From: a virus
Lineage: Duplodnaviria > Caudoviricetes
Length of the DNA stretch: 55,807 nucleotides
IMG/VR virus record: IMGVR_UViG_3300008012_000033
Location: 1 to 55,807 of that record
Reading direction: 5' to 3' (one strand)
The position numbers and the translations under genes were made by a program. Below are positions 1-55,807 of this stretch, in pieces. Below the pieces are notes generated by a model that was not told where the DNA came from, ran no database searches, and saw nothing but the letters and a program-made list of their open reading frames with translations. Position 1 is the stretch's first letter. Every line of letters begins with the position of its first letter.

Positions 1-123
1 CATCAGAGAGGTGGGCTCTACTGACCCAGATATCACTGAATACGGTAGGGTTGGTAGGGGCAATAGTGTTGAACTGACGTCAGAAAATGCTGGCTCTGTC
101 ATCGACAGAATCATCGCCTCAGG
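1..123. repeat. Terminal direct repeat, identical to 55685-55807 (circular-assembly overlap)
   Basis: catcagagag...cgcctcagg occurs identically at both ends, inside one continuous reading frame. Confidence 0.95.
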
Positions 124-3100
124 TAAAATTGTAACCACCCGCTTCTCAAATAGAGAGCAGATCATTCGTGGACTGCAAAACATCAAGAACATTATTGCTA
201 CAGTTACTGAAGCTGGGACAGGTGGCAAGGTGTTTCTGCACGGCACCACGAAAGCGTATGAAAAAGCTACAGGGGAGCGTTTTGCTAGAGGTGTGCATGT
301 GGTGTACAAGAGAAAGGACGACGGGACAGTGCAAAGCGCCGAGGTGCATTTGTTCTTGCCTGCACTAGAGGCCAACACGCCATACCACGAAGCGTTCCAC
401 CAGGCCACCTTGCAGAACGAAAATCAAGAGGATACCAAGGCAGGCACCAGACGTCTTGCTGCAACGCTGGCACGTCTGATTCCCAACATCGATGTGTTCT
501 CTAGATTCATTGCGGCATACCTGCCTGAAGAGCAACGATCAGTCCTTGCTTTGGCTGAGGCAGACCCTGCTATGCAGAGAAAGCTTCTGATGCAAATCGT
601 TGCGGAAAACGATACTGCGGCAGACGAGCTCTTGACAGAGATCAAGTCGTTGATTACATCGGGCACATTGAGTATTGATTTCAAGGCGGGCTTGATCTCA
701 GGGCTCAAGGAGTTTGTGTCTCGCACCTTTGGCACTTCTTTCAAAGACCCAAAGCTCAAGGCCGTTGTCGCAGCCATCGACGCCGCTACCCAAGCGATGG
801 CTAGGGGTGAGGCTGTAGCCGACACCGAAGCGATTATCGAAGCTGGTTTAAGATTGCAAGAGGGCCCAACAGCCATCGACGAAGAGGAGGGTGCGGTACT
901 TGAAGCTCAAGTAGATGAGGACGGCAACAGTGTGCAGCCAGGGTTGGACTCGCAAGAATCTGTCACTGAAGAGGGGCTTCCTGTTGATCCCGCCCAAGTC
1001 CAGGCCAAGAAGCAAGCCATCAATGTGGCAGGAACCTACATGGCCAACCAACCCACGGTAGACATTGCCAGTCTCTTGTCTGACTTCAAGGCTGAGAACA
1101 ATCGCAACCCTGTCGTATGGGTGTGGATGGCTGACCAGTTGAAGAGAGGCACGTACAGCAACCCTGATACGGGCGTTGAAGCACAGGTTTTGGGAGGCAT
1201 CGGATTTAGTACCGACCAGCAAAACCAAGACAACGATGTGGTGTGGGCATCAGGCTTGTCTCCCAAGACATTGAATGACAGGGTTGGTCGAGCTGACTAC
1301 ATCTTCCTGATGTCTGGCTCACCCAAGTCGGCACACAACTTCTCCAAGGGTACGTCCAAGGTGTTGATCCAGGAGATCGAAGCTGGGATGAAAAGAAATA
1401 TCGGCAAGACCTTTGGTGGCGTCGAGATTGTAGAGGGGTCGTTTGATGAGTTTGTGCAAATCACAAACTCTCTCCTGAAGACCAAGACAGAAACAAAGAA
1501 GTGGATGGGCGTGCTCAAGGCTTTGAACAGCCGAGGCAAAGACGTTGTCGATCACCCATCACGCAAAACATTTGTGCAGAACATGCTGCACCAAGGCATG
1601 GGCGTCAAGCCATCCCTTGAGTTTCATACGTTCTTGCACGACGAGCTTGGCGTGCCAAAGCAGGATGTCTTCAATCGACTGCTTAGAGACGAATACCTTG
1701 AAAAGATTGATGCCCAAACGGGTGACATCGTAGGCGTGTTGGAGCCTACGGGTATACAAGAGGACTCTGACGCTCACGACACCTATCAGCACTCTATCCT
1801 GGGCAAGTTTGTAGGTACACCTACCTCGCTGTTCAATGTCGTTGACATCGTGCCGACAGAAATCGTACAGCAACTGGCCAAGGCGGGCGCAGATATCGCA
1901 GCTCTGTCCAAGCCAGCCCTGATCAAAACGATTGCTGGCGACGTAGGGGGTGTGTTCTCTGAGAGCCAGATTGATTTGATCCGCAACAGCATCGAGTCTC
2001 TGTCCGATGCAGACACCACTGTTGAGTCTGTCACGAAACGTCAGGGCATCGTAAGCACTGTGGCGGATATCATGACTGAGCCAGGCTTTACACTCAAGCA
2101 GGTGGGTCGAGGCAAAAAGAAAAAGCTCGTTCTTGAAAAGACCGATCAGATACGACTGTTCAAGCCCAAGAAAGAAGAAGTCTTGAAGGTGCTAGAGGAT
2201 TCTGGCATGAGCAAAAAGGACGCTGAGGAAACATACAAGAAGGCAGTACAGTTTGCTCGGGGCCGAAGAGTCGGGCGCACGGAGCAAGGCAAGGTTGTCT
2301 CTAAGATTAGAAGAGAAAAGAACAAGCTATCTACCGAGGCAAAGAAACTGAGAGAGGAGCTGGACGCTTTGAAAAACAAAGTGTCTACGGTGCAGCAGTT
2401 TATCCGTGAGGCACGCAAGCTTATCAAAGATCGGATGGCCAAGGACAAAGGCGCATCCAAGGTGTTCACCGTAAAGCAACTGACAGAGTTTTTCAAGGTC
2501 ATGTCTCAGCTGTCTCGTTCGTCAGCTAAGAAGTTGAAGGGCAACGAGTTAGAGTACATCGATGCGCACCTGGATAAGTTGGCTGCCATCTTTGATGAGC
2601 AAGATGCCAGGGGTGCTATGGAGAGGCACCTCAAAAACTTGCAGACTATTCGTCAGTTCCAAAGCACGTTGAAGAGAAAGTCAAAGCAACGGGACTTCAC
2701 GACATACGCTGATCTTGCATTAGCCTTGTCCCGCATCAAGGCGTCCTTGATTCCTTTGGAGGAGCTTGAGGCGTTCATGAACTTGCTCAACACGGTCAAC
2801 AACAACATGCGCCGTGGACGGTTTGCCAAGGATGAGGAGGGCAACCTTGTGTTCGATGCCACTCAGTTGAATGAGGTCAAAGGATTGCAGGCGCAGCTCG
2901 ATGCATTCAAAGCAATCGAGCAAGCGCAGCAACAGGCGCAGCTACGGGCTAAGGCCGAGAGAGCCGTAGAGCGTAAGCTTTTGAAGGGCGAAGAGACCAC
3001 CTTTGAAGAGGAGTACGAAGCTATCTTAAAGAAGTTCTTCGAGAGCAGGCTTAGTGCCACGCAGAAGAGAGTCAACAAGATGGCGGAAAAGCTGGGTCTT

Positions 3101-6100
3101 GACCCACGTAATGTTGACGATCTCGAGACCATCTACTTGGAGTTGGCCAAAGAGGAGAAGGCACTGGTTGATCTAAAGAAATCTTTGATCATTGACGAAG
3201 GCATTATGCCTCTGATGCTTTTCAATGCTGAGGCTATCCTTGCCGACCCAGGGTTCCGCTTGATCATGGGCTTGCCTCAAAACGCCAACATTGAAGACGA
3301 CGAGGTCTTTAACAAAGTTCGTAAAAGATTAGACAAGCTTGAGAAGCACCACCTCTTGGCGATCGAGTACAAGCTCAATGACTACCTCGTCAATGGCAGA
3401 ACTTTTGGACTCGGATACTTGGCTGCACTCACCAAGGGGCGCATCAATTACGCCGATAAGATCACGAAACTGACAGAAAGAGGTATTTCGTCAAAGCGAA
3501 CAGCCGTTCTTGGTGTGTTGGATAACTTGTCTAGTCTGCTTAGGAATCTTTTCCGTGTGAGCAACAGAGACATTGCTCGAATCAAGGTGGCGATCGGATT
3601 GCAAGACGTGATCATGGCTATCAATGCTTTTGAACAAAGGCACTTGGAAACTGCCAACGCACTGCAAGAGAAGATTGACGAGATCAACAAGAAGTTTTCT
3701 CTCAAGGGCAAAACAGACATTACGTCGAAGCTAAGTCAAGCACTGTCGCAGATATACAGCATGTCTCGTCAGATGCCAAAAGAGTTTGTTGAAGAGGCTC
3801 GTGCTGCCTCTAGGACGCAAGAGGATTTTGAGCAGCGTCTTGCAGAAAAGCAAGCGGCATGGTATAAAGCCTTGCGTGATTCTATGCAAGCTACAATCGA
3901 GGACATAGAGCAAAATGAAAGTGCTGTTCAAGAAACGATCGACCAGTTCAAAGAAGCTTTTGACTTCTTGTTTACAGGAGAAGCAACGCTAGAGGCGTTG
4001 CAAAACCGTGTGCAGACAGGGCGCCCTGAGGTTGTAGAGATGGTGGACTTTATGGTCGATCTGCACGAACGAGCTAGGCCCGACTTGGAAATCTTTGCAG
4101 AAAGATTTCTTGGGAAAGAGCTTGGCGTCCTCGACAACTACACGCCATTCCAGGTTAGAAAAACTTCAAAAGATGAGGATGTAGAATCTGTCATGGCCTT
4201 GCGCAATGCATTGGTTAGCAGGATGCAAGCCTCATCAAAAGGTGGGGTACAGAAAACTCCTGGTGCAACTTTCGAGAGAGAGCAAAGGGCTGTGGGTGGT
4301 GAAGCAATCTTGGGATTGAATTTCATCGACATCAACCACAACACCCTGAGGGAGAATGCGTTGATTACTACAGCTTTGGGGGACATCCTTGCGATGGAGT
4401 ATGCGTTTGGAACGGAAGCGTTTGGCAACTTGGTAAAAGACGAAGCTGGTGGTCAGCTCAAGCAATACGTCAGGGATTTCTTGCAGGTTGAAACACAAAG
4501 CGAACCGTTTATCTTCCGCAGTCGTGTTCGTGTTGGCGGTAAGGCATTGTTGAACCCCATCGAATCCTTGCGTGCTGCGGCGGTTGTTGGTGCATTCGGA
4601 TCGATTTTTGTTCAGGTTGTCAAACAGGGCACCGTCGGCTTGGCGACATTCATGAATATGCGGAGCATCAGCTCCATGATGTATTTCATGCAAGAGTCCG
4701 CAAGCATCCTTGCATTGACATTTGTCGGGACAGATATTGAGGGCAAGCGTAAGGTCTTGAGCGATCCTACTGTTAAGCTTCCTGGAGACAAGTTCGAGTT
4801 GCTCAAAAGAAGTGCAGCATTTTTGAGAGACTACCGTGCAGGAAACATCGACCCGTTCCAAGGCAACACAAACTTTGACAGGTCTAGAATGCGACGGTTG
4901 AGAGACACGTTCACAAACAAGTCTTTGTGGGCTTTGACTACAACGGATAAGGCGGTTGCTGTTGCTTCTTTCTTTGCTTACTACGCTGACTTCTTAATTG
5001 AACAGGGTGTTGTGACGAGCGCATCTGATATTGATTGGACGAACGAAGCAGCCAATCCCAATGCAGAAGCCTTGGCGTATGCCGACAACATGCTTGAAAA
5101 AGATCAGAACACTTCAAGTGCTCGAATGGCAGCAGCCATTTACAAAAGAGATGGTGGTGCTGGTCGAAGCTTGATGCAAGCGTTCTTCCCGTATCAAAGT
5201 TTTGCGATCAACACAAAGAGGTCGTTGACATCGGATGTGGGAAGACTTCTTATGGGTGTAGATGCACAAGCAAGAAAGGATGGACTCAGAGGTTTTGCTG
5301 CAACCATGTCGTCCTTGTTTGCCTTCCACATCGCATCTAAAATGACGATGGCACTCTTCAACGAGATTGTCAAACAAGCGATGGGTGATGATGATGACGA
5401 AGAGAAGGAGTTTGATGCAGTTCAAATGTTGAAAGAGTCTGGTGTGAGTGCTGCGGTTGATGCTCTTCCCGTTCCATCTATAGGTATGGTTGACGACAAT
5501 GTTCGAGATGCCTTTAACTACCACTTGTTCTTCAACGAAGCGGACTACGACATCCCTGGACTCGAAAAAGAAGACAAGTTTGCCTTGTTCAAAAAGTATG
5601 GTGGTGCTGTCCCAACTTATGGAGACAGCTATGCGGACATGGCAAAGAATGAAAAAGAGCCAGGGGCTAGAGCTTTGTACACTTTGCTTGGGTTGACAGG
5701 GCCAGCGGGACAAAAGTTCAGAGACATCACGACATCAATTGATCGACTGAAGAGAGATGGTAAGTCGTATACGACCAACTCAGGAAGCGAAAGGTTTGTG
5801 AGACCTGAAGATCAAGAGCACATGCAGATCAGCACGGTCTTGAGGGCAACACTACACGGAGCTAACCTTGTGGGCTTGGGTGTCAAAGAGTTGGACTACT
5901 TTGCCAAGGCTATGGACGACATGCCTATGAATAGATCGCTGACCAGTGAGGAAGAGGCTGCGGCATACGAGTTTGTGACACAAGCTTTCAGTGACGACCC
6001 AGAGCTTCAAGCTTACCTTGAAGCTGGCGAAGACATAGGTGTTGACAAGCTCATGCGTATCTTGAAGATGCAAGCAGAAAGCGACTTGACAACGCTAGAC

Positions 6101-6385
6101 AAAAACATCAGCGTCTCAAAGTTCAAGTCTGCTTTGAAGCCCGCTGTAGCTGAGAAGCTGTTGCAAAACATCATGCCTGAACAATACAGTCAGCATGCGA
6201 ACGAGATGCGTAGATTGTCCAAAGAAAGCTCTAAGAAAATCGCCTCTGTTCTCAAGGCCAAAGAGAGGGAGATGACCGAGGAAGAGTACAACGCATACTT
6301 TAATTTTGCTTTCTTTTACTTAGGCATTAAATCTGAGGCAGGTCTCGAATCTATTCTAACAGAAAAAGCATTTGCTACACCATGA
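2..6385 (+). CDS. C-terminal two-thirds of a giant (~3057 aa) internal virion/ejected protein; continues from 52896 across the join
   Basis: Same frame as the ORF starting at 52896 once ends are joined; HExxH motif (YHEAFH, ~386-400), long coiled-coil stretches; last gene of the tail/ejection block. Confidence 0.8.
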   Translation: MREVGSTDPDITEYGRVGRGNSVELTSENAGSVIDRIIASGKIVTTRFSNREQIIRGLQNIKNIIATVTEAGTGGKVFLHGTTKAYEKATGERFARGVHVVYKRKDDGTVQSAEVHLFLPALEANTPYHEAFHQATLQNENQEDTKAGTRRLAATLARLIPNIDVFSRFIAAYLPEEQRSVLALAEADPAMQRKLLMQIVAENDTAADELLTEIKSLITSGTLSIDFKAGLISGLKEFVSRTFGTSFKDPKLKAVVAAIDAATQAMARGEAVADTEAIIEAGLRLQEGPTAIDEEEGAVLEAQVDEDGNSVQPGLDSQESVTEEGLPVDPAQVQAKKQAINVAGTYMANQPTVDIASLLSDFKAENNRNPVVWVWMADQLKRGTYSNPDTGVEAQVLGGIGFSTDQQNQDNDVVWASGLSPKTLNDRVGRADYIFLMSGSPKSAHNFSKGTSKVLIQEIEAGMKRNIGKTFGGVEIVEGSFDEFVQITNSLLKTKTETKKWMGVLKALNSRGKDVVDHPSRKTFVQNMLHQGMGVKPSLEFHTFLHDELGVPKQDVFNRLLRDEYLEKIDAQTGDIVGVLEPTGIQEDSDAHDTYQHSILGKFVGTPTSLFNVVDIVPTEIVQQLAKAGADIAALSKPALIKTIAGDVGGVFSESQIDLIRNSIESLSDADTTVESVTKRQGIVSTVADIMTEPGFTLKQVGRGKKKKLVLEKTDQIRLFKPKKEEVLKVLEDSGMSKKDAEETYKKAVQFARGRRVGRTEQGKVVSKIRREKNKLSTEAKKLREELDALKNKVSTVQQFIREARKLIKDRMAKDKGASKVFTVKQLTEFFKVMSQLSRSSAKKLKGNELEYIDAHLDKLAAIFDEQDARGAMERHLKNLQTIRQFQSTLKRKSKQRDFTTYADLALALSRIKASLIPLEELEAFMNLLNTVNNNMRRGRFAKDEEGNLVFDATQLNEVKGLQAQLDAFKAIEQAQQQAQLRAKAERAVERKLLKGEETTFEEEYEAILKKFFESRLSATQKRVNKMAEKLGLDPRNVDDLETIYLELAKEEKALVDLKKSLIIDEGIMPLMLFNAEAILADPGFRLIMGLPQNANIEDDEVFNKVRKRLDKLEKHHLLAIEYKLNDYLVNGRTFGLGYLAALTKGRINYADKITKLTERGISSKRTAVLGVLDNLSSLLRNLFRVSNRDIARIKVAIGLQDVIMAINAFEQRHLETANALQEKIDEINKKFSLKGKTDITSKLSQALSQIYSMSRQMPKEFVEEARAASRTQEDFEQRLAEKQAAWYKALRDSMQATIEDIEQNESAVQETIDQFKEAFDFLFTGEATLEALQNRVQTGRPEVVEMVDFMVDLHERARPDLEIFAERFLGKELGVLDNYTPFQVRKTSKDEDVESVMALRNALVSRMQASSKGGVQKTPGATFEREQRAVGGEAILGLNFIDINHNTLRENALITTALGDILAMEYAFGTEAFGNLVKDEAGGQLKQYVRDFLQVETQSEPFIFRSRVRVGGKALLNPIESLRAAAVVGAFGSIFVQVVKQGTVGLATFMNMRSISSMMYFMQESASILALTFVGTDIEGKRKVLSDPTVKLPGDKFELLKRSAAFLRDYRAGNIDPFQGNTNFDRSRMRRLRDTFTNKSLWALTTTDKAVAVASFFAYYADFLIEQGVVTSASDIDWTNEAANPNAEALAYADNMLEKDQNTSSARMAAAIYKRDGGAGRSLMQAFFPYQSFAINTKRSLTSDVGRLLMGVDAQARKDGLRGFAATMSSLFAFHIASKMTMALFNEIVKQAMGDDDDEEKEFDAVQMLKESGVSAAVDALPVPSIGMVDDNVRDAFNYHLFFNEADYDIPGLEKEDKFALFKKYGGAVPTYGDSYADMAKNEKEPGARALYTLLGLTGPAGQKFRDITTSIDRLKRDGKSYTTNSGSERFVRPEDQEHMQISTVLRATLHGANLVGLGVKELDYFAKAMDDMPMNRSLTSEEEAAAYEFVTQAFSDDPELQAYLEAGEDIGVDKLMRILKMQAESDLTTLDKNISVSKFKSALKPAVAEKLLQNIMPEQYSQHANEMRRLSKESSKKIASVLKAKEREMTEEEYNAYFNFAFFYLGIKSEAGLESILTEKAFATP

Positions 6386-6801
6386 GAAACATTGACAGAA
6401 TTGTATTGCACTGCTCGGCTACACCCGAGGGCAAAGACTACAGCGTAGAAACGATCCGTGATTGGCACGTCAACGGAAACGGTTGGGCTGACATTGGATA
6501 CCACTACGTCATCAGACTTGATGGCAGTGTGGAGTTGGGCCGACCTATCGACAAGGCGGGTGCTCACGTCAAAGGCCACAACAAAACAACAGTGGGCGTA
6601 TGCTACATCGGAGGATGCGATGAGGGTATGCTTCCCAAAGACACGATGTCGGAGGATCAGGCTTGCGCCTTTGAAGAAATCGTAAACGGTGTGAGATGTC
6701 TTTTTGGGAAAGACATCTCCATCCACGGACACAATGAATACTCGAACAAGGCTTGTCCAAGCTTCGTCGTTCAAGAGAAGTTTTCACACCTCGACTCATG
6801 A
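6382..6801 (+). CDS. Endolysin, N-acetylmuramoyl-L-alanine amidase (Amidase_2, T7 lysozyme-like)
   Basis: Motifs IVLHCSAT, GWADIGYHYVI, GAHVKGHN, HGHNE, KACPSF. Confidence 0.93.
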   Translation: MRNIDRIVLHCSATPEGKDYSVETIRDWHVNGNGWADIGYHYVIRLDGSVELGRPIDKAGAHVKGHNKTTVGVCYIGGCDEGMLPKDTMSEDQACAFEEIVNGVRCLFGKDISIHGHNEYSNKACPSFVVQEKFSHLDS

Positions 6802-8930
6802 GATTCCTACCTCTTCTTTTACTCCCTCTGTTTGCAACAGCACAGGAGGGCTGGGTGTCCATCTCCATCCAAGGGGACGCATACGGGGAAGAAACGACGT
6901 GGCTTATTAGAGACTCAAGCGACGCCATCGTTGCAGGTTCAGCGCCTTTGCAGGGAGAGTATCCGTATGTCGAGGCGTTCCTTCCACTGCCTCTTGGTGA
7001 GTACACCTTTACCATCTACGATTCTTTTGGCGATGGCATCTGCTGTGGCTTCGGGGAGGGCTGGTTTTCGATCAACACCTGTGAGTTAGACACCACGGTG
7101 TATGACTTCAGTGCGTCAGAGATGACCGTCCCCTTCGAGGTTCTTGCCTGTCCACCACCCATCTTTGGATGTATGCAAGCGGGTGCTATCAACTATCACC
7201 CCTGGGCCAACGCTCCTGCACCTTGCGACTTCCCTCCCGTACAATGCGAAGAAGGATACAACAACATCCTTGTAACAGTTACGCCTGACACTTATGCAGC
7301 TGAGATCAGCTGGGATCTAGTCACAGTCCCAGACGGTGAAGTGGTTGCTGAGGGGTCAGGCTATTCTATTGTAGGCGCTCCCGTTGTAGAGGCTGTGTGC
7401 CTACCTGTTGGTTCGGAGTTCAGGGTGGACGTGTACGACAGCTTCGGAGATGGTATGTGCGGCAGCTGCTATGGAGGAGTAGATGGGAACCTGCTTGTTT
7501 CCAACCTGTGTGGAGAGACGCTGTACTACGTGGGTGATACTACGCAGTACGAAGTAGCATCAAGTGATACTATCGTGATCGACCCATGCTTCCCGCCCAT
7601 CCCTCAGGGATGCACCGACTCGTGGTTTACAGAGTACGATCCCAGTGCCGTGATCGATGACGGCAGCTGTCAGACAGAGGTGATACTGGGATGCACTGAT
7701 CCTCAAGCAATTAACTTCAATGAGGATGCCAATACACTGGAGACAGAAGACAACTGTGACTTTACTCTGACACTTACGGACGGAGCAGGAGATGGTTGGT
7801 TCGGTAGCTGGGTTGGAGTGCAGCAGGGCGACGAGATCTGGGGTCCGTTTACCATGTACCCTAGCGACGAGTTTGAGAAAGAGATTCAGATCCCTCTGTA
7901 CTCTGGAGAAGCAGTCAGGGTCATGTTCTTTACGCAGGGTAACGCAGAGACAACCGCATCCCAATGCGGGTTCTACTTCGACGGGCCAAGCGGTGTGTTC
8001 ATGGAGGGCGGGACCAACCCGTGGTCCGATGCCATCAAGAAGTTCCCATTTAAGTACGACGGCGTGCCTGTATGCGGAGACTTCTGCGAGGCTGGTATCG
8101 AGGGCTGCACGCTTAGCTTCGCCTGCAACTACGACCCCGAGGCAAACGTAGACGGTGACTGCACCTTCCCGATCGAGCACTACGGATGCGACAACGAGTG
8201 TATCAACGACGCCGATGGCGACGGGGTGTGTGACGAGCTTGAGGTGGTGGGTTGTCAAGACCCAACAGCATACAACTACAACGAGTCGGCCACAGATCCA
8301 GCAGAGTGCGAGGAAGTTGTGTTTGGGTGTACTGACCCCACCATGTTCAACTACAACGAGCTGGCCAACACAGAGAACAACAGTTGCGTTGAGTTCATCT
8401 ACGGATGCACCATTCCCGAGGCGATCAACTACGACCCGATGGCCAACACCAACAATGGAAGCTGTGAGTTGCCTATGCCTGGGTGTATGGACCCTGACGC
8501 TGCCAACTACAACGTGTACGCTAACGTACCCAACAACGAAGAGTGTCTGTACGACGCTGGATGCATCACTGGTCCAGGTGAGCCATACTGGGCCAACGAC
8601 TACTGCTACTCGTGGGTGATTGAGGTTGACCCCTACTGCTGCGAGGTGGGATGGGATGCGGTGTGCATCAGTCAGTACGAATACTGTGCAGGTCAGGTGT
8701 CTTCCATCACCTCGGATGTAAGGGAGATGACTTACTTCTTCCCAAACCCTACTGAAAACATCATCAACGTAGAGGCACCCACAGGCACAGTGATTACCAT
8801 CTACGATGCATCAGGCAAGAAGGTGGTGGAGACACAGGACACTCGAATCGATCTCCCATCTCCAGGGGTCTATGTCATCATGGCTAGCTATCAAGGTAGG
8901 ATTACAAAAGAAAGAATCGTAAGACAATGA
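6798..8930 (+). CDS. Secreted Cys/Asp-rich repeat protein with T9SS type A C-terminal sorting domain (710 aa from ATG 6798)
   Basis: Signal peptide MRFLPLLLLPLFATA|Q; repeated YDSFGDG-type domains; GCxDPxAxNY repeats; C-terminal FPNP..TIYDASGKKV..IDL..GVY..K.IVRQ. Confidence 0.85.
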   Translation: MRFLPLLLLPLFATAQEGWVSISIQGDAYGEETTWLIRDSSDAIVAGSAPLQGEYPYVEAFLPLPLGEYTFTIYDSFGDGICCGFGEGWFSINTCELDTTVYDFSASEMTVPFEVLACPPPIFGCMQAGAINYHPWANAPAPCDFPPVQCEEGYNNILVTVTPDTYAAEISWDLVTVPDGEVVAEGSGYSIVGAPVVEAVCLPVGSEFRVDVYDSFGDGMCGSCYGGVDGNLLVSNLCGETLYYVGDTTQYEVASSDTIVIDPCFPPIPQGCTDSWFTEYDPSAVIDDGSCQTEVILGCTDPQAINFNEDANTLETEDNCDFTLTLTDGAGDGWFGSWVGVQQGDEIWGPFTMYPSDEFEKEIQIPLYSGEAVRVMFFTQGNAETTASQCGFYFDGPSGVFMEGGTNPWSDAIKKFPFKYDGVPVCGDFCEAGIEGCTLSFACNYDPEANVDGDCTFPIEHYGCDNECINDADGDGVCDELEVVGCQDPTAYNYNESATDPAECEEVVFGCTDPTMFNYNELANTENNSCVEFIYGCTIPEAINYDPMANTNNGSCELPMPGCMDPDAANYNVYANVPNNEECLYDAGCITGPGEPYWANDYCYSWVIEVDPYCCEVGWDAVCISQYEYCAGQVSSITSDVREMTYFFPNPTENIINVEAPTGTVITIYDASGKKVVETQDTRIDLPSPGVYVIMASYQGRITKERIVRQ

Positions 8931-9961
8931 AGTACATCACCACCATCTTGTTAATTTGTTTTTCGATCACTGCATCGGGACAGTCGATCAAGAAGGCTTT
9001 GAAGTTCGCCACGTTCTACACAGCTTTCAGCGGAGGTAACTCACTGTCTGACGCAGAGGTTTTTTCTGTAGGCAATGGCTTGCAAACTGACATAGTAGAG
9101 ACGCCTTTCGATTACTCTTTGACAGCGGGCATCAGAAAGATTGCCCGCTTTGGATACGAGAACAGGGCCAACACATTCTACAATGGGACAGAGAAATCCT
9201 ACGGTGATGCTGCTACCATTGGTAAGGTTAGTGGCTTTGAGTTTCTGTTTGAAGGTGACTACAGAAGACAGCAGGGCATCAACTATCTCGATCAAGACCA
9301 TTTCCTCAGGTATGTAGCCGATCAATGGATTGCCAAGGTAGAGTTCTTGCAGGATGGTTTTGCTGATGTCCGATACTTCGAAGCCTCCGAAAGATTTCGG
9401 GCGAAGGTTGGTAAGCTTTCACTCAACGCAGGCATCATGCAGAGATTGTCTGAGCCCTACGGATACGACCCACTTAATGAGTGGGTCTTGGACAACAATC
9501 AGTTGCACTTCACCTCACTCGCTATACAAGAAGGGTATAATATAGATGTCAACACTGGACAGTTCTTCAATCCAGATGGGGAAGTCGTCGCAAACAGCTA
9601 CGACGTTTGGGAGGAGGTTGTCATCCCCGAGGTCTTGAAGGACTACGTAGATAAAAAGAGGGGCGATCTGAGGAACCAGTGGGTTCATTCAATTGTGTTG
9701 GGTTTCGATTACTATCACTTCACAAAGGACTTCTGGGTACACACTTGGGGCAACTTGATTCCATATCATCTTGACACCGATGGTGAATACTCTTACCATC
9801 GGTTTGTAAACAGTGGTCAATGGGTCGATTACTCTGGGGGCCTTATATTTGGTAAAAGATTCAACAAAAGTTTTGGTGTCTTTGCAGAAGGTAAATATCA
9901 CAAGTATTGGGATAGGTCATGGCATGACTTCTCTGTCGGCATCAACTATGTAATTATTTGA
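8927..9961 (+). CDS. Exported protein, predicted outer-membrane beta-barrel
   Basis: Signal peptide ...TASG|Q; aromatic-rich amphipathic strands; C-terminus FGVFAEGKY...DFSVGINYVII. Confidence 0.65.
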   Translation: MKYITTILLICFSITASGQSIKKALKFATFYTAFSGGNSLSDAEVFSVGNGLQTDIVETPFDYSLTAGIRKIARFGYENRANTFYNGTEKSYGDAATIGKVSGFEFLFEGDYRRQQGINYLDQDHFLRYVADQWIAKVEFLQDGFADVRYFEASERFRAKVGKLSLNAGIMQRLSEPYGYDPLNEWVLDNNQLHFTSLAIQEGYNIDVNTGQFFNPDGEVVANSYDVWEEVVIPEVLKDYVDKKRGDLRNQWVHSIVLGFDYYHFTKDFWVHTWGNLIPYHLDTDGEYSYHRFVNSGQWVDYSGGLIFGKRFNKSFGVFAEGKYHKYWDRSWHDFSVGINYVII

Positions 9962-9962
9962 T

Positions 9963-10247
9963 ATGGCTCAACAGATTGGGGAGGACACTAAGATTACGCT
10001 AGACCTAAAGACCATAGGCATGGCGGCAGCAGGGGTTGGTACAATCGTGGCCATGTGGTTTGCCCTGCAAGCAGACATCGCAGAAGCCAAGGAACTGCCA
10101 GCTCCATTAGCACCAGAGATCACACGCATGGAGTTCGACATGAAGGATCAGCTTGTCCGTCAAACAATCATGACTACGCAGGAGGATGTCACGGAAATCA
10201 AAGAAGACATCAAGCGTATTGAAGAAAAGATAGATCAATTAAAATGA
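9963..10247 (+). CDS. Small membrane-anchored coiled-coil protein
   Basis: One hydrophobic segment (IGMAAAGVGTIVAMWFAL), Pro linker, then heptad repeat VTEIKEDIKRIEEKIDQLK. Confidence 0.7.
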   Translation: MAQQIGEDTKITLDLKTIGMAAAGVGTIVAMWFALQADIAEAKELPAPLAPEITRMEFDMKDQLVRQTIMTTQEDVTEIKEDIKRIEEKIDQLK

Positions 10248-10250
10248 TAA

Positions 10251-10616
10251 ATGAAAATCTTACCAATCCTGTTTGCATCATCTGCGCTATTCTTAGCGGC
10301 CACCTCTGTGGCAGATGTAGCGGATGATAAAATATGTGACAGCGGCATCTGCGTAGTAGAGTTCAACGCATCTTTCAATTCCCAAAACAAAGTGGAATGG
10401 ATAGAGAACCTGAACGATTGCGAAACAAGCCGTGTGGACATTGCAACTGCTCCTGCCCTTCAGCAGGAGCACAAGATTGTTGTGGTGCCAACCATTGTTG
10501 TGTTCAACGAAGGCGAAGAGGTCAAACGATTTCAAGCCAACATCATGATGACGATGGAAGCAAGCATGGATGACGTGCAAGAAGCCATCGACGAAATACT
10601 GATGAGTGATTTTTAA
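10251..10616 (+). CDS. Exported thioredoxin-fold protein lacking CxxC
   Basis: Signal peptide; VVEFNASFN in place of VVDFxAxWC; RVDI...LQQEHKIVVVPTIVVFNEGEEVKRF matches the thioredoxin cis-Pro region. Confidence 0.78.
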   Translation: MKILPILFASSALFLAATSVADVADDKICDSGICVVEFNASFNSQNKVEWIENLNDCETSRVDIATAPALQQEHKIVVVPTIVVFNEGEEVKRFQANIMMTMEASMDDVQEAIDEILMSDF

Positions 10617-10625
10617 TACAGAACC

Positions 10626-11060
10626 ATGAGTGAAAAGAAAATCAAAGACACCAAGCTAGGATCTTGGTTGAAGGACAAGGCACCCAATGTCTTGTCCGTG
10701 GTAGGTAACCTGCTCCCCGACAGCGGCGGACTGGGTGTCGTCAAGAACCTGATTGCAAAAGACCCTGACGTCGATACCAATGAGGGGACGGCAGCGGTAG
10801 ATGCTGAGATTGCATTCCAAGCCAATGTTACAGAGCGATGGAAGGCTGATATGGGAAGCGATGTAAAGCTGGCCAAGCTCATCCGACCCGTCACCTTGAT
10901 CGCTTTGATGAGCATGTTCATGGTCACCATGATGATTGACAGCATGGACAACGTGGCCTTCACTGTGAAAGACTCTTACGTCGATCTCCTTCAGGTCTTG
11001 ATGCTCACAGCCTTCGGTGCGTACTTCGCAGGACGTACCATCGAAAAGGCCAAGAAGTAA
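10626..11060 (+). CDS. Holin (GTA 3TM-holin-like)
   Basis: ERWKADMGSD..LAKLIRP followed by two hydrophobic helices and AYFAGRTIEK basic tail; end of lysis operon. Confidence 0.75.
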   Translation: MSEKKIKDTKLGSWLKDKAPNVLSVVGNLLPDSGGLGVVKNLIAKDPDVDTNEGTAAVDAEIAFQANVTERWKADMGSDVKLAKLIRPVTLIALMSMFMVTMMIDSMDNVAFTVKDSYVDLLQVLMLTAFGAYFAGRTIEKAKK

Positions 11061-11150
11061 TCAGAGGATTGCAATCATGTAGCCCTTGTGGCAAGGCACG
11101 ATCATGCACTCTCCATCTATAACGGTGGTGTGGGTTGTCCAATAGTTCAT
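11061..11150 (-). CDS. Possible 29-aa micro-ORF (MNYWTTHTTVIDGECMIVPCHKGYMIAIL)
   Basis: ATGA overlap with the upstream stop; exactly fills the gap to the holin stop. Confidence 0.35.
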   Translation of the reverse strand: MNYWTTHTTVIDGECMIVPCHKGYMIAIL

Positions 11151-11584
11151 GCTGAGACAAACTTAACGTAGGACAGAGGTATCTGAAAGAACCTCTCTCC
11201 TTTTGCCATCATTTTGTTTGACACCTCGTGCGTGTCCAGGTGTTTGATGTCTTCGCTCCAAAAGCATGCGGCTCTTGAGAGGTCGTTGCTCCAGATAAAA
11301 AACAAGGTGCGCTCGTCAAAGAACTTTTGTTTGCGGGCGGGCAACTGCACATTGGCGTAGGGAAACTTCCCTGTCTCCCAAACAGCCTTGACTTCACACT
11401 CGACTAAAAAACGACAGTCTAACTTCGAGATGAAGCTGGGCTCAGCAATAAGATCCTGTGCGTATTGATCGGGATTCTCTGTCACGATGTAGCCCTGTTT
11501 CTCCATGCATGCAATCGTAGCCCCTCGTGCTTTGTTGTCGTATTCATGATGAAGAAGTCTATCGAAGGGCTTGTTTGGGGCCAT
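11147..11584 (-). CDS. Putative PD-(D/E)xK-fold nuclease
   Basis: QDLIA...LVECEVK motif; replication module context. Confidence 0.55.
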   Translation of the reverse strand: MAPNKPFDRLLHHEYDNKARGATIACMEKQGYIVTENPDQYAQDLIAEPSFISKLDCRFLVECEVKAVWETGKFPYANVQLPARKQKFFDERTLFFIWSNDLSRAACFWSEDIKHLDTHEVSNKMMAKGERFFQIPLSYVKFVSA

Positions 11585-12032
11585 TGTGCAGGTGTTTTTT
11601 GATGATCTCTATGGTGGCGTCTACCTGCTTTCTGTTCTTAGGGATGAACAGCATGTAGTCCTCCATATTGTTTTCAATCAGGTATTTCAGAAACAACTTC
11701 CATCGCAACGGAAAGGTGTGTTGGCCGTGGACGTAGCCCTTGGTTTCTATGATGAACTTGTGTTTGTGAGAGACAAAGTCTGGCGTGTACTTGATGCCCA
11801 TCACAGCCTTGTTTGAATTGTCACGCATCACGTCCCTTCCCTTGGTCATCTTGTGATATACTCCAGGGTATCGAAAGCCATCGACCAGATAGAAGACCTC
11901 CTCCTCGTATGCAAAGTCCCACCCCGTGTCCTTGAGCCTGTCAAAGCAGTATGCTTCAAGTGCGCTCTTCAGAGACTTACCTGCCCTCCTGTGTCCTTTT
12001 GCTTTAGGTCTTTTGCGTGGCTTCCGTTTCAT
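11559..12032 (-). CDS. Endonuclease I-like / Holliday junction resolvase (PD-(D/E)xK)
   Basis: KSALE, FAYE, KYTPDF, IIETKG motifs. Confidence 0.78.
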   Translation of the reverse strand: MKRKPRKRPKAKGHRRAGKSLKSALEAYCFDRLKDTGWDFAYEEEVFYLVDGFRYPGVYHKMTKGRDVMRDNSNKAVMGIKYTPDFVSHKHKFIIETKGYVHGQHTFPLRWKLFLKYLIENNMEDYMLFIPKNRKQVDATIEIIKKHLHNGPKQALR

Positions 12033-12036
12033 GCTG

Positions 12037-13806
12037 TCAGATCATTTTCATTTGTTTGTCTACATCTGTCGCTTGTATGTGAGTGAAGAGTCTACCAAAC
12101 GGCCCAACCATCTCAAAGCATGTGCCGTCCATAGACATCTTGAAGATGAAGGGTGTATCAAATGGCGTGGGTTCTCCGCCTGTCTCTTGGTTGCGAACCT
12201 TACGCACATGAAACTCAATCTCTCTTCGCTTGTCGATGCTCGGGTGGTGTATCTTCCTATGCAAAGTAAGGAAGCAATCGGAACGGTTGACCCACTTGCC
12301 ACCATGTTCTGTGTCCTCGGCTCCTGGAGCCACGGGAAGTCCATCGTTGCCCTTGGCCCTGATAGCTGAGGTAACAGAGTGGGCGTTGACCCATACAGCT
12401 ATGTTCATGCGATTGCTGAACGTTAAGAACTCACTTGCCGCTTCATAGTGATACTCATGGACACCACCCATTGAAAGGGTGGTGATCTTCAGGGAGTTGT
12501 ACGGGTCGATCAGCAAGCCGTCAATCGGGTGCTTGCGTGACACCTTCTCGCAATACAACAAGACCTCTTCGTAGCTCAGCACCTTGCTGTTGTCGATGAG
12601 AACGAAGTGCCTCTTCACCCACTTCATCATGGTGGATATCTCATTCTTGCTCAAGTCCTGAATGGTCTTGCCTGTTGCAAACTGTATCAAGCGCATCTTG
12701 ATAAGCGCCGTGTTGTTCTCGCTGCTGTATATCACCCATCTCCAATCGTGGTTGATGGCTGATGATACTATCATGTACAGCATGAAGGTGGTCTTACCTA
12801 TGCTGCTGTGTCCCGAGATCATGGTGAACTCTTTCTTGAACCTGTAGTTCCTGTCCAAGATGGTGTTGCCTGTCGATAGCCCTGTCTCAAAGTCGCCAGA
12901 CCTGAACTTGATGATCCAATCGAAGTCCTCGGTGTCGTCACTCATGAACGACAAGTCTCCATCGGTGAGCATCATCTCACGCCGCATAGCTTGCTCGGCC
13001 TCTATGGTCTCGGCCAGAGGTGACAGCTTACCCTGTCGTATGCCATCAGCTATGGTGTTGCGTGCCGTCTCCATGCTGTCCACATTCCGCTTCGCTATCT
13101 CTTTCTCCAAGACACGCACAGCTTCCGACTCCTCAACACGTCGTGCCGCTATGAAGCCACCCAACAAGATGCTTGCCTTGAGCAAGGCTTCGTGCTTTCC
13201 GCCATCGGGTGCCTTGCGTATAATGCAAGCGGCCAAATAGAGCTTGCTGTAGTCCGTGTCGTCAGAGGTAGGTACGTCGGGCGTAACAGCATTTTCTATG
13301 GTCTTGGAAAAGACCTTGCCCTCTGGTTTGATATGGATGTCGGGGTCGTAGCTTTCGTAACAACCCCGTGACTCGTTGATGCCACTTTGATCCACCAACA
13401 AGCCGTGTGTCTCGGAGAAGTGGTTGCACATAGCCCTGAAGTGTGACCTGTGCTTGGTCGGATCATCTATCTTGACGAGGGCCTTGAGACCATCACCCGA
13501 TGGGCTCACCCAGCATGCCTTGACGTATTCGTCATCGCTTAAAGACTGCTTGGCCACAGGCACGTCGATGTGATCGAAGTCCAGGACTATGTATCCGCTG
13601 TGTTTGCGTAGGCTGTCATCCTTACGGCTGTCGAAGATGCCACTGAACAGGATGAGGGGCAGGTCTTTCTTCTTTTTCTTGTCGCCCTCTCGTATGGCCT
13701 GTATGGTCTCTGATTGCTTGCCTGTCTTGATGCGCTGAAAGGCGAGGTCGAGATCGATGTGACGTGGGTTGTCTGTCTCGTAGTGGTTTGGGTATATGGT
13801 GATCAT
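12037..13806 (-). CDS. Primase (BT4734/VirE-N-like) fused to DnaB-like helicase
   Basis: N-terminal KKDLP, SGYIVLDFDH, SPSGDGLK; C-terminal Walker A GHSSIGKT, LLIDPYN, VNAH, KVRNQETGG. Confidence 0.85.
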   Translation of the reverse strand: MITIYPNHYETDNPRHIDLDLAFQRIKTGKQSETIQAIREGDKKKKKDLPLILFSGIFDSRKDDSLRKHSGYIVLDFDHIDVPVAKQSLSDDEYVKACWVSPSGDGLKALVKIDDPTKHRSHFRAMCNHFSETHGLLVDQSGINESRGCYESYDPDIHIKPEGKVFSKTIENAVTPDVPTSDDTDYSKLYLAACIIRKAPDGGKHEALLKASILLGGFIAARRVEESEAVRVLEKEIAKRNVDSMETARNTIADGIRQGKLSPLAETIEAEQAMRREMMLTDGDLSFMSDDTEDFDWIIKFRSGDFETGLSTGNTILDRNYRFKKEFTMISGHSSIGKTTFMLYMIVSSAINHDWRWVIYSSENNTALIKMRLIQFATGKTIQDLSKNEISTMMKWVKRHFVLIDNSKVLSYEEVLLYCEKVSRKHPIDGLLIDPYNSLKITTLSMGGVHEYHYEAASEFLTFSNRMNIAVWVNAHSVTSAIRAKGNDGLPVAPGAEDTEHGGKWVNRSDCFLTLHRKIHHPSIDKRREIEFHVRKVRNQETGGEPTPFDTPFIFKMSMDGTCFEMVGPFGRLFTHIQATDVDKQMKMI

Positions 13807-13811
13807 AGGTG

Positions 13812-14336
13812 TTACAGCATTTTTCTGTCCTTGAGGATATTCTTGTATGTCTTTCTCTTCATCACGCTTAGCTGATGCTTGATCTCTTTACGCTTGAGTA
13901 TCAACTTGTCAATCTTATCATTGATTCTGTCGATGGAGTCTTGCAGGTACATCAGCTCCTCTTCGTAACGACGCTTCCCTGAAAACTTCATGCGACCTAA
14001 CTCAGGTCTCACGGTGTTGGGGGCGTAGTGCATCAAGGCATCGGCTTGATCCTCCACCAATTCATTGGCGGCTCTGTACGACACCCTGTAGAAGGGAGAG
14101 TTGATGAAGTACATCTCATGGTTCCTCTTGCCGTGTATCACGGTGGTTCTGTCGATGCCCCAAACCCATGCGGCTTCTGTGTCAGAACAGAACCTGGATA
14201 GAGCATTGACGAGGGCGTACCGCATCTCTACCTCGGGACGCTTGCGTGACCCTGTGTTTTTCATGCCGACAATCCTGAGGTACTCCTCTCGGATAGAGCA
14301 TAGCAGTTCGTTTCGGTCTTTTTGTTCTTGATTCAT
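13812..14336 (-). CDS. DnaA C-terminal-like helix-turn-helix protein with C-terminal coiled coil
   Basis: SRKRPEVEMR...IDRTTVIHG resembles DnaA domain IV (R.R.....R...RDHTTV.H). Confidence 0.65.
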   Translation of the reverse strand: MNQEQKDRNELLCSIREEYLRIVGMKNTGSRKRPEVEMRYALVNALSRFCSDTEAAWVWGIDRTTVIHGKRNHEMYFINSPFYRVSYRAANELVEDQADALMHYAPNTVRPELGRMKFSGKRRYEEELMYLQDSIDRINDKIDKLILKRKEIKHQLSVMKRKTYKNILKDRKML

Positions 14337-14351
14337 TGTATTGAAATTGTG

Positions 14352-14425
14352 TACCCCCGATAGGATTCGAACCTATGACCCACAGCTTAGAAGGCTGTTG
14401 CTCTATCCAACTGAGCTACGAGGGC
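14352..14425 (-). tRNA. trnR: tRNA-Arg(UCU), no encoded CCA
   Basis: Reverse complement GCCCTCGTAGCTCAGTTGGATAGAGCAACAGCCTTCTAAGCTGTGGGTCATAGGTTCGAATCCTATCGGGGGTA folds as a cloverleaf; anticodon TCT; GGTTCGAATCC T-arm. Confidence 0.95.
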
Positions 14426-14468
14426 AAAAACGAGGGGGACGGGCATACCCAACCCTATCCCCCCCTCG
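14426..14468 (-). terminator. GC-rich hairpin plus U5 tract between ssb and the tRNA
   Basis: cgaggggga...tcccccctcg inverted repeat with adjacent aaaaa on the plus strand. Confidence 0.55.
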
Positions 14469-14492
14469 CAACAGGCTACCTGTTCCTGTCAC

Positions 14493-14795
14493 TCAAAATG
14501 GTAGATCGTCATCTACCTGAGGCTCGGATTCTTGCGGAGTCACCTGTTTCTCCGCTACCGACACCTTGCCATCCGTCCAAACCACCTTGGCGTTACCCGT
14601 GTAGTTTCTCTTCTCTTTCGCTTCTCTTTGTTCCTTGGTCTGCGAATCCCACATGCCGACGTTGTTGCCGAACTGATCTGTCTCGTTCTCTACACTCATG
14701 GTAAAGTTATAGAAAAGGTCTCCCTTCTTAGACCTATCGAGCTTGTCCTTTGGAAGTTTGCTCACATTGATGGAGCCGTTAATTAAAATACCCAT
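14493..14795 (-). CDS. ssb: Single-stranded DNA-binding protein (Bacteroidota-phage type)
   Basis: SINVSKL, DQFGN, YTGNAKVVW, acidic DDDLPF tail; next to recombination genes. Confidence 0.7.
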   Translation of the reverse strand: MGILINGSINVSKLPKDKLDRSKKGDLFYNFTMSVENETDQFGNNVGMWDSQTKEQREAKEKRNYTGNAKVVWTDGKVSVAEKQVTPQESEPQVDDDLPF

Positions 14796-14805
14796 GTTAA
14801 AAGTT

Positions 14806-15036
14806 TTAGGGGTTTGAAAAATGTTTCTTAGTCAAGTCGTAAGCATCACGGAATGCTTTGGACTGCATGCGGTAATCCGAGTCGAGCCATGCCGAAAAGA
14901 CACTTGCTCGTGGTAGCCCTGTCTCAACAGCAGCATCTCGGTATGTCCCGTGGTCATCTTGGATTATCCACCTCACAGCGATGGCCTCTGCGTCGGAGCG
15001 TCCGACGCCTGTGATTTGCTGAATTTTATTGATCAT
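14806..15036 (-). CDS. Small protein, possible HTH (start re-assigned to ATG 15036)
   Basis: TYRDAAVETGLPRASV HTH-like segment; ATG just after upstream stop. Confidence 0.5.
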   Translation of the reverse strand: MINKIQQITGVGRSDAEAIAVRWIIQDDHGTYRDAAVETGLPRASVFSAWLDSDYRMQSKAFRDAYDLTKKHFSNP

Positions 15037-15040
15037 GTCA

Positions 15041-15799
15041 TTATATTTCTCCTGTTTGATAATCGGCCTCTGTGCTCTTGCCTTCACCGAGGTAGCTCTT
15101 GATGCGGTCTACAGCAGTCCAAAACTTCTGCTCACCAAATCTCAAGGTGTCCTCCGATGCGTAGTACAGACCTACGGCATAGGGGTAGCTTTTGTCCTGG
15201 ACAACCCAACGGAAGTCCGTGGTGCCAAGAACCTTGCTGTACATGAAGGCTTGGATGTCGTAACCGAAGTCACGCACGGCCCACTTGAACTTTGAGATGT
15301 TGGCCGTGGTCTTGCTGTCGGTGATGTATCCATCGCCCAACACATCCAAGAAGCCACGCACAGGGACGTCATCAATGAAATCGTTGAACTCGTACTGCAT
15401 ATTGCCCTGCAAGGCAATTTTATCTACACCCGTCAGCTTCAACCTGTCAATCATCTCTTTGGCCTTGGCTACGTCCTCTGGCATGACCACAGCACGACCT
15501 TCTTCTTCAAGGGAAGTCAGCCATTCGCTGTATGCTTTGGTGCGCTTAGGGGCCTTCCCACCAATCTCCTTGCATATCTCTGTGTCATCGACTACTACGA
15601 ACTGAGTTTCAAAAAACTCAGGAGTAAGTAGCATGCAGTCATAGAGTTTGCCAAAGGCCAAGGCAGGGCTATCCCATTTGAGTTCATCACGCATCTTCAT
15701 GTCGAACTTCTTCATGTCCTCAAGAGCGTACTTGATGGAGGAGTACGAAAGGTATCCCTTGCCGTATTCCTTCGATAGCTTCAGTGCGAAATCCATCAC
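15041..15799 (-). CDS. PD-(D/E)xK exonuclease (exonuclease VIII/DUF3799-like)
   Basis: LSYSSIK, ALAFGKLYD, RGFLD, DSKTT, YDIQAFMY. Confidence 0.82.
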   Translation of the reverse strand: MMDFALKLSKEYGKGYLSYSSIKYALEDMKKFDMKMRDELKWDSPALAFGKLYDCMLLTPEFFETQFVVVDDTEICKEIGGKAPKRTKAYSEWLTSLEEEGRAVVMPEDVAKAKEMIDRLKLTGVDKIALQGNMQYEFNDFIDDVPVRGFLDVLGDGYITDSKTTANISKFKWAVRDFGYDIQAFMYSKVLGTTDFRWVVQDKSYPYAVGLYYASEDTLRFGEQKFWTAVDRIKSYLGEGKSTEADYQTGEI

Positions 15800-16389
15800 G
15801 GCATAGCTTCAGCGAGACGCCCGATGTCCTCAAGCTTGCGAACCTGATCGTCTGTCAGGTTGGTCTTGTGCTTCGCCAAGACTGCTTTCACTGCGGCAGA
15901 CTTGTTCTTGCTTTGGTCAACGTGTGTCCAACACTTGTCGTACAACGACTCTTCGCTCTTAGGCTTCGGTGCGGCCTTCGGTGCGGCAGGTGCGCTCCGA
16001 CCATGCGTATTGGTGCTGTCGCTATCCTTGGTGTCATCGATGCAGAACAGACCATTGAGAGCATACTTGCGGGCATAGCTCGATGAGGCTCCTGTGACCT
16101 GACTCCCATCCATGCCTTTCTTGCTTTCCTCCTCACGGGCAAATGCCGTGGTCTTGAGTTCCGCTTCACCATCTGTCAATCGGGCCGTGGCCTTGACATA
16201 GATGCGCCCTGAAACCTCTACAATCTCGTCACTCAAGGTGAGGATGAGACCATGTTCCATCGTCAAGGGTTTGACAGCTTCGAGGATGTCTTCGGCTGAC
16301 CTGTACTTGTACTTGCCGAAGTTGTTTGTTTGGCCCTTGGGGGCCTTGAGCGCACCTTGGATGCGGCTCACTTTCTCTACTAATTTCAT
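15796..16389 (-). CDS. erf: ERF-family ssDNA annealing protein (start re-assigned to ATG 16389)
   Basis: LKAPKGQ.NNFGKYKYRSAEDILEAVKP, QVTGASSSYARKYALNGLF. Confidence 0.92.
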   Translation of the reverse strand: MKLVEKVSRIQGALKAPKGQTNNFGKYKYRSAEDILEAVKPLTMEHGLILTLSDEIVEVSGRIYVKATARLTDGEAELKTTAFAREEESKKGMDGSQVTGASSSYARKYALNGLFCIDDTKDSDSTNTHGRSAPAAPKAAPKPKSEESLYDKCWTHVDQSKNKSAAVKAVLAKHKTNLTDDQVRKLEDIGRLAEAMP

Positions 16390-16427
16390 GTAACTAAATT
16401 TAAGTGGGGGATAAATATACGTCTTTT

Positions 16428-16625
16428 TCAACCTTCACCCAAAAACTCCTGCATGGTATTGTCCATGTTTTGGGCGGTGCCGAGGCTCTCCATGCTGACG
16501 ATGATGTCGCTTGGTCTGCCGCTGTTCTTTCTCCACCATGCAATGGTTTCTGCGATGGTTTCGAAGATTGGTGTGCCATCATAGATGGCGTTGTCTATTT
16601 CATTTACGATTGTGTACATATCCAA
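16428..16625 (-). CDS. Hypothetical early protein
   Basis: Part of a tightly packed minus-strand gene run. Confidence 0.55.
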   Translation of the reverse strand: MDMYTIVNEIDNAIYDGTPIFETIAETIAWWRKNSGRPSDIIVSMESLGTAQNMDNTMQEFLGEG

Positions 16626-16728
16626 GTGTGTTGAGGATTTTACAGATGTCTTCTAAGGCACTCTTGTACTGCTCCACCTCATCGGTGAGCAGGGCCATCG
16701 TGGTTTTCAGTTCTTCAATTGTGTGCAT
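16600..16728 (-). CDS. Hypothetical 42-aa coiled-coil protein (not in ORF track)
   Basis: MHTIEELKTTMALLTDEVEQYKSALEDICKILNTLGYVHNRK; preceded by ATACCCC-ATG leader; fills gap. Confidence 0.55.
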   Translation of the reverse strand: MHTIEELKTTMALLTDEVEQYKSALEDICKILNTLGYVHNRK

Positions 16729-16735
16729 GGGGTAT

Positions 16736-16963
16736 TTATTTACGTGGGTACAGGCTAACAGAGGCTCTTTTCTTTTTCACTCCGTACTTGAAGGTGGGCC
16801 AAAACGTGACCAACAGGCCGATGTTTTCCATGATGGCATCTTCAAGCCATGCTTTGGATTCCAAATCCAAAGTATCCTCTCCGTGCAGGTTGCTGAAGTT
16901 GTCCCATGCAACGGTGAGTTCGTCAATGGACAGTTCAAGGAAGGGATTCTTTGTCATGTCCAT
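16736..16963 (-). CDS. Hypothetical early protein
   Basis: Packed minus-strand ORF. Confidence 0.55.
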   Translation of the reverse strand: MDMTKNPFLELSIDELTVAWDNFSNLHGEDTLDLESKAWLEDAIMENIGLLVTFWPTFKYGVKKKRASVSLYPRK

Positions 16964-17184
16964 GAATCTAATGGGTCTGAATTATTTTTCTTGTGGTTCA
17001 CTGCACACAATCGCAGTTCGTACTTGTTTTCAATTGGACATTCTGCGCTTGGCCGAAGCATATCAACGGCATCTAGTGTGAAGTCATACAGGTCTTCAGA
17101 CAACGTGGTGTCGTGTACTTCGATGACCACAAGTGAGTCGTCGGGGTATTCTCGCAATGCGTCAATCAATTCTGCTTTAGTCAT
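16954..17184 (-). CDS. Hypothetical early protein
   Basis: MTKAELIDALREYPDD is a common small-phage-protein start; ATGA coupling. Confidence 0.65.
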   Translation of the reverse strand: MTKAELIDALREYPDDSLVVIEVHDTTLSEDLYDFTLDAVDMLRPSAECPIENKYELRLCAVNHKKNNSDPLDSWT

Positions 17185-17306
17185 GGCTTCTTGGGCTTTT
17201 TGGGTTTGGGTATGCGGACTATGTTCAGAACCTGCCTGTCCATAGCTTTATTGTGCAGGTCTGCAATTTCTTTGATGAGGTTGAACTGCTCGTTGTCTTT
17301 GTTCAT
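17181..17306 (-). CDS. Hypothetical 41-aa protein (start re-assigned to ATG 17306)
   Basis: ATGA overlaps at both ends. Confidence 0.5.
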   Translation of the reverse strand: MNKDNEQFNLIKEIADLHNKAMDRQVLNIVRIPKPKKPKKP

Positions 17307-17644
17307 TGCTCTGCTTTTTTGTAGTCCATGATGAGTTGGTCGATGGTCTTTCCATCGTTCAAGGTTTCGGGGCGACGATTCATCCATGCCACCATGCTTC
17401 GGAGGAACTCCGCTGATGCGTTGACAGGAGTTTCCTCGTATTGGTAGTCATCCTCGTCTTCCCATTCGGTGTAGTAGTAGTAGTCGTCTTCGTAAGCATC
17501 CTCAATTGATGCGTACTCGGTGTCATTGGTGATGTGTTCACTCATGTGCTTCTCGCTCTTGATGTACATGGCTCCATCGCCGATGCAGAATCCTGCGTTC
17601 ATGCCTTGTCCTGTGACATCACATTGTCTTGCGTACTTTTTCAT
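17303..17644 (-). CDS. Hypothetical acidic, Tyr-rich early protein
   Basis: ARQCDVTGQGMNAG...YYYYTEWE; ATGA coupling. Confidence 0.7.
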   Translation of the reverse strand: MKKYARQCDVTGQGMNAGFCIGDGAMYIKSEKHMSEHITNDTEYASIEDAYEDDYYYYTEWEDEDDYQYEETPVNASAEFLRSMVAWMNRRPETLNDGKTIDQLIMDYKKAEQ

Positions 17645-17820
17645 TGTGCTTGGGTATTAGCAGTTTCTTTTTGGATGTAGTGCTCATCGTACTTGAAGCC
17701 ATGCTTCGTGCGTTCGATGTGGCTGATGAAGTTGTCCATGTGCAACTTGTCATTGAAGGTCTTGGTGACAGACCATCCTCGGTGCCTGTCTAGGGTATGG
17801 AAAACGATGGTGGCTCTCAT
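17641..17820 (-). CDS. Hypothetical early protein (start re-assigned to ATG 17820)
   Basis: ATGA overlaps at both ends. Confidence 0.6.
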   Translation of the reverse strand: MRATIVFHTLDRHRGWSVTKTFNDKLHMDNFISHIERTKHGFKYDEHYIQKETANTQAQ

Positions 17821-18086
17821 GACATGTAGGTTTCGGTGCCGTCTGCAATCACAACGTGAAACATCATGCAACTATTGTATGGCATCCATGTGTCCATGTC
17901 GAGGAACCGACCACGGCATCCTGTGTAGCCGAATCGCTCACGGACAGCCATCCAAAGCTTGCGCTCTGATGTGCCGCAGGGAACTTCCAAGATGCGTCTC
18001 TCAACGATGCTTCCATTGGCCACCCAAGACATTCCGTCATGGATGGCATCGGTCATGGTGACCAAGTATTTCATGTGGGTATTCAT
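17817..18086 (-). CDS. Hypothetical early protein
   Basis: Packed minus-strand ORF with C/A-rich leader. Confidence 0.6.
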   Translation of the reverse strand: MNTHMKYLVTMTDAIHDGMSWVANGSIVERRILEVPCGTSERKLWMAVRERFGYTGCRGRFLDMDTWMPYNSCMMFHVVIADGTETYMS

Positions 18087-18124
18087 GTGTTCTGGGGTTT
18101 AGGGTACATGGGTTTCAGATCCCT

Positions 18125-18460
18125 TCAGTTTTGTTCGTGTTCGTCAAATGTCACGCCGTCAAGGTCTCGGAACTCGGCACTCCATGAATCGGAGAGGATG
18201 ATGTATTCACCATCTCCAACCTGCGTCTCGGCAACGACAGAGAGACCGACAGACACCATGTGTTCGATGGCTTGTTCTCGGATGTCGCCAATCCTGTGGC
18301 TGTAAGGCAGGACGATGGTGTGACGCATCTTGCTCCATGCATCGCTTGCGTCTTTGTGGCTCTTGGTCATGACATCAACAATCTTGACTCGGGCACCACG
18401 ATGGTTCGTGGGCGACAGGAACGTGACCTTGAAGGCACGAAGGTTTTGTACTTCAGACAT
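18125..18460 (-). CDS. Hypothetical early protein
   Basis: VTFLSPTNHRGARVKI motif; C/A-rich leader. Confidence 0.7.
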   Translation of the reverse strand: MSEVQNLRAFKVTFLSPTNHRGARVKIVDVMTKSHKDASDAWSKMRHTIVLPYSHRIGDIREQAIEHMVSVGLSVVAETQVGDGEYIILSDSWSAEFRDLDGVTFDEHEQN

Positions 18461-18477
18461 GGGTATGGGGTTGTGGG

Positions 18478-18651
18478 TTAATCTTGAACGTGGACGATGA
18501 CCTTGCAGACCTTCTTGCCTTCGGCGAAAATTTCTGCATAGTTGTCGAGTTGACGTTGGGCGTCCTCACGTCTTGTGAACATGGTTCCTGCTCGGTAGAT
18601 GTTGTCCAAGACGGGCTCATCATTGTGGTCGCAAATGGCGTACAAAATCAT
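18478..18651 (-). CDS. Hypothetical early protein (start re-assigned to ATG 18651)
   Basis: ATG directly follows the CACAATACCCATACCC leader. Confidence 0.6.
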   Translation of the reverse strand: MILYAICDHNDEPVLDNIYRAGTMFTRREDAQRQLDNYAEIFAEGKKVCKVIVHVQD

Positions 18652-18701
18652 GGGTATGGGTATTGTGAGGACGGACGGCATTGCCCGTCCTCGGGTTTGT
18701 G

Positions 18702-18878
18702 TCAGGCTTTGTTCAACAGCATCTCGAGTTGGCACTCTTCGCTCTCGAGACGTTGTACTTCCGCACGAATCTCCTTCAGACGTTGCTTCGTGTCTTCAAT
18801 CAACTTGGCTTTGGTTGCCTCCATTGCTTCCCATGCGCATTGCGTTGGGGACTTCAGGGTGTTCTTGGAATTGGTCAT
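18702..18878 (-). CDS. Hypothetical 58-aa coiled-coil protein (not in ORF track)
   Basis: MTNSKNTLKSPTQCAWEAMEATKAKLIEDTKQRLKEIRAEVQRLESEECQLEMLLNKA; CACAATACCCAACCCC leader. Confidence 0.65.
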   Translation of the reverse strand: MTNSKNTLKSPTQCAWEAMEATKAKLIEDTKQRLKEIRAEVQRLESEECQLEMLLNKA

Positions 18879-18935
18879 GGGGTTGGGTATTGTGGGGAGG
18901 ACAGGGTGTCCATCCTCCCCGAGTTGGTGTTGTCT

Positions 18936-19193
18936 TCAGTTTCGGGTTGGTGCGTACACAATCTCTTGTGCGTGAACCAAGGCGTTGGCCATTGTGCCGT
19001 CTACACCTTGGGCACGAATGCGTTCCCGAATCAGTGGCTTGCATTGGTCGATGACCTTGAGCGCAGTTGCCACACGGACAGCCTGGTCGCCGTCTCCTTG
19101 CGGCACATCCTCTCCTGCAATCTCGCAGGCATTGTACATGGTAGCCGCCAAGGTGGCGTCATTGGCTTGTTTGAGTTGGTCGATGAACAACAT
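18936..19193 (-). CDS. Hypothetical protein, first gene of leftward operon
   Basis: Follows the leftward promoter; C/A-rich leader. Confidence 0.65.
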   Translation of the reverse strand: MLFIDQLKQANDATLAATMYNACEIAGEDVPQGDGDQAVRVATALKVIDQCKPLIRERIRAQGVDGTMANALVHAQEIVYAPTRN

Positions 19194-19237
19194 GGGGTAT
19201 GTGTGTTGTGTGCTTTCGCACTGGTTTAACTACATCA

Positions 19238-19268
19238 CTAATGTACGAAAGAAGTTGACAAAGTCAAG
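19238..19268 (-). promoter_or_regulatory. Leftward Bacteroidota-type promoter overlapping palindrome TTGAC-N3-GTCAA
   Basis: Minus strand TTG-N19-TACATTAG; perfect palindrome arms at 19255-19267. Confidence 0.6.
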
Positions 19269-19691
19269 AGTTGTCCACTAAAATAATAGCCAACAAAAGC
19301 CAACGGAATTTGGGGTGCATGCATCCCGGTTGGGTGGGGGTGGAGGACGGCACAAGGTCGGGGGTGGGATTGTCCGAACGATGTGTGGAGCATGAGCAAC
19401 GACCGAAGAAGTTCTGTCTGTCGCCGAGAGGATGGAGAGCAACGGAGACCCGACCACGGCCCGCTGGCAAAACGGCAAAAGTTGCAGCGACATGTGGCGG
19501 CACACAGGCCCCGTGGGTTTGCAGATGCGTTCCGGTTGCGCCCCGCTAGCGCCTGTATGTATGTATAATCCCCACCCCAAACATGTCTGGCGGTATTTTC
19601 ACACCCATCCGAAAAAAAACACACTGTATTGCGATCAACAGAGACGACCTTGCCGCCTTGGAAAACTCACCAAGAGTTTTTCCTAGGGTAG

Positions 19692-19723
19692 CTTGACTTT
19701 ATCAATTTTTCTTGGTACCTTCG
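19692..19723 (+). promoter_or_regulatory. Rightward promoter, near mirror copy of the leftward one
   Basis: TTG-N20-TACCTTCG, containing TTGACTTTATCAA. Confidence 0.55.
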
Positions 19724-19833
19724 CTAACATAGTGACCGTGTTGTTCGCTTGTGTGGACTTGGGGTCCACAGCTCCAACATCATGTGGAGTTTCATTTAGA
19801 CTGTATCCAAGGACACATTTCAGGCTCGATCAC

Positions 19834-19864
19834 TTGCATGATGTGGTGTAACGGGTTAGCTTTG
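19834..19864 (+). promoter_or_regulatory. Bacteroidota primary-sigma promoter
   Basis: TTG-N20-TAGCTTTG, 22 nt before ATG 19887. Confidence 0.6.
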
Positions 19865-19886
19865 TCTAGACCTCAAGTATAGTAGA

Positions 19887-20096
19887 ATGGATCTCTTTTC
19901 GGCACCAACAGACACGGTCAATCCCTTTAGCCTAGAGGCAGAAGACCTGGTGGACAGCATATGTAGTGTGCATACGAAGGATGTAGGGTTCCGTCGTGAG
20001 GTGTTGTACTTGATACGTTCAGACTACACCAAGGGAAAGTTTCTTACACGGGAGGAGCTAGAGTCTTTTGCAGAATCTCATTTCAATTCAATCTAA
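19887..20096 (+). CDS. Hypothetical protein
   Basis: Follows promoter, abuts next gene. Confidence 0.6.
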   Translation: MDLFSAPTDTVNPFSLEAEDLVDSICSVHTKDVGFRREVLYLIRSDYTKGKFLTREELESFAESHFNSI

Positions 20097-20357
20097 ATGT
20101 ATCATCAATCAACCGAGGGTCTCATGGAGATCCTAGCAGACAACGAGTCTTTACTAGCAGACGGGTTTGATAAAGCCCTTGTGGGTGTCACCTGTGGAGC
20201 CAACCCAGTAGCCATCTATGACGCCATGAGCTGCATAGAGATTCTTATCGAAGAAGGCATGACGGAGATGGATGCCATAGAACACTTCGAGTTTAATGTA
20301 GTGGGATCGCACATGGGAGAGAAGACGCCTCTGTTCGTTGCCTTTACTGATGGATGA
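20097..20357 (+). CDS. Conserved-type acidic marine phage hypothetical protein
   Basis: LLADGFDKALVG...AIEHFEFNVVGSHMGEKTP. Confidence 0.75.
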   Translation: MYHQSTEGLMEILADNESLLADGFDKALVGVTCGANPVAIYDAMSCIEILIEEGMTEMDAIEHFEFNVVGSHMGEKTPLFVAFTDG

Positions 20358-20380
20358 GATATAGTTAGTATATTTACGTT

Positions 20381-20797
20381 GTGGGTAAACGCACGCAGCC
20401 ATACAGACTTGGATTTCCTGCAAAGTATGTAGATAAATCCCAGGGCAAGTCGGATACGAAGAGTACGACTGGCGAGGCTGTGGCTTTGCTCAAAAGAGGG
20501 CAGGAGGCAGCGAAGAAAGGCGAGAAGCTCCCCGACAGCTACTTCAAGGACAGAGTAGCGAAGAAGGGAGCGAAGGTTTCTCGCAAGGCACTGAGTGCTT
20601 CAGTCAAAAAAACATTGCAGGCCAAGGCCAAGAAGTCTGGCATCTCTTATGGCACACTGTCCAAGGTGTACCGCAGGGGTCAGGGCGCTTGGTTGTCAGG
20701 AGGTAGCCGCAGGGGTGCTTCTATGGCGGCTTGGGCTATGGGACGAGTTAATAGTTATATTAGGGGCTCGAGAAAACACGATACTGATTTACGATGA
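20381..20797 (+). CDS. Basic protein (DUF5824-like)
   Basis: KAKKSGISYGTLSKVYRRGQGAW...WAMGRVNSY; GTG start. Confidence 0.65.
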   Translation: MGKRTQPYRLGFPAKYVDKSQGKSDTKSTTGEAVALLKRGQEAAKKGEKLPDSYFKDRVAKKGAKVSRKALSASVKKTLQAKAKKSGISYGTLSKVYRRGQGAWLSGGSRRGASMAAWAMGRVNSYIRGSRKHDTDLR

Positions 20798-21984
20798 AAT
20801 ACGGTGATAAAAAGATGGGTGATGGTGGCAAAGCCAAGCAGCGCCTGATGCAATACATGGCTTCAGGAGGGATGACGCCTATGGACCCCAAGATGGCCAA
20901 GCACGGCATGAAGGTCACCGACGGTGGCGTCATGGTGAAGATCATGCCAATGGAAGATGGCGGTGCTGTCAAGGAGATGAAGCACGGCGGCAAGCATACC
21001 AAGGGTAAAAAGATCAAGGGTGCTTCGGCTACACAAGAAACGCAGGGTGCTGGCTACGAAATGAAAAAGGAAGGCCCTGTCACCTCTTTTGTCTACGATG
21101 AGGAGGGTATGCCCGCACGCACGCAAACCAGAGCTGGCAAGCCAGGTGCTGTTCCTCGTGTGACTGGGAAGACAATCGTTGCAGACACCCCGACGTCGGG
21201 AAGCCAGGCTGGGAAAACCAGCTACACCACAATCAGAGGAGGTATTGGTGGTGCGGTCAGCACGACAATCACCCCTGAGGGTTTGAAGGTCAGAGAGCGC
21301 AGAGCTCAATCCGCAAGGAAGGGTGAGCGAACCATGACAGCAAAGCAACTGAGCCCCAAGCGTGCGACAAAGATGAGATCTCGTATGAATAAGCAGATTC
21401 AGGATATTGTTGCGTCAGCCAAAAGCCAGGGCACGTTTACGGAAAACAGAAGAGTCCCTGCTCAGCGTGGTCATGAATACGATATGATTAAACCCGCACA
21501 GACAGCCCGCCCGGAAAACATCGCAAAGGCTAAGCGCAAGGGCAGCAAGGGCCTCAAGGCTTTGGCAGCCAAGAACCCGAAGCTCAAGTACGTCGGTAAG
21601 GACGGCATGAAGATGCCTGGCGGTGGCCACATCTTCAAGAAGGCCCAGGAGGGAACGAAGGTTGAGGGCAACCCACGAGCTGAAGCCAAGGGTCAAGTCA
21701 AGCTTAGACAGGCCAACATCGCCAGACTTAAAAAGGAAAAGGCAGGTATCCAAACTGGTGGATCATCCACTGGAGCCAAGGCGTTGGCTGGTGATGCAAA
21801 ATTCAAGTCACTCGTTGGCATGACAAGTATCAGCTCAAGCGCAGTGAGCAAGCTTCATGCTGGATACGATGCATTGATTGCTGCTGAGCAGAAGCAGTTG
21901 GCTGGCGCCATGAAAGCAGCGGAGCCACCAAAGATGTATAAGAAGGGCGACCTAGAAAGGGCTATGGCTAAATCAGCCAAGTAA
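20794..21984 (+). CDS. Lys/Met/Gly-rich low-complexity basic protein
   Basis: Repeated MxxGG / AxxGxKV motifs; ATGA coupling; terminator downstream. Confidence 0.7.
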   Translation: MKYGDKKMGDGGKAKQRLMQYMASGGMTPMDPKMAKHGMKVTDGGVMVKIMPMEDGGAVKEMKHGGKHTKGKKIKGASATQETQGAGYEMKKEGPVTSFVYDEEGMPARTQTRAGKPGAVPRVTGKTIVADTPTSGSQAGKTSYTTIRGGIGGAVSTTITPEGLKVRERRAQSARKGERTMTAKQLSPKRATKMRSRMNKQIQDIVASAKSQGTFTENRRVPAQRGHEYDMIKPAQTARPENIAKAKRKGSKGLKALAAKNPKLKYVGKDGMKMPGGGHIFKKAQEGTKVEGNPRAEAKGQVKLRQANIARLKKEKAGIQTGGSSTGAKALAGDAKFKSLVGMTSISSSAVSKLHAGYDALIAAEQKQLAGAMKAAEPPKMYKKGDLERAMAKSAK

Positions 21985-21985
21985 T

Positions 21986-22015
21986 AAAAAAAGGGGCTTA
22001 GGCCCCTTTCTTTTT
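21986..22015. terminator. Bidirectional rho-independent terminator
   Basis: A7-ggggc-ttag-gcccc-tttcttttt between convergent genes. Confidence 0.85.
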
Positions 22016-22418
22016 ACATCTGTATCAAGACAATCGGCGGTGCCTTCTTGTCTGAACCGTATTCGTACTCACAGTGATCTTCTGTGATTTCGAAAAAGTG
22101 TTTGTAAGTGCTCACCTCTCCATCAGCATCAAGTCCTACGGCGCAGAAGTTTCCTGTCGTGAGGAACTTTGCTCCAAACTCGGAACCAGCATTTACATAG
22201 TCGTAGGCGGTGTATCCATCTGACACCTTCCGAAACACAATGTATGATCCTCTTTTCTGATCACTTGTGATGTCTTGTACGAACAGGCAGGGTATCTCTG
22301 AAACCGATGAGTCCGTGATGCCACGGTAAAACTCAAAATCTTGCATGTCAATGTATTCGTCTTGACCGAAGGCGAAGCTGCTCAGAAGCAGCAGGGGGAT
22401 GATAAGTAAATTTTTCAT
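22014..22418 (-). CDS. Exported hypothetical protein
   Basis: Signal peptide MKNLLIIPLLLLSSFAFG|Q. Confidence 0.7.
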   Translation of the reverse strand: MKNLLIIPLLLLSSFAFGQDEYIDMQDFEFYRGITDSSVSEIPCLFVQDITSDQKRGSYIVFRKVSDGYTAYDYVNAGSEFGAKFLTTGNFCAVGLDADGEVSTYKHFFEITEDHCEYEYGSDKKAPPIVLIQM

Positions 22419-22425
22419 AGTGCTG

Positions 22426-22433
22426 TATATTTG
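22426..22433 (+). promoter_or_regulatory. TATATTTG -7 element (putative late promoter)
   Basis: Intergenic match to TAnnTTTG. Confidence 0.5.
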
Positions 22434-22499
22434 TGTTACTCATATAACGGCATGAGATTCTGATTATTCTCCCTGCCAGATACAACAACTGTTAAAGAC

Positions 22500-22712
22500 A
22501 TGAAGTACGGCAAGAAGATGAAGCAGGGCGGGAATGTGAAAAGCGGAAACTTTTCTGTTCTCAACAAGACCAAGTCCATCGATCCTCCCAAGGGCTTCCA
22601 CTGGATGGAGGATGGGGGCAGGTACTACCTGATGGCTGGCGACTATGCTCCGCACCCAGGTGCTGTAGAGAAGGCCAAGTTCAGGATGGCTGACCACCCT
22701 AAGAAAAAATAA
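22500..22712 (+). CDS. Small basic protein
   Basis: MKYGKKMKQGG start shared with the 20794 gene; PPKGFHWM...YYLM. Confidence 0.7.
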   Translation: MKYGKKMKQGGNVKSGNFSVLNKTKSIDPPKGFHWMEDGGRYYLMAGDYAPHPGAVEKAKFRMADHPKKK

Positions 22713-23133
22713 TCTCTTCCTCGCCCTCTAGCTTACGGTAGAAGCGTTGGACCATGAGTCGGGCCTTCTGCGAAAGGGCATAGCGGTTTTTGTATGTCGT
22801 CCTCTCGTGCATCTGCGCTTCGTGGAAGTGCATCTCTGAGATCTTACTCTTATCGAACACCTTGGTGATCCACCCTTTCTTTTGCAGCGGGTACAGCACG
22901 GAGTTGGCGAACTTGGCTTTGTGGTGATACAGAGCTTCGGCGATGTGATCTATGGTGAAGAACTCGTAGTCGTACATGAACAGCAAGACGTTGATCTGAT
23001 TCATAGTTAGACCTGCCCTCTCATTGACGTCACGCACAGCGTGCTTGTAATACTTGAGGTAGTTCTTGTTGACGTACCTGTCGTTGAGGTAAGAAAACTC
23101 TCTGTTTTTTCGTCCCTTATGGTGTCTGGCCAT
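22699..23133 (-). CDS. Putative winged-helix (MarR-like) DNA-binding protein (start re-assigned to ATG 23133)
   Basis: GLTMNQINVLLFM..FTIDHIAEAL..LQKKGWI..RYALSQKA pattern. Confidence 0.6.
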   Translation of the reverse strand: MARHHKGRKNREFSYLNDRYVNKNYLKYYKHAVRDVNERAGLTMNQINVLLFMYDYEFFTIDHIAEALYHHKAKFANSVLYPLQKKGWITKVFDKSKISEMHFHEAQMHERTTYKNRYALSQKARLMVQRFYRKLEGEEEIIFS

Positions 23134-23138
23134 TATAT

Positions 23139-23146
23139 TATATTTG
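23139..23146 (+). promoter_or_regulatory. TATATTTG -7 element
   Basis: 18 nt before ATG 23165. Confidence 0.6.
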
Positions 23147-23164
23147 TGATGTAAAATTAGTGAC

Positions 23165-24037
23165 ATGGGAACACTCTCAGGAAGTACAATCAAGAACACG
23201 TATCAGGGCCTTTTGAAGACTTCAGACTCAGCAGCTCTGAGCGCCAGTCTCAAGGTCATCGAAGACGGACTGGGTAACGACTCAGCCCTGTCGCTGTCTA
23301 CCGCTGCCGTCAAGGTCGAGAGCCTTCAGATCAACACACCTGTATTTTCTGGTTCCAGCGATGTCCTTGTGTGGGACAGCACAGCCAAGAGCGTAGGTTT
23401 CAGAACACTCCCCGCCTTTGATGCCGTTACCGCTACAGTGACGGGCACCAGCAACCCCGTACTTACCGTCGCCGATACTGCTGGGTCGAGCTCTACTGTG
23501 ACCTTCAACAGCGGAACCAACATCCAGGTCAGCAACAGCAGCGGCACCATCACCTTTGACAACAGCACGCAGACGGTCAACAACATCACCACTGGTGTGA
23601 CGCTTACGGCTGCTGACTCTGGCAAGACACACTTCATTGACGCCAACACCCTTTCGGGCGGAACTATCGTTCTGCCTACAGCGGCAGCGGGCTTGCACTT
23701 CAAGTTTGTGATCGTTGACGCCAGCTCTACAGCTTTCAAGATCGCTACCAATAACGCTGCTGGCAGCGGCACGGTACAGAGGTTCATTGGTAAGGTGGTG
23801 GTCAACTCCACCACCGACGACCAGGTGGCTGTACAGAAGGTCATCAATACAGGCAACACGTTTGACAACGACACCTTGAGCATCGATGGCGATGCCGCCA
23901 CCTCTGGTGGCAACGAGGGTGACGTCATCCACTTGCACTGCGCCACCATTTCTGCCGTCGCCACATGGGTGGTTGACGCAAGACTTACAACTACAAATGC
24001 AAACCCATCCAGCATCGCTGTGATTGGGGCCTCCTAA
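23165..24037 (+). CDS. Thr/Ser-rich virion fibre/decoration protein
   Basis: IKNTYQGLLK N-terminus; TLTAADSGK..IVLPTAAAGLHFKFV beta-rich domain. Confidence 0.6.
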   Translation: MGTLSGSTIKNTYQGLLKTSDSAALSASLKVIEDGLGNDSALSLSTAAVKVESLQINTPVFSGSSDVLVWDSTAKSVGFRTLPAFDAVTATVTGTSNPVLTVADTAGSSSTVTFNSGTNIQVSNSSGTITFDNSTQTVNNITTGVTLTAADSGKTHFIDANTLSGGTIVLPTAAAGLHFKFVIVDASSTAFKIATNNAAGSGTVQRFIGKVVVNSTTDDQVAVQKVINTGNTFDNDTLSIDGDAATSGGNEGDVIHLHCATISAVATWVVDARLTTTNANPSSIAVIGAS

Positions 24038-24315
24038 TGGACCCGAATGACGAAAGAGTAAAGTATGTAAACCGCTTGATAAGTGAATTGCATGGCGCTA
24101 TCAAGGACGAGTTCCTACCTAGTGATTTCGCTTTCGTCTTTTGTTTTGTGATTGAGCGTGAAGACATGATCGTAGATGAAGAAGTCACGGCTGGATACTC
24201 GTGGTCTGTCAGAAGCGATGATGCATTTCAGGAATTAGTTAGTATACTTGACAGCGCATATCAAGCCAGCCGTAAAGACAAGGGCGACTGGTTGGATGAT
24301 ATATGCCTAAATTAA
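24037..24315 (+). CDS. Hypothetical protein
   Basis: TAATG coupling. Confidence 0.6.
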   Translation: MDPNDERVKYVNRLISELHGAIKDEFLPSDFAFVFCFVIEREDMIVDEEVTAGYSWSVRSDDAFQELVSILDSAYQASRKDKGDWLDDICLN

Positions 24316-24557
24316 ATCAAGTGGCCAACATCATTAGAAAGATCGTCGTGGGGCCGAACCCTAAAGACGCTATGGCATACTTCATTGGTATGCGTGCAGG
24401 TGATTCACGGATCAGCATGATCGTAGAAGACGAGAGGTCTATGTACAAGTACAACGTGCGTAGATACGAGGTGTATGTAGAGGATGAGGATTCTACCATG
24501 CTTTGGAAGACGATAGAGAATCAGCCTGTCCTTATAGAATACGATTGCAAATTTTAA
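24303..24557 (+). CDS. Hypothetical protein upstream of the GroES-like gene
   Basis: IIRKIVVG.NPKDAMAY...LWK....P..IEYD. Confidence 0.7.
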   Translation: MPKLNQVANIIRKIVVGPNPKDAMAYFIGMRAGDSRISMIVEDERSMYKYNVRRYEVYVEDEDSTMLWKTIENQPVLIEYDCKF

Positions 24558-24561
24558 TTTT

Positions 24562-25167
24562 ATGAAAGCCTTACATCACTTCATCGTAAGAGTACCTAAA
24601 ACATTTGAAGACACCATCGATGTCGGTGGCAAGGAGTTGTACTTAGACTCCAAGTGGAACGAGTTTGAAAACAGGATTGCTTACGGAGAGATCGTCTCTG
24701 TGCCTTTGAGGTACGACGGCGATGCCAAGAAGGGAGACACTTTGATCTTCCATCATCACGTCACAACAAACAGCGCCCTTAAAATCTCAGACGACCTGGG
24801 AGACAATTTGTACATGTGTATGTACAATGCAGAGCACGGTCAGCTCAGTCAAGCCATTGCGTATCGAAGCAAGGAGACAGAGGATCTGCACATGCTTGCG
24901 GACTGGCTGTTTGTTTTGCCTGTAGATCAGAAAAAAGAGGAGGAAAAGACTGAGGGAGGGATCATCATTCCCGACCTCAACCCTGAGGTCAGAGACATCG
25001 CCGAGGTATACACCCCACACCCAGAACTTGAGGAGCAAGATGTAAATCCTGGTGACATAGTAGGATTTGAGAAGAGTGCTGACTACAAGATTAAGTTAGA
25101 CAATGACGACATTGTCTATCGTATGCGTGTACAAGACATCAGCTATGTCGAAGTTCACAACGATTGA
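24562..25167 (+). CDS. GroES-like co-chaperonin with tandem domains
   Basis: DWLFVLPV..EEKTEGGIIIPD mobile-loop motif, VNPGDIVGF; N-terminal half has a similar GEIVSVP..KKGDTLIF pattern. Confidence 0.72.
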   Translation: MKALHHFIVRVPKTFEDTIDVGGKELYLDSKWNEFENRIAYGEIVSVPLRYDGDAKKGDTLIFHHHVTTNSALKISDDLGDNLYMCMYNAEHGQLSQAIAYRSKETEDLHMLADWLFVLPVDQKKEEEKTEGGIIIPDLNPEVRDIAEVYTPHPELEEQDVNPGDIVGFEKSADYKIKLDNDDIVYRMRVQDISYVEVHND

Positions 25168-25429
25168 AGCTGCCAAGCGATTGATGAAGTCTATGGAAAC
25201 GGCAATCAACAACATGATTGATGAAATCAAAAAGCCCGTAGATCCAGACATTAACGGTAGTGCAAGGAAGGCTGAGCTGCAATCGATCAAGCAGACAGCT
25301 ACGGACTGCAAAGAGCTTCTGGTAGAGCGCCAGCGGCTTGAACAAATGATCAAAGACCTTACGAACAATGGATCAATCGCAGAAGACAAAGACTACTCAG
25401 GAGGTTTCGCTGAGCGATACTCTAAGTGA
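25145..25429 (+). CDS. Putative terminase small subunit (start ATG 25145)
   Basis: Helical protein ending GGFAERYSK, upstream of terL. Confidence 0.5.
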   Translation: MSKFTTIEAAKRLMKSMETAINNMIDEIKKPVDPDINGSARKAELQSIKQTATDCKELLVERQRLEQMIKDLTNNGSIAEDKDYSGGFAERYSK

Positions 25430-25510
25430 TTGGAAGGAGATAGTCTGGCAGAGAAATAAAGTAGACTTCAATTTTTGGGAGGAGTCTTGGAATCTCGATT
25501 CAGGGGACTG

Positions 25511-25912
25511 ATGCCTTTCAAGGATCCTGAAAAGAGAAAAGAATATCAAAGAGAATATCATAGAAGGTACTATCAAGAGCATAGTGCCAAATACAAGGAC
25601 AAGGCTAAGAAGTGGAACAAGTCACAAAGGCGATGGGCAAGAGATTACGTGCAAAGGGTCAAGAGCCTGCACAAGTGCATCGACTGTGGCGAATCAAATC
25701 CACTGGTACTAGATTTTGATCATGTAAAAGACAAGTCACACAACATCTCTGATATGGTTAATGGTTCGTATTCCATAGCCTCAATCAAAAAGGAGATGAG
25801 AAAATGTGAGATACGTTGCTCCAACTGTCACAGAATCAAGACTGTAGAAAGACGAAACAAAAAATTAAATGAAGAATCTAAGCGTCAAAGTAGAGAAGAA
25901 GCGCATTCGTAG
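25511..25912 (+). CDS. HNH endonuclease (start ATG 25511)
   Basis: CIDCG..LDFDH..KCEIRCSNCHRIKT. Confidence 0.88.
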   Translation: MPFKDPEKRKEYQREYHRRYYQEHSAKYKDKAKKWNKSQRRWARDYVQRVKSLHKCIDCGESNPLVLDFDHVKDKSHNISDMVNGSYSIASIKKEMRKCEIRCSNCHRIKTVERRNKKLNEESKRQSREEAHS

Positions 25913-25997
25913 AAAGGGTGTGCATTCTAAGAACAACAACTCTAAGAACAAGGAATCCAAAAACTACGTGAAGGCTTATGCTGGTCAAGGTCGATAA
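25869..25997 (+). CDS. 42-aa basic micro-protein (not in ORF track)
   Basis: MKNLSVKVEKKRIRRKGVHSKNNNSKNKESKNYVKAYAGQGR; bridges HNH and terL; A-rich leader. Confidence 0.65.
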   Translation: MKNLSVKVEKKRIRRKGVHSKNNNSKNKESKNYVKAYAGQGR

Positions 25998-28116
25998 GTA
26001 TGATGAGCAGGCTGTCAGCATTTGTCCCAACGGCACACAGGGTGAAGTTGTTGAACTCGGTGGGCTGGTCATTGTACTTCCCGCTGTCCCGCCCCAAGAG
26101 GAGGTTGAAGGATATGGACGTCCAAACGACATGCAGTTGTGGCAGAGGCGGGCTATGCCAGAAGAGCTGTCTAGGATTCGTTCTATGGATGAGTGGGGGG
26201 AGATGCCGAGGGAGTTTAGAGAAAAGTTTCGTCCGTATATCGAAGAGGAGTTTCGGCGTCGGCGTGAGGGCTTTTGGTTTTTCAACGATGGTGTCCCTAC
26301 ATATATTACGGGTCGGCACTACATGATGCTGCAATGGACGAAGATGGACATAGGCTATCCTTCGTACCTTTCTTTCCAGCGTGAAATCTTTCTCCACATG
26401 GCTGCGTGCGAAGTGGACCCACGTTGCATGGGTCAGCTCTACACTAAGTGTCGCCGTTCTGGATATACTAATATCTGCTCTTCAGTCCTGGTCGATGAGG
26501 CTACGCAGATTAAGGATAAGCTTCTCGGCATCCAGTCGAAAACAGGTAAAGACGCCCAAGAAAACATCTTCATGAAAAAGGTGGTGCAGATGTTTCGGCA
26601 CTACCCTTTCTTTTTCAAGCCTATCCAAGACGGTACGACCAACCCTCGTGTGGAGCTGGCCTTTCGTGAGCCCTCTAAGAGGATCACCAAAAACAACAAG
26701 ACGTCGTTCAAGGGCGATGCCTTGAACACGGTGATCAACTGGAAGAACACCACGAACAACGCTTACGACGGCGAGAAGCTCCATATGCTGTATCTCGACG
26801 AGGCGGGCAAGTGGGAGAAGCCCACAGACATCAGGGAGGCATGGCGCATCCAAAGGACGTGCCTTATTGTGGGTAGAAAAATTATTGGCACCGCCCTGGT
26901 GGGATCTACCGTCAACCCTTTGGACAAGGGTGGCAATCAATACAAGAAGCTGTGGGAAGACAGCGACCCCCAGTCCCGCAATGCGAATGGCAGGACGGTA
27001 AGTGGTTTGTATCGCATCTTCGTTTCTGCCGAAGAAGCCCTAGAGGGTTTTTTCGACAAGTACGGAAACGCTGTCAAAGAAGACCCTGCTGCTCCTATGG
27101 ATGGATTGGACGGTGAGTCCATCGCTTTTGGTTCAAGGACGTTTTTGAAAAACGAGAGGTCGGCTATGAAGTCGGATACCAGAGAGCTCAACGAGTTTAT
27201 CAGGCAGTTCCCATTTTCTCCTGAAGAGGCTTTCCGTGATTCTATTGAAGGCAGCCTCTTCGACATCTCAAAGATCTACGATCAGATAGAGCACAACGAC
27301 ATGCTGTATCCCAACCCTGTCGTTGAGGGCAACTTCGTCTGGAAAGATGGGAGGCGTGATACAGAGGTTGTGTTCCGCCCTATGAAGAACGGACGGTGGC
27401 GGGTGGCGTGGATGCCTCCACCAGCTTTGAGAAATAAGAGGGAGGAGCACAGGGGTAAGATGATAGCCCCCAACAGCTCTCTAGGCTGTGGGGGCGTAGA
27501 CAGCTACGACCTCGATGCCACCGTCGATGGTAGGGGGTCGAAGGGTGCGTGCCACCTGTACAACAAGTTCAGCATGCAGCATCCCTCGAACATCTTTGTG
27601 GCTGAGTATATCAGCAGGCCACCGATGGCCAAGATCTTCTATGAGGATATTTTGATGGCTTCGTTTTTCTATGGGTACCCGCTGTTGATTGAGAACAACA
27701 AGTATGGGATTGTCAGGTATTTTGAGGAGCGTGGATACGATGGCTATGTCTTGGATAGACCCGACCACCTGAAGTCCACCTCGAGCTCGGTGAATGTCAA
27801 GACGAAGGGCATCCCGTCCAACTCCCAGGATGTCTTGCAGGCTCACGCCCAAGCTATCGAAGATTACATCCATCAGCATGTAGGATACAATGAGGAAGGT
27901 GAGATGGGAAAGATGTATCTTAACAGGACACTTGAGGATTGGATACAGTTTAAGATTACGAATCGAACCAAGTATGACTTGTCGATCAGTTCGGGTCTTG
28001 CTTTGCTGGCGGCTCAGAAAGAAAAGCCAAAGGCTAAGAGGGCAGACTTCAGCGAAAAAACTTTCTTCCGCCGATACAAGTACAACGCTGGCGGCCCCTC
28101 TACTCTTCGCAAGTGA
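25978..28116 (+). CDS. terL: Terminase large subunit
   Basis: Walker A-like KCRRSGYT, Walker B LYLDEAGKW, VGST, RNase H-like GGVDSYD, LIENNK, KYDL. Confidence 0.93.
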   Translation: MLVKVDKYDEQAVSICPNGTQGEVVELGGLVIVLPAVPPQEEVEGYGRPNDMQLWQRRAMPEELSRIRSMDEWGEMPREFREKFRPYIEEEFRRRREGFWFFNDGVPTYITGRHYMMLQWTKMDIGYPSYLSFQREIFLHMAACEVDPRCMGQLYTKCRRSGYTNICSSVLVDEATQIKDKLLGIQSKTGKDAQENIFMKKVVQMFRHYPFFFKPIQDGTTNPRVELAFREPSKRITKNNKTSFKGDALNTVINWKNTTNNAYDGEKLHMLYLDEAGKWEKPTDIREAWRIQRTCLIVGRKIIGTALVGSTVNPLDKGGNQYKKLWEDSDPQSRNANGRTVSGLYRIFVSAEEALEGFFDKYGNAVKEDPAAPMDGLDGESIAFGSRTFLKNERSAMKSDTRELNEFIRQFPFSPEEAFRDSIEGSLFDISKIYDQIEHNDMLYPNPVVEGNFVWKDGRRDTEVVFRPMKNGRWRVAWMPPPALRNKREEHRGKMIAPNSSLGCGGVDSYDLDATVDGRGSKGACHLYNKFSMQHPSNIFVAEYISRPPMAKIFYEDILMASFFYGYPLLIENNKYGIVRYFEERGYDGYVLDRPDHLKSTSSSVNVKTKGIPSNSQDVLQAHAQAIEDYIHQHVGYNEEGEMGKMYLNRTLEDWIQFKITNRTKYDLSISSGLALLAAQKEKPKAKRADFSEKTFFRRYKYNAGGPSTLRK

Positions 28117-28123
28117 AAATTGT

Positions 28124-28131
28124 TATATTTG
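28124..28131 (+). promoter_or_regulatory. TATATTTG -7 element
   Basis: Intergenic, 22 nt before portal ATG. Confidence 0.6.
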
Positions 28132-28153
28132 CAAATAGCACAATAATGTTGTA

Positions 28154-30607
28154 ATGAACTATAGCGACAACAAAGGCGTATACGGCAACTTCCCAGATCC
28201 ATTTGCGGAGCCAAAAGTCAAGGAAAGTAAGTCGTATGGGCAAGCCTTTGCAAACGCTATCATGGGGCAGTGGGGTAGCTACCAGGATTCGTCCTCTCTT
28301 TTGAACAGACGTTTCTACGAGTTTGAAAAGAATCGGGACTACGCCAACGGCACGCAGGATACTTCTATCTACAAGCAGATCCTCAATAGCCTCGACCCCA
28401 ACAACGGTGACGGCACGCTGCTCAATATCGATTGGGCTCCTGTACCTATCATCCCGAAGTTCGTTAAGGTTGTCGTCAACAGGATTCTTTCTCGCAAGCC
28501 CTACCCTTCTGTAGAAGCCATCGACCCTGTGTCTCGACAGGATAAGGAAACCAAGAGGCAGGAGATCGAGATTACGATTGAGAACAAGCAAGCCTTCCAG
28601 GAGGCCAAGGCTTTGGGTCTAAGCACGAAGGTCGATCCCGACTCGGTTCCCGATACGACAGAGGAGGCCGAGATCTTTTTGGATCAGAACATCAAGACCA
28701 ACGCAGAGATAGCTGCGCAGATGGCTACGTCCCTGACGCTGGACTGGAACAGCTTCGACCAAAACACATACCGCCGCTGCGTGCAGGATTTGGTGGAGGT
28801 AGGCATGGGTGTCACCAAAAGAAAGAACGACCCCAACTACGGCATTACGACGGAGTATGTAGACCCCTCTATGTTCTTGCATAGCTACACCGAAGACCCC
28901 CACATGAATGACATCGTGTATGCGGGTCACATCAAGCGCATGTCCATCATGGACTTGAAGCGCATGGCGGGTGACGAGTTTACCGAGAAGGAATACGAGG
29001 AGCTGGCCAGGAAGGTCATGCACAAGAGCTACAACGACAAGGGGAAGTTTATGACTAGCGGTGGCTACGACCGTGCGGGACGCAAGCAGACCTATGGATA
29101 TGACGACTACTTGATCGAGGTCTTGGACTTCGAGTTCAAGAGCGTCGATACGGTGTACTACGAAAGCAAGGAGTCACGCTTTGGCAATGTAGGGTTCTAC
29201 TACAAGGGCATGGCCTTCAAGCCTGCGTCTGAATCGGTGTACGACCGCAAGCCATACAAGATGGACGTGGAGACCTTGTACGGAGGATGCTACATCGTTG
29301 ACAGCAAAAAGATCTTCAACTACGGACGGATGAAGAACATTCCCAAGAATGTTCACGACATCTCCCGTGCCGAGCTTTCGTACAGCATCGCCTGCACAAA
29401 CATCCGCCGTATGATTCCCAAGTCATTGGTGGGAGGCATCACGGGCTTCGCCGATCAGTTGCAGCTTACACACTGTAAGATCCAGCAGGCCGTAGCCAAG
29501 GCCAAGCCTGACGGATTGATCATCGACATTGAAGGACTGGAGAATGTACAGCTTGGTCGTGGCGGTGACCTGAGCCCTCTGGAGTTGCAAGACATCTACG
29601 AGCAGACGGGTATCATGTACTACCGTTCGAAGAATCCTGAGGGAGGCTTCCAGAACCCACCGATCCGATCTATCGAAAACCAGATCAGAAACATCAACTC
29701 CTTTATCACGCTGTACAATCATTACTTGAGAATGATTCGTGATGCTACGGGTGTCAACGAGGTCATGGATGCATCGACCCCCAAGGGCGATGCTTTGGTG
29801 GGCGTGCAACAACAAGCTTTGGCTGCGGGCAACAACGCCTTGTACGACATTACGAATGCGTCGCTTGTTTTGTACAGGCGTGTTTGTCAGGATATTGTCA
29901 GGTGCTTGCAGATCATCCCAGAGAAGTCAGTGCTGTATCGCACCTACGAGAAAGCCATCGGCAAGTACAACATGGAGGTGTTGAGTTCTTTCAAGGACTT
30001 ACCTATGTACAACTTTGGCATCCAGGTCATCAAGTCTATGTCTGACGAGGACCGCATCTTCTTGGAGCAGAATATCCAGGCTTCCTTGGCTCAGAAAGAA
30101 ATCGACTTGGAGGACGCTATGGCGGTGAGGCAGCTCAAGGACATCGATCAAGCAGAGAGGCTTCTGGTGGTGCGCCGTAAGCGCCGCATGGCTCAGCAGC
30201 AGCAGCTTGCTCAGCAAAACATGCAAGCTCAGGCTCAAGCCAACGCACAGGCTTCGCAGGCGGCCTCACAGTCCAAGATGCAGGAGATGCAGATGGAGGC
30301 TCAGATCGATGCGCAGAAGATGCAGCTCAAAGCTCAGGTCGATGTGCAGGTGGCTTCGGCCATGCATCAGATGAGGAAAGAGATTGAGCAGATCAAAGCT
30401 CAAGCTGTCCTCGGTGCCCGTGCCAGCGACCAGGAGTTCAGAGAAAAGATTGAGACGATGAAGGAGTCAGGCAAGGACGAGAGGATAGCACGGACGGCAT
30501 CAGAGCAGTCTAAGCTTATCTCTCAGAGAAAAGGTGAGATCCCTCGCTTACCAGAAGTCGAAGAAAAGGACGAGGGCTTGGAGAAATTTTTAGAAGACCT
30601 GATTTGA
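28154..30607 (+). CDS. Portal protein
   Basis: Follows terL; LNIDWAPVPIIPKFV, IRDATGVNE, Gln-rich C-terminal barrel. Confidence 0.88.
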   Translation: MNYSDNKGVYGNFPDPFAEPKVKESKSYGQAFANAIMGQWGSYQDSSSLLNRRFYEFEKNRDYANGTQDTSIYKQILNSLDPNNGDGTLLNIDWAPVPIIPKFVKVVVNRILSRKPYPSVEAIDPVSRQDKETKRQEIEITIENKQAFQEAKALGLSTKVDPDSVPDTTEEAEIFLDQNIKTNAEIAAQMATSLTLDWNSFDQNTYRRCVQDLVEVGMGVTKRKNDPNYGITTEYVDPSMFLHSYTEDPHMNDIVYAGHIKRMSIMDLKRMAGDEFTEKEYEELARKVMHKSYNDKGKFMTSGGYDRAGRKQTYGYDDYLIEVLDFEFKSVDTVYYESKESRFGNVGFYYKGMAFKPASESVYDRKPYKMDVETLYGGCYIVDSKKIFNYGRMKNIPKNVHDISRAELSYSIACTNIRRMIPKSLVGGITGFADQLQLTHCKIQQAVAKAKPDGLIIDIEGLENVQLGRGGDLSPLELQDIYEQTGIMYYRSKNPEGGFQNPPIRSIENQIRNINSFITLYNHYLRMIRDATGVNEVMDASTPKGDALVGVQQQALAAGNNALYDITNASLVLYRRVCQDIVRCLQIIPEKSVLYRTYEKAIGKYNMEVLSSFKDLPMYNFGIQVIKSMSDEDRIFLEQNIQASLAQKEIDLEDAMAVRQLKDIDQAERLLVVRRKRRMAQQQQLAQQNMQAQAQANAQASQAASQSKMQEMQMEAQIDAQKMQLKAQVDVQVASAMHQMRKEIEQIKAQAVLGARASDQEFREKIETMKESGKDERIARTASEQSKLISQRKGEIPRLPEVEEKDEGLEKFLEDLI

Positions 30608-30608
30608 T

Positions 30609-30965
30609 ATGAGTAAGGTAAGCCTCGATGTAGCTCAACGGTTGGACATCACCTGTCGTAAGGGTGATACATTCAACTTAGTAGTCAATGTAACAAATTC
30701 GAGTGGTGTCACTGAAAACCTGACTTCATACTCTTTTAAGATGCAGTTAAGGGAGACTGATGTCAGCACCTTGCCCACCATTGACGACAGTCAAATGACT
30801 ATAACGGGCTCATCAGGAGGGGTGCTCACGGTGACCATTCCATCCAGCGTGATGGCAAACATCAGCAGCGGTTTGTATGTCTACGATCTTCAAACGATCA
30901 AGGGCGGTATTACCCAGACATGGCTTACGGGTGTCATCACAGTCAATGAGGATGTTACGGTATGA
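30609..30965 (+). CDS. Fibre-associated Ig-like/adaptor protein
   Basis: LDITCRKGDTF...GLYVYDLQ...G.ITV.EDVT. Confidence 0.6.
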   Translation: MSKVSLDVAQRLDITCRKGDTFNLVVNVTNSSGVTENLTSYSFKMQLRETDVSTLPTIDDSQMTITGSSGGVLTVTIPSSVMANISSGLYVYDLQTIKGGITQTWLTGVITVNEDVTV

Positions 30966-32413
30966 GCGACTTGACACTTTCTGTATCGAGCAGCACCAAT
31001 GTGCTGACGAGTGCTGTTGGAGCTGATGAAATCAACCTGACTCTTAGTGAGTCTACCAATGTAGTCACGAAGGTTGTCAGCCCTGAAAACACTTTGTCCA
31101 TAGATCTTGTTGGATCTGTTACTCCTACGAGCCTAGCAGAACTGACTGATGTAAAGGTCTCAGATATTACAGATGGTCAAACATTAGTGTTCGACACTTC
31201 GTCAGGAGCATTTACCCCTTCAACTCCGTCATCAAGTCGCAGCGACTCCTCTGTTCAGTCTGTTGTGGGCGCCATGTTTACTTCAAACACGGACACTCGT
31301 ATTGCCTCTACATACGATAGCAGCACTCAAAAGATCAACCTTGTAGTGACCGATATGACGGCTGATACTCAGCTAAGTACGGAGCAGGTTCAAGATATCG
31401 TAGGCGATATGTTCAGTGGCAACACAGAGACAAGAATATCAGCGACTTACCAAGACGGTGACGGAAACATTGACTTGGTTGTTGATGCTATTCCTGTAGA
31501 CCTTACATCTGACGGGGCTGGTACAATTCATGCAAACAACGTCCCTACCCTTAACCAGAGCACAACTGGTAATGCTGCAACAGTAACAACCAATGCAAAC
31601 TTAACAGGCCATATTACATCTACTGGCAATGCTACTGTTTTAGGTTCTTTTAGTGTAGCTCAACTTAGTGCAGCTCTTTCAGACGCCAGTATATCAGGAA
31701 ACAATACAGGCGATCAAACAACCGTTTCGGGCTCTTCAGGTTCATGCACAGGAAATGCTGCAACAGCTACAGCCCTTGCTACAGCTAGAGCTATTAACGG
31801 TGTAAACTTTGACGGTACTGCTCCCATCACTGTAACTGCGGCTGGATCTACTTTGTCTGACACCGTTACTGTGGCCAAGGGGGGTACTGGGGCTACTAGT
31901 TTGACTTCTGATTCTGTTCTTACGGGTGCAGGGACAAGTGCTGTTGTAGCTGAAGCTAACCTTACGTTTGACGGCAGCATACTGACTGTGACTGGTCAAA
32001 GAAAGATCCCAACTCCAAGCAGCACTGATCAATATTACGGAGATGTAGTGGCTTTTGGTAGCGGACCCGCTGGTACTGATGGGGACATAGAGCAGGGTAA
32101 GCTGTACTATTTAGACTCTTCTCAGCAGTGGGAGGAAACTAATGCAAATGCAGCAGCCTCAGCTACAGGTATGATTGCCATCGCAGTGGTTGATGATGAA
32201 CCCAGATTTCTTGTAAAGGGATTGGCAAGACACGGAAGCTTTGCTGGTTTCACAACTGGAGATGTTTTGTATGTGTCAGGAACACCAGGAGAGATAACAA
32301 AGACAGCACCCACTGGAAGTACTGACATCGTTAGAATTGTAGGTTACTGTACAAATGGTACTCAGAGGGAGATATACTTTGATCCGTCAAAAGACTGGGT
32401 TGAGCTGTCATGA
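30962..32413 (+). CDS. Tail/head fibre protein
   Basis: LAELTDV, tandem VQ.IVG.MF..NT.TRI..TY repeat, GNAATATALATARAINGV.FDG, VAKGGTGAT. Confidence 0.78.
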   Translation: MSDLTLSVSSSTNVLTSAVGADEINLTLSESTNVVTKVVSPENTLSIDLVGSVTPTSLAELTDVKVSDITDGQTLVFDTSSGAFTPSTPSSSRSDSSVQSVVGAMFTSNTDTRIASTYDSSTQKINLVVTDMTADTQLSTEQVQDIVGDMFSGNTETRISATYQDGDGNIDLVVDAIPVDLTSDGAGTIHANNVPTLNQSTTGNAATVTTNANLTGHITSTGNATVLGSFSVAQLSAALSDASISGNNTGDQTTVSGSSGSCTGNAATATALATARAINGVNFDGTAPITVTAAGSTLSDTVTVAKGGTGATSLTSDSVLTGAGTSAVVAEANLTFDGSILTVTGQRKIPTPSSTDQYYGDVVAFGSGPAGTDGDIEQGKLYYLDSSQQWEETNANAAASATGMIAIAVVDDEPRFLVKGLARHGSFAGFTTGDVLYVSGTPGEITKTAPTGSTDIVRIVGYCTNGTQREIYFDPSKDWVELS

Positions 32414-33366
32414 GCATAAGTAAGCTTTCAGGAGTTTCTTACAACTCTATCAATAAGATTTCTGGGGTGGCAAAGTCTGGCTTGGCTAAGGTGAAAGGAG
32501 TCACTGTGCCTTCTTCATTCGCAAACACCAAGTCACTCTTTACTGATGGTGTCAATGATTTTTTTGATATAAGTTTAAGCTCAGACATTATACCTCGTGC
32601 TCAGGGGTCTGTGTCTTGTTGGGTCAACATTGATTCATCCAATACATCTTCAAAAGCTTTTTGGACAATTTTTGATTCGAGTGAACTGGCTAAGGGTAGA
32701 ATGGATTTGCTTTATTTCAACACCAGTGGGTCAAATGTTTTTGGTCTTGTGGGGCTTTACAGAGAAAACTCAATGAGTGGGAGTTTTGGCACTAGACAAT
32801 GCGCTGCAAAAACAGCGGCTTCTCATCACGGGGCTCCTTTCAATAGAATCGCAAGTGACTATGGATCATTTGGCTCAGCTTCAGACAGCATATATAATGC
32901 CAACGATATGAAAGGAAATTGGCATCACGTTGTGTACACTTGGGATACATCAGACACCTATGCGTACAGTGGCACAACACACACTGGTGTCATGAAATTG
33001 TACTTTGATGGGACGTTGGTTAATTTTGGTCAAAGCGAAGTAGCCAGCCATAATGGTACAGGTACTGCTGCGGGTCTTACTGTTGTTGCGTCAGACGTAG
33101 TTTTTGACACTATAAGAATTGGTGCAAATAGAAGTGGAGGCCAAGCAATGGACTTGTTGACAGACGAATGGGCTTTGTTTGACAAAGTTCTGAGCGCCAG
33201 CGAAGTAACAAACATTTACAATTCTGGCGCACCTGGTGATCTTTCAGGAGAGTCTGATCTGATTGGATGGTGGAGATTTGAAGACAACACAAACGACTCT
33301 TCGTCAAACTCCAACTCTGGCACTCTTACAAACGGGGCCACCTATAACGCCAGTGTTCCATCATGA
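32410..33366 (+). CDS. LamG/concanavalin A-like lectin-domain virion protein
   Basis: WHHVVYTWD, KLYFDG, IRIGA, DEWALFDKVLSASEV..IYN, LIGWWRF. Confidence 0.85.
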   Translation: MSISKLSGVSYNSINKISGVAKSGLAKVKGVTVPSSFANTKSLFTDGVNDFFDISLSSDIIPRAQGSVSCWVNIDSSNTSSKAFWTIFDSSELAKGRMDLLYFNTSGSNVFGLVGLYRENSMSGSFGTRQCAAKTAASHHGAPFNRIASDYGSFGSASDSIYNANDMKGNWHHVVYTWDTSDTYAYSGTTHTGVMKLYFDGTLVNFGQSEVASHNGTGTAAGLTVVASDVVFDTIRIGANRSGGQAMDLLTDEWALFDKVLSASEVTNIYNSGAPGDLSGESDLIGWWRFEDNTNDSSSNSNSGTLTNGATYNASVPS

Positions 33367-33596
33367 GTATGTATTGCATTGTTGATTCTTCTGAAGTTAG
33401 TTCTCTTGATTTCTCACAACTTCAAGACGACAGTATCGACGTGCTTCGATACAATTTAACCCGCACACAAGTCGTAGTGGAGTACAGCGGCTCCCAGCCT
33501 TCATTTCTTTCTGGCAAAACAGAATACACTCACTCTGAAATTTCAGCCATCATAAACGACTATGATCAGGGCTGGAATGAGCAAGATCCAGAATGA
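33363..33596 (+). CDS. Small protein associated with the LamG gene
   Basis: LDFSQL...LRYNL...YTHSEI; ATGA coupling. Confidence 0.7.
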   Translation: MSMYCIVDSSEVSSLDFSQLQDDSIDVLRYNLTRTQVVVEYSGSQPSFLSGKTEYTHSEISAIINDYDQGWNEQDPE

Positions 33597-33597
33597 T

Positions 33598-33605
33598 TAT
33601 ATTTG
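33598..33605 (+). promoter_or_regulatory. TATATTTG -7 element (possible leaderless transcript)
   Basis: 4 nt before ATG 33610. Confidence 0.55.
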
Positions 33606-33609
33606 TAAT

Positions 33610-33963
33610 ATGGACAGGTCGTCAATGAGAAAAGCCATCGCATCCAAGCTTAAAAAAGCTGGGGTGCGTAAGGTGAACTCTCCTAAGAAGACGCCTGGTC
33701 ACAAAACCAAAAAGGCTGTCGTGGTCTCCACCATTGGCCCTGGTCAAGAGTCGGGCGAGATCATTCGTTTTGGAGCGCAGTCTATGGGGCATAACTACAG
33801 CCCTGAAGCCCGCCGTGCGTTCAAGTCACGGCATGCCAAGAACATCAAGCGCAAGGGTAGTGCTGCGTACTGGGCGAACAGGTTCTTGTGGTCAGGGAAA
33901 GGCGGGAGCACCAAGCGCCCGCCGAAGAGTCAGAAGAAGGTATTCGGCTTGAAAAGAAGGTAA
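33610..33963 (+). CDS. Highly basic protein (start ATG 33610)
   Basis: TPGHKTKK..IRFGAQ..RRAFKSRHAKNI..SAAYWANRFLW. Confidence 0.72.
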   Translation: MDRSSMRKAIASKLKKAGVRKVNSPKKTPGHKTKKAVVVSTIGPGQESGEIIRFGAQSMGHNYSPEARRAFKSRHAKNIKRKGSAAYWANRFLWSGKGGSTKRPPKSQKKVFGLKRR

Positions 33964-33975
33964 GGTTGATATTCT

Positions 33976-33983
33976 TATATTTG
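33976..33983 (+). promoter_or_regulatory. TATATTTG -7 element heading the capsid operon
   Basis: 24 nt before ATG 34008. Confidence 0.6.
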
Positions 33984-34007
33984 TGGTAAAGTACAAACAC
34001 CACAACT

Positions 34008-34376
34008 ATGGCAACCCTCACCCCTACGTTAACTCTTGTGAGCACTGATATCTCATCAGACAGCCTAAATTTTTCTGTGTCTGACACGTTGACTATTGCA
34101 GCCGCAGGCCCGAATCAAGGTTTGACACGACAGACCATTACCACGTCTGACGACCAGGAACTTGTGGATGAAGCTGTTAGCGGTATCAGATATTTCTACG
34201 CCAAAAACATTGACACAACAAACTTCGTTGTGCTTCAAACTACAGCCAGTGTTCAATACGCCAGACTGAGCCCTGGAGAGTTTTGCTTCTTCCCTATCAA
34301 CGACGGGGCAGGACTGGAGGCTAGAGCCGATACAGCCAGTTGTGTTTTGGAGTATGCATTTTTCACCAAAGGCTAA
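34008..34376 (+). CDS. Small beta-rich structural protein
   Basis: MATLTPTLTL..YAKN..RLSPGEFCFFP..LEYA. Confidence 0.7.
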   Translation: MATLTPTLTLVSTDISSDSLNFSVSDTLTIAAAGPNQGLTRQTITTSDDQELVDEAVSGIRYFYAKNIDTTNFVVLQTTASVQYARLSPGEFCFFPINDGAGLEARADTASCVLEYAFFTKG

Positions 34377-34386
34377 AGAGTAGAGC

Positions 34387-35055
34387 GTGCCATTTGAACA
34401 CATCGAAATAACGCCACTCATTGCTACGGGCACGGGGTATCTTGAACAGCACGTCATCTTCGGTATGACGGAGTTTCAGATGCCTGCCAAGGACTGCATG
34501 CTTCTCGGAGGCTTTGTTCTTGATGACTCGGGGACGCTTGATTCTTACGGTCAAGACGGCGAGGCAAATGCTCATAAAATCAACAACATCAACCTGCATT
34601 TTTTTCAAAACCATTCAAGTACGGCAGGGGCGCCTCAAGAATATTTAGCTGCGGGTAGCAATGGTGTTGGAGATAAAGAGGCTATGATTAAAGCCAACAA
34701 TTATCTGGGCAGCGTTCATGTGATGAAACACGATTTTGATGACGCCGCTGCTGGCACCAACCCTCCAGTGTCTCTTGCGGTGCCCAATTATGTAGGTTTT
34801 GATTTTCCACGCATCTTTAAGCTGGTACCGTTTGGAGATAACACAGTAGATACGTCAAGCACTGCCCAAAGATTCAGACAGGGCAATGACAGGATCATGG
34901 GCTTGACCAGTACCGAGCTAGGCAACAAGATGTTTTGTGTTGCAACGATTGATGAGTTGGCAAGCGATTCTGCTACCACCACATCAGACAACGATGACGT
35001 GCCAAACTTTACTGCCCAAGGCCAAATTCGTATACTGTTGTCTTTAGAATATTGA
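34387..35055 (+). CDS. Paralogue array member 1 (GTG start)
   Basis: MPF..PAKDC..GG..HFFQ..YLG..LTS..GN..LEY. Confidence 0.8.
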   Translation: MPFEHIEITPLIATGTGYLEQHVIFGMTEFQMPAKDCMLLGGFVLDDSGTLDSYGQDGEANAHKINNINLHFFQNHSSTAGAPQEYLAAGSNGVGDKEAMIKANNYLGSVHVMKHDFDDAAAGTNPPVSLAVPNYVGFDFPRIFKLVPFGDNTVDTSSTAQRFRQGNDRIMGLTSTELGNKMFCVATIDELASDSATTTSDNDDVPNFTAQGQIRILLSLEY

Positions 35056-35061
35056 TCGACA

Positions 35062-35592
35062 ATGCCTTTCAAAAAAATCATACAAGACATCACGGTTTCT
35101 ACGACGCCGAACTACTCAAACAACGATACGTTGTTCGACATGGTAGAGGTGCAGCTTCCAGCCAAATCATGTGTTGTTCATGGCGGGTTCTTTGTGAGCC
35201 CTAACGACGGGTGGGCGTCCAATGATGAGTGCGCCATTCACTTTTTCCAAAAGAACACGCATGCACCTGGAGCAGCCAACGCAGCGTTTGGTTTGACGGC
35301 GGATCAGATGACAGAAAATGGATATCTCGGAGGACTACAGATATCAAATGACAGTTTTAGTTTTATGGTTGGCTTAGGCGACGTCATTGAGCACTACATC
35401 TTAAATAGCTTGGGTAATACCGAACGCAACGCCAGCAAAAGAAAATATATTGGCAACCTGGTTTTGACAAGCACAAATCCAGGGAACACCATATTTATGG
35501 TGGGCACTTACGATGACAATGGTGCGGATGGTACGGCAAATGCTTTCTCTGCCACAGATCAAAGTTACATTCAATTGTCACTGGAATACTAA
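35062..35592 (+). CDS. Paralogue array member 2
   Basis: Same motif series. Confidence 0.82.
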   Translation: MPFKKIIQDITVSTTPNYSNNDTLFDMVEVQLPAKSCVVHGGFFVSPNDGWASNDECAIHFFQKNTHAPGAANAAFGLTADQMTENGYLGGLQISNDSFSFMVGLGDVIEHYILNSLGNTERNASKRKYIGNLVLTSTNPGNTIFMVGTYDDNGADGTANAFSATDQSYIQLSLEY

Positions 35593-35595
35593 GCC

Positions 35596-36126
35596 ATGCC
35601 TTTTAAGAACATCATACAAAAGGTGACCGTGTCTACATCAGGCTATGCCAATCACGACACCTTGTTTGACATGGTAGAGATTCAGTTGCCTGCAAAGGAC
35701 TGTATTTTACACGGTGGATATTTTGTGGGGAATCGACAGAGCACCATAAGCCTTCAAGACGACGAGGCTGCCATTCACTTTTTTCAAAACAACACTCATC
35801 AGCCAGGCGCTGCCAATGCAGCCTTTGGTTTAACGGCGGCTCAGATCAAAGCAAACGGATACATAGGCGGGGTCCAGATTAGCGAAGAGCATATCGCCAT
35901 TAACACAATGGGGATTGACGGAGCTACGGTTCTCCAGGAGCTTTGCAACCTAAGCAACAGTTCACTCTCAAACGCTGAAAGCCCAGCCCTGAGCGATTTT
36001 GTCCTTACAAGCACTAGGATAGGGAACACTGTTTTCATGGTCGGAGCTATTGATGGCATTGATTCAGGCAACACTGGTTTTGATGCGACCGACGACATGA
36101 GAGTTATATTAAGCGTAGAGTATTAA
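35596..36126 (+). CDS. Paralogue array member 3
   Basis: Same motif series. Confidence 0.82.
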   Translation: MPFKNIIQKVTVSTSGYANHDTLFDMVEIQLPAKDCILHGGYFVGNRQSTISLQDDEAAIHFFQNNTHQPGAANAAFGLTAAQIKANGYIGGVQISEEHIAINTMGIDGATVLQELCNLSNSSLSNAESPALSDFVLTSTRIGNTVFMVGAIDGIDSGNTGFDATDDMRVILSVEY

Positions 36127-36129
36127 CAG

Positions 36130-36696
36130 ATGCCTTTTCACACAATCATAAAAGAAGTGGTCGTTGACACGAACGCCAACTACGTTAACGATGACGTGCT
36201 TTTTGTCGATTCCAGCGGGAATGCCTTGGTGGAGTTGCAGTTGCCTGCCAAGGACTGCATCATTCATGGAGGGAAGGCTATCGTTATGAATCGGGGTAAT
36301 TCTGCCAGTCAGTTAAACTCTGATGAGTGTGCCCTTCATTTTTTTCAAAATACTACGCACGCTCCAGGAGGGTTGAGTCAGGCTTTTGGATTGACAGGCG
36401 TTCAGATGGAGACCAATGGGTATCTGGGGTCGGTTCAATTTGGAAGCAGCAACATTTCGCAAGATAATTATGGGTTCACAGGTGATGTCGTCTACAAGAT
36501 GACTAAGATTGGAAACATAGGTGCCGCCGTGAACAGCACCACTCAGGTAGAAACTCCGTACATGAGCTCTTTGGTGCTGACAAGCAGCAATATTGGAAAT
36601 ACGGTTTTTATGGTGGGTACGATTGACGGGATAAGCGGTAGTCCAGATTTCGCTACTGGTGATGAAATGCGTTTTATTTTTCATGTAGAATACTGA
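36130..36696 (+). CDS. Paralogue array member 4
   Basis: Same motif series. Confidence 0.82.
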   Translation: MPFHTIIKEVVVDTNANYVNDDVLFVDSSGNALVELQLPAKDCIIHGGKAIVMNRGNSASQLNSDECALHFFQNTTHAPGGLSQAFGLTGVQMETNGYLGSVQFGSSNISQDNYGFTGDVVYKMTKIGNIGAAVNSTTQVETPYMSSLVLTSSNIGNTVFMVGTIDGISGSPDFATGDEMRFIFHVEY

Positions 36697-36700
36697 GACC

Positions 36701-37261
36701 TTGGCTTTCAAGACGATCATACAACCCGTAGTTGTTTCAACAGGAACGTACAGCGACAACCAGATATTCTTTGAAGCTGTCGAGTTGCAGCTTCCTGCAC
36801 AAAGTGTTCGCTTGGTAAGTGGGTTCTTCCTTGTAGACAGCGCAGACACTGCGGACTTGACCAACGATGAATGTGCAATCCACTTCTTTCAAAAAACGGC
36901 TACCTCCGACAAAACCTATTTTGGTGCGGCAGGGAGTAGCGTGAGTGGCACGGCAAACTTTCCTAATCAAACAGGAAGAAAAGAGATGGGCTGGATGGCG
37001 TCCTTGCAGATCAGCAACAAAGAAGTCGAGGGGGTGAATTCAAATCAGATAGGCTTCCACTCTCCACAAGTGTATCACATCGCACACATTGGGGAGCAGG
37101 CTGTAGACGGGTCAGAGTTTCCCTTGATGGAGGACACCACGGTGACCAGCATCAACCCTGGACACACCGTCTTTATGGTGGGCACGATTGATGGCATTTC
37201 CACATCTCCTTCCTTTCCCGCCGCAGATGATTGCAGATTGATTTTAACATTTGAATACTAA
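36701..37261 (+). CDS. Paralogue array member 5 (TTG start)
   Basis: Same motif series. Confidence 0.8.
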   Translation: MAFKTIIQPVVVSTGTYSDNQIFFEAVELQLPAQSVRLVSGFFLVDSADTADLTNDECAIHFFQKTATSDKTYFGAAGSSVSGTANFPNQTGRKEMGWMASLQISNKEVEGVNSNQIGFHSPQVYHIAHIGEQAVDGSEFPLMEDTTVTSINPGHTVFMVGTIDGISTSPSFPAADDCRLILTFEY

Positions 37262-37276
37262 TAAAAATTTACAGAT

Positions 37277-38335
37277 ATGAGTAAAGAAGTAGAAGAAGCA
37301 TTGGGACAGGCGGGGTTCGCCATCAGCGACACCCCTCCCACGCCCGATACCCAGGCCGAACCGCAACAAGAGGTTCAGCCAGAAGTAGAGGCCGCACCAG
37401 TCGAAGCTCAGCCACAAGCTGAGCCAGAGACTGTACAGCAGCCCGTAAATGAGGATACGACGTCCGAAGAGATCGATGTCGATGCTGAAGTGTTGTCCTT
37501 CCTAAGCGAAAGGCTAGGGAGGAGCTTCGACAGCTACGACGACATCTCGGAGGCGCTATCATATACACCCGTAGAAATTGATGAGCGTGTTAGTGCGATC
37601 AACAAGTTCGTTCTCGAAACGGGGCGGTCACCAGAAGACTGGTACAAATATCAATCGCTCGACCCATCCGAAATGGATGACATGTCAGTGATGAGACTCC
37701 AGATGACTGCCGACCACCCAAGCCTTTCATCAGAAGAGGTCAATCTTTTGATTGGAAGGAAGTACAAACTCGATGAGGATGTACACACTGAGGACGAGAT
37801 TCGTTTGTCTAAGCTAGAGCTCAAGATGGATGCGGAAAAGGCGAAGAGACAGATTGGCGATTTAAGAGATTCTTATATGGCCCCTGATGTCTCTCGTGAC
37901 GACGTCGGTTCCCCTATCGACGACGAGTGGATAAACACGATGCAGAGAACGACCAACGAGTTTGGTTATCTGGAGTTCGAACTCCCTGGCACGGACGAAA
38001 CGTTCAAGTTCGGGGTGGATGACGACTACAGGGCTCAGCTAGTAAACAGAAACTCGAACATCGAAAACTATTTCGACGACTACATTGGAGAGGATGGCTC
38101 GTGGGACTTTTTCAAGCTCAACGCTCACAGGGCGTTGATCGACAACGCAGACAGCATCATCTCTTCCATCTACAACCAAGGGTTGAGCGATGGCAAGAGA
38201 GGTGTAGTGCAGACGGCAGCAAATGTTGACGCCTCACGACCAGACGTTGGAACACAGTCAGACTCGAATACACAGTTGTCGGAACAGCTTTTGAAAGCAC
38301 TCGGAGGTGGGGGAGGAATGACGTTTAATGTCTAA
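37277..38335 (+). CDS. Putative capsid scaffolding protein
   Basis: Very acidic, E/P/Q-rich N-terminus, immediately upstream of the capsid gene. Confidence 0.68.
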   Translation: MSKEVEEALGQAGFAISDTPPTPDTQAEPQQEVQPEVEAAPVEAQPQAEPETVQQPVNEDTTSEEIDVDAEVLSFLSERLGRSFDSYDDISEALSYTPVEIDERVSAINKFVLETGRSPEDWYKYQSLDPSEMDDMSVMRLQMTADHPSLSSEEVNLLIGRKYKLDEDVHTEDEIRLSKLELKMDAEKAKRQIGDLRDSYMAPDVSRDDVGSPIDDEWINTMQRTTNEFGYLEFELPGTDETFKFGVDDDYRAQLVNRNSNIENYFDDYIGEDGSWDFFKLNAHRALIDNADSIISSIYNQGLSDGKRGVVQTAANVDASRPDVGTQSDSNTQLSEQLLKALGGGGGMTFNV

Positions 38336-38354
38336 TTCTTTTATCTAAACAAAA

Positions 38355-39878
38355 ATGGCTATTTCACAAAGTACAGGTACGTTTGGTAGTGCTCCTAAGG
38401 GCATTAGCGACAACCTTTACACCCTTTCAGACCCAACGAAGTACACTTCGTTGTACGACTTCATTAAGGAGGTCAACGCCCCAGACGTTCGTGCCCAGCT
38501 CACTAAAACTTTCGGAGCTCAGGGTATTTCTGGATTTTTGCAAATGACAGGCGCTATCAAGAACAACGGCACCGCTGACAGCGTGCAGTTCTTCGAGGAA
38601 GCACGCTTGCACCAAGTTCAAAGAGCTACTGTTGTAAGCTCTTTGGAGGACGACAACTCCACCACCGACTCCAGTGGTGCTTTGGGTGATATCACTGGTG
38701 GTGTCACTTTCGGCACTGTGGTTGCTGCTGATGCATCAGGGTTTTCTGACGGATCGAGTGTTCAGCTCATCGTTCGTGAAGGTGATATCATTTTGGTTAA
38801 CGGTGTGGATCGTATGATCGTTGTGGGTTCAAATGCAGCAGGTGCAGCAATTACCTCTTCATCTACAACCTTCCACGCTAAGCCTATCGTCGGCGGTACA
38901 GCTACTGTGACCATCACAGTGGCTGATGTTTTGGATATGCCGATCATTGGTAACATGTTCAACCAGGGCACTGACCAGCCCACTCGCTTCATCGAGTCTA
39001 ACGTAGTGAAGAGAACCAACCCTTACGCCATCGTCAAGGAGTCGTATGAGGTGTCTGGTTCACAGGCCACCAACATTGGCTACATCGATGTGGGCGGTGG
39101 TGACTATCGTTACTACGTGAAGGGCGAGATGGACACCCGTCAGCGCTTCATGGACAAGCGTGAAATGATCATGCTCTTGGGCCAAAAGGCTACCAACAGC
39201 GACGCTGATGCTGGATTGCCTAAGGTTAACTCTGGTGGCTTTGATGCAAATGTCGAGGGTACTGAGGGTTACCTCTCAGCATTGGAAGACAGAGGTATCG
39301 TGAGCAGCACCTTGATTGGTCAAGCTGGTTTGTCCGATCTCGATCTCTTGATCAGAGAGCTCGACAAGAACGGTGCACCTGCTGAATACGCTGTGTACTC
39401 TAACACCCAGCAAGACTTGTTGCTCGACGACATGATTGGTGGTGCAGGTGCAGGCGGTAACGTGACTGCTGGTGTGGCTTCAAGCTACGGAGCGTTCAAC
39501 AACGACAGAGACATGGCTTTGAACCTCGGTTTCAAGTCTTACTCTCGTGGTGGATACACTTTCCACAAGAACAGCTTCAAGCTCTTGAACGATCCCACCT
39601 TGCTCGGAAACACTGACGTGGCGAACAGATTGTGCGCTGGTGTCATGATTCCTTTGGCTAACGTGGTGGATCCACGCTCAGGTGAGAGAGCTCCCTCTTT
39701 GGAGATGAACTACAAAGCTGCTGGAGGATACTCTCGTGAGATGGAGCACTGGGTAACTGGCGGTGGCGTCCTTGGTTTCACCAACGACACACAAGACGTT
39801 GCTAAGTTCCACTACCGTTCTGAGTGTTGCCTCGTGACTAGAGCTGCTAACCAGCACGTTCTGATCCAAGGTTCCTAA
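38355..39878 (+). CDS. Major capsid protein
   Basis: GISGFL, EEARLH, VSGSQATNIG, GTEG, LNLGF..RGGY.FHK, YRSE; follows scaffold. Confidence 0.85.
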   Translation: MAISQSTGTFGSAPKGISDNLYTLSDPTKYTSLYDFIKEVNAPDVRAQLTKTFGAQGISGFLQMTGAIKNNGTADSVQFFEEARLHQVQRATVVSSLEDDNSTTDSSGALGDITGGVTFGTVVAADASGFSDGSSVQLIVREGDIILVNGVDRMIVVGSNAAGAAITSSSTTFHAKPIVGGTATVTITVADVLDMPIIGNMFNQGTDQPTRFIESNVVKRTNPYAIVKESYEVSGSQATNIGYIDVGGGDYRYYVKGEMDTRQRFMDKREMIMLLGQKATNSDADAGLPKVNSGGFDANVEGTEGYLSALEDRGIVSSTLIGQAGLSDLDLLIRELDKNGAPAEYAVYSNTQQDLLLDDMIGGAGAGGNVTAGVASSYGAFNNDRDMALNLGFKSYSRGGYTFHKNSFKLLNDPTLLGNTDVANRLCAGVMIPLANVVDPRSGERAPSLEMNYKAAGGYSREMEHWVTGGGVLGFTNDTQDVAKFHYRSECCLVTRAANQHVLIQGS

Positions 39879-39904
39879 TCATTAACTGAAAGAATCTAGA
39901 AATC

Positions 39905-40243
39905 ATGGAAAGATTTTTATACTTCATGGAGGCGGCAAGCGGACCATTTGACACCCTTGACGATGGCGTGTGCTATCCCGTTTCCCGCTTTGCAGGATTT
40001 GGTAGCATTGACTCTACATCGTTGGGTCTTTACTTCCGACCTATGAAAGATGATGCAGGAGCAACCTTCGACAAGGTTGACTTGACTGTCACCTCGGATA
40101 AGCACAAGGCGGTTATTGAGGCTATCGTGGACGCTATGTCTTATTCAAAAGATCCGTTCATTATTGTGTGTGATGAAAACGAAAGCGTGTTTATCCATCC
40201 CGATGTGACCGCATGTGTTAACACTATTACTGCCGCAAATTAA
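39905..40243 (+). CDS. Putative capsid accessory protein, paralogue A
   Basis: FLYF...K.V.EAI.DA...SK.PFI.V.DE...F.H.D.TAC. Confidence 0.7.
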   Translation: MERFLYFMEAASGPFDTLDDGVCYPVSRFAGFGSIDSTSLGLYFRPMKDDAGATFDKVDLTVTSDKHKAVIEAIVDAMSYSKDPFIIVCDENESVFIHPDVTACVNTITAAN

Positions 40244-40260
40244 CAGGCAATCTAATTTGG

Positions 40261-40299
40261 AAAGGGGGAGAGAATGGCTCTCCCCACTTTCTCTTTTTT
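40261..40299 (+). terminator. Rho-independent terminator
   Basis: ggggagag-aatgg-ctctcccc stem followed by T-rich tract. Confidence 0.72.
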
Positions 40300-40348
40300 A
40301 CATTAACAGTTAGGTGAGGACAAGCCTCAGCTACAAGAAATAACTACG

Positions 40349-40663
40349 ATGTTTAAATATTTATACTTTGCAAACAGCCTAAGTGACGCTGCTTGTATGC
40401 CTACTGATTTGCTTAGAGCGATGAAGGCTGACTCCGATGCCGACGGTATTACTCTTGAGTTCAAGGATGTCAAAGACGGAATTGGAAACGAGGTGACCGT
40501 GAAAATCACCACCACTCAAAACAAAAACAAAAAGGTTATGGATGCTATAACTGATGCTATCAGAACCAGCAAAAGACCTTTTATTGTTATTGCGGATGAG
40601 ATAAACAATGAGTTTCTTCATCGAGACATTACGGCGTGCGAAACCTCCCTCAGCATTCTATAA
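40349..40663 (+). CDS. Putative capsid accessory protein, paralogue B
   Basis: YLYF...KKVMDAITDAIRTSKRPFIVIADE...FLHRDITAC. Confidence 0.7.
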   Translation: MFKYLYFANSLSDAACMPTDLLRAMKADSDADGITLEFKDVKDGIGNEVTVKITTTQNKNKKVMDAITDAIRTSKRPFIVIADEINNEFLHRDITACETSLSIL

Positions 40664-40671
40664 TAGAAATC

Positions 40672-41583
40672 ATGGATCCAAACAAAAAATTCTTATACTT
40701 CAACGCTGATGGTGCTGCTCTTAGTGGGCCTACCGAAGCCAGCGCCACCACGGTTCCTGTATCAGCCTCCGCTGGAATGGAGGTCACGAATGCTAGTACA
40801 TTGAAAATGATCTTCAAGGAGTCAGTGGAGACTGACACCCTTGATGTGACCATGTCTCGCACCGCCGATTCTGATCCTAGGGAGATCATGGAGAGTATCG
40901 TAAATCAGATCAACTACTCCAGAGAGCCTACTCTAGTTATAGGAGATAACTCTACTGGAGAGTACGCTGACCATAGGCTGAGCAACGTCTCTATAACTTT
41001 TGCAGATCACGGGACCATTAAGCTTCACGGGCCTGTCCAGTCTACTATTACTAGTGCAAATGCCGCAGGTGCAGGGGCCCCTGGGAGATCGAGCAATGTT
41101 GGAATGTACAATGGTGAGATCATCACGACAATTTTTGTTGATCTAGCTACAAGCGGAAAGACTTGCACTGCTTCGGCAACAGCAGACCATGCCATTGGTG
41201 TGACAGGAGGAGGTGCCGCTTACATCACCCAGGTGACACAAGCAGTTAATGGTATTGTATACGCCGCTGAGCTTATCTGTTTGGAGGCTCCGCTTGGCGC
41301 CAGCACCACCGTTGGACTCTCATCATCAAGCACCGCTTCCGTGACCCAAGGTGCAGACGCCACAGGCAATGAGAAGATTACGGAAGCGGTTCAGTCAGTC
41401 GGCGACAGGACTCAACTCAACCTCGCTGATGCGGCTAACAACCCAGTTCACAATGCTGGGATCACTGATACGGAATACTTATATCTGTATCATGGCGGTG
41501 GCGCCGCAGGCGATTACACCGCAGGAAGGTTTCTTATTAGACTTTACGGTGCCAACCCTGATGGTTTGGAGTACAATGACTAA
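40672..41583 (+). CDS. Paralogue C with extra C-terminal beta domain (start ATG 40672)
   Basis: FLYF...REIMESIVNQINYSREPTLVIGD then IITTIFVDL...YTAGRFLIRLYG. Confidence 0.7.
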   Translation: MDPNKKFLYFNADGAALSGPTEASATTVPVSASAGMEVTNASTLKMIFKESVETDTLDVTMSRTADSDPREIMESIVNQINYSREPTLVIGDNSTGEYADHRLSNVSITFADHGTIKLHGPVQSTITSANAAGAGAPGRSSNVGMYNGEIITTIFVDLATSGKTCTASATADHAIGVTGGGAAYITQVTQAVNGIVYAAELICLEAPLGASTTVGLSSSSTASVTQGADATGNEKITEAVQSVGDRTQLNLADAANNPVHNAGITDTEYLYLYHGGGAAGDYTAGRFLIRLYGANPDGLEYND

Positions 41584-41600
41584 ACAATAAAGAAAACTGT

Positions 41601-41632
41601 GAAAAGGGCTCCTTCGGGAGCCTTTTTCTTTT
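41601..41632 (+). terminator. Rho-independent terminator with cUUCGg loop
   Basis: aaaagggctcc-ttcg-ggagccttttt. Confidence 0.88.
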
Positions 41633-41636
41633 GCCT

Positions 41637-41644
41637 TATATTTG
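41637..41644 (+). promoter_or_regulatory. TATATTTG -7 element
   Basis: Directly after terminator, 24 nt before ATG 41669. Confidence 0.6.
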
Positions 41645-41668
41645 TTTCAGTTAAATACATTATTCAAT

Positions 41669-42520
41669 ATGACACAGGATCAACCAGCGGCTAAGCGTGG
41701 CCGTCCCGTAACACGCAAGAAGACAGAGGCTCCCGAGGCACCCACGGCAAAGAAGCCTGTAGCTAAGAAGAGAACTGTCAAAAGAAATCTTCCTGACTTT
41801 CAAAAAGTGCCCAAGCTTTTTGAAACAATCAATGGTAGAGGCGGCATCTTCTTAAAGATTAAAAGCGACGGCGTCAACATCTTTGACGAAGAGACTGGAG
41901 CAGTTCGACAAATTAGATATTGCCCAGGAGAGCAGTCTATCTACGTTGATGAGCAATCTGAAAACGCTGTTAAAGAGCATGTTGTGTTTCGAAACAAGAT
42001 TCTTACAGTTCGTTACGATCAGCCAAACTTGTTAGAGTTTTTGACAAAACACCCTGAAAATAAAGCTAACGGAGGAGGCGTGTTTCAACTGGCCAACAAA
42101 GAAATCGATGTTGAAAAGGAGGTAGAAAAGGATTTCCTTATTACCGATGCAATCTCCATGATCAAGGCACGTCCTATCGATGAGCTTTTACCCGTGGCTA
42201 TGGCGTTGAATATCAACACCAATCAAAAAGATTTGCAGCTCAAGAGAGCTTTGGTGCAATACGCCAAGAAGAATCCAACGAAGTTCATGGGTATGTTTGA
42301 CAACCCTATGGTGCATGCAAGAACGACAGTGATGCAGGCTATGGACTTCCAGATTGTAACGCAGAAGGGTGGCGCCATCGTATGGGCCGATACAGGAAAG
42401 ATGATCCTGTCCGTGCCTGTCGGTCAGGACGCCGTCGATACGCTCACACGTTTTGTGATGACGGACAAGGGCGCCTCAGTGCTCTCAGAGATTGACAGGC
42501 AGCTCGAAGCAATCGCCTAA
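41669..42520 (+). CDS. Morphogenesis-region protein of unknown function (start ATG 41669)
   Basis: FDEETG..RQIRY...QSIYVDEQ; lies between capsid and ring genes. Confidence 0.75.
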   Translation: MTQDQPAAKRGRPVTRKKTEAPEAPTAKKPVAKKRTVKRNLPDFQKVPKLFETINGRGGIFLKIKSDGVNIFDEETGAVRQIRYCPGEQSIYVDEQSENAVKEHVVFRNKILTVRYDQPNLLEFLTKHPENKANGGGVFQLANKEIDVEKEVEKDFLITDAISMIKARPIDELLPVAMALNINTNQKDLQLKRALVQYAKKNPTKFMGMFDNPMVHARTTVMQAMDFQIVTQKGGAIVWADTGKMILSVPVGQDAVDTLTRFVMTDKGASVLSEIDRQLEAIA

Positions 42521-42540
42521 GGTTTTGGTACGTCTCAAGT

Positions 42541-42565
42541 GAAAAGGGCCTTCGGGCCCTTTTTC
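42541..42565 (+). terminator. Rho-independent terminator with cUUCGg loop
   Basis: gaaaagggcc-ttcg-ggccctttttc. Confidence 0.88.
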
Positions 42566-42566
42566 T

Positions 42567-42574
42567 TATATTTG
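42567..42574 (+). promoter_or_regulatory. TATATTTG -7 element
   Basis: Directly after terminator, 21 nt before ATG 42596. Confidence 0.6.
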
Positions 42575-42595
42575 CTATATTGATATAACTACGAT

Positions 42596-43324
42596 ATGGC
42601 AAGCGTAAGAGAGGTATACAACGCACTTAACGATCTGGCAAATAAAGATGAACGTGGGTTTGTAACACCGACAGAGTTCAACTCTTTTGCGCCCATCGCT
42701 CAGATGAACATCTTCAACAAGCTGTTCGACGAGTTGACCGCAGCAGAGAATATGCGGCGTCGCAACATCGACCCTGCCCGAGACAAGTCTCGCATCAAGC
42801 AGATCAAAGAGGACTTGGGTGTCTTTTCTAAGACAACAACGATTACAAAAAGCAGCGGTGTCTTTGCCAGACCTGATGACTTCGCCCGTCTTATCAACGT
42901 CAAGACAGGCGGAGATATTTTGTTGGGTGTAAACAACAGCGTCATGGCTGACGTGATCTACGACGAAGAGAAGCTAGACAGAGTTCTTTTGAGCACTCTG
43001 TCAGCTCCCACTGTTTCACGGCCAGTGGTGTTGATGAGCGATGATTTCGAGGTGTTCCCTACCTCTGTCTCTAAGATCAAGGTGCGCTACTACAAGCAGC
43101 CTGAGGGCTTGGACCCCACGTCCAATGCCCGCACTGTCTCTTTGCCTAAGTTTGGATTTGACACCCTGAATGGCAAAGAGTCTTATGTGCCTGGGGAGTC
43201 TGTGGACTTTGAACTTCCTGAGCACTACACCTCGGAGTTGGTCTTTGAGATGGGCAAGCTTGTCGGTGTGAATCTGCGTGACGCTGACGTATACAACTAC
43301 TCCAACGCTGAGTCCCAAAAGTGA
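42596..43324 (+). CDS. Head-tail adaptor / tail ring protein (crAss-like)
   Basis: LANKDERGFVTPTEFN..AQ..IF, Y.KQP, DFELP. Confidence 0.68.
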   Translation: MASVREVYNALNDLANKDERGFVTPTEFNSFAPIAQMNIFNKLFDELTAAENMRRRNIDPARDKSRIKQIKEDLGVFSKTTTITKSSGVFARPDDFARLINVKTGGDILLGVNNSVMADVIYDEEKLDRVLLSTLSAPTVSRPVVLMSDDFEVFPTSVSKIKVRYYKQPEGLDPTSNARTVSLPKFGFDTLNGKESYVPGESVDFELPEHYTSELVFEMGKLVGVNLRDADVYNYSNAESQK

Positions 43325-43331
43325 TAGATAG

Positions 43332-44141
43332 ATGGCAAGAAACTTAGTTACAGTAGCAGAGGTCGTCAACGACTACATCCTCACCTTAGAAGGTGATGAT
43401 TACGCCAACAATGCGTCGGATACGCTGATCCACAATTACGCCTTGCGGGGCATTAGAGAGATGGGCTTCGATGTGTTGCAGCGTGTGCGCTCTGTCAAGC
43501 TGTCGGCGGGAGCCAACAACACGGTGGAGTTGCCTGACGATTTTGTAGACCTCATCAAGATCGGCATCGTAGGACAGGACGGCTTGGTTCACGTCTTCGG
43601 CGAAAACAAGAACATCAACTACTCACAGAAGTACAAGACCGACACCGCAGGCAATGTCATTGACAGTGACAGCGACGGAGTGAATGACAGGGAAGATGCC
43701 AAGACAGGATTCTCTACAGGCGGTGTGTTTGGTGCTGACGACTTCATTGTCTTCTCGAACTACATCTACCAGAACAACATCGGTCAGATCTACGGTTTGG
43801 GTGGCGGCTTCTACGAGGGTGAGTACAGACTCAACCTCGACCAAAACAGGATTGAGCTTGCTGTCAACAGCGGCGTGTCGGAAGTGGTGATTGAATACAT
43901 CGCTGACGAAGCACGGTCTTCGAATCCTACCATCCATGTGCAGGCAGAGGAGGCTTTGCGATGCTTCATCTACTACAAGATCATTGAGCGTAAGAGCAGC
44001 GTCCCAGCTATGGAGAAGGGGCGGGCACGTCAAGAGTATTACAACGAGAGACGTAAGGCCAACGCCCGACTCAAAGCGTTCAGCAAAGAGGAGGCGTTGA
44101 AGACCATCCGTAAGAACTTCAAGCAAGCACCCAAATACTGA
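43332..44141 (+). CDS. Tail tubular / ring protein
   Basis: RGIREMGFD, LPDDFV, IEYI.D, AEEAL..FI. Confidence 0.68.
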   Translation: MARNLVTVAEVVNDYILTLEGDDYANNASDTLIHNYALRGIREMGFDVLQRVRSVKLSAGANNTVELPDDFVDLIKIGIVGQDGLVHVFGENKNINYSQKYKTDTAGNVIDSDSDGVNDREDAKTGFSTGGVFGADDFIVFSNYIYQNNIGQIYGLGGGFYEGEYRLNLDQNRIELAVNSGVSEVVIEYIADEARSSNPTIHVQAEEALRCFIYYKIIERKSSVPAMEKGRARQEYYNERRKANARLKAFSKEEALKTIRKNFKQAPKY

Positions 44142-47100
44142 TGGCTATTGACAAGCTTATCCCTCAGTACCTCAACAAAGATGAAGACCCAAGGCTTCTG
44201 AAGGAGGTGGAGATGTCGAACGCCCTCAACATCAGAGTCTCTACAGGCGATGATGGAAACCAGGGCGTGCTTAAAAACGTCGAGGGTAATACTGCGATTG
44301 CTTCGGCCAGCTCCTCGGACACCATCCCTGGCTCTGGCAATAACAGAGTCGTAGGCGCTGTGTCATCGGAGGCAGGTAATTGCATCTATTTCTTTTTGTA
44401 CAACGCCAATGGCACTCACGGTATCTACCAATACCGTCATAACACAGACAAGTACCACAAGGTTTTAGAAGGTTCTTTTTTGAATTTTCATCCTGAGAGG
44501 TTCGTCAAGGCTGACGTGGTGATCAATCAGTTTGGTGACCACCTGTTGTATTTCACAGACAGCAGGAACGAGCCCAGGAAGATCAACGCTACCAGGGCGT
44601 TGACCAGTGGCTACGGCCCTCTGCTTACCTCGGGCACCGATGCTCAAAAAGAACTGTTTGTGTCCGTGTGCAAGCAACCGCCACAGACACCCATCACATT
44701 TAGTTTTGTTGACGATCCTGACATCAAGTTCAACAACCTGCAAAACAACTGCTTTCAGTTTGCCTATCAGTATGTCTATGACGACGGTGAGCTTAGCGCC
44801 CTGTCGCCATACTCTGAGCTCGCTGTCAGCACCACAAACAGAGCCTTCAATGCGCCAGCGCAAAACTTCTTGCGTGACAGAAACAACAAACTGCTCTTGG
44901 AGATGCAGGGCAGCGATGGCCCTGTAGAAAAGCTAAGAGTCTTTGTGCGCAGAAACAACGACCAGGCTTTCTATCGTATCGCTGAGATCCCGCACAGACC
45001 CAGCACTGAAAACGGATTGGCGTTTGCGAACGACGGGGTGTACACGGTGTTGCCAGATCAGGAGGCTTTCAAGATGTTTGATGCTGTCCCTCGCAATGCT
45101 TTTGCGCAGGCCATCAGCAACAACAGGCTTTTCTATGGCAACTACCTAGAAGGGTTTGATAACTTAGATCGGGTGAAGGTAGGGGCCACCCCTATCTACC
45201 ACCCTGAGCCAGACAACTTCAATCTGCCAGGATCGGACAGGGGCTTACAGACGTCTACTACACTAGATATCAACACGTATCCAGGACTGAGGTTTTTCCC
45301 AGGAACAGGAAGTTTTGTTACTAACAATGAGAAGTTCCGTCATGCTCTGGGCGAAGCTCCGATAGGGCAAAACCTCGTTGATGCCAGTGACGAAAACCCC
45401 AGGCTGGTGTCTTTCAACGCCAACGGTGACATTGCGCAAAGTGGGTTTTCTGTTGATGTGTCTGAATTAAGTGACTTTACATCTGTTGAGGCTGGTGTTT
45501 TGAACATCGACCTCACGATAGATTACTCTACCCTTGGCATTGCGTCGTTTGGTGGCGAAGACATGCTTTTTGATCACACCATCACATTTTCAGATGGTGT
45601 TGCAGCCAATGGAGACGCCATCACCCCAAATTCTTTGGCCGTTGACAACCAACTTTTGGATCTCCCACCAACTGAAATAAGAGGTTTCTTGCTGAAACCT
45701 ATTGGATATAATGCTGGCGGGGAATCACCACAGATCGATCAGAGGTCGTTGACGTTTGATCAAGCAGGAGGATCGCAACCTCTAAATTTCAATTCAAGCT
45801 CGAGCATACAGGGTATCGATGCAGAATCTAACCTCACTGTTCAAGAGCAGTTTGCAGACAAGATCATTGAGATTCTTAATGGACAACAGACCTCTGTTTT
45901 TGTGAGAACTCGAAGCAAGAAAACACGCTTCAGCACAGGAACAGTGAGTGGCCTTGGCGCTCCCGCCCCATCAGATTTTTTGCTAGATCTTGATGGTACT
46001 GTGACATTTATGGTCTTTGGCGGCGTATACAATGAATCAACACAAACAGTAGACTTTAGATTGCGTGTAGAAAAAGTCGACTTGAATATCACGGGTGTCG
46101 ATGCGCAGTTTGATGTGGCGTCTGGCACTAGCGGTATCTCTGGAAATGTCATTTACAATCAGCTCCAGTTAGATCCATCAAGTATTGGTGGTCCGAGCTT
46201 TACCAACTCTGCGGGCAGGACAATTAAAGACTTCAGAGATGAGCAATCAAATGGTACACTAGTAAAGGCGATCAATCACGTTTTCAAAGGATTCAACGTC
46301 ATCTCAAACATCGACTATGTGTCTGAGGGTCAGTCGATATCTTTCAAGGCGGGCGCTACCCATGAATTTGGCATTGTCTATTTCGACCACAGAAATAGAC
46401 ATGGAGGCGTACAAAAAATTGATTCTGTTGACGTCGTTCATTTTGGCGACGTAGATAGAAACGGCAATGAAGGGAGGACAGAGGTTGATTTGAGGTTTAC
46501 CCACGAGCCACCATATTGGGCAACCAAGTACGCTCCTGTGTATTCTAAAAACACGAGCTACGAAAAGATCTTGCAGATCTCTGTTTTGGAGGCAGGCTTG
46601 CCACGGACAGAAACTTATGCCGATCCTCTGAGTGATTCAGGTGGAGTTACCAGACCGATCATCGATGCTTTGGGCACGAGTTCTGGCAGTGACCCTGACG
46701 GCCTTATCTATCTGTCTATGCGTTCCTTAGAGGGCAAGACCAACTCGTACAATGAATCTAAGGGCGCCAACTTAGAGTACGAATACCAAGAGGGTGATGT
46801 TCTGCGTGTGCTCAGATACAAGGACTCAGACGGCAATACGGTTCGACCTATGCATGAGTTCAAGATCAGCTCATACAAGAGGTACATAGACAACGAGGAG
46901 AACCCTATCAAATTGTATGCGAACAGTGATCAACCATCTGACACGACATATCGCAGAACAGGGTTCTTCCTTGGCATACGAGATCAGGACATCCCTGGGT
47001 TCAATAAGCTGGATGTAGCTGCGGGGTTAGATTTTTTCACCAACGATTGCGTTGTAGAAATCTTTCGACCCAAGCTACGGGTGGAGAATCAGGTTTTTCA

Positions 47101-49357
47101 CGAGGTCGGCAAGACCTTCGATATCGTGGTTGCGGGAGGAAGCCGTACACATGGCGGGGACAGAAGCAACACGACGGTAGTTACTGCCGCAATTCGTGTT
47201 GTAAGTAGCACCTCATTTACCTCCACGACTCGGCTTTTTGTGGGAGATAGGCTAACTCCAGCAGCTTCGGTTCCTGATGCCACCGACGTTTTTGTCACAG
47301 GTATTCAACCGCAAAGCGGCGGGACTTTCCTGTACACAATTAGCGAAGGGTTCCCATTCCCTGACCTCGCCACTCCTGGCAGTAACTTTTCTTGCACTGT
47401 GGCAGCGACAGCGGGAGCCCCTGACAGTGTTTTCCCAGGATGCATCACCTTGGATACTGGTGATGTGCATTTGAAGTTGCGTGAGATTTTGACGAATCCC
47501 ACAAACAGCAGCACAGGCCAACCTGACGAAACCAAGCCAGGAGACCAGACGTATAAGAACTTCATTATTGAGGACGAGTCAGTCAGTGACTTCTTTGAAT
47601 CCAAGGCTGTAGATATTGGGCGACCTCATATCGAAACGCCAGACCAGATAGAGCAAGTCAGATCATCGTCAGTTACATACAGTGATCCGTTCGCTTTAGA
47701 CTCGGCTGTGCTGGCATTGTCTTCATTCAACCCATCACTGTTTCCCTTCAAGGATTACAACACGCAACACGGCGATGTATGTTTCTTGCTGGACCGCAAT
47801 GAAGCGTTGATGGTCATGCAGGAAAACAAAATCTCAAAGACACCCGTTTCACGGGTGTTGATTGAGAGTGCTGCGGGAGGGCAGCTTGTGACATCCACAA
47901 ATGTGTTGGGCACTCCAACATACTACGCTGGCAATCTGGGCCCAGGCTTGCAGCCTGAGAGTGTGGTAGAAAGCTTCGGGAGGGTATACTTCGTCGATGT
48001 CGCTCGTGCGGCTGTGGTGCAACTGTCGTCTGAAGGCATTGACCTGTTAAGCTCCAAGAGCATGACATCTCACTTTCAGACTCTGTTCTCTAACATCAAC
48101 GTGCTCGATCAGAAGCCCTTCATCCCGTGCGGCTACGATCCTGACAATGCAGAGCTGATTATTACAAGCCCACAAATCGATCGAAATTCGTTGACGTTCC
48201 CTGACAGCGAAGGCTTGATTCTTAGCCCTGTCAAAAAACCTGCTTCTGCTACCAGGACAAACGTCGATGCACAGGCTCACGTCCTTTTTGAAAACGGAGG
48301 CCGAGATACATGGGATCTTGGTGAGACACAATGGGATGTGCTTAACTTGAACTGGGAGGTGTCGGGTCAGGGAGTCATCTATGTGGACAAGCTGGGTGAC
48401 ATCGGCAGCGTATACCTCGACAGCTCTTTGCGCAACTCGACAGACAGCATCACAGTCAAGGCAGTCACGTCAAGCGGGTCTCATGTAGCTACAGGCTCTA
48501 TCTCTGCCCGTGACAGCTCCCTTACTTTGCCTACTAGCTTTACACGGCAAACCGACAAGGGTAGTGTAACGATGACAAAATCGGGCACCAACTCCGCCAC
48601 TGCTGCTGAGACGTCTGCGTACTCGACGACAAAGGGTGTGTGGCTTACGTTCTACTCTTTCATCCCTGAGATGTATGCAAGGTTGCACGACAAGTTCTTT
48701 TCATTCAAGGACGGAGTCATCTACAAGCACAACTCCAACGCCACACGCAACAATTTCTACGGCAGTCAGGCCAATTCACAGGTGTCTGTGATTTCACGCA
48801 AGAACCCCAGCGACATCAAGGTGTACAACGCCATGAGTCTTGAGGGCAACAAAGCTTGGAAAGCCGTCGTGTCCAACTCCACGCAGACCACGGGGGCCAG
48901 CTCTATGCAAGCCTCTGAGTTTGATGAAAGGGAGGGCATGTTCTACAGGGTGATTGCAAAAGACGCTACGTCCAGCAGCACCTCCAACTCGTCACACAAG
49001 GTGGTGCTTGGGCAGGTCGCAAGTGTCGATGGCAGCAAGATTACGTTTACTACAAAAGTGAGTAACTTGCCTTTCGGAATCGGAGACACTTTATTTAAGT
49101 TGGCATCGTCATCAGAATCAACCCTCAGCGTAACTGTTTCGTCTGTTTCAGGTCGCAAAGAAATTACAGCCAGTGGCGCTGTTGGGGGGCTAACAGCAGG
49201 CGATACGGTGATGGCCGTGTCTGATGACGACATCAATGGAGATAAGATCCGTGACTACTACAGCCAAGTTGACTTGACCAATACAGACACAACTGCTGTA
49301 GAGCTCTATGCCGTAAACCTCTCATACTCCTCCTCACCACTACACAACGATAAATAA
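44141..49357 (+). CDS. Tail stabilisation / muzzle (nozzle) protein
   Basis: LNKDEDPRL..ALNIRV, LYFTD.RNEPRKIN, FAYQYVYDDGE.S, NRLFYGNY, FGIVYFD, QPES, FFSFKDG.IYKH. Confidence 0.78.
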   Translation: MAIDKLIPQYLNKDEDPRLLKEVEMSNALNIRVSTGDDGNQGVLKNVEGNTAIASASSSDTIPGSGNNRVVGAVSSEAGNCIYFFLYNANGTHGIYQYRHNTDKYHKVLEGSFLNFHPERFVKADVVINQFGDHLLYFTDSRNEPRKINATRALTSGYGPLLTSGTDAQKELFVSVCKQPPQTPITFSFVDDPDIKFNNLQNNCFQFAYQYVYDDGELSALSPYSELAVSTTNRAFNAPAQNFLRDRNNKLLLEMQGSDGPVEKLRVFVRRNNDQAFYRIAEIPHRPSTENGLAFANDGVYTVLPDQEAFKMFDAVPRNAFAQAISNNRLFYGNYLEGFDNLDRVKVGATPIYHPEPDNFNLPGSDRGLQTSTTLDINTYPGLRFFPGTGSFVTNNEKFRHALGEAPIGQNLVDASDENPRLVSFNANGDIAQSGFSVDVSELSDFTSVEAGVLNIDLTIDYSTLGIASFGGEDMLFDHTITFSDGVAANGDAITPNSLAVDNQLLDLPPTEIRGFLLKPIGYNAGGESPQIDQRSLTFDQAGGSQPLNFNSSSSIQGIDAESNLTVQEQFADKIIEILNGQQTSVFVRTRSKKTRFSTGTVSGLGAPAPSDFLLDLDGTVTFMVFGGVYNESTQTVDFRLRVEKVDLNITGVDAQFDVASGTSGISGNVIYNQLQLDPSSIGGPSFTNSAGRTIKDFRDEQSNGTLVKAINHVFKGFNVISNIDYVSEGQSISFKAGATHEFGIVYFDHRNRHGGVQKIDSVDVVHFGDVDRNGNEGRTEVDLRFTHEPPYWATKYAPVYSKNTSYEKILQISVLEAGLPRTETYADPLSDSGGVTRPIIDALGTSSGSDPDGLIYLSMRSLEGKTNSYNESKGANLEYEYQEGDVLRVLRYKDSDGNTVRPMHEFKISSYKRYIDNEENPIKLYANSDQPSDTTYRRTGFFLGIRDQDIPGFNKLDVAAGLDFFTNDCVVEIFRPKLRVENQVFHEVGKTFDIVVAGGSRTHGGDRSNTTVVTAAIRVVSSTSFTSTTRLFVGDRLTPAASVPDATDVFVTGIQPQSGGTFLYTISEGFPFPDLATPGSNFSCTVAATAGAPDSVFPGCITLDTGDVHLKLREILTNPTNSSTGQPDETKPGDQTYKNFIIEDESVSDFFESKAVDIGRPHIETPDQIEQVRSSSVTYSDPFALDSAVLALSSFNPSLFPFKDYNTQHGDVCFLLDRNEALMVMQENKISKTPVSRVLIESAAGGQLVTSTNVLGTPTYYAGNLGPGLQPESVVESFGRVYFVDVARAAVVQLSSEGIDLLSSKSMTSHFQTLFSNINVLDQKPFIPCGYDPDNAELIITSPQIDRNSLTFPDSEGLILSPVKKPASATRTNVDAQAHVLFENGGRDTWDLGETQWDVLNLNWEVSGQGVIYVDKLGDIGSVYLDSSLRNSTDSITVKAVTSSGSHVATGSISARDSSLTLPTSFTRQTDKGSVTMTKSGTNSATAAETSAYSTTKGVWLTFYSFIPEMYARLHDKFFSFKDGVIYKHNSNATRNNFYGSQANSQVSVISRKNPSDIKVYNAMSLEGNKAWKAVVSNSTQTTGASSMQASEFDEREGMFYRVIAKDATSSSTSNSSHKVVLGQVASVDGSKITFTTKVSNLPFGIGDTLFKLASSSESTLSVTVSSVSGRKEITASGAVGGLTAGDTVMAVSDDDINGDKIRDYYSQVDLTNTDTTAVELYAVNLSYSSSPLHNDK

Positions 49358-49359
49358 AG

Positions 49360-50217
49360 ATGTCGAATACATTTTCAGCAGGACAAGCACAGGCCTTAGG
49401 GTCAGCCATTGGCGGAGTAGGCCAGTTGGCGGGAGGCATCATGGGTGCGCTCGATCAGAGAAGTCTTGAGAGACGGACTCAAAAAGGACTAGATGCCGCA
49501 CAACAAAACCTTGCGGATCTACAAGCGGCACAGCCTTCCCTAGCTACTCCCAGTGCTTTCTATCAGCAGGTGCAACAGGCTTACGATCAACGCCTTATGC
49601 AACAGAGGCTGGAGGACATCAACAGATCTTTGGCCACCACCACGCAGGCCGTTTCACAGTTCGGGGCCCGTGGGCTTGGGGCCTTAGCCCAAGCCACTCA
49701 ACAGGCTCAGACGGCGCAGCGACAGGAGGTGTTGACTCAGCAGCGATTGCAGACAGCAGCTTTGAAAGACCTAGGCTTGGCTCAAGACAGAACCATTGCA
49801 AGGCAAGAGGCTCGGTCTACACGAGACATGGAGTTTGGCTTTGATGCTCAGCGGTTGGCCGAGGCCCGTGTAGCCCAGGCCGAGCAACAGCGTATTCAAA
49901 ACTTCGCCAACATCGCTGGTGGTGTTGGAGGCATCGTCGGCGGTGTCATTGGTGTTGGGATGGGAATGGATAAAGGAGGGAAGGTTGCCAAGAAGGGATA
50001 CAAGGTTGCGAAAACGCCTGGATCGTTTTCTCACAACACCAACCCATTGACGTTGGTCGATAAAGAAGGTGACTCTGTTGGCATCGAGCTGACGGGCGGT
50101 GAATACGTCTTCAATCCAGAACAATCAAAAAAGATGATGAGGTTGGCCAAGCAGGGTGACTCACCTTTGCACAAATTTGTATTGAAACTGCTTACGAAAT
50201 TCGAAAAAGATGTCTAA
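49360..50217 (+). CDS. Putative ejected internal virion protein
   Basis: Gly/Ala hydrophobic ends, Gln/Ala coiled coil, PGSFSH..ELTGGEY motif. Confidence 0.6.
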   Translation: MSNTFSAGQAQALGSAIGGVGQLAGGIMGALDQRSLERRTQKGLDAAQQNLADLQAAQPSLATPSAFYQQVQQAYDQRLMQQRLEDINRSLATTTQAVSQFGARGLGALAQATQQAQTAQRQEVLTQQRLQTAALKDLGLAQDRTIARQEARSTRDMEFGFDAQRLAEARVAQAEQQRIQNFANIAGGVGGIVGGVIGVGMGMDKGGKVAKKGYKVAKTPGSFSHNTNPLTLVDKEGDSVGIELTGGEYVFNPEQSKKMMRLAKQGDSPLHKFVLKLLTKFEKDV

Positions 50218-52873
50218 CGGTCCACAGTTCAAAACAGGATTCCTTGCACCTCTGCCAGACTATGGTGCGATCGGAAGGGAGGCGGCAGGTCGTTTCATGA
50301 ATCCCATCCTTGGGGTGGTGCAGGAGCGTGCGCAGAAACAGTTGGACAAAGAGAAGACGCTTGGCATCGGGACGGCTGGGGTGACTACGGCCCCTGGGAA
50401 CATCAACCCTTACTACAAGGAGGGCGTTCAAAAAGCTCTTGATGTCTGGCAGCAGACAGAGCTTGACTTCAAACAAAACCCTTCTGACGCCAATGCGCAA
50501 AGGGTGTCTGCGGCCAAGTCGCAGTACAGCGGCATTGCTCAGGACGCTGTCTTTGGGAGTAAATTTATTCTAGAGCAAAACCTCTCTATCAGAGGAGATC
50601 AAGATTTGGCTGAGGCTGGGTTGAGAGATTTCAACCTAAATCTCTTCAACCAAAAGTTTGGTCAAGCCCCTGCTTATGAAGTGGTGGGAGATAAGGTTAG
50701 AGTTGTCCAGGGAGACCAAAGTGTCGATTATTTTGAGTCAGCAGTTACTGCTTCAAATCCTGACAATCTGCCTGTGGTTCAGGGCAGTGTCGAAGGTGCA
50801 TACACTCAGTTGTCAAGCAAGGTGTCGGATACAATTTTTGTGGACTCGTATCAAGGCAGAAATACAGCAGGGGTTAGCTCTGGAGTCCTTGTGGATCAAA
50901 ATGCTTTTGCCACAGACTTTGCTGACAAATACAACGGCTACGCCAAGAGAGAGGGCACCATGTGGAACGCTGTTGCTCTTGAGGCATACAAGACTAAGAA
51001 CATTCCAAACCGAGGCGTTGTAGAAAAAGACTTGGACGCTGTTGATCAGATCTACTCTCCATCGCTCAAGGATCTCAATGTAGAAGGTCGATCTATCACC
51101 AAGATTACAGGCTTTGATGCCGATGGCAATGCTCAATATGACGTCTCGGAGGATGAATTGAAAACACTTGTGGGACAAGAGATGACTACCGCAGGGGGTC
51201 GGTCATTTACTGTGACAGAGGACAACCTCATGAAGTTCCGTGAAGCACAGAACTTGCACGCAAAGAACGCATACGAAAGGGCGAAGTCTAGATTCAGTGT
51301 TCCTGAAGCCACCACGACAGAAACAGCAACAGAGCTTGGGCCAGCATTCGTTCCGTTTGCTCCTAGAAACTATGGGGAGAACAACACTGTTCAATCCGTA
51401 GAGGTTGCAGAGCTTGGGCAGGTGTTTGACATCCCGACTTCGGCACGCCTAAATGCCGTGGACGTTGGAAACACAGCCGTGCAGGTAGAGAACGTGTACA
51501 TGAACCCAGAAGGTCAAGTGGCTGGATACAAGATTGGCAGAAACAGAGACCTGTTGGATAAGCTGCTTGCAACTCCAGAGGCTGATCGTTCTTCACAGCA
51601 GCAAAGCCTGATCGATTTGCTTCTATCAGGAGCCGAGACAATCACACGAGAAAACAACCTTGAGTTGTTTACAGAGTTGGAAGGACAGCTCAGCAGGATG
51701 GCGCCAAAGAACAAGCAAAACCCAAGCTATAGTGAGCTGATTGAATTAGGTAAGGGACAAGTTGGAGTAACCTCAACAGGGACAGGCACCACGCCAGCCC
51801 CTACGCCTACACCTACAGCAGCACAGACAGCGTTGGGCGGCTTGAATCAGGGCGTTGGAGCTGAAGAAACTGAGGAGGGCGCAGAGGGTCTTGCAGTGCC
51901 AACGGCTGAAGAAACAGGACTCCCAACAACAGAACCTTTGGAGATTACTCCAGAAGGTCGAGTGGTTGCCTCCGTTGACCCAACAGGAACACCTACAGGA
52001 ACACCTACAGAAACACCTACAGCAACCCCTGACCCAACAGCGGCTGGGGCTGAATTACCTGCCGATACAGCGGTACCGTCTGCGGAAGGCAAAAGAGGGG
52101 ATTACGCCTCCATGTCTAAAGAGGAGCTTGCTCGTGAAGTAGAATCAAACAGGGCTCGCCTGAGGCGTTTCAAGAAACCGGAAATTGCAAAAGAGGAGGT
52201 TGATCAGCTTGGGCAAGAGATTTCAGCGGAAGATAGATTGGGTGTTGCTGCTGGTGAACTCAAGAATGTTTTGTATGACGCTGAGCTAGGTGTGTACAGA
52301 GACGAGAGCAATCCTATTGCGAAAAAATATATTGAAGAAGAACTATTTGCTGATGTTGGATTCGATCCAAGAGAAGGGGCAGACGCAACCGAACATGCTT
52401 GGAGCGCAGCGACTGTAAGCAAGCTTGCAAAAGCTTTTGACCCTACATTTGAGGGTAGCGCACGGCACTCAGATTACATCAGACGAGGCTTCAAAGGTGA
52501 AGGAAACTACAAGGCCGAAGAGTTGGTTAGAAAGACGAAGTACCAAGCGGGCGATATACTGTTCAAAGGAAGAAAAGACGAGAACGGAAATCCGCTTGGC
52601 CCGCAGACTTACAGGGAGTTTGAAAGAGATGCTAAAGGAAGGGGTAAGTATGGAAAGGAAAAGGGGTATGGATCTCACTCTGACATCATTATTGGAGTGA
52701 AGACGGTAGAAGTAAAAGATAGAAAAGGCAATCCAGTAATGGGTAGAGATGGAAAGCCTAAAACAGAAACAGTCTATCAAGTGCAGGGCGGTAATGTTAG
52801 TGATAAACTGTACGAAAGAGATCTTTCTGCAAGTCAGTTGAGAGGTCGATATGTCGGTAGGTTGACACAATGA
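50210..52873 (+). CDS. Internal virion protein with C-terminal DUF2272-like (CHAP-related) domain
   Basis: AWSAA..S..HSDYI..GDIL..SHSDII..GGNV after a Pro/Thr linker. Confidence 0.65.
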   Translation: MSNGPQFKTGFLAPLPDYGAIGREAAGRFMNPILGVVQERAQKQLDKEKTLGIGTAGVTTAPGNINPYYKEGVQKALDVWQQTELDFKQNPSDANAQRVSAAKSQYSGIAQDAVFGSKFILEQNLSIRGDQDLAEAGLRDFNLNLFNQKFGQAPAYEVVGDKVRVVQGDQSVDYFESAVTASNPDNLPVVQGSVEGAYTQLSSKVSDTIFVDSYQGRNTAGVSSGVLVDQNAFATDFADKYNGYAKREGTMWNAVALEAYKTKNIPNRGVVEKDLDAVDQIYSPSLKDLNVEGRSITKITGFDADGNAQYDVSEDELKTLVGQEMTTAGGRSFTVTEDNLMKFREAQNLHAKNAYERAKSRFSVPEATTTETATELGPAFVPFAPRNYGENNTVQSVEVAELGQVFDIPTSARLNAVDVGNTAVQVENVYMNPEGQVAGYKIGRNRDLLDKLLATPEADRSSQQQSLIDLLLSGAETITRENNLELFTELEGQLSRMAPKNKQNPSYSELIELGKGQVGVTSTGTGTTPAPTPTPTAAQTALGGLNQGVGAEETEEGAEGLAVPTAEETGLPTTEPLEITPEGRVVASVDPTGTPTGTPTETPTATPDPTAAGAELPADTAVPSAEGKRGDYASMSKEELAREVESNRARLRRFKKPEIAKEEVDQLGQEISAEDRLGVAAGELKNVLYDAELGVYRDESNPIAKKYIEEELFADVGFDPREGADATEHAWSAATVSKLAKAFDPTFEGSARHSDYIRRGFKGEGNYKAEELVRKTKYQAGDILFKGRKDENGNPLGPQTYREFERDAKGRGKYGKEKGYGSHSDIIIGVKTVEVKDRKGNPVMGRDGKPKTETVYQVQGGNVSDKLYERDLSASQLRGRYVGRLTQ
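51983..52030 (+). repeat. Four imperfect 12-nt tandem repeats encoding a T-x-T-P linker
   Basis: acaggaacacct x2, acagaaacacct, acagcaacccct. Confidence 0.8.
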
Positions 52874-52895
52874 TGCACAAAACAATTCTCTAAGA

Positions 52896-55807
52896 ATGTC
52901 AAACGGATCATACAACGTAGATCGGATTGATCAGATCTACACCGTCCTTCAAGAGCAAGGATATCTCGGCACCAAAGAAGACTTGATTCGTCAGATGGGT
53001 CAGACGGATGATTTCAACAGAATCATGACCGTGATGAACAGTGCTGGGTTCAAGGGTGACCAAAGAGACCTGATCTATTTGTCAGGCATCAATCCAAAAA
53101 AAAAAGAGTCGGCGTTCTCTTCCGACTATGTTGCAGGCTTAGAATCGCTTACAGGCGATTCAAGCTTCGAGCCCGTGCAAGACTTAGAAAGCGCCAGAAA
53201 GCAAGCTGAAGAAAACAAGTCTGGATATCTCTCATCGCTGTTTGGTGAGGCGAAAGATCCTTACGAGGCGATGGCTACCATGTCCGCTGAAGAGACAGGA
53301 CGTGGCAGAGAGTTCACGCCAGAAGACATACAAGAGCTGTATGAGACTGACACTCAGTCAGTTATTGAGGCATACGGTACTGAGGGCTCAGCGCCATCTG
53401 AGTATCAGGCCAACCAAAGAGAATACTTTGTCTTCAAAGAGACGCAGAAGTGGTTGCAGGGTAGAGGCGTATTGGGCGACGCCCTAAGCGCACAGGAGAG
53501 GGAGGGTTTTTCAAAAGAAATATTTGACACCCTCAAAGACACTCCTCTGTTTACAGGCACATCAGTGACTACAGAGGATATCAACGATGTCATGTTGAGT
53601 GCTGGCTTGATCGTAGATCGTGCTGAGCTTTCTACGTCAAAAGAGAACCTCAAGACGTCGATCATCAACAATGAGTTTGGTATCGGCAAGTACACCAACG
53701 AGCAGGTTCAAGCCTTGCCCGAGGTCGAAGATGAGGAGGGTATGAGCGTGCCCTTCTATGAGGGTCAACTGGGCAACGTCAACTCTGCTTACGTCCCTCA
53801 AACTGACGAAGAGCTGACTGCCATTCAGCCCAACATGCCTGAAAAAATCAATACGTTTGAGAAGGCATCAGACTACTACGAACGTCGAAACATTGAGTTT
53901 TCAGAGGACAAGTACAAGCAGATTGCAGGGTATTGGAACGCACGCAATGAGGTCGTGCAAGCAGAGGACGGAAAGAAAGCAGCCATTACAGAGCTTGATG
54001 CTTTCGTCGATCGCTTCAACACCGCAGTGACAGAGGAGGAGCGCCAAGAAGTGCAAGCAGATTTGGCAAGCAGACGCACGGACATCATCAACACCTACAA
54101 CGAAGCGAATGAGGTGTTGGGCTTGGAGCGTAGAGCTTACAACATTTCTGAGCTTATTGGTCAAGTAGCCTTGGATCAGGTTGCTATGGAAAGCGACATG
54201 GCTCTGCAAGCGTACAGAACGTCAGGAGAGTTTTTAGGCCGTCAGTTGGAAGAGGATCTTATCGCACCTAACCTTTTCAAGACGGCTGGTATGGTGTTTT
54301 CGGGCACGCTTAATTTTGTCGATGCGGTATTAGAAGCCACCCCAGAGGATAGTGCGCTTAATATTTTTGGCGATACTGCTGTCCCTTCCTTTCAAGAGTT
54401 TTACGCAGGAATCTTAGGTGTAGAGTCTGATCAAGCTCCTACCTTCGGGGAGCTCTCAGCGGGCATGTCACAGGCCAACAATCTTAAAAAGGGATTGACG
54501 CTGGAGCAAATTCAAAGAGGTGTTTTCGGACAAAACTTTGGGGACGAGTATGCACGGGGCGTCATGTTTACAAGCATGGTGGCCGAGGCGCTCCCACAGA
54601 TTGGTCTACAGATCGCAGGGTTGGCGACAGGTGCCACTGAACTCACACTCATCAGCTTTGCACTAGGTAGCGCAGGCTCTACGATAGAAGATTTGAACCA
54701 AAATTCAAATCTTACTGCGGGTGAAAAGTTGGCCTTTGGTACGTTGGCTGGTGGCGTAGAGTACCTGTCAGAAAAGCTGTTTATGAAGGCGGAATTAGGT
54801 TCCGCTGACGCCATCCGTAAAGCCGTGGGTCTCAAGCCACTGGCAGGGCGTGGCGGTAAGGCTCTTTTGTGGGGTACTGTCCCCGCCGAAAAGGGTGTCT
54901 TGTTGCAGGCAAAAAATGTCTTTGACAAAGTCACAACGAACAGAGCGTTTAAGTTCTTAGAGGAAGGTATTGAGGAGGGCTTGGTCTCTGTTGCCGATCA
55001 GGGATTGCGGAACTATGCGGAAAGGCTGGCACTGGATCGTGAGATCGAGGACATTCAGAAAAAGATTGAGACGCCAGGCATTGCCTCTGAAGTGCAAGAC
55101 CGTCTTGAAAAAAGCATCGCTGCAAAGGAGATACAGAAGGCACAGTTGTCTGTATCGTGGGCTCAGGTAGCCGACTCTTTCGTGGTGGGTGTCGCAGCAG
55201 GAGGCGTACAAACTAGCATCGTTCGAGCGCCGTCGTATGTGGCCAGCAAGTTCCGCTTGAAAGATCAGATACGTCTGCAAAACAGATATGAAGAGCTCAG
55301 TGAGCAGTTCAAAAACGCAACAACAAAAGAAGAAAGAGATGAGGTTAAAAGAAAGATGCTTGATGTTCAAGAAGAACAGCATAGAGTGGCTGCAAGAGAC
55401 TTATCGTTCCTTGCAAATGTTTCCGACGAAGATGCGGAAGCTATTTTCGGACACAATCAAGACATTACAGGGGCTCGTAAAGAAGCTCAAAAGCTTAGAG
55501 GTCTACTTGCACAAGCCAAAGCAGCTAATAACAAAGCTGCGGTCTCTACTTACGAGGCGCAAATAAACCTTCTTCAGAATCAGATTAAAGAAAGCTTCAA
55601 GAAGAAGTTTGAAATCGAAAGCAAATATGCTCAGAACGAAAACTCTGTAGACATTGCTTTGGAAGATCCTGAGGTGCAAGCTGTCATCAGAGAGGTGGGC
55701 TCTACTGACCCAGATATCACTGAATACGGTAGGGTTGGTAGGGGCAATAGTGTTGAACTGACGTCAGAAAATGCTGGCTCTGTCATCGACAGAATCATCG
55801 CCTCAGG
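52896..55807 (+). CDS. N-terminal third of the giant virion protein (absent from ORF track because it has no stop before the window end)
   Basis: ATG 52896 (MSNGSYNVDRIDQIY...); frame matches ORF 11..6385 through the terminal overlap. Confidence 0.85.
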   Translation, partial: MSNGSYNVDRIDQIYTVLQEQGYLGTKEDLIRQMGQTDDFNRIMTVMNSAGFKGDQRDLIYLSGINPKKKESAFSSDYVAGLESLTGDSSFEPVQDLESARKQAEENKSGYLSSLFGEAKDPYEAMATMSAEETGRGREFTPEDIQELYETDTQSVIEAYGTEGSAPSEYQANQREYFVFKETQKWLQGRGVLGDALSAQEREGFSKEIFDTLKDTPLFTGTSVTTEDINDVMLSAGLIVDRAELSTSKENLKTSIINNEFGIGKYTNEQVQALPEVEDEEGMSVPFYEGQLGNVNSAYVPQTDEELTAIQPNMPEKINTFEKASDYYERRNIEFSEDKYKQIAGYWNARNEVVQAEDGKKAAITELDAFVDRFNTAVTEEERQEVQADLASRRTDIINTYNEANEVLGLERRAYNISELIGQVALDQVAMESDMALQAYRTSGEFLGRQLEEDLIAPNLFKTAGMVFSGTLNFVDAVLEATPEDSALNIFGDTAVPSFQEFYAGILGVESDQAPTFGELSAGMSQANNLKKGLTLEQIQRGVFGQNFGDEYARGVMFTSMVAEALPQIGLQIAGLATGATELTLISFALGSAGSTIEDLNQNSNLTAGEKLAFGTLAGGVEYLSEKLFMKAELGSADAIRKAVGLKPLAGRGGKALLWGTVPAEKGVLLQAKNVFDKVTTNRAFKFLEEGIEEGLVSVADQGLRNYAERLALDREIEDIQKKIETPGIASEVQDRLEKSIAAKEIQKAQLSVSWAQVADSFVVGVAAGGVQTSIVRAPSYVASKFRLKDQIRLQNRYEELSEQFKNATTKEERDEVKRKMLDVQEEQHRVAARDLSFLANVSDEDAEAIFGHNQDITGARKEAQKLRGLLAQAKAANNKAAVSTYEAQINLLQNQIKESFKKKFEIESKYAQNENSVDIALEDPEVQAVIREVGSTDPDITEYGRVGRGNSVELTSENAGSVIDRIIAS
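55685..55807. repeat. Terminal direct repeat, identical to 1-123
   Basis: Direct sequence identity. Confidence 0.95.

Follow-up and report, generated by a model that had tools for sequence, protein, structure and literature searches.

Four genes for exported or membrane proteins lie between the endolysin and holin genes of the phage genome studied here (the window, a complete virus record of 55,807 nucleotides, 55.8 kb, with terminal repeats), and the best explanation of this arrangement is that the six genes constitute one extended lysis cassette in which the four envelope proteins are made along with endolysin and holin. The module consists of a Cys-rich cargo carrying a type IX secretion system (T9SS) sorting domain, a predicted outer-membrane beta-barrel, a membrane-anchored coiled coil (TMcc) and an exported thioredoxin fold (Trx). 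Judged by sequence comparison it is common in ocean phages; it fits no described system, and no description of it was found in a literature search.

The reading we tentatively favour is that the module carries out or triggers the opening of the outer membrane as the last step of lysis. TMcc would remain fixed in the inner membrane and extend a short coiled-coil arm into the periplasm, where Trx would also reside, the barrel would be put into the outer membrane by the BAM machinery of the host, and the Cys-rich protein would reach the cell surface via the host T9SS; jointly the four proteins would link the inner and outer membranes, and the outer membrane would be opened after holin and endolysin have acted. 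TMcc would take the role of an i-spanin, Trx and the barrel would substitute for the missing o-spanin lipoprotein, and the variable exported protein would be the strain-specific surface part.

Organization and distribution of the cassette

The six tightly packed genes occupy positions 6382-11060, all on the + strand:

6382..6801, + strand, endolysin, N-acetylmuramoyl-L-alanine amidase, 139 aa (phrog_822, 1.8e-50; PF01510, 43.2 bits against a cut-off of 26)
6798..8930, + strand, Cys-rich exported cargo with T9SS type A C-terminal sorting domain, 710 aa, 39 Cys
8927..9961, + strand, predicted outer-membrane beta-barrel, 344 aa (structure model, Foldseek, Q-rule signal peptide)
9963..10247, + strand, TMcc, membrane-anchored coiled coil, 94 aa
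10251..10616, + strand, Trx, exported thioredoxin fold without CxxC, 121 aa
10626..11060, + strand, holin, 144 aa (phrog_3427, 3.7e-21)

This confirmed the layout given in the first-pass annotation, that is, four tightly coupled exported or membrane genes between an amidase endolysin and a holin. The cargo ATG at 6798 overlaps the amidase stop and the barrel start at 8927 overlaps the cargo stop (ATGA in both cases), while gaps of 1, 3 and 9 nt separate barrel from TMcc, TMcc from Trx and Trx from holin, respectively; no promoter or terminator signal above chance was found inside the cassette, and both the spacing and this lack of internal signals back the lysis reading. In the holin a hydrophobic stretch was scored at residues 82-107 and a second was read by eye near 118-136; nine of the 11 phage records among its homologues are Vibrio phages. 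The possibility that the contig is chimeric with host DNA at this locus was dismissed, given the terminal repeats and the independent-run contigs that bridge every junction at even depth (5000-7778, 8492-10151 and 9975-12500). The host is very probably a flavobacteria-type member of the Bacteroidota, because all 91 of the 91 host-naming phage records matched by the terminase are Flavobacteriia phages and the exported proteins obey the Bacteroidetes Q-rule for signal peptides, which agrees with the host previously implied by the T9SS tag.

The barrel family comprises 3414 homologues (311 representatives at 50% clustering), which were seen only among viral contigs and metagenome records that are unnamed or of doubtful binning. 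For three barrel clades that share 32-35% identity with one another, the barrel, TMcc and Trx occurred as a trio in 53/53, 49/54 and 15/15 evaluable loci, and in 120 of 125 evaluable loci overall. An exported fourth protein accompanied the trio in 53/53, 54/54 and 13/15 loci, respectively, amounting to 120 of 122 evaluable viral-contig loci, or 123 of 125 when three MAG loci are included. The synteny check therefore showed that the four genes, earlier proposed as an undescribed phage system, occur together in many viral contigs. The barrel has a lysis gene (holin, M15 or amidase) no more than 4.5 kb away in 42/53, 23/54 and 14/15 of the evaluable loci. The type of endolysin varies, with an amidase upstream in the window and a peptidase M15 between Trx and holin in most relatives, and it is this linkage to lysis genes across three divergent clades, despite the changing endolysin type and holin position, that backs the lysis reading.

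The order of the genes is not fixed, being TMcc-x-x-Trx-cargo-barrel in four loci (L035, L036, L038 and L086) and having the cargo placed after Trx in two others (L031 and L082), and other small genes interrupt the module in some loci. Such variation is consistent with separate accessory genes that gathered at a permissive late-operon end and have no joint function, an explanation we regard as very improbable considering that the trio is retained in nearly all evaluable loci of such divergent clades, that its members mostly overlap or abut, and that no cultured phage was found to carry any of them (barrel, TMcc, Trx or cargo). Barrel and TMcc are missing from the cultured phages that are closest by terminase, which counts against the lysis reading.

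The membrane coiled coil, the thioredoxin fold and the spanin question

TMcc has one hydrophobic segment, at about residues 17-36, which would serve as an N-terminal anchor, followed by about 57 predicted periplasmic residues with a coiled-coil-like C-terminus whose heptad-like pattern was read from the sequence; a cleavable signal was found in none of 57 family members. This i-spanin architecture (type II anchor and periplasmic coiled coil), together with the exported partner encoded by the next gene, backs the lysis reading, although some 57 residues is short for spanning the periplasm. Further backing comes from TMcc being the member that stays nearest the lysis genes, as it adjoins endolysin and holin without a barrel in L219 (TMcc-Trx-M15-holin, with about 6 kb of upstream and 7 kb of downstream sequence free of any barrel), L221 (TMcc-M15-holin, a locus only 2.7 kb long) and L286 (TMcc-holin).

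The same proximity to the holin, beside which TMcc stands alone in L286, may point to a control of lysis timing similar to T4 lysis inhibition, in which TMcc would be a holin partner or antiholin whose arm reads a signal, for example secondary phage adsorption, via the barrel, Trx and, where present, the surface protein, and the firing of the holin would be delayed or triggered. The invariant residues of TMcc, E7 and K16 in the cytoplasmic N-terminus and E57, K61 and R66 in a periplasmic motif, suggest contacts at both faces of the inner membrane, and a second TMcc paralogue is present in some loci (L179 and L218). We consider this role improbable, since the predicted periplasmic loop of the holin, as read from sequence, is short with no obvious docking domain, the searches showed no resemblance to known antiholins, and the idea derives from architecture alone.

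The first-pass annotation had seen no lipobox spanin gene, and a heuristic lipobox scan of the complete genome likewise gave no o- or u-spanin candidate, the five ORFs returned all being antisense within large genes. Nor was a lipoprotein ORF embedded in any of the 178 TMcc genes scanned, where 17 of the 18 lipobox matches were the starts of Trx genes lying downstream and the other was a short ORF immediately after TMcc. Both results back the lysis reading, and the PHROG lysis families showed no similarity to the envelope proteins of the cassette beyond weak matches. The distribution of the module gave a different picture. Among loci centred on holin homologues, 12 of 29 evaluable ones were without the module, and in the 10 of these module-less loci that were read there was no lipobox gene within four genes of the holin; a TM-plus-coiled-coil gene was nearby in L230 only, and other small membrane-segment genes in L231 and L271. 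Because module-less holin loci show no obvious adjacent spanin either, no complementary distribution of module and spanins was found, and the proposal that the module replaces spanins is without distributional backing, which counts against the lysis reading.

The window's Trx scored 20.4 against PF00085, below the cut-off of 23.5, and 23 of 26 family members match this model at E <= 0.01. Its AF2 model (pLDDT 85) has classical thioredoxins as best PDB matches (E 1.6e-6); Asn43 and Asn46 occupy the cysteine positions of CxxC, and two features are conserved without exception, the cis-Pro motif VPT and a Phe at the C-terminus. Trx, like the barrel and the Cys-rich cargo, has a Bacteroidota-type cleavable signal peptide, and its earlier description as an exported non-redox thioredoxin thus agrees with the predicted fold and sequence. 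A lipobox-like Cys in the signal peptide of 11 of 157 Trx relatives, some of which may be lipid-anchored, also backs the lysis reading.

The barrel and the variable exported protein

Searches of Pfam, PHROGs and NCBIfam gave no family match for the barrel. Its AF2 model, of only moderate confidence (pLDDT 64.9, pTM 0.62), shows 12 strands and a helical insert, and the Foldseek matches were all outer-membrane barrels (among them NanC, NalP, EspP, FapF and Tsx), with E of 1e-6 to 1e-4 but TM of 0.3-0.4, so the barrel proposed earlier is supported as a predicted fold. Q-rule signal peptides were present in 70/70 and 74/76 family members, and a C-terminal F or Y in 9 of 23 aligned members, the window copy ending in VII. 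Identification as PorP/SprF was rejected, with TIGR03519 HMM matches in 0/23 members and an hhalign probability of 3% against six bona fide PorP/SprF proteins. Outer-membrane barrels encoded by phages are common among predicted viral structures.

The domains and repeats of the cargo are as follows:

6828..7040, + strand, first GDG-type domain, cargo residues 11-81 (clade-3 D3 HMM, domain i-E 0.051)
7260..7466, + strand, second GDG-type domain, cargo residues 155-223 (clade-3 D3 HMM, domain i-E 1.8e-5)
7167..8546, + strand, at least eight short Cys-bounded repeats (GC-x-D-P-x-A-x-N-Y...C) and one DxDxDGxxDxxE motif (regular expression on the translation)
8739..8927, + strand, T9SS type A C-terminal sorting domain (CTD), cargo residues 648-710 (TIGR04183, 31.7 bits against a cut-off of 23)

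The signal peptide of the cargo ends at ATA/Q, consistent with the Q-rule. The TIGR04183 score bore out the T9SS tag suggested for this protein; PF18962 scored 25.6, slightly below its cut-off of 27, which all three homologues tested exceeded (50, 47.9 and 38.9 bits). The repeat expression gave seven matches, one extending into an eighth repeat, and no Pfam family matched the repeat span. A recognisable CTD was found in 53/53 loci of the window's clade in comparison to 0/54 and 0/15 in the other two, so that use of the host T9SS held for the window's clade and not for the others, and the T9SS is therefore not the core of the mechanism. The fourth proteins of the three clades are connected by shared domains at the sequence level: the D3 HMM, built from exported proteins of 169-202 aa that accompany barrel clade 3 ("D3"), matched the whole window cargo with E 1.4e-10 and the tails of clade-2 Cys-rich proteins with E 3e-4 to 8e-3.

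The cargo is also the variable member of the module, with a median identity to relatives of 33.5% in comparison to 64% for the barrel and 62-64% for the trio. Within populations, contigs break inside its gene at about 7010-7030 in X3 and X5, with further breaks near 7406 and 7778, and X2 and X3 show a dense group of substitutions at 7111-7241; the cargo gene is a hot spot of strain variation. These observations, along with the near-universal fourth partner and its shared domains, speak for a surface display or exclusion module whose payload is the variable Cys-rich protein, with the barrel as outer-membrane anchor or port, Trx as a redox-dead periplasmic chaperone and TMcc as a tether. Placed on the infected cell late, the payload would hide the phage receptor, prevent superinfection or keep progeny from adhering to cell debris, and adjacency to lysis genes would reflect only late expression. 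The frequency of phage-encoded barrels also favours this explanation, as does the same reading given to variable phage T9SS cargo genes in the relevant passages of Bellas et al. 2020 (PMC7468147). We nevertheless hold it to be somewhat unlikely. TMcc or TMcc with Trx occurs beside endolysin and holin without barrel or fourth protein in L219, L221 and L286, which is hard to explain if TMcc and Trx are mere servants of a payload; the barrel is unrelated to the cargo-anchoring PorP/SprF and is strongly conserved, with most outward-facing loops predicted by the AF2 model to be short; and the phage appears, from its gene content, to be lytic, no integrase having been found among the subset of 20 further window proteins scanned against PHROGs. 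For the lysis reading, the near-universal fourth partner is itself a difficulty, as an outer-membrane disruptor does not need its 700-1100-aa hypervariable Cys-rich form, and so is the conservation of the barrel far above that of the holin (64% in comparison to 46%), suggesting more than anchoring.

Comparison with known systems

Two-component spanins are exemplified by lambda Rz/Rz1 and by T4 PseT.3/PseT.2, the latter of the separated-gene type. Similar to spanins, the module has in a lysis cassette a small type II inner-membrane protein with a predicted periplasmic coiled coil, followed by the gene of an exported partner, and on paper it spans the envelope. The differences are that there is no lipoprotein o-spanin, the partner having a thioredoxin fold and a site for signal peptidase I, that the module also includes a barrel of 344 aa and a large, variable exported protein, and that TMcc is short. 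SprB/SprF and other type B CTD pairs combine a T9SS cargo with a cognate PorP/SprF-type outer-membrane barrel, and the module likewise has a large T9SS-tagged secreted protein followed by an overlapping outer-membrane barrel gene whose product has about 340 aa; however, the sorting domain here is type A with no type B model match, and the barrel family is not of the PorP/SprF kind by the HMM and hhalign comparisons above.

Phage envelope proteins that act on the infected cell include lambda Bor and Lom, T5 Llp, T4 Imm/Sp and the RI antiholin, which serve exclusion, receptor blocking or lysis timing, and bor adjoins lysis genes. They share with the module that they are phage-encoded envelope proteins, some beside lysis genes, but each of them is a small protein on its own; to our knowledge they have no homology to the module proteins, and none forms a conserved set of several genes with one member per envelope layer. 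Redox-inactive thioredoxin folds are known from F-plasmid TraF and the PDI b' domain; by analogy Trx, which has lost CxxC and is predicted to be in an exported compartment, presumably binds a partner, whereas its nearest structures are ordinary cytoplasmic thioredoxins and its matches to TrbC_Ftype are only sub-threshold (E 0.046 and 0.062).

Variable genes of Cryophage encode T9SS type A cargo (Bellas et al. 2020, PMC7468147), and crAss-like gut phages have ORFs with a T9SS sorting domain (de Jonge et al. 2019, PMC6949934); as far as the relevant passages describe them, these are, like the cargo here, phage genes with a Bacteroidota T9SS sorting domain that vary between close variants. Those passages mention no linked barrel, membrane coiled coil, thioredoxin or lysis-cassette position, and, unlike the module, the genes they describe lie in variable islands or near head genes.

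Gene block, assembly and host

The record of 55,807 bp is complete, with direct terminal repeats, and positions 6382-11060 carry six plus-strand genes lying back to back; adjoining genes share an ATGA of 4 nt at 6798 and 8927 and are separated by 1, 3 and 9 nt at the other junctions. The first-pass annotation had described a four-gene envelope set inside a lysis operon; this observation was correct, and the gene set proved to be real and widespread.

Genes of the block at 6382-11060
6382-6801, plus strand: amidase endolysin, 139 aa (phrog_822, 1.8e-50; PF01510)
6798-8930, plus strand: cargo, Cys-rich protein with a type IX secretion (T9SS) sorting domain (CTD), 710 aa, 39 Cys (TIGR04183, score 31.7 bits, model cut-off 23)
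8927-9961, plus strand: barrel, 344 aa, no family match
9963-10247, plus strand: TMcc, 94 aa, single N-terminal hydrophobic segment
10251-10616, plus strand: Trx, 121 aa, exported thioredoxin fold
10626-11060, plus strand: holin, 144 aa (phrog_3427, 3.7e-21)

Promoter-like sites in the block numbered 3 against a chance mean of 6.5, for a consensus that is not that of Bacteroidota, and the 8 terminator-like sites were within chance (mean 4.7, sd 2.1). Elsewhere in the window, PHROGs matches identified the large terminase, portal and virion proteins together with a primase/helicase, an exonuclease, an Erf-like annealing protein and a GroES-like protein, and no integrase was found among 20 further window proteins searched against PHROGs. 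The GroES-like co-chaperonin gene lies at 24562-25167 (phrog_13932, E 9.8e-35), and in most clade-1 loci (clades are those of the barrel, clade 1 being the window's own) the holin is followed, at a distance of a few genes, by a homologue of this gene. Directly upstream of the amidase gene, and overlapping it by 4 nt, is a giant ORF of 2124 aa (11-6385), which starts 10 nt from the record start, had no PHROG match at 1e-5 and had a homologue in only one of 80 clade-1 loci (L002).

The stretch was contained in 20 DNA runs from 15 studies. Contigs of runs X2, X3 and X5, none of them the likely source run, evenly covered every one of the 30 bins into which 5000-12500 was divided, those of X9 covered 26 of 30, contigs of X2 and X3 bridged 5000-7778, 8492-10151 and 9975-12500, and GC content was flat over the region. 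The region is thus not an assembly artefact, which disposes of the concern that the contig might be chimeric here.

The terminase had 91 matches among phage records, none reaching 60% identity (best 46.4%), and by organism name these were 68 Flavobacterium, 15 Cellulophaga, 2 Tenacibaculum and 1 Maribacter phages, the other 5 being uncultured or unnamed. As stated in PMC10367356, signal peptidase I cleavage in Bacteroidetes leaves an N-terminal Gln, the so-called Q-rule. Using a regular-expression heuristic rather than SignalP (hydrophobic N-terminus, then small-x-small-Q), the motif was found for the barrel in 70/70 clade-1 and 74/76 clade-2 proteins, for Trx in 51/66 and 62/62, for the cargo in 59/69 clade-1 homologues (ATA|QEG in the window) and for the clade-2 Cys-rich protein in 61/61, against 13/700 and 21/937 of all remaining predicted proteins of the clade-1 and clade-2 loci, respectively. 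The exported module proteins thus appear to follow the Q-rule, and from this and the terminase relatives we infer that the uncultured host probably belongs to the phylum Bacteroidota. The TMcc counts (0/57 in clade 1, 10/56 in clade 2) are consistent with a putative uncleaved anchor.

Linkage of the module to lysis genes

Relatives were collected through four IMG/VR searches, three of them on the barrel, with 188, 96 and 31 stretches confirmed by tblastn, and one on the holin, with at least 587. Clade 1 was sampled with the window barrel as query (identity at least 61%; 188 loci found, 80 kept), clade 2 with P0136, whose barrel is 32% identical to that of the window (96 found, 80 kept), and clade 3 with P0141, 35% identical (31 loci), while context searches with the more distant barrel representatives P0125 and P0184 returned no viral contig. 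Every ORF of at least 50 aa was labelled with purpose-built HMMs, and a locus was considered evaluable when its barrel lay at least 3.5 kb from either locus end, by which 27, 26 and 16 loci were dropped from clades 1, 2 and 3, respectively.

Presence of the trio (barrel, TMcc and Trx) and of lysis genes in evaluable loci
Clade 1: 53 evaluable; trio in 53; lysis gene within 4.5 kb in 42; typical order cargo, barrel, TMcc, Trx, M15 endolysin, holin
Clade 2: 54 evaluable; trio in 49; lysis gene within 4.5 kb in 23; typical order barrel, Cys-rich protein, TMcc, Trx, M15, holin
Clade 3: 15 evaluable; trio in 15; lysis gene within 4.5 kb in 14; typical order barrel, TMcc, Trx, D3 (exported fourth protein), M15, holin

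The lysis-gene counts are lower bounds, because only the holin, M15 and amidase families found here were counted. Three MAG loci were evaluable, with the trio in 3/3 and a nearby lysis gene in 1/3. The co-occurrence expected in the first-pass annotation was thus borne out for the trio, in 53/53, 49/54 and 15/15 loci; set beside these counts, a chance assembly of four genes that share no function appears very improbable.

From the holin side, 80 loci were taken out of at least 587, of which 78 had a plus-strand holin match and 29 were evaluable. The full trio lay within 4.5 kb of the holin in 14 of the 29, TMcc and Trx in 2, Trx only in 1, and no module gene in 12. The order TMcc-Trx-M15-holin was seen in L219, where the barrel is absent from about 6 kb upstream and 7 kb downstream, TMcc-M15-holin in L221, a locus only 2.7 kb long, and TMcc-holin in L286; TMcc is the module member most closely tied to the lysis genes. 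Because TMcc, Trx and the barrel are persistently linked to endolysin and holin, we tentatively consider it possible that the module acts in the outer-membrane step of lysis. Control of lysis timing by the module appears quite improbable.

Several further genes accompany these loci. In many loci of clades 1 and 3 an optional gene of 100 or 120 codons is inserted between TMcc and Trx (L021:7325-7627); its product, a small protein that is exported or membrane-bound, matches DUF2279 at 32.4 bits, above the cut-off, and phrog_26616 'lipoprotein', and has a weaker match to VanZ. In some phages a second TMcc paralogue of 108-114 aa stands beside the first or near the holin (L179:7838-8164, L218:2981-3307, L220:544-888). 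Beside the barrel or holin in several clades there is a conserved CPC...C-motif protein of about 60 aa, which starts MINWINSW... (L035:7116-7298, L016:5771-5959, L131:8572-8757, L092:3580-3759, L116:10197-10379), and in several loci low-complexity Met/Gly/Lys-rich proteins with MPGGGMM... repeats occur in or beside the module (L016:7035-7550, L202:8198-8701, L035:8839-9135).

Predicted properties of the envelope proteins

The barrel has a signal peptide and a predicted closed beta-barrel fold, as for BAM substrates. Its AF2 model, of moderate confidence (pLDDT 64.9, pTM 0.62), contains 12 strands and a helical insert at 176-250, and the Foldseek matches in the PDB were outer-membrane barrels only (E 1e-6 to 1e-4, at low TM of 0.3-0.4), so that the barrel proposed from the sequence was recovered by the prediction. 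Against BFVD, one unnamed viral relative was found (E 1.8e-20) and the rest were phage-encoded porin-like barrels. The window protein ends in ...NYVII, and 9/23 aligned family members end in F or Y, as a C-terminal aromatic beta-signal would. Searches of Pfam, PHROGs and NCBIfam assigned neither the window copy nor the 23 family members to a family, and the profile found nothing below E 0.27 among PDB sequences. Identity with PorP/SprF was considered and rejected, as 0/23 family members matched TIGR03519 at E <= 0.1, a model that gave 11 above-cut-off matches in two Bacteroidota MAGs, and hhalign of the family against six of these PorP/SprF proteins gave a probability of 3%. Public protein data contain 3414 homologues of the barrel family. 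A genome search, whose patterns were drawn from close relatives and may miss distant cellular homologues, found 6 MAG contigs labelled as five unrelated lineages and one 'uncultured bacterium', which are most simply binned phage DNA; atlas look-ups gave viral clusters only, with scores at lead level.

Trx has a thioredoxin fold: PF00085 matched 23/26 family members (best E 1.2e-9), and the model (pLDDT 85) has classical thioredoxins as its nearest PDB neighbours. The active-site motif of E. coli thioredoxin is WCGPC; the CxxC is absent from Trx, whose aligned positions are Asn43 (invariant) and Asn46 (nearly invariant), and clade-2 Trx reads EFWAEWNKAN at this site, while no variation was seen in the cis-Pro motif or in a C-terminal Phe. 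TMcc has one hydrophobic segment at about 17-36 and a C-terminus that reads as heptad-like, and its conserved residues flank the membrane segment, E7 and K16 before it and E57, K61 and R66 after it. A complex prediction for barrel (19-344), Trx (22-121) and TMcc (38-94), run without controls, scored 0.01 against a mark of 0.32 and counts neither for nor against a complex.

The cargo was confirmed as a protein with a T9SS sorting domain, which exceeds the TIGR04183 cut-off and falls below that of Pfam PF18962 (25.6 vs 27 bits), and with a signal peptide by heuristic; its homologues were above the PF18962 cut-off in 3/3 cases. Besides the CTD it contains two GDG-type domains, at least 8 short Cys-bounded repeats and one DxDxDG motif, with no further Pfam family. 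Using a purpose-built CTD HMM, the domain was found in 53/53 evaluable clade-1 loci, but in 0/54 of clade 2 and 0/15 of clade 3, whereas an exported fourth protein adjoined the trio in 53/53, 54/54 and 13/15 loci, respectively. The use of the host T9SS proposed earlier would therefore be confined to clade 1 and not extend to the module as a whole: judged by these profile matches, the exported fourth protein seems to belong to the core and the T9SS tag does not. An HMM of D3 (19 clade-3 sequences, 169-202 aa) matched the window cargo at residues 11-81 and 155-223 (E 1.4e-10) and the C-terminal tails of clade-2 Cys-rich proteins (E 3e-4 to 8e-3), with E-values computed over no more than a few thousand proteins, which suggests that the exported partner may be related across clades. 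When the N-terminal domain of the clade-2 Cys-rich protein was turned into an HMM, its matches in clade-1 proteins were confined to the signal peptide. The clade-2 tails (hhalign probability 3%; Pfam CTD in 0/6 proteins) and the clade-3 tails (19-24%; 0/9 proteins) are not counted as T9SS CTDs, the alignments always resting on one YxxxG motif and being not significant; the shared tail is at most a candidate for a degenerate CTD.

In L199 and L201-L204, a window-like backbone carries a giant ORF (1748-1812 aa, at the equivalent place before the holin) and then holin and barrel, and in L200 a giant ORF of 1555 aa has no holin match after it; in L199, L200 and L202-L204 there follow TMcc, Trx, a small exported protein and then minus-strand genes that are window-like by eye. 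No T9SS protein was found in L199-L204. In L186, L188 and L197 the fourth gene before the clade-3 barrel encodes a giant protein (1634-1678 aa, 87-106 cysteines), and these proteins gave no match to the CTD HMM built here.

The fourth protein is also the variable one. Across 80 clade-1 loci, median identity to the window was 33.5% for the cargo, against 64% for the barrel, 62% for TMcc, 63% for Trx and 46% for the holin. Contigs end at about 7010-7030 in X3 and X5, with further ends near 7406 and 7778, substitutions are dense at 7111-7241 in X2 and X3, and these breaks and substitutions fall in the first domains of the cargo. The segment 7010-7406 is a strain-level hot spot at which contigs of independent runs (X2, X3, X5) end with alternative sequences, and two runs have at least 20 substitutions in common within 130 nt there; a second cluster lies at 9971-10112, at the 5' end of TMcc, in X3. 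Such variability bears on the reading, close to the surface remodelling first proposed, that a variable protein is displayed for exclusion or receptor masking, which we consider only slightly less likely than a role in lysis. If the module were such a display system, these phages would build their own outer-membrane platform, borrow the T9SS and re-dress the infected cell.

Comparison with known T9SS cargo and with spanins

The view that this system is undescribed held up: no description of the module was found in searches of the main texts of open-access papers, and no module member was found in cultured phages, 50,697 phage records being without the region, the barrel or TMcc. Phage T9SS cargo is known from 'Cryophage' (PMC7468147) and from crAss-like gut phages (PMC6949934), and the available portions of both accounts differ in that a linked envelope set is not mentioned there.

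The first-pass annotation had noted the lack of a lipobox o-spanin or u-spanin gene, and the lipobox search of the whole window agreed. It gave no o-spanin candidate, and as to u-spanins the 5 ORFs it picked up were all antisense and lacked a C-terminal membrane segment; no o-spanin was embedded in any of 178 TMcc genes. A lipobox-like Cys occurs in 11/157 Trx relatives, the window copy being without it. According to PMC12596118, Bacteroidetes phages use unimolecular spanins only. Ten of the 12 module-less holin loci were read, and 0 genes within four genes of the holin had a lipobox; a TM-plus-coiled-coil gene was present in L230 and different small membrane-segment genes in L231 and L271. 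Because these ten module-less loci lack lipobox genes near the holin and have few membrane-segment genes, module and recognisable spanins do not replace each other in the sampled holin loci.

Two observations touch on spanin-like proteins elsewhere. A Pro-rich protein of 61-64 aa with a lipoprotein-type signal, o-spanin-like in size and composition, directly follows the barrel in a small clade-2 branch (L094:6778-6963, L103, L104, L109, L110 and, weakly, L097), that is, in 6 of about 270 loci by tblastn. In a cultured Vibrio N4-like phage (L168:3412-3753), a homologous holin is followed by a 113-aa TM-plus-coiled-coil protein of TMcc-like architecture, whose gene has no embedded lipobox ORF; no homology to TMcc was detected (hhalign 12%, membrane segment only).

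A fuller form of the lysis reading, which we regard as rather unlikely, is that many ocean Bacteroidota phages would breach the outer membrane by a self-built non-spanin device, in which a barrel inserted by BAM is combined with a dead thioredoxin and a short coiled coil of the inner membrane, and that a hypervariable surface protein rich in Ca-binding motifs, delivered in clade 1 by the host T9SS, would fit the device to the surface of the host strain. Under either reading, lysis or display, the module provides a context for four unannotated protein families. Compared with the two-component spanins, TMcc matches the i-spanin in its probable type II topology, its coiled-coil-like C-terminus and its place close to the holin, whereas the o-spanin lipoprotein, encoded within, overlapping or beside the i-spanin gene, found no counterpart in the module. 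If the lysis role is true, it would explain how abundant marine flavobacterial phages complete lysis in Mg- and Ca-rich seawater, and the module would represent a third way to open the Gram-negative outer membrane, besides spanins and disruptin-type peptides.
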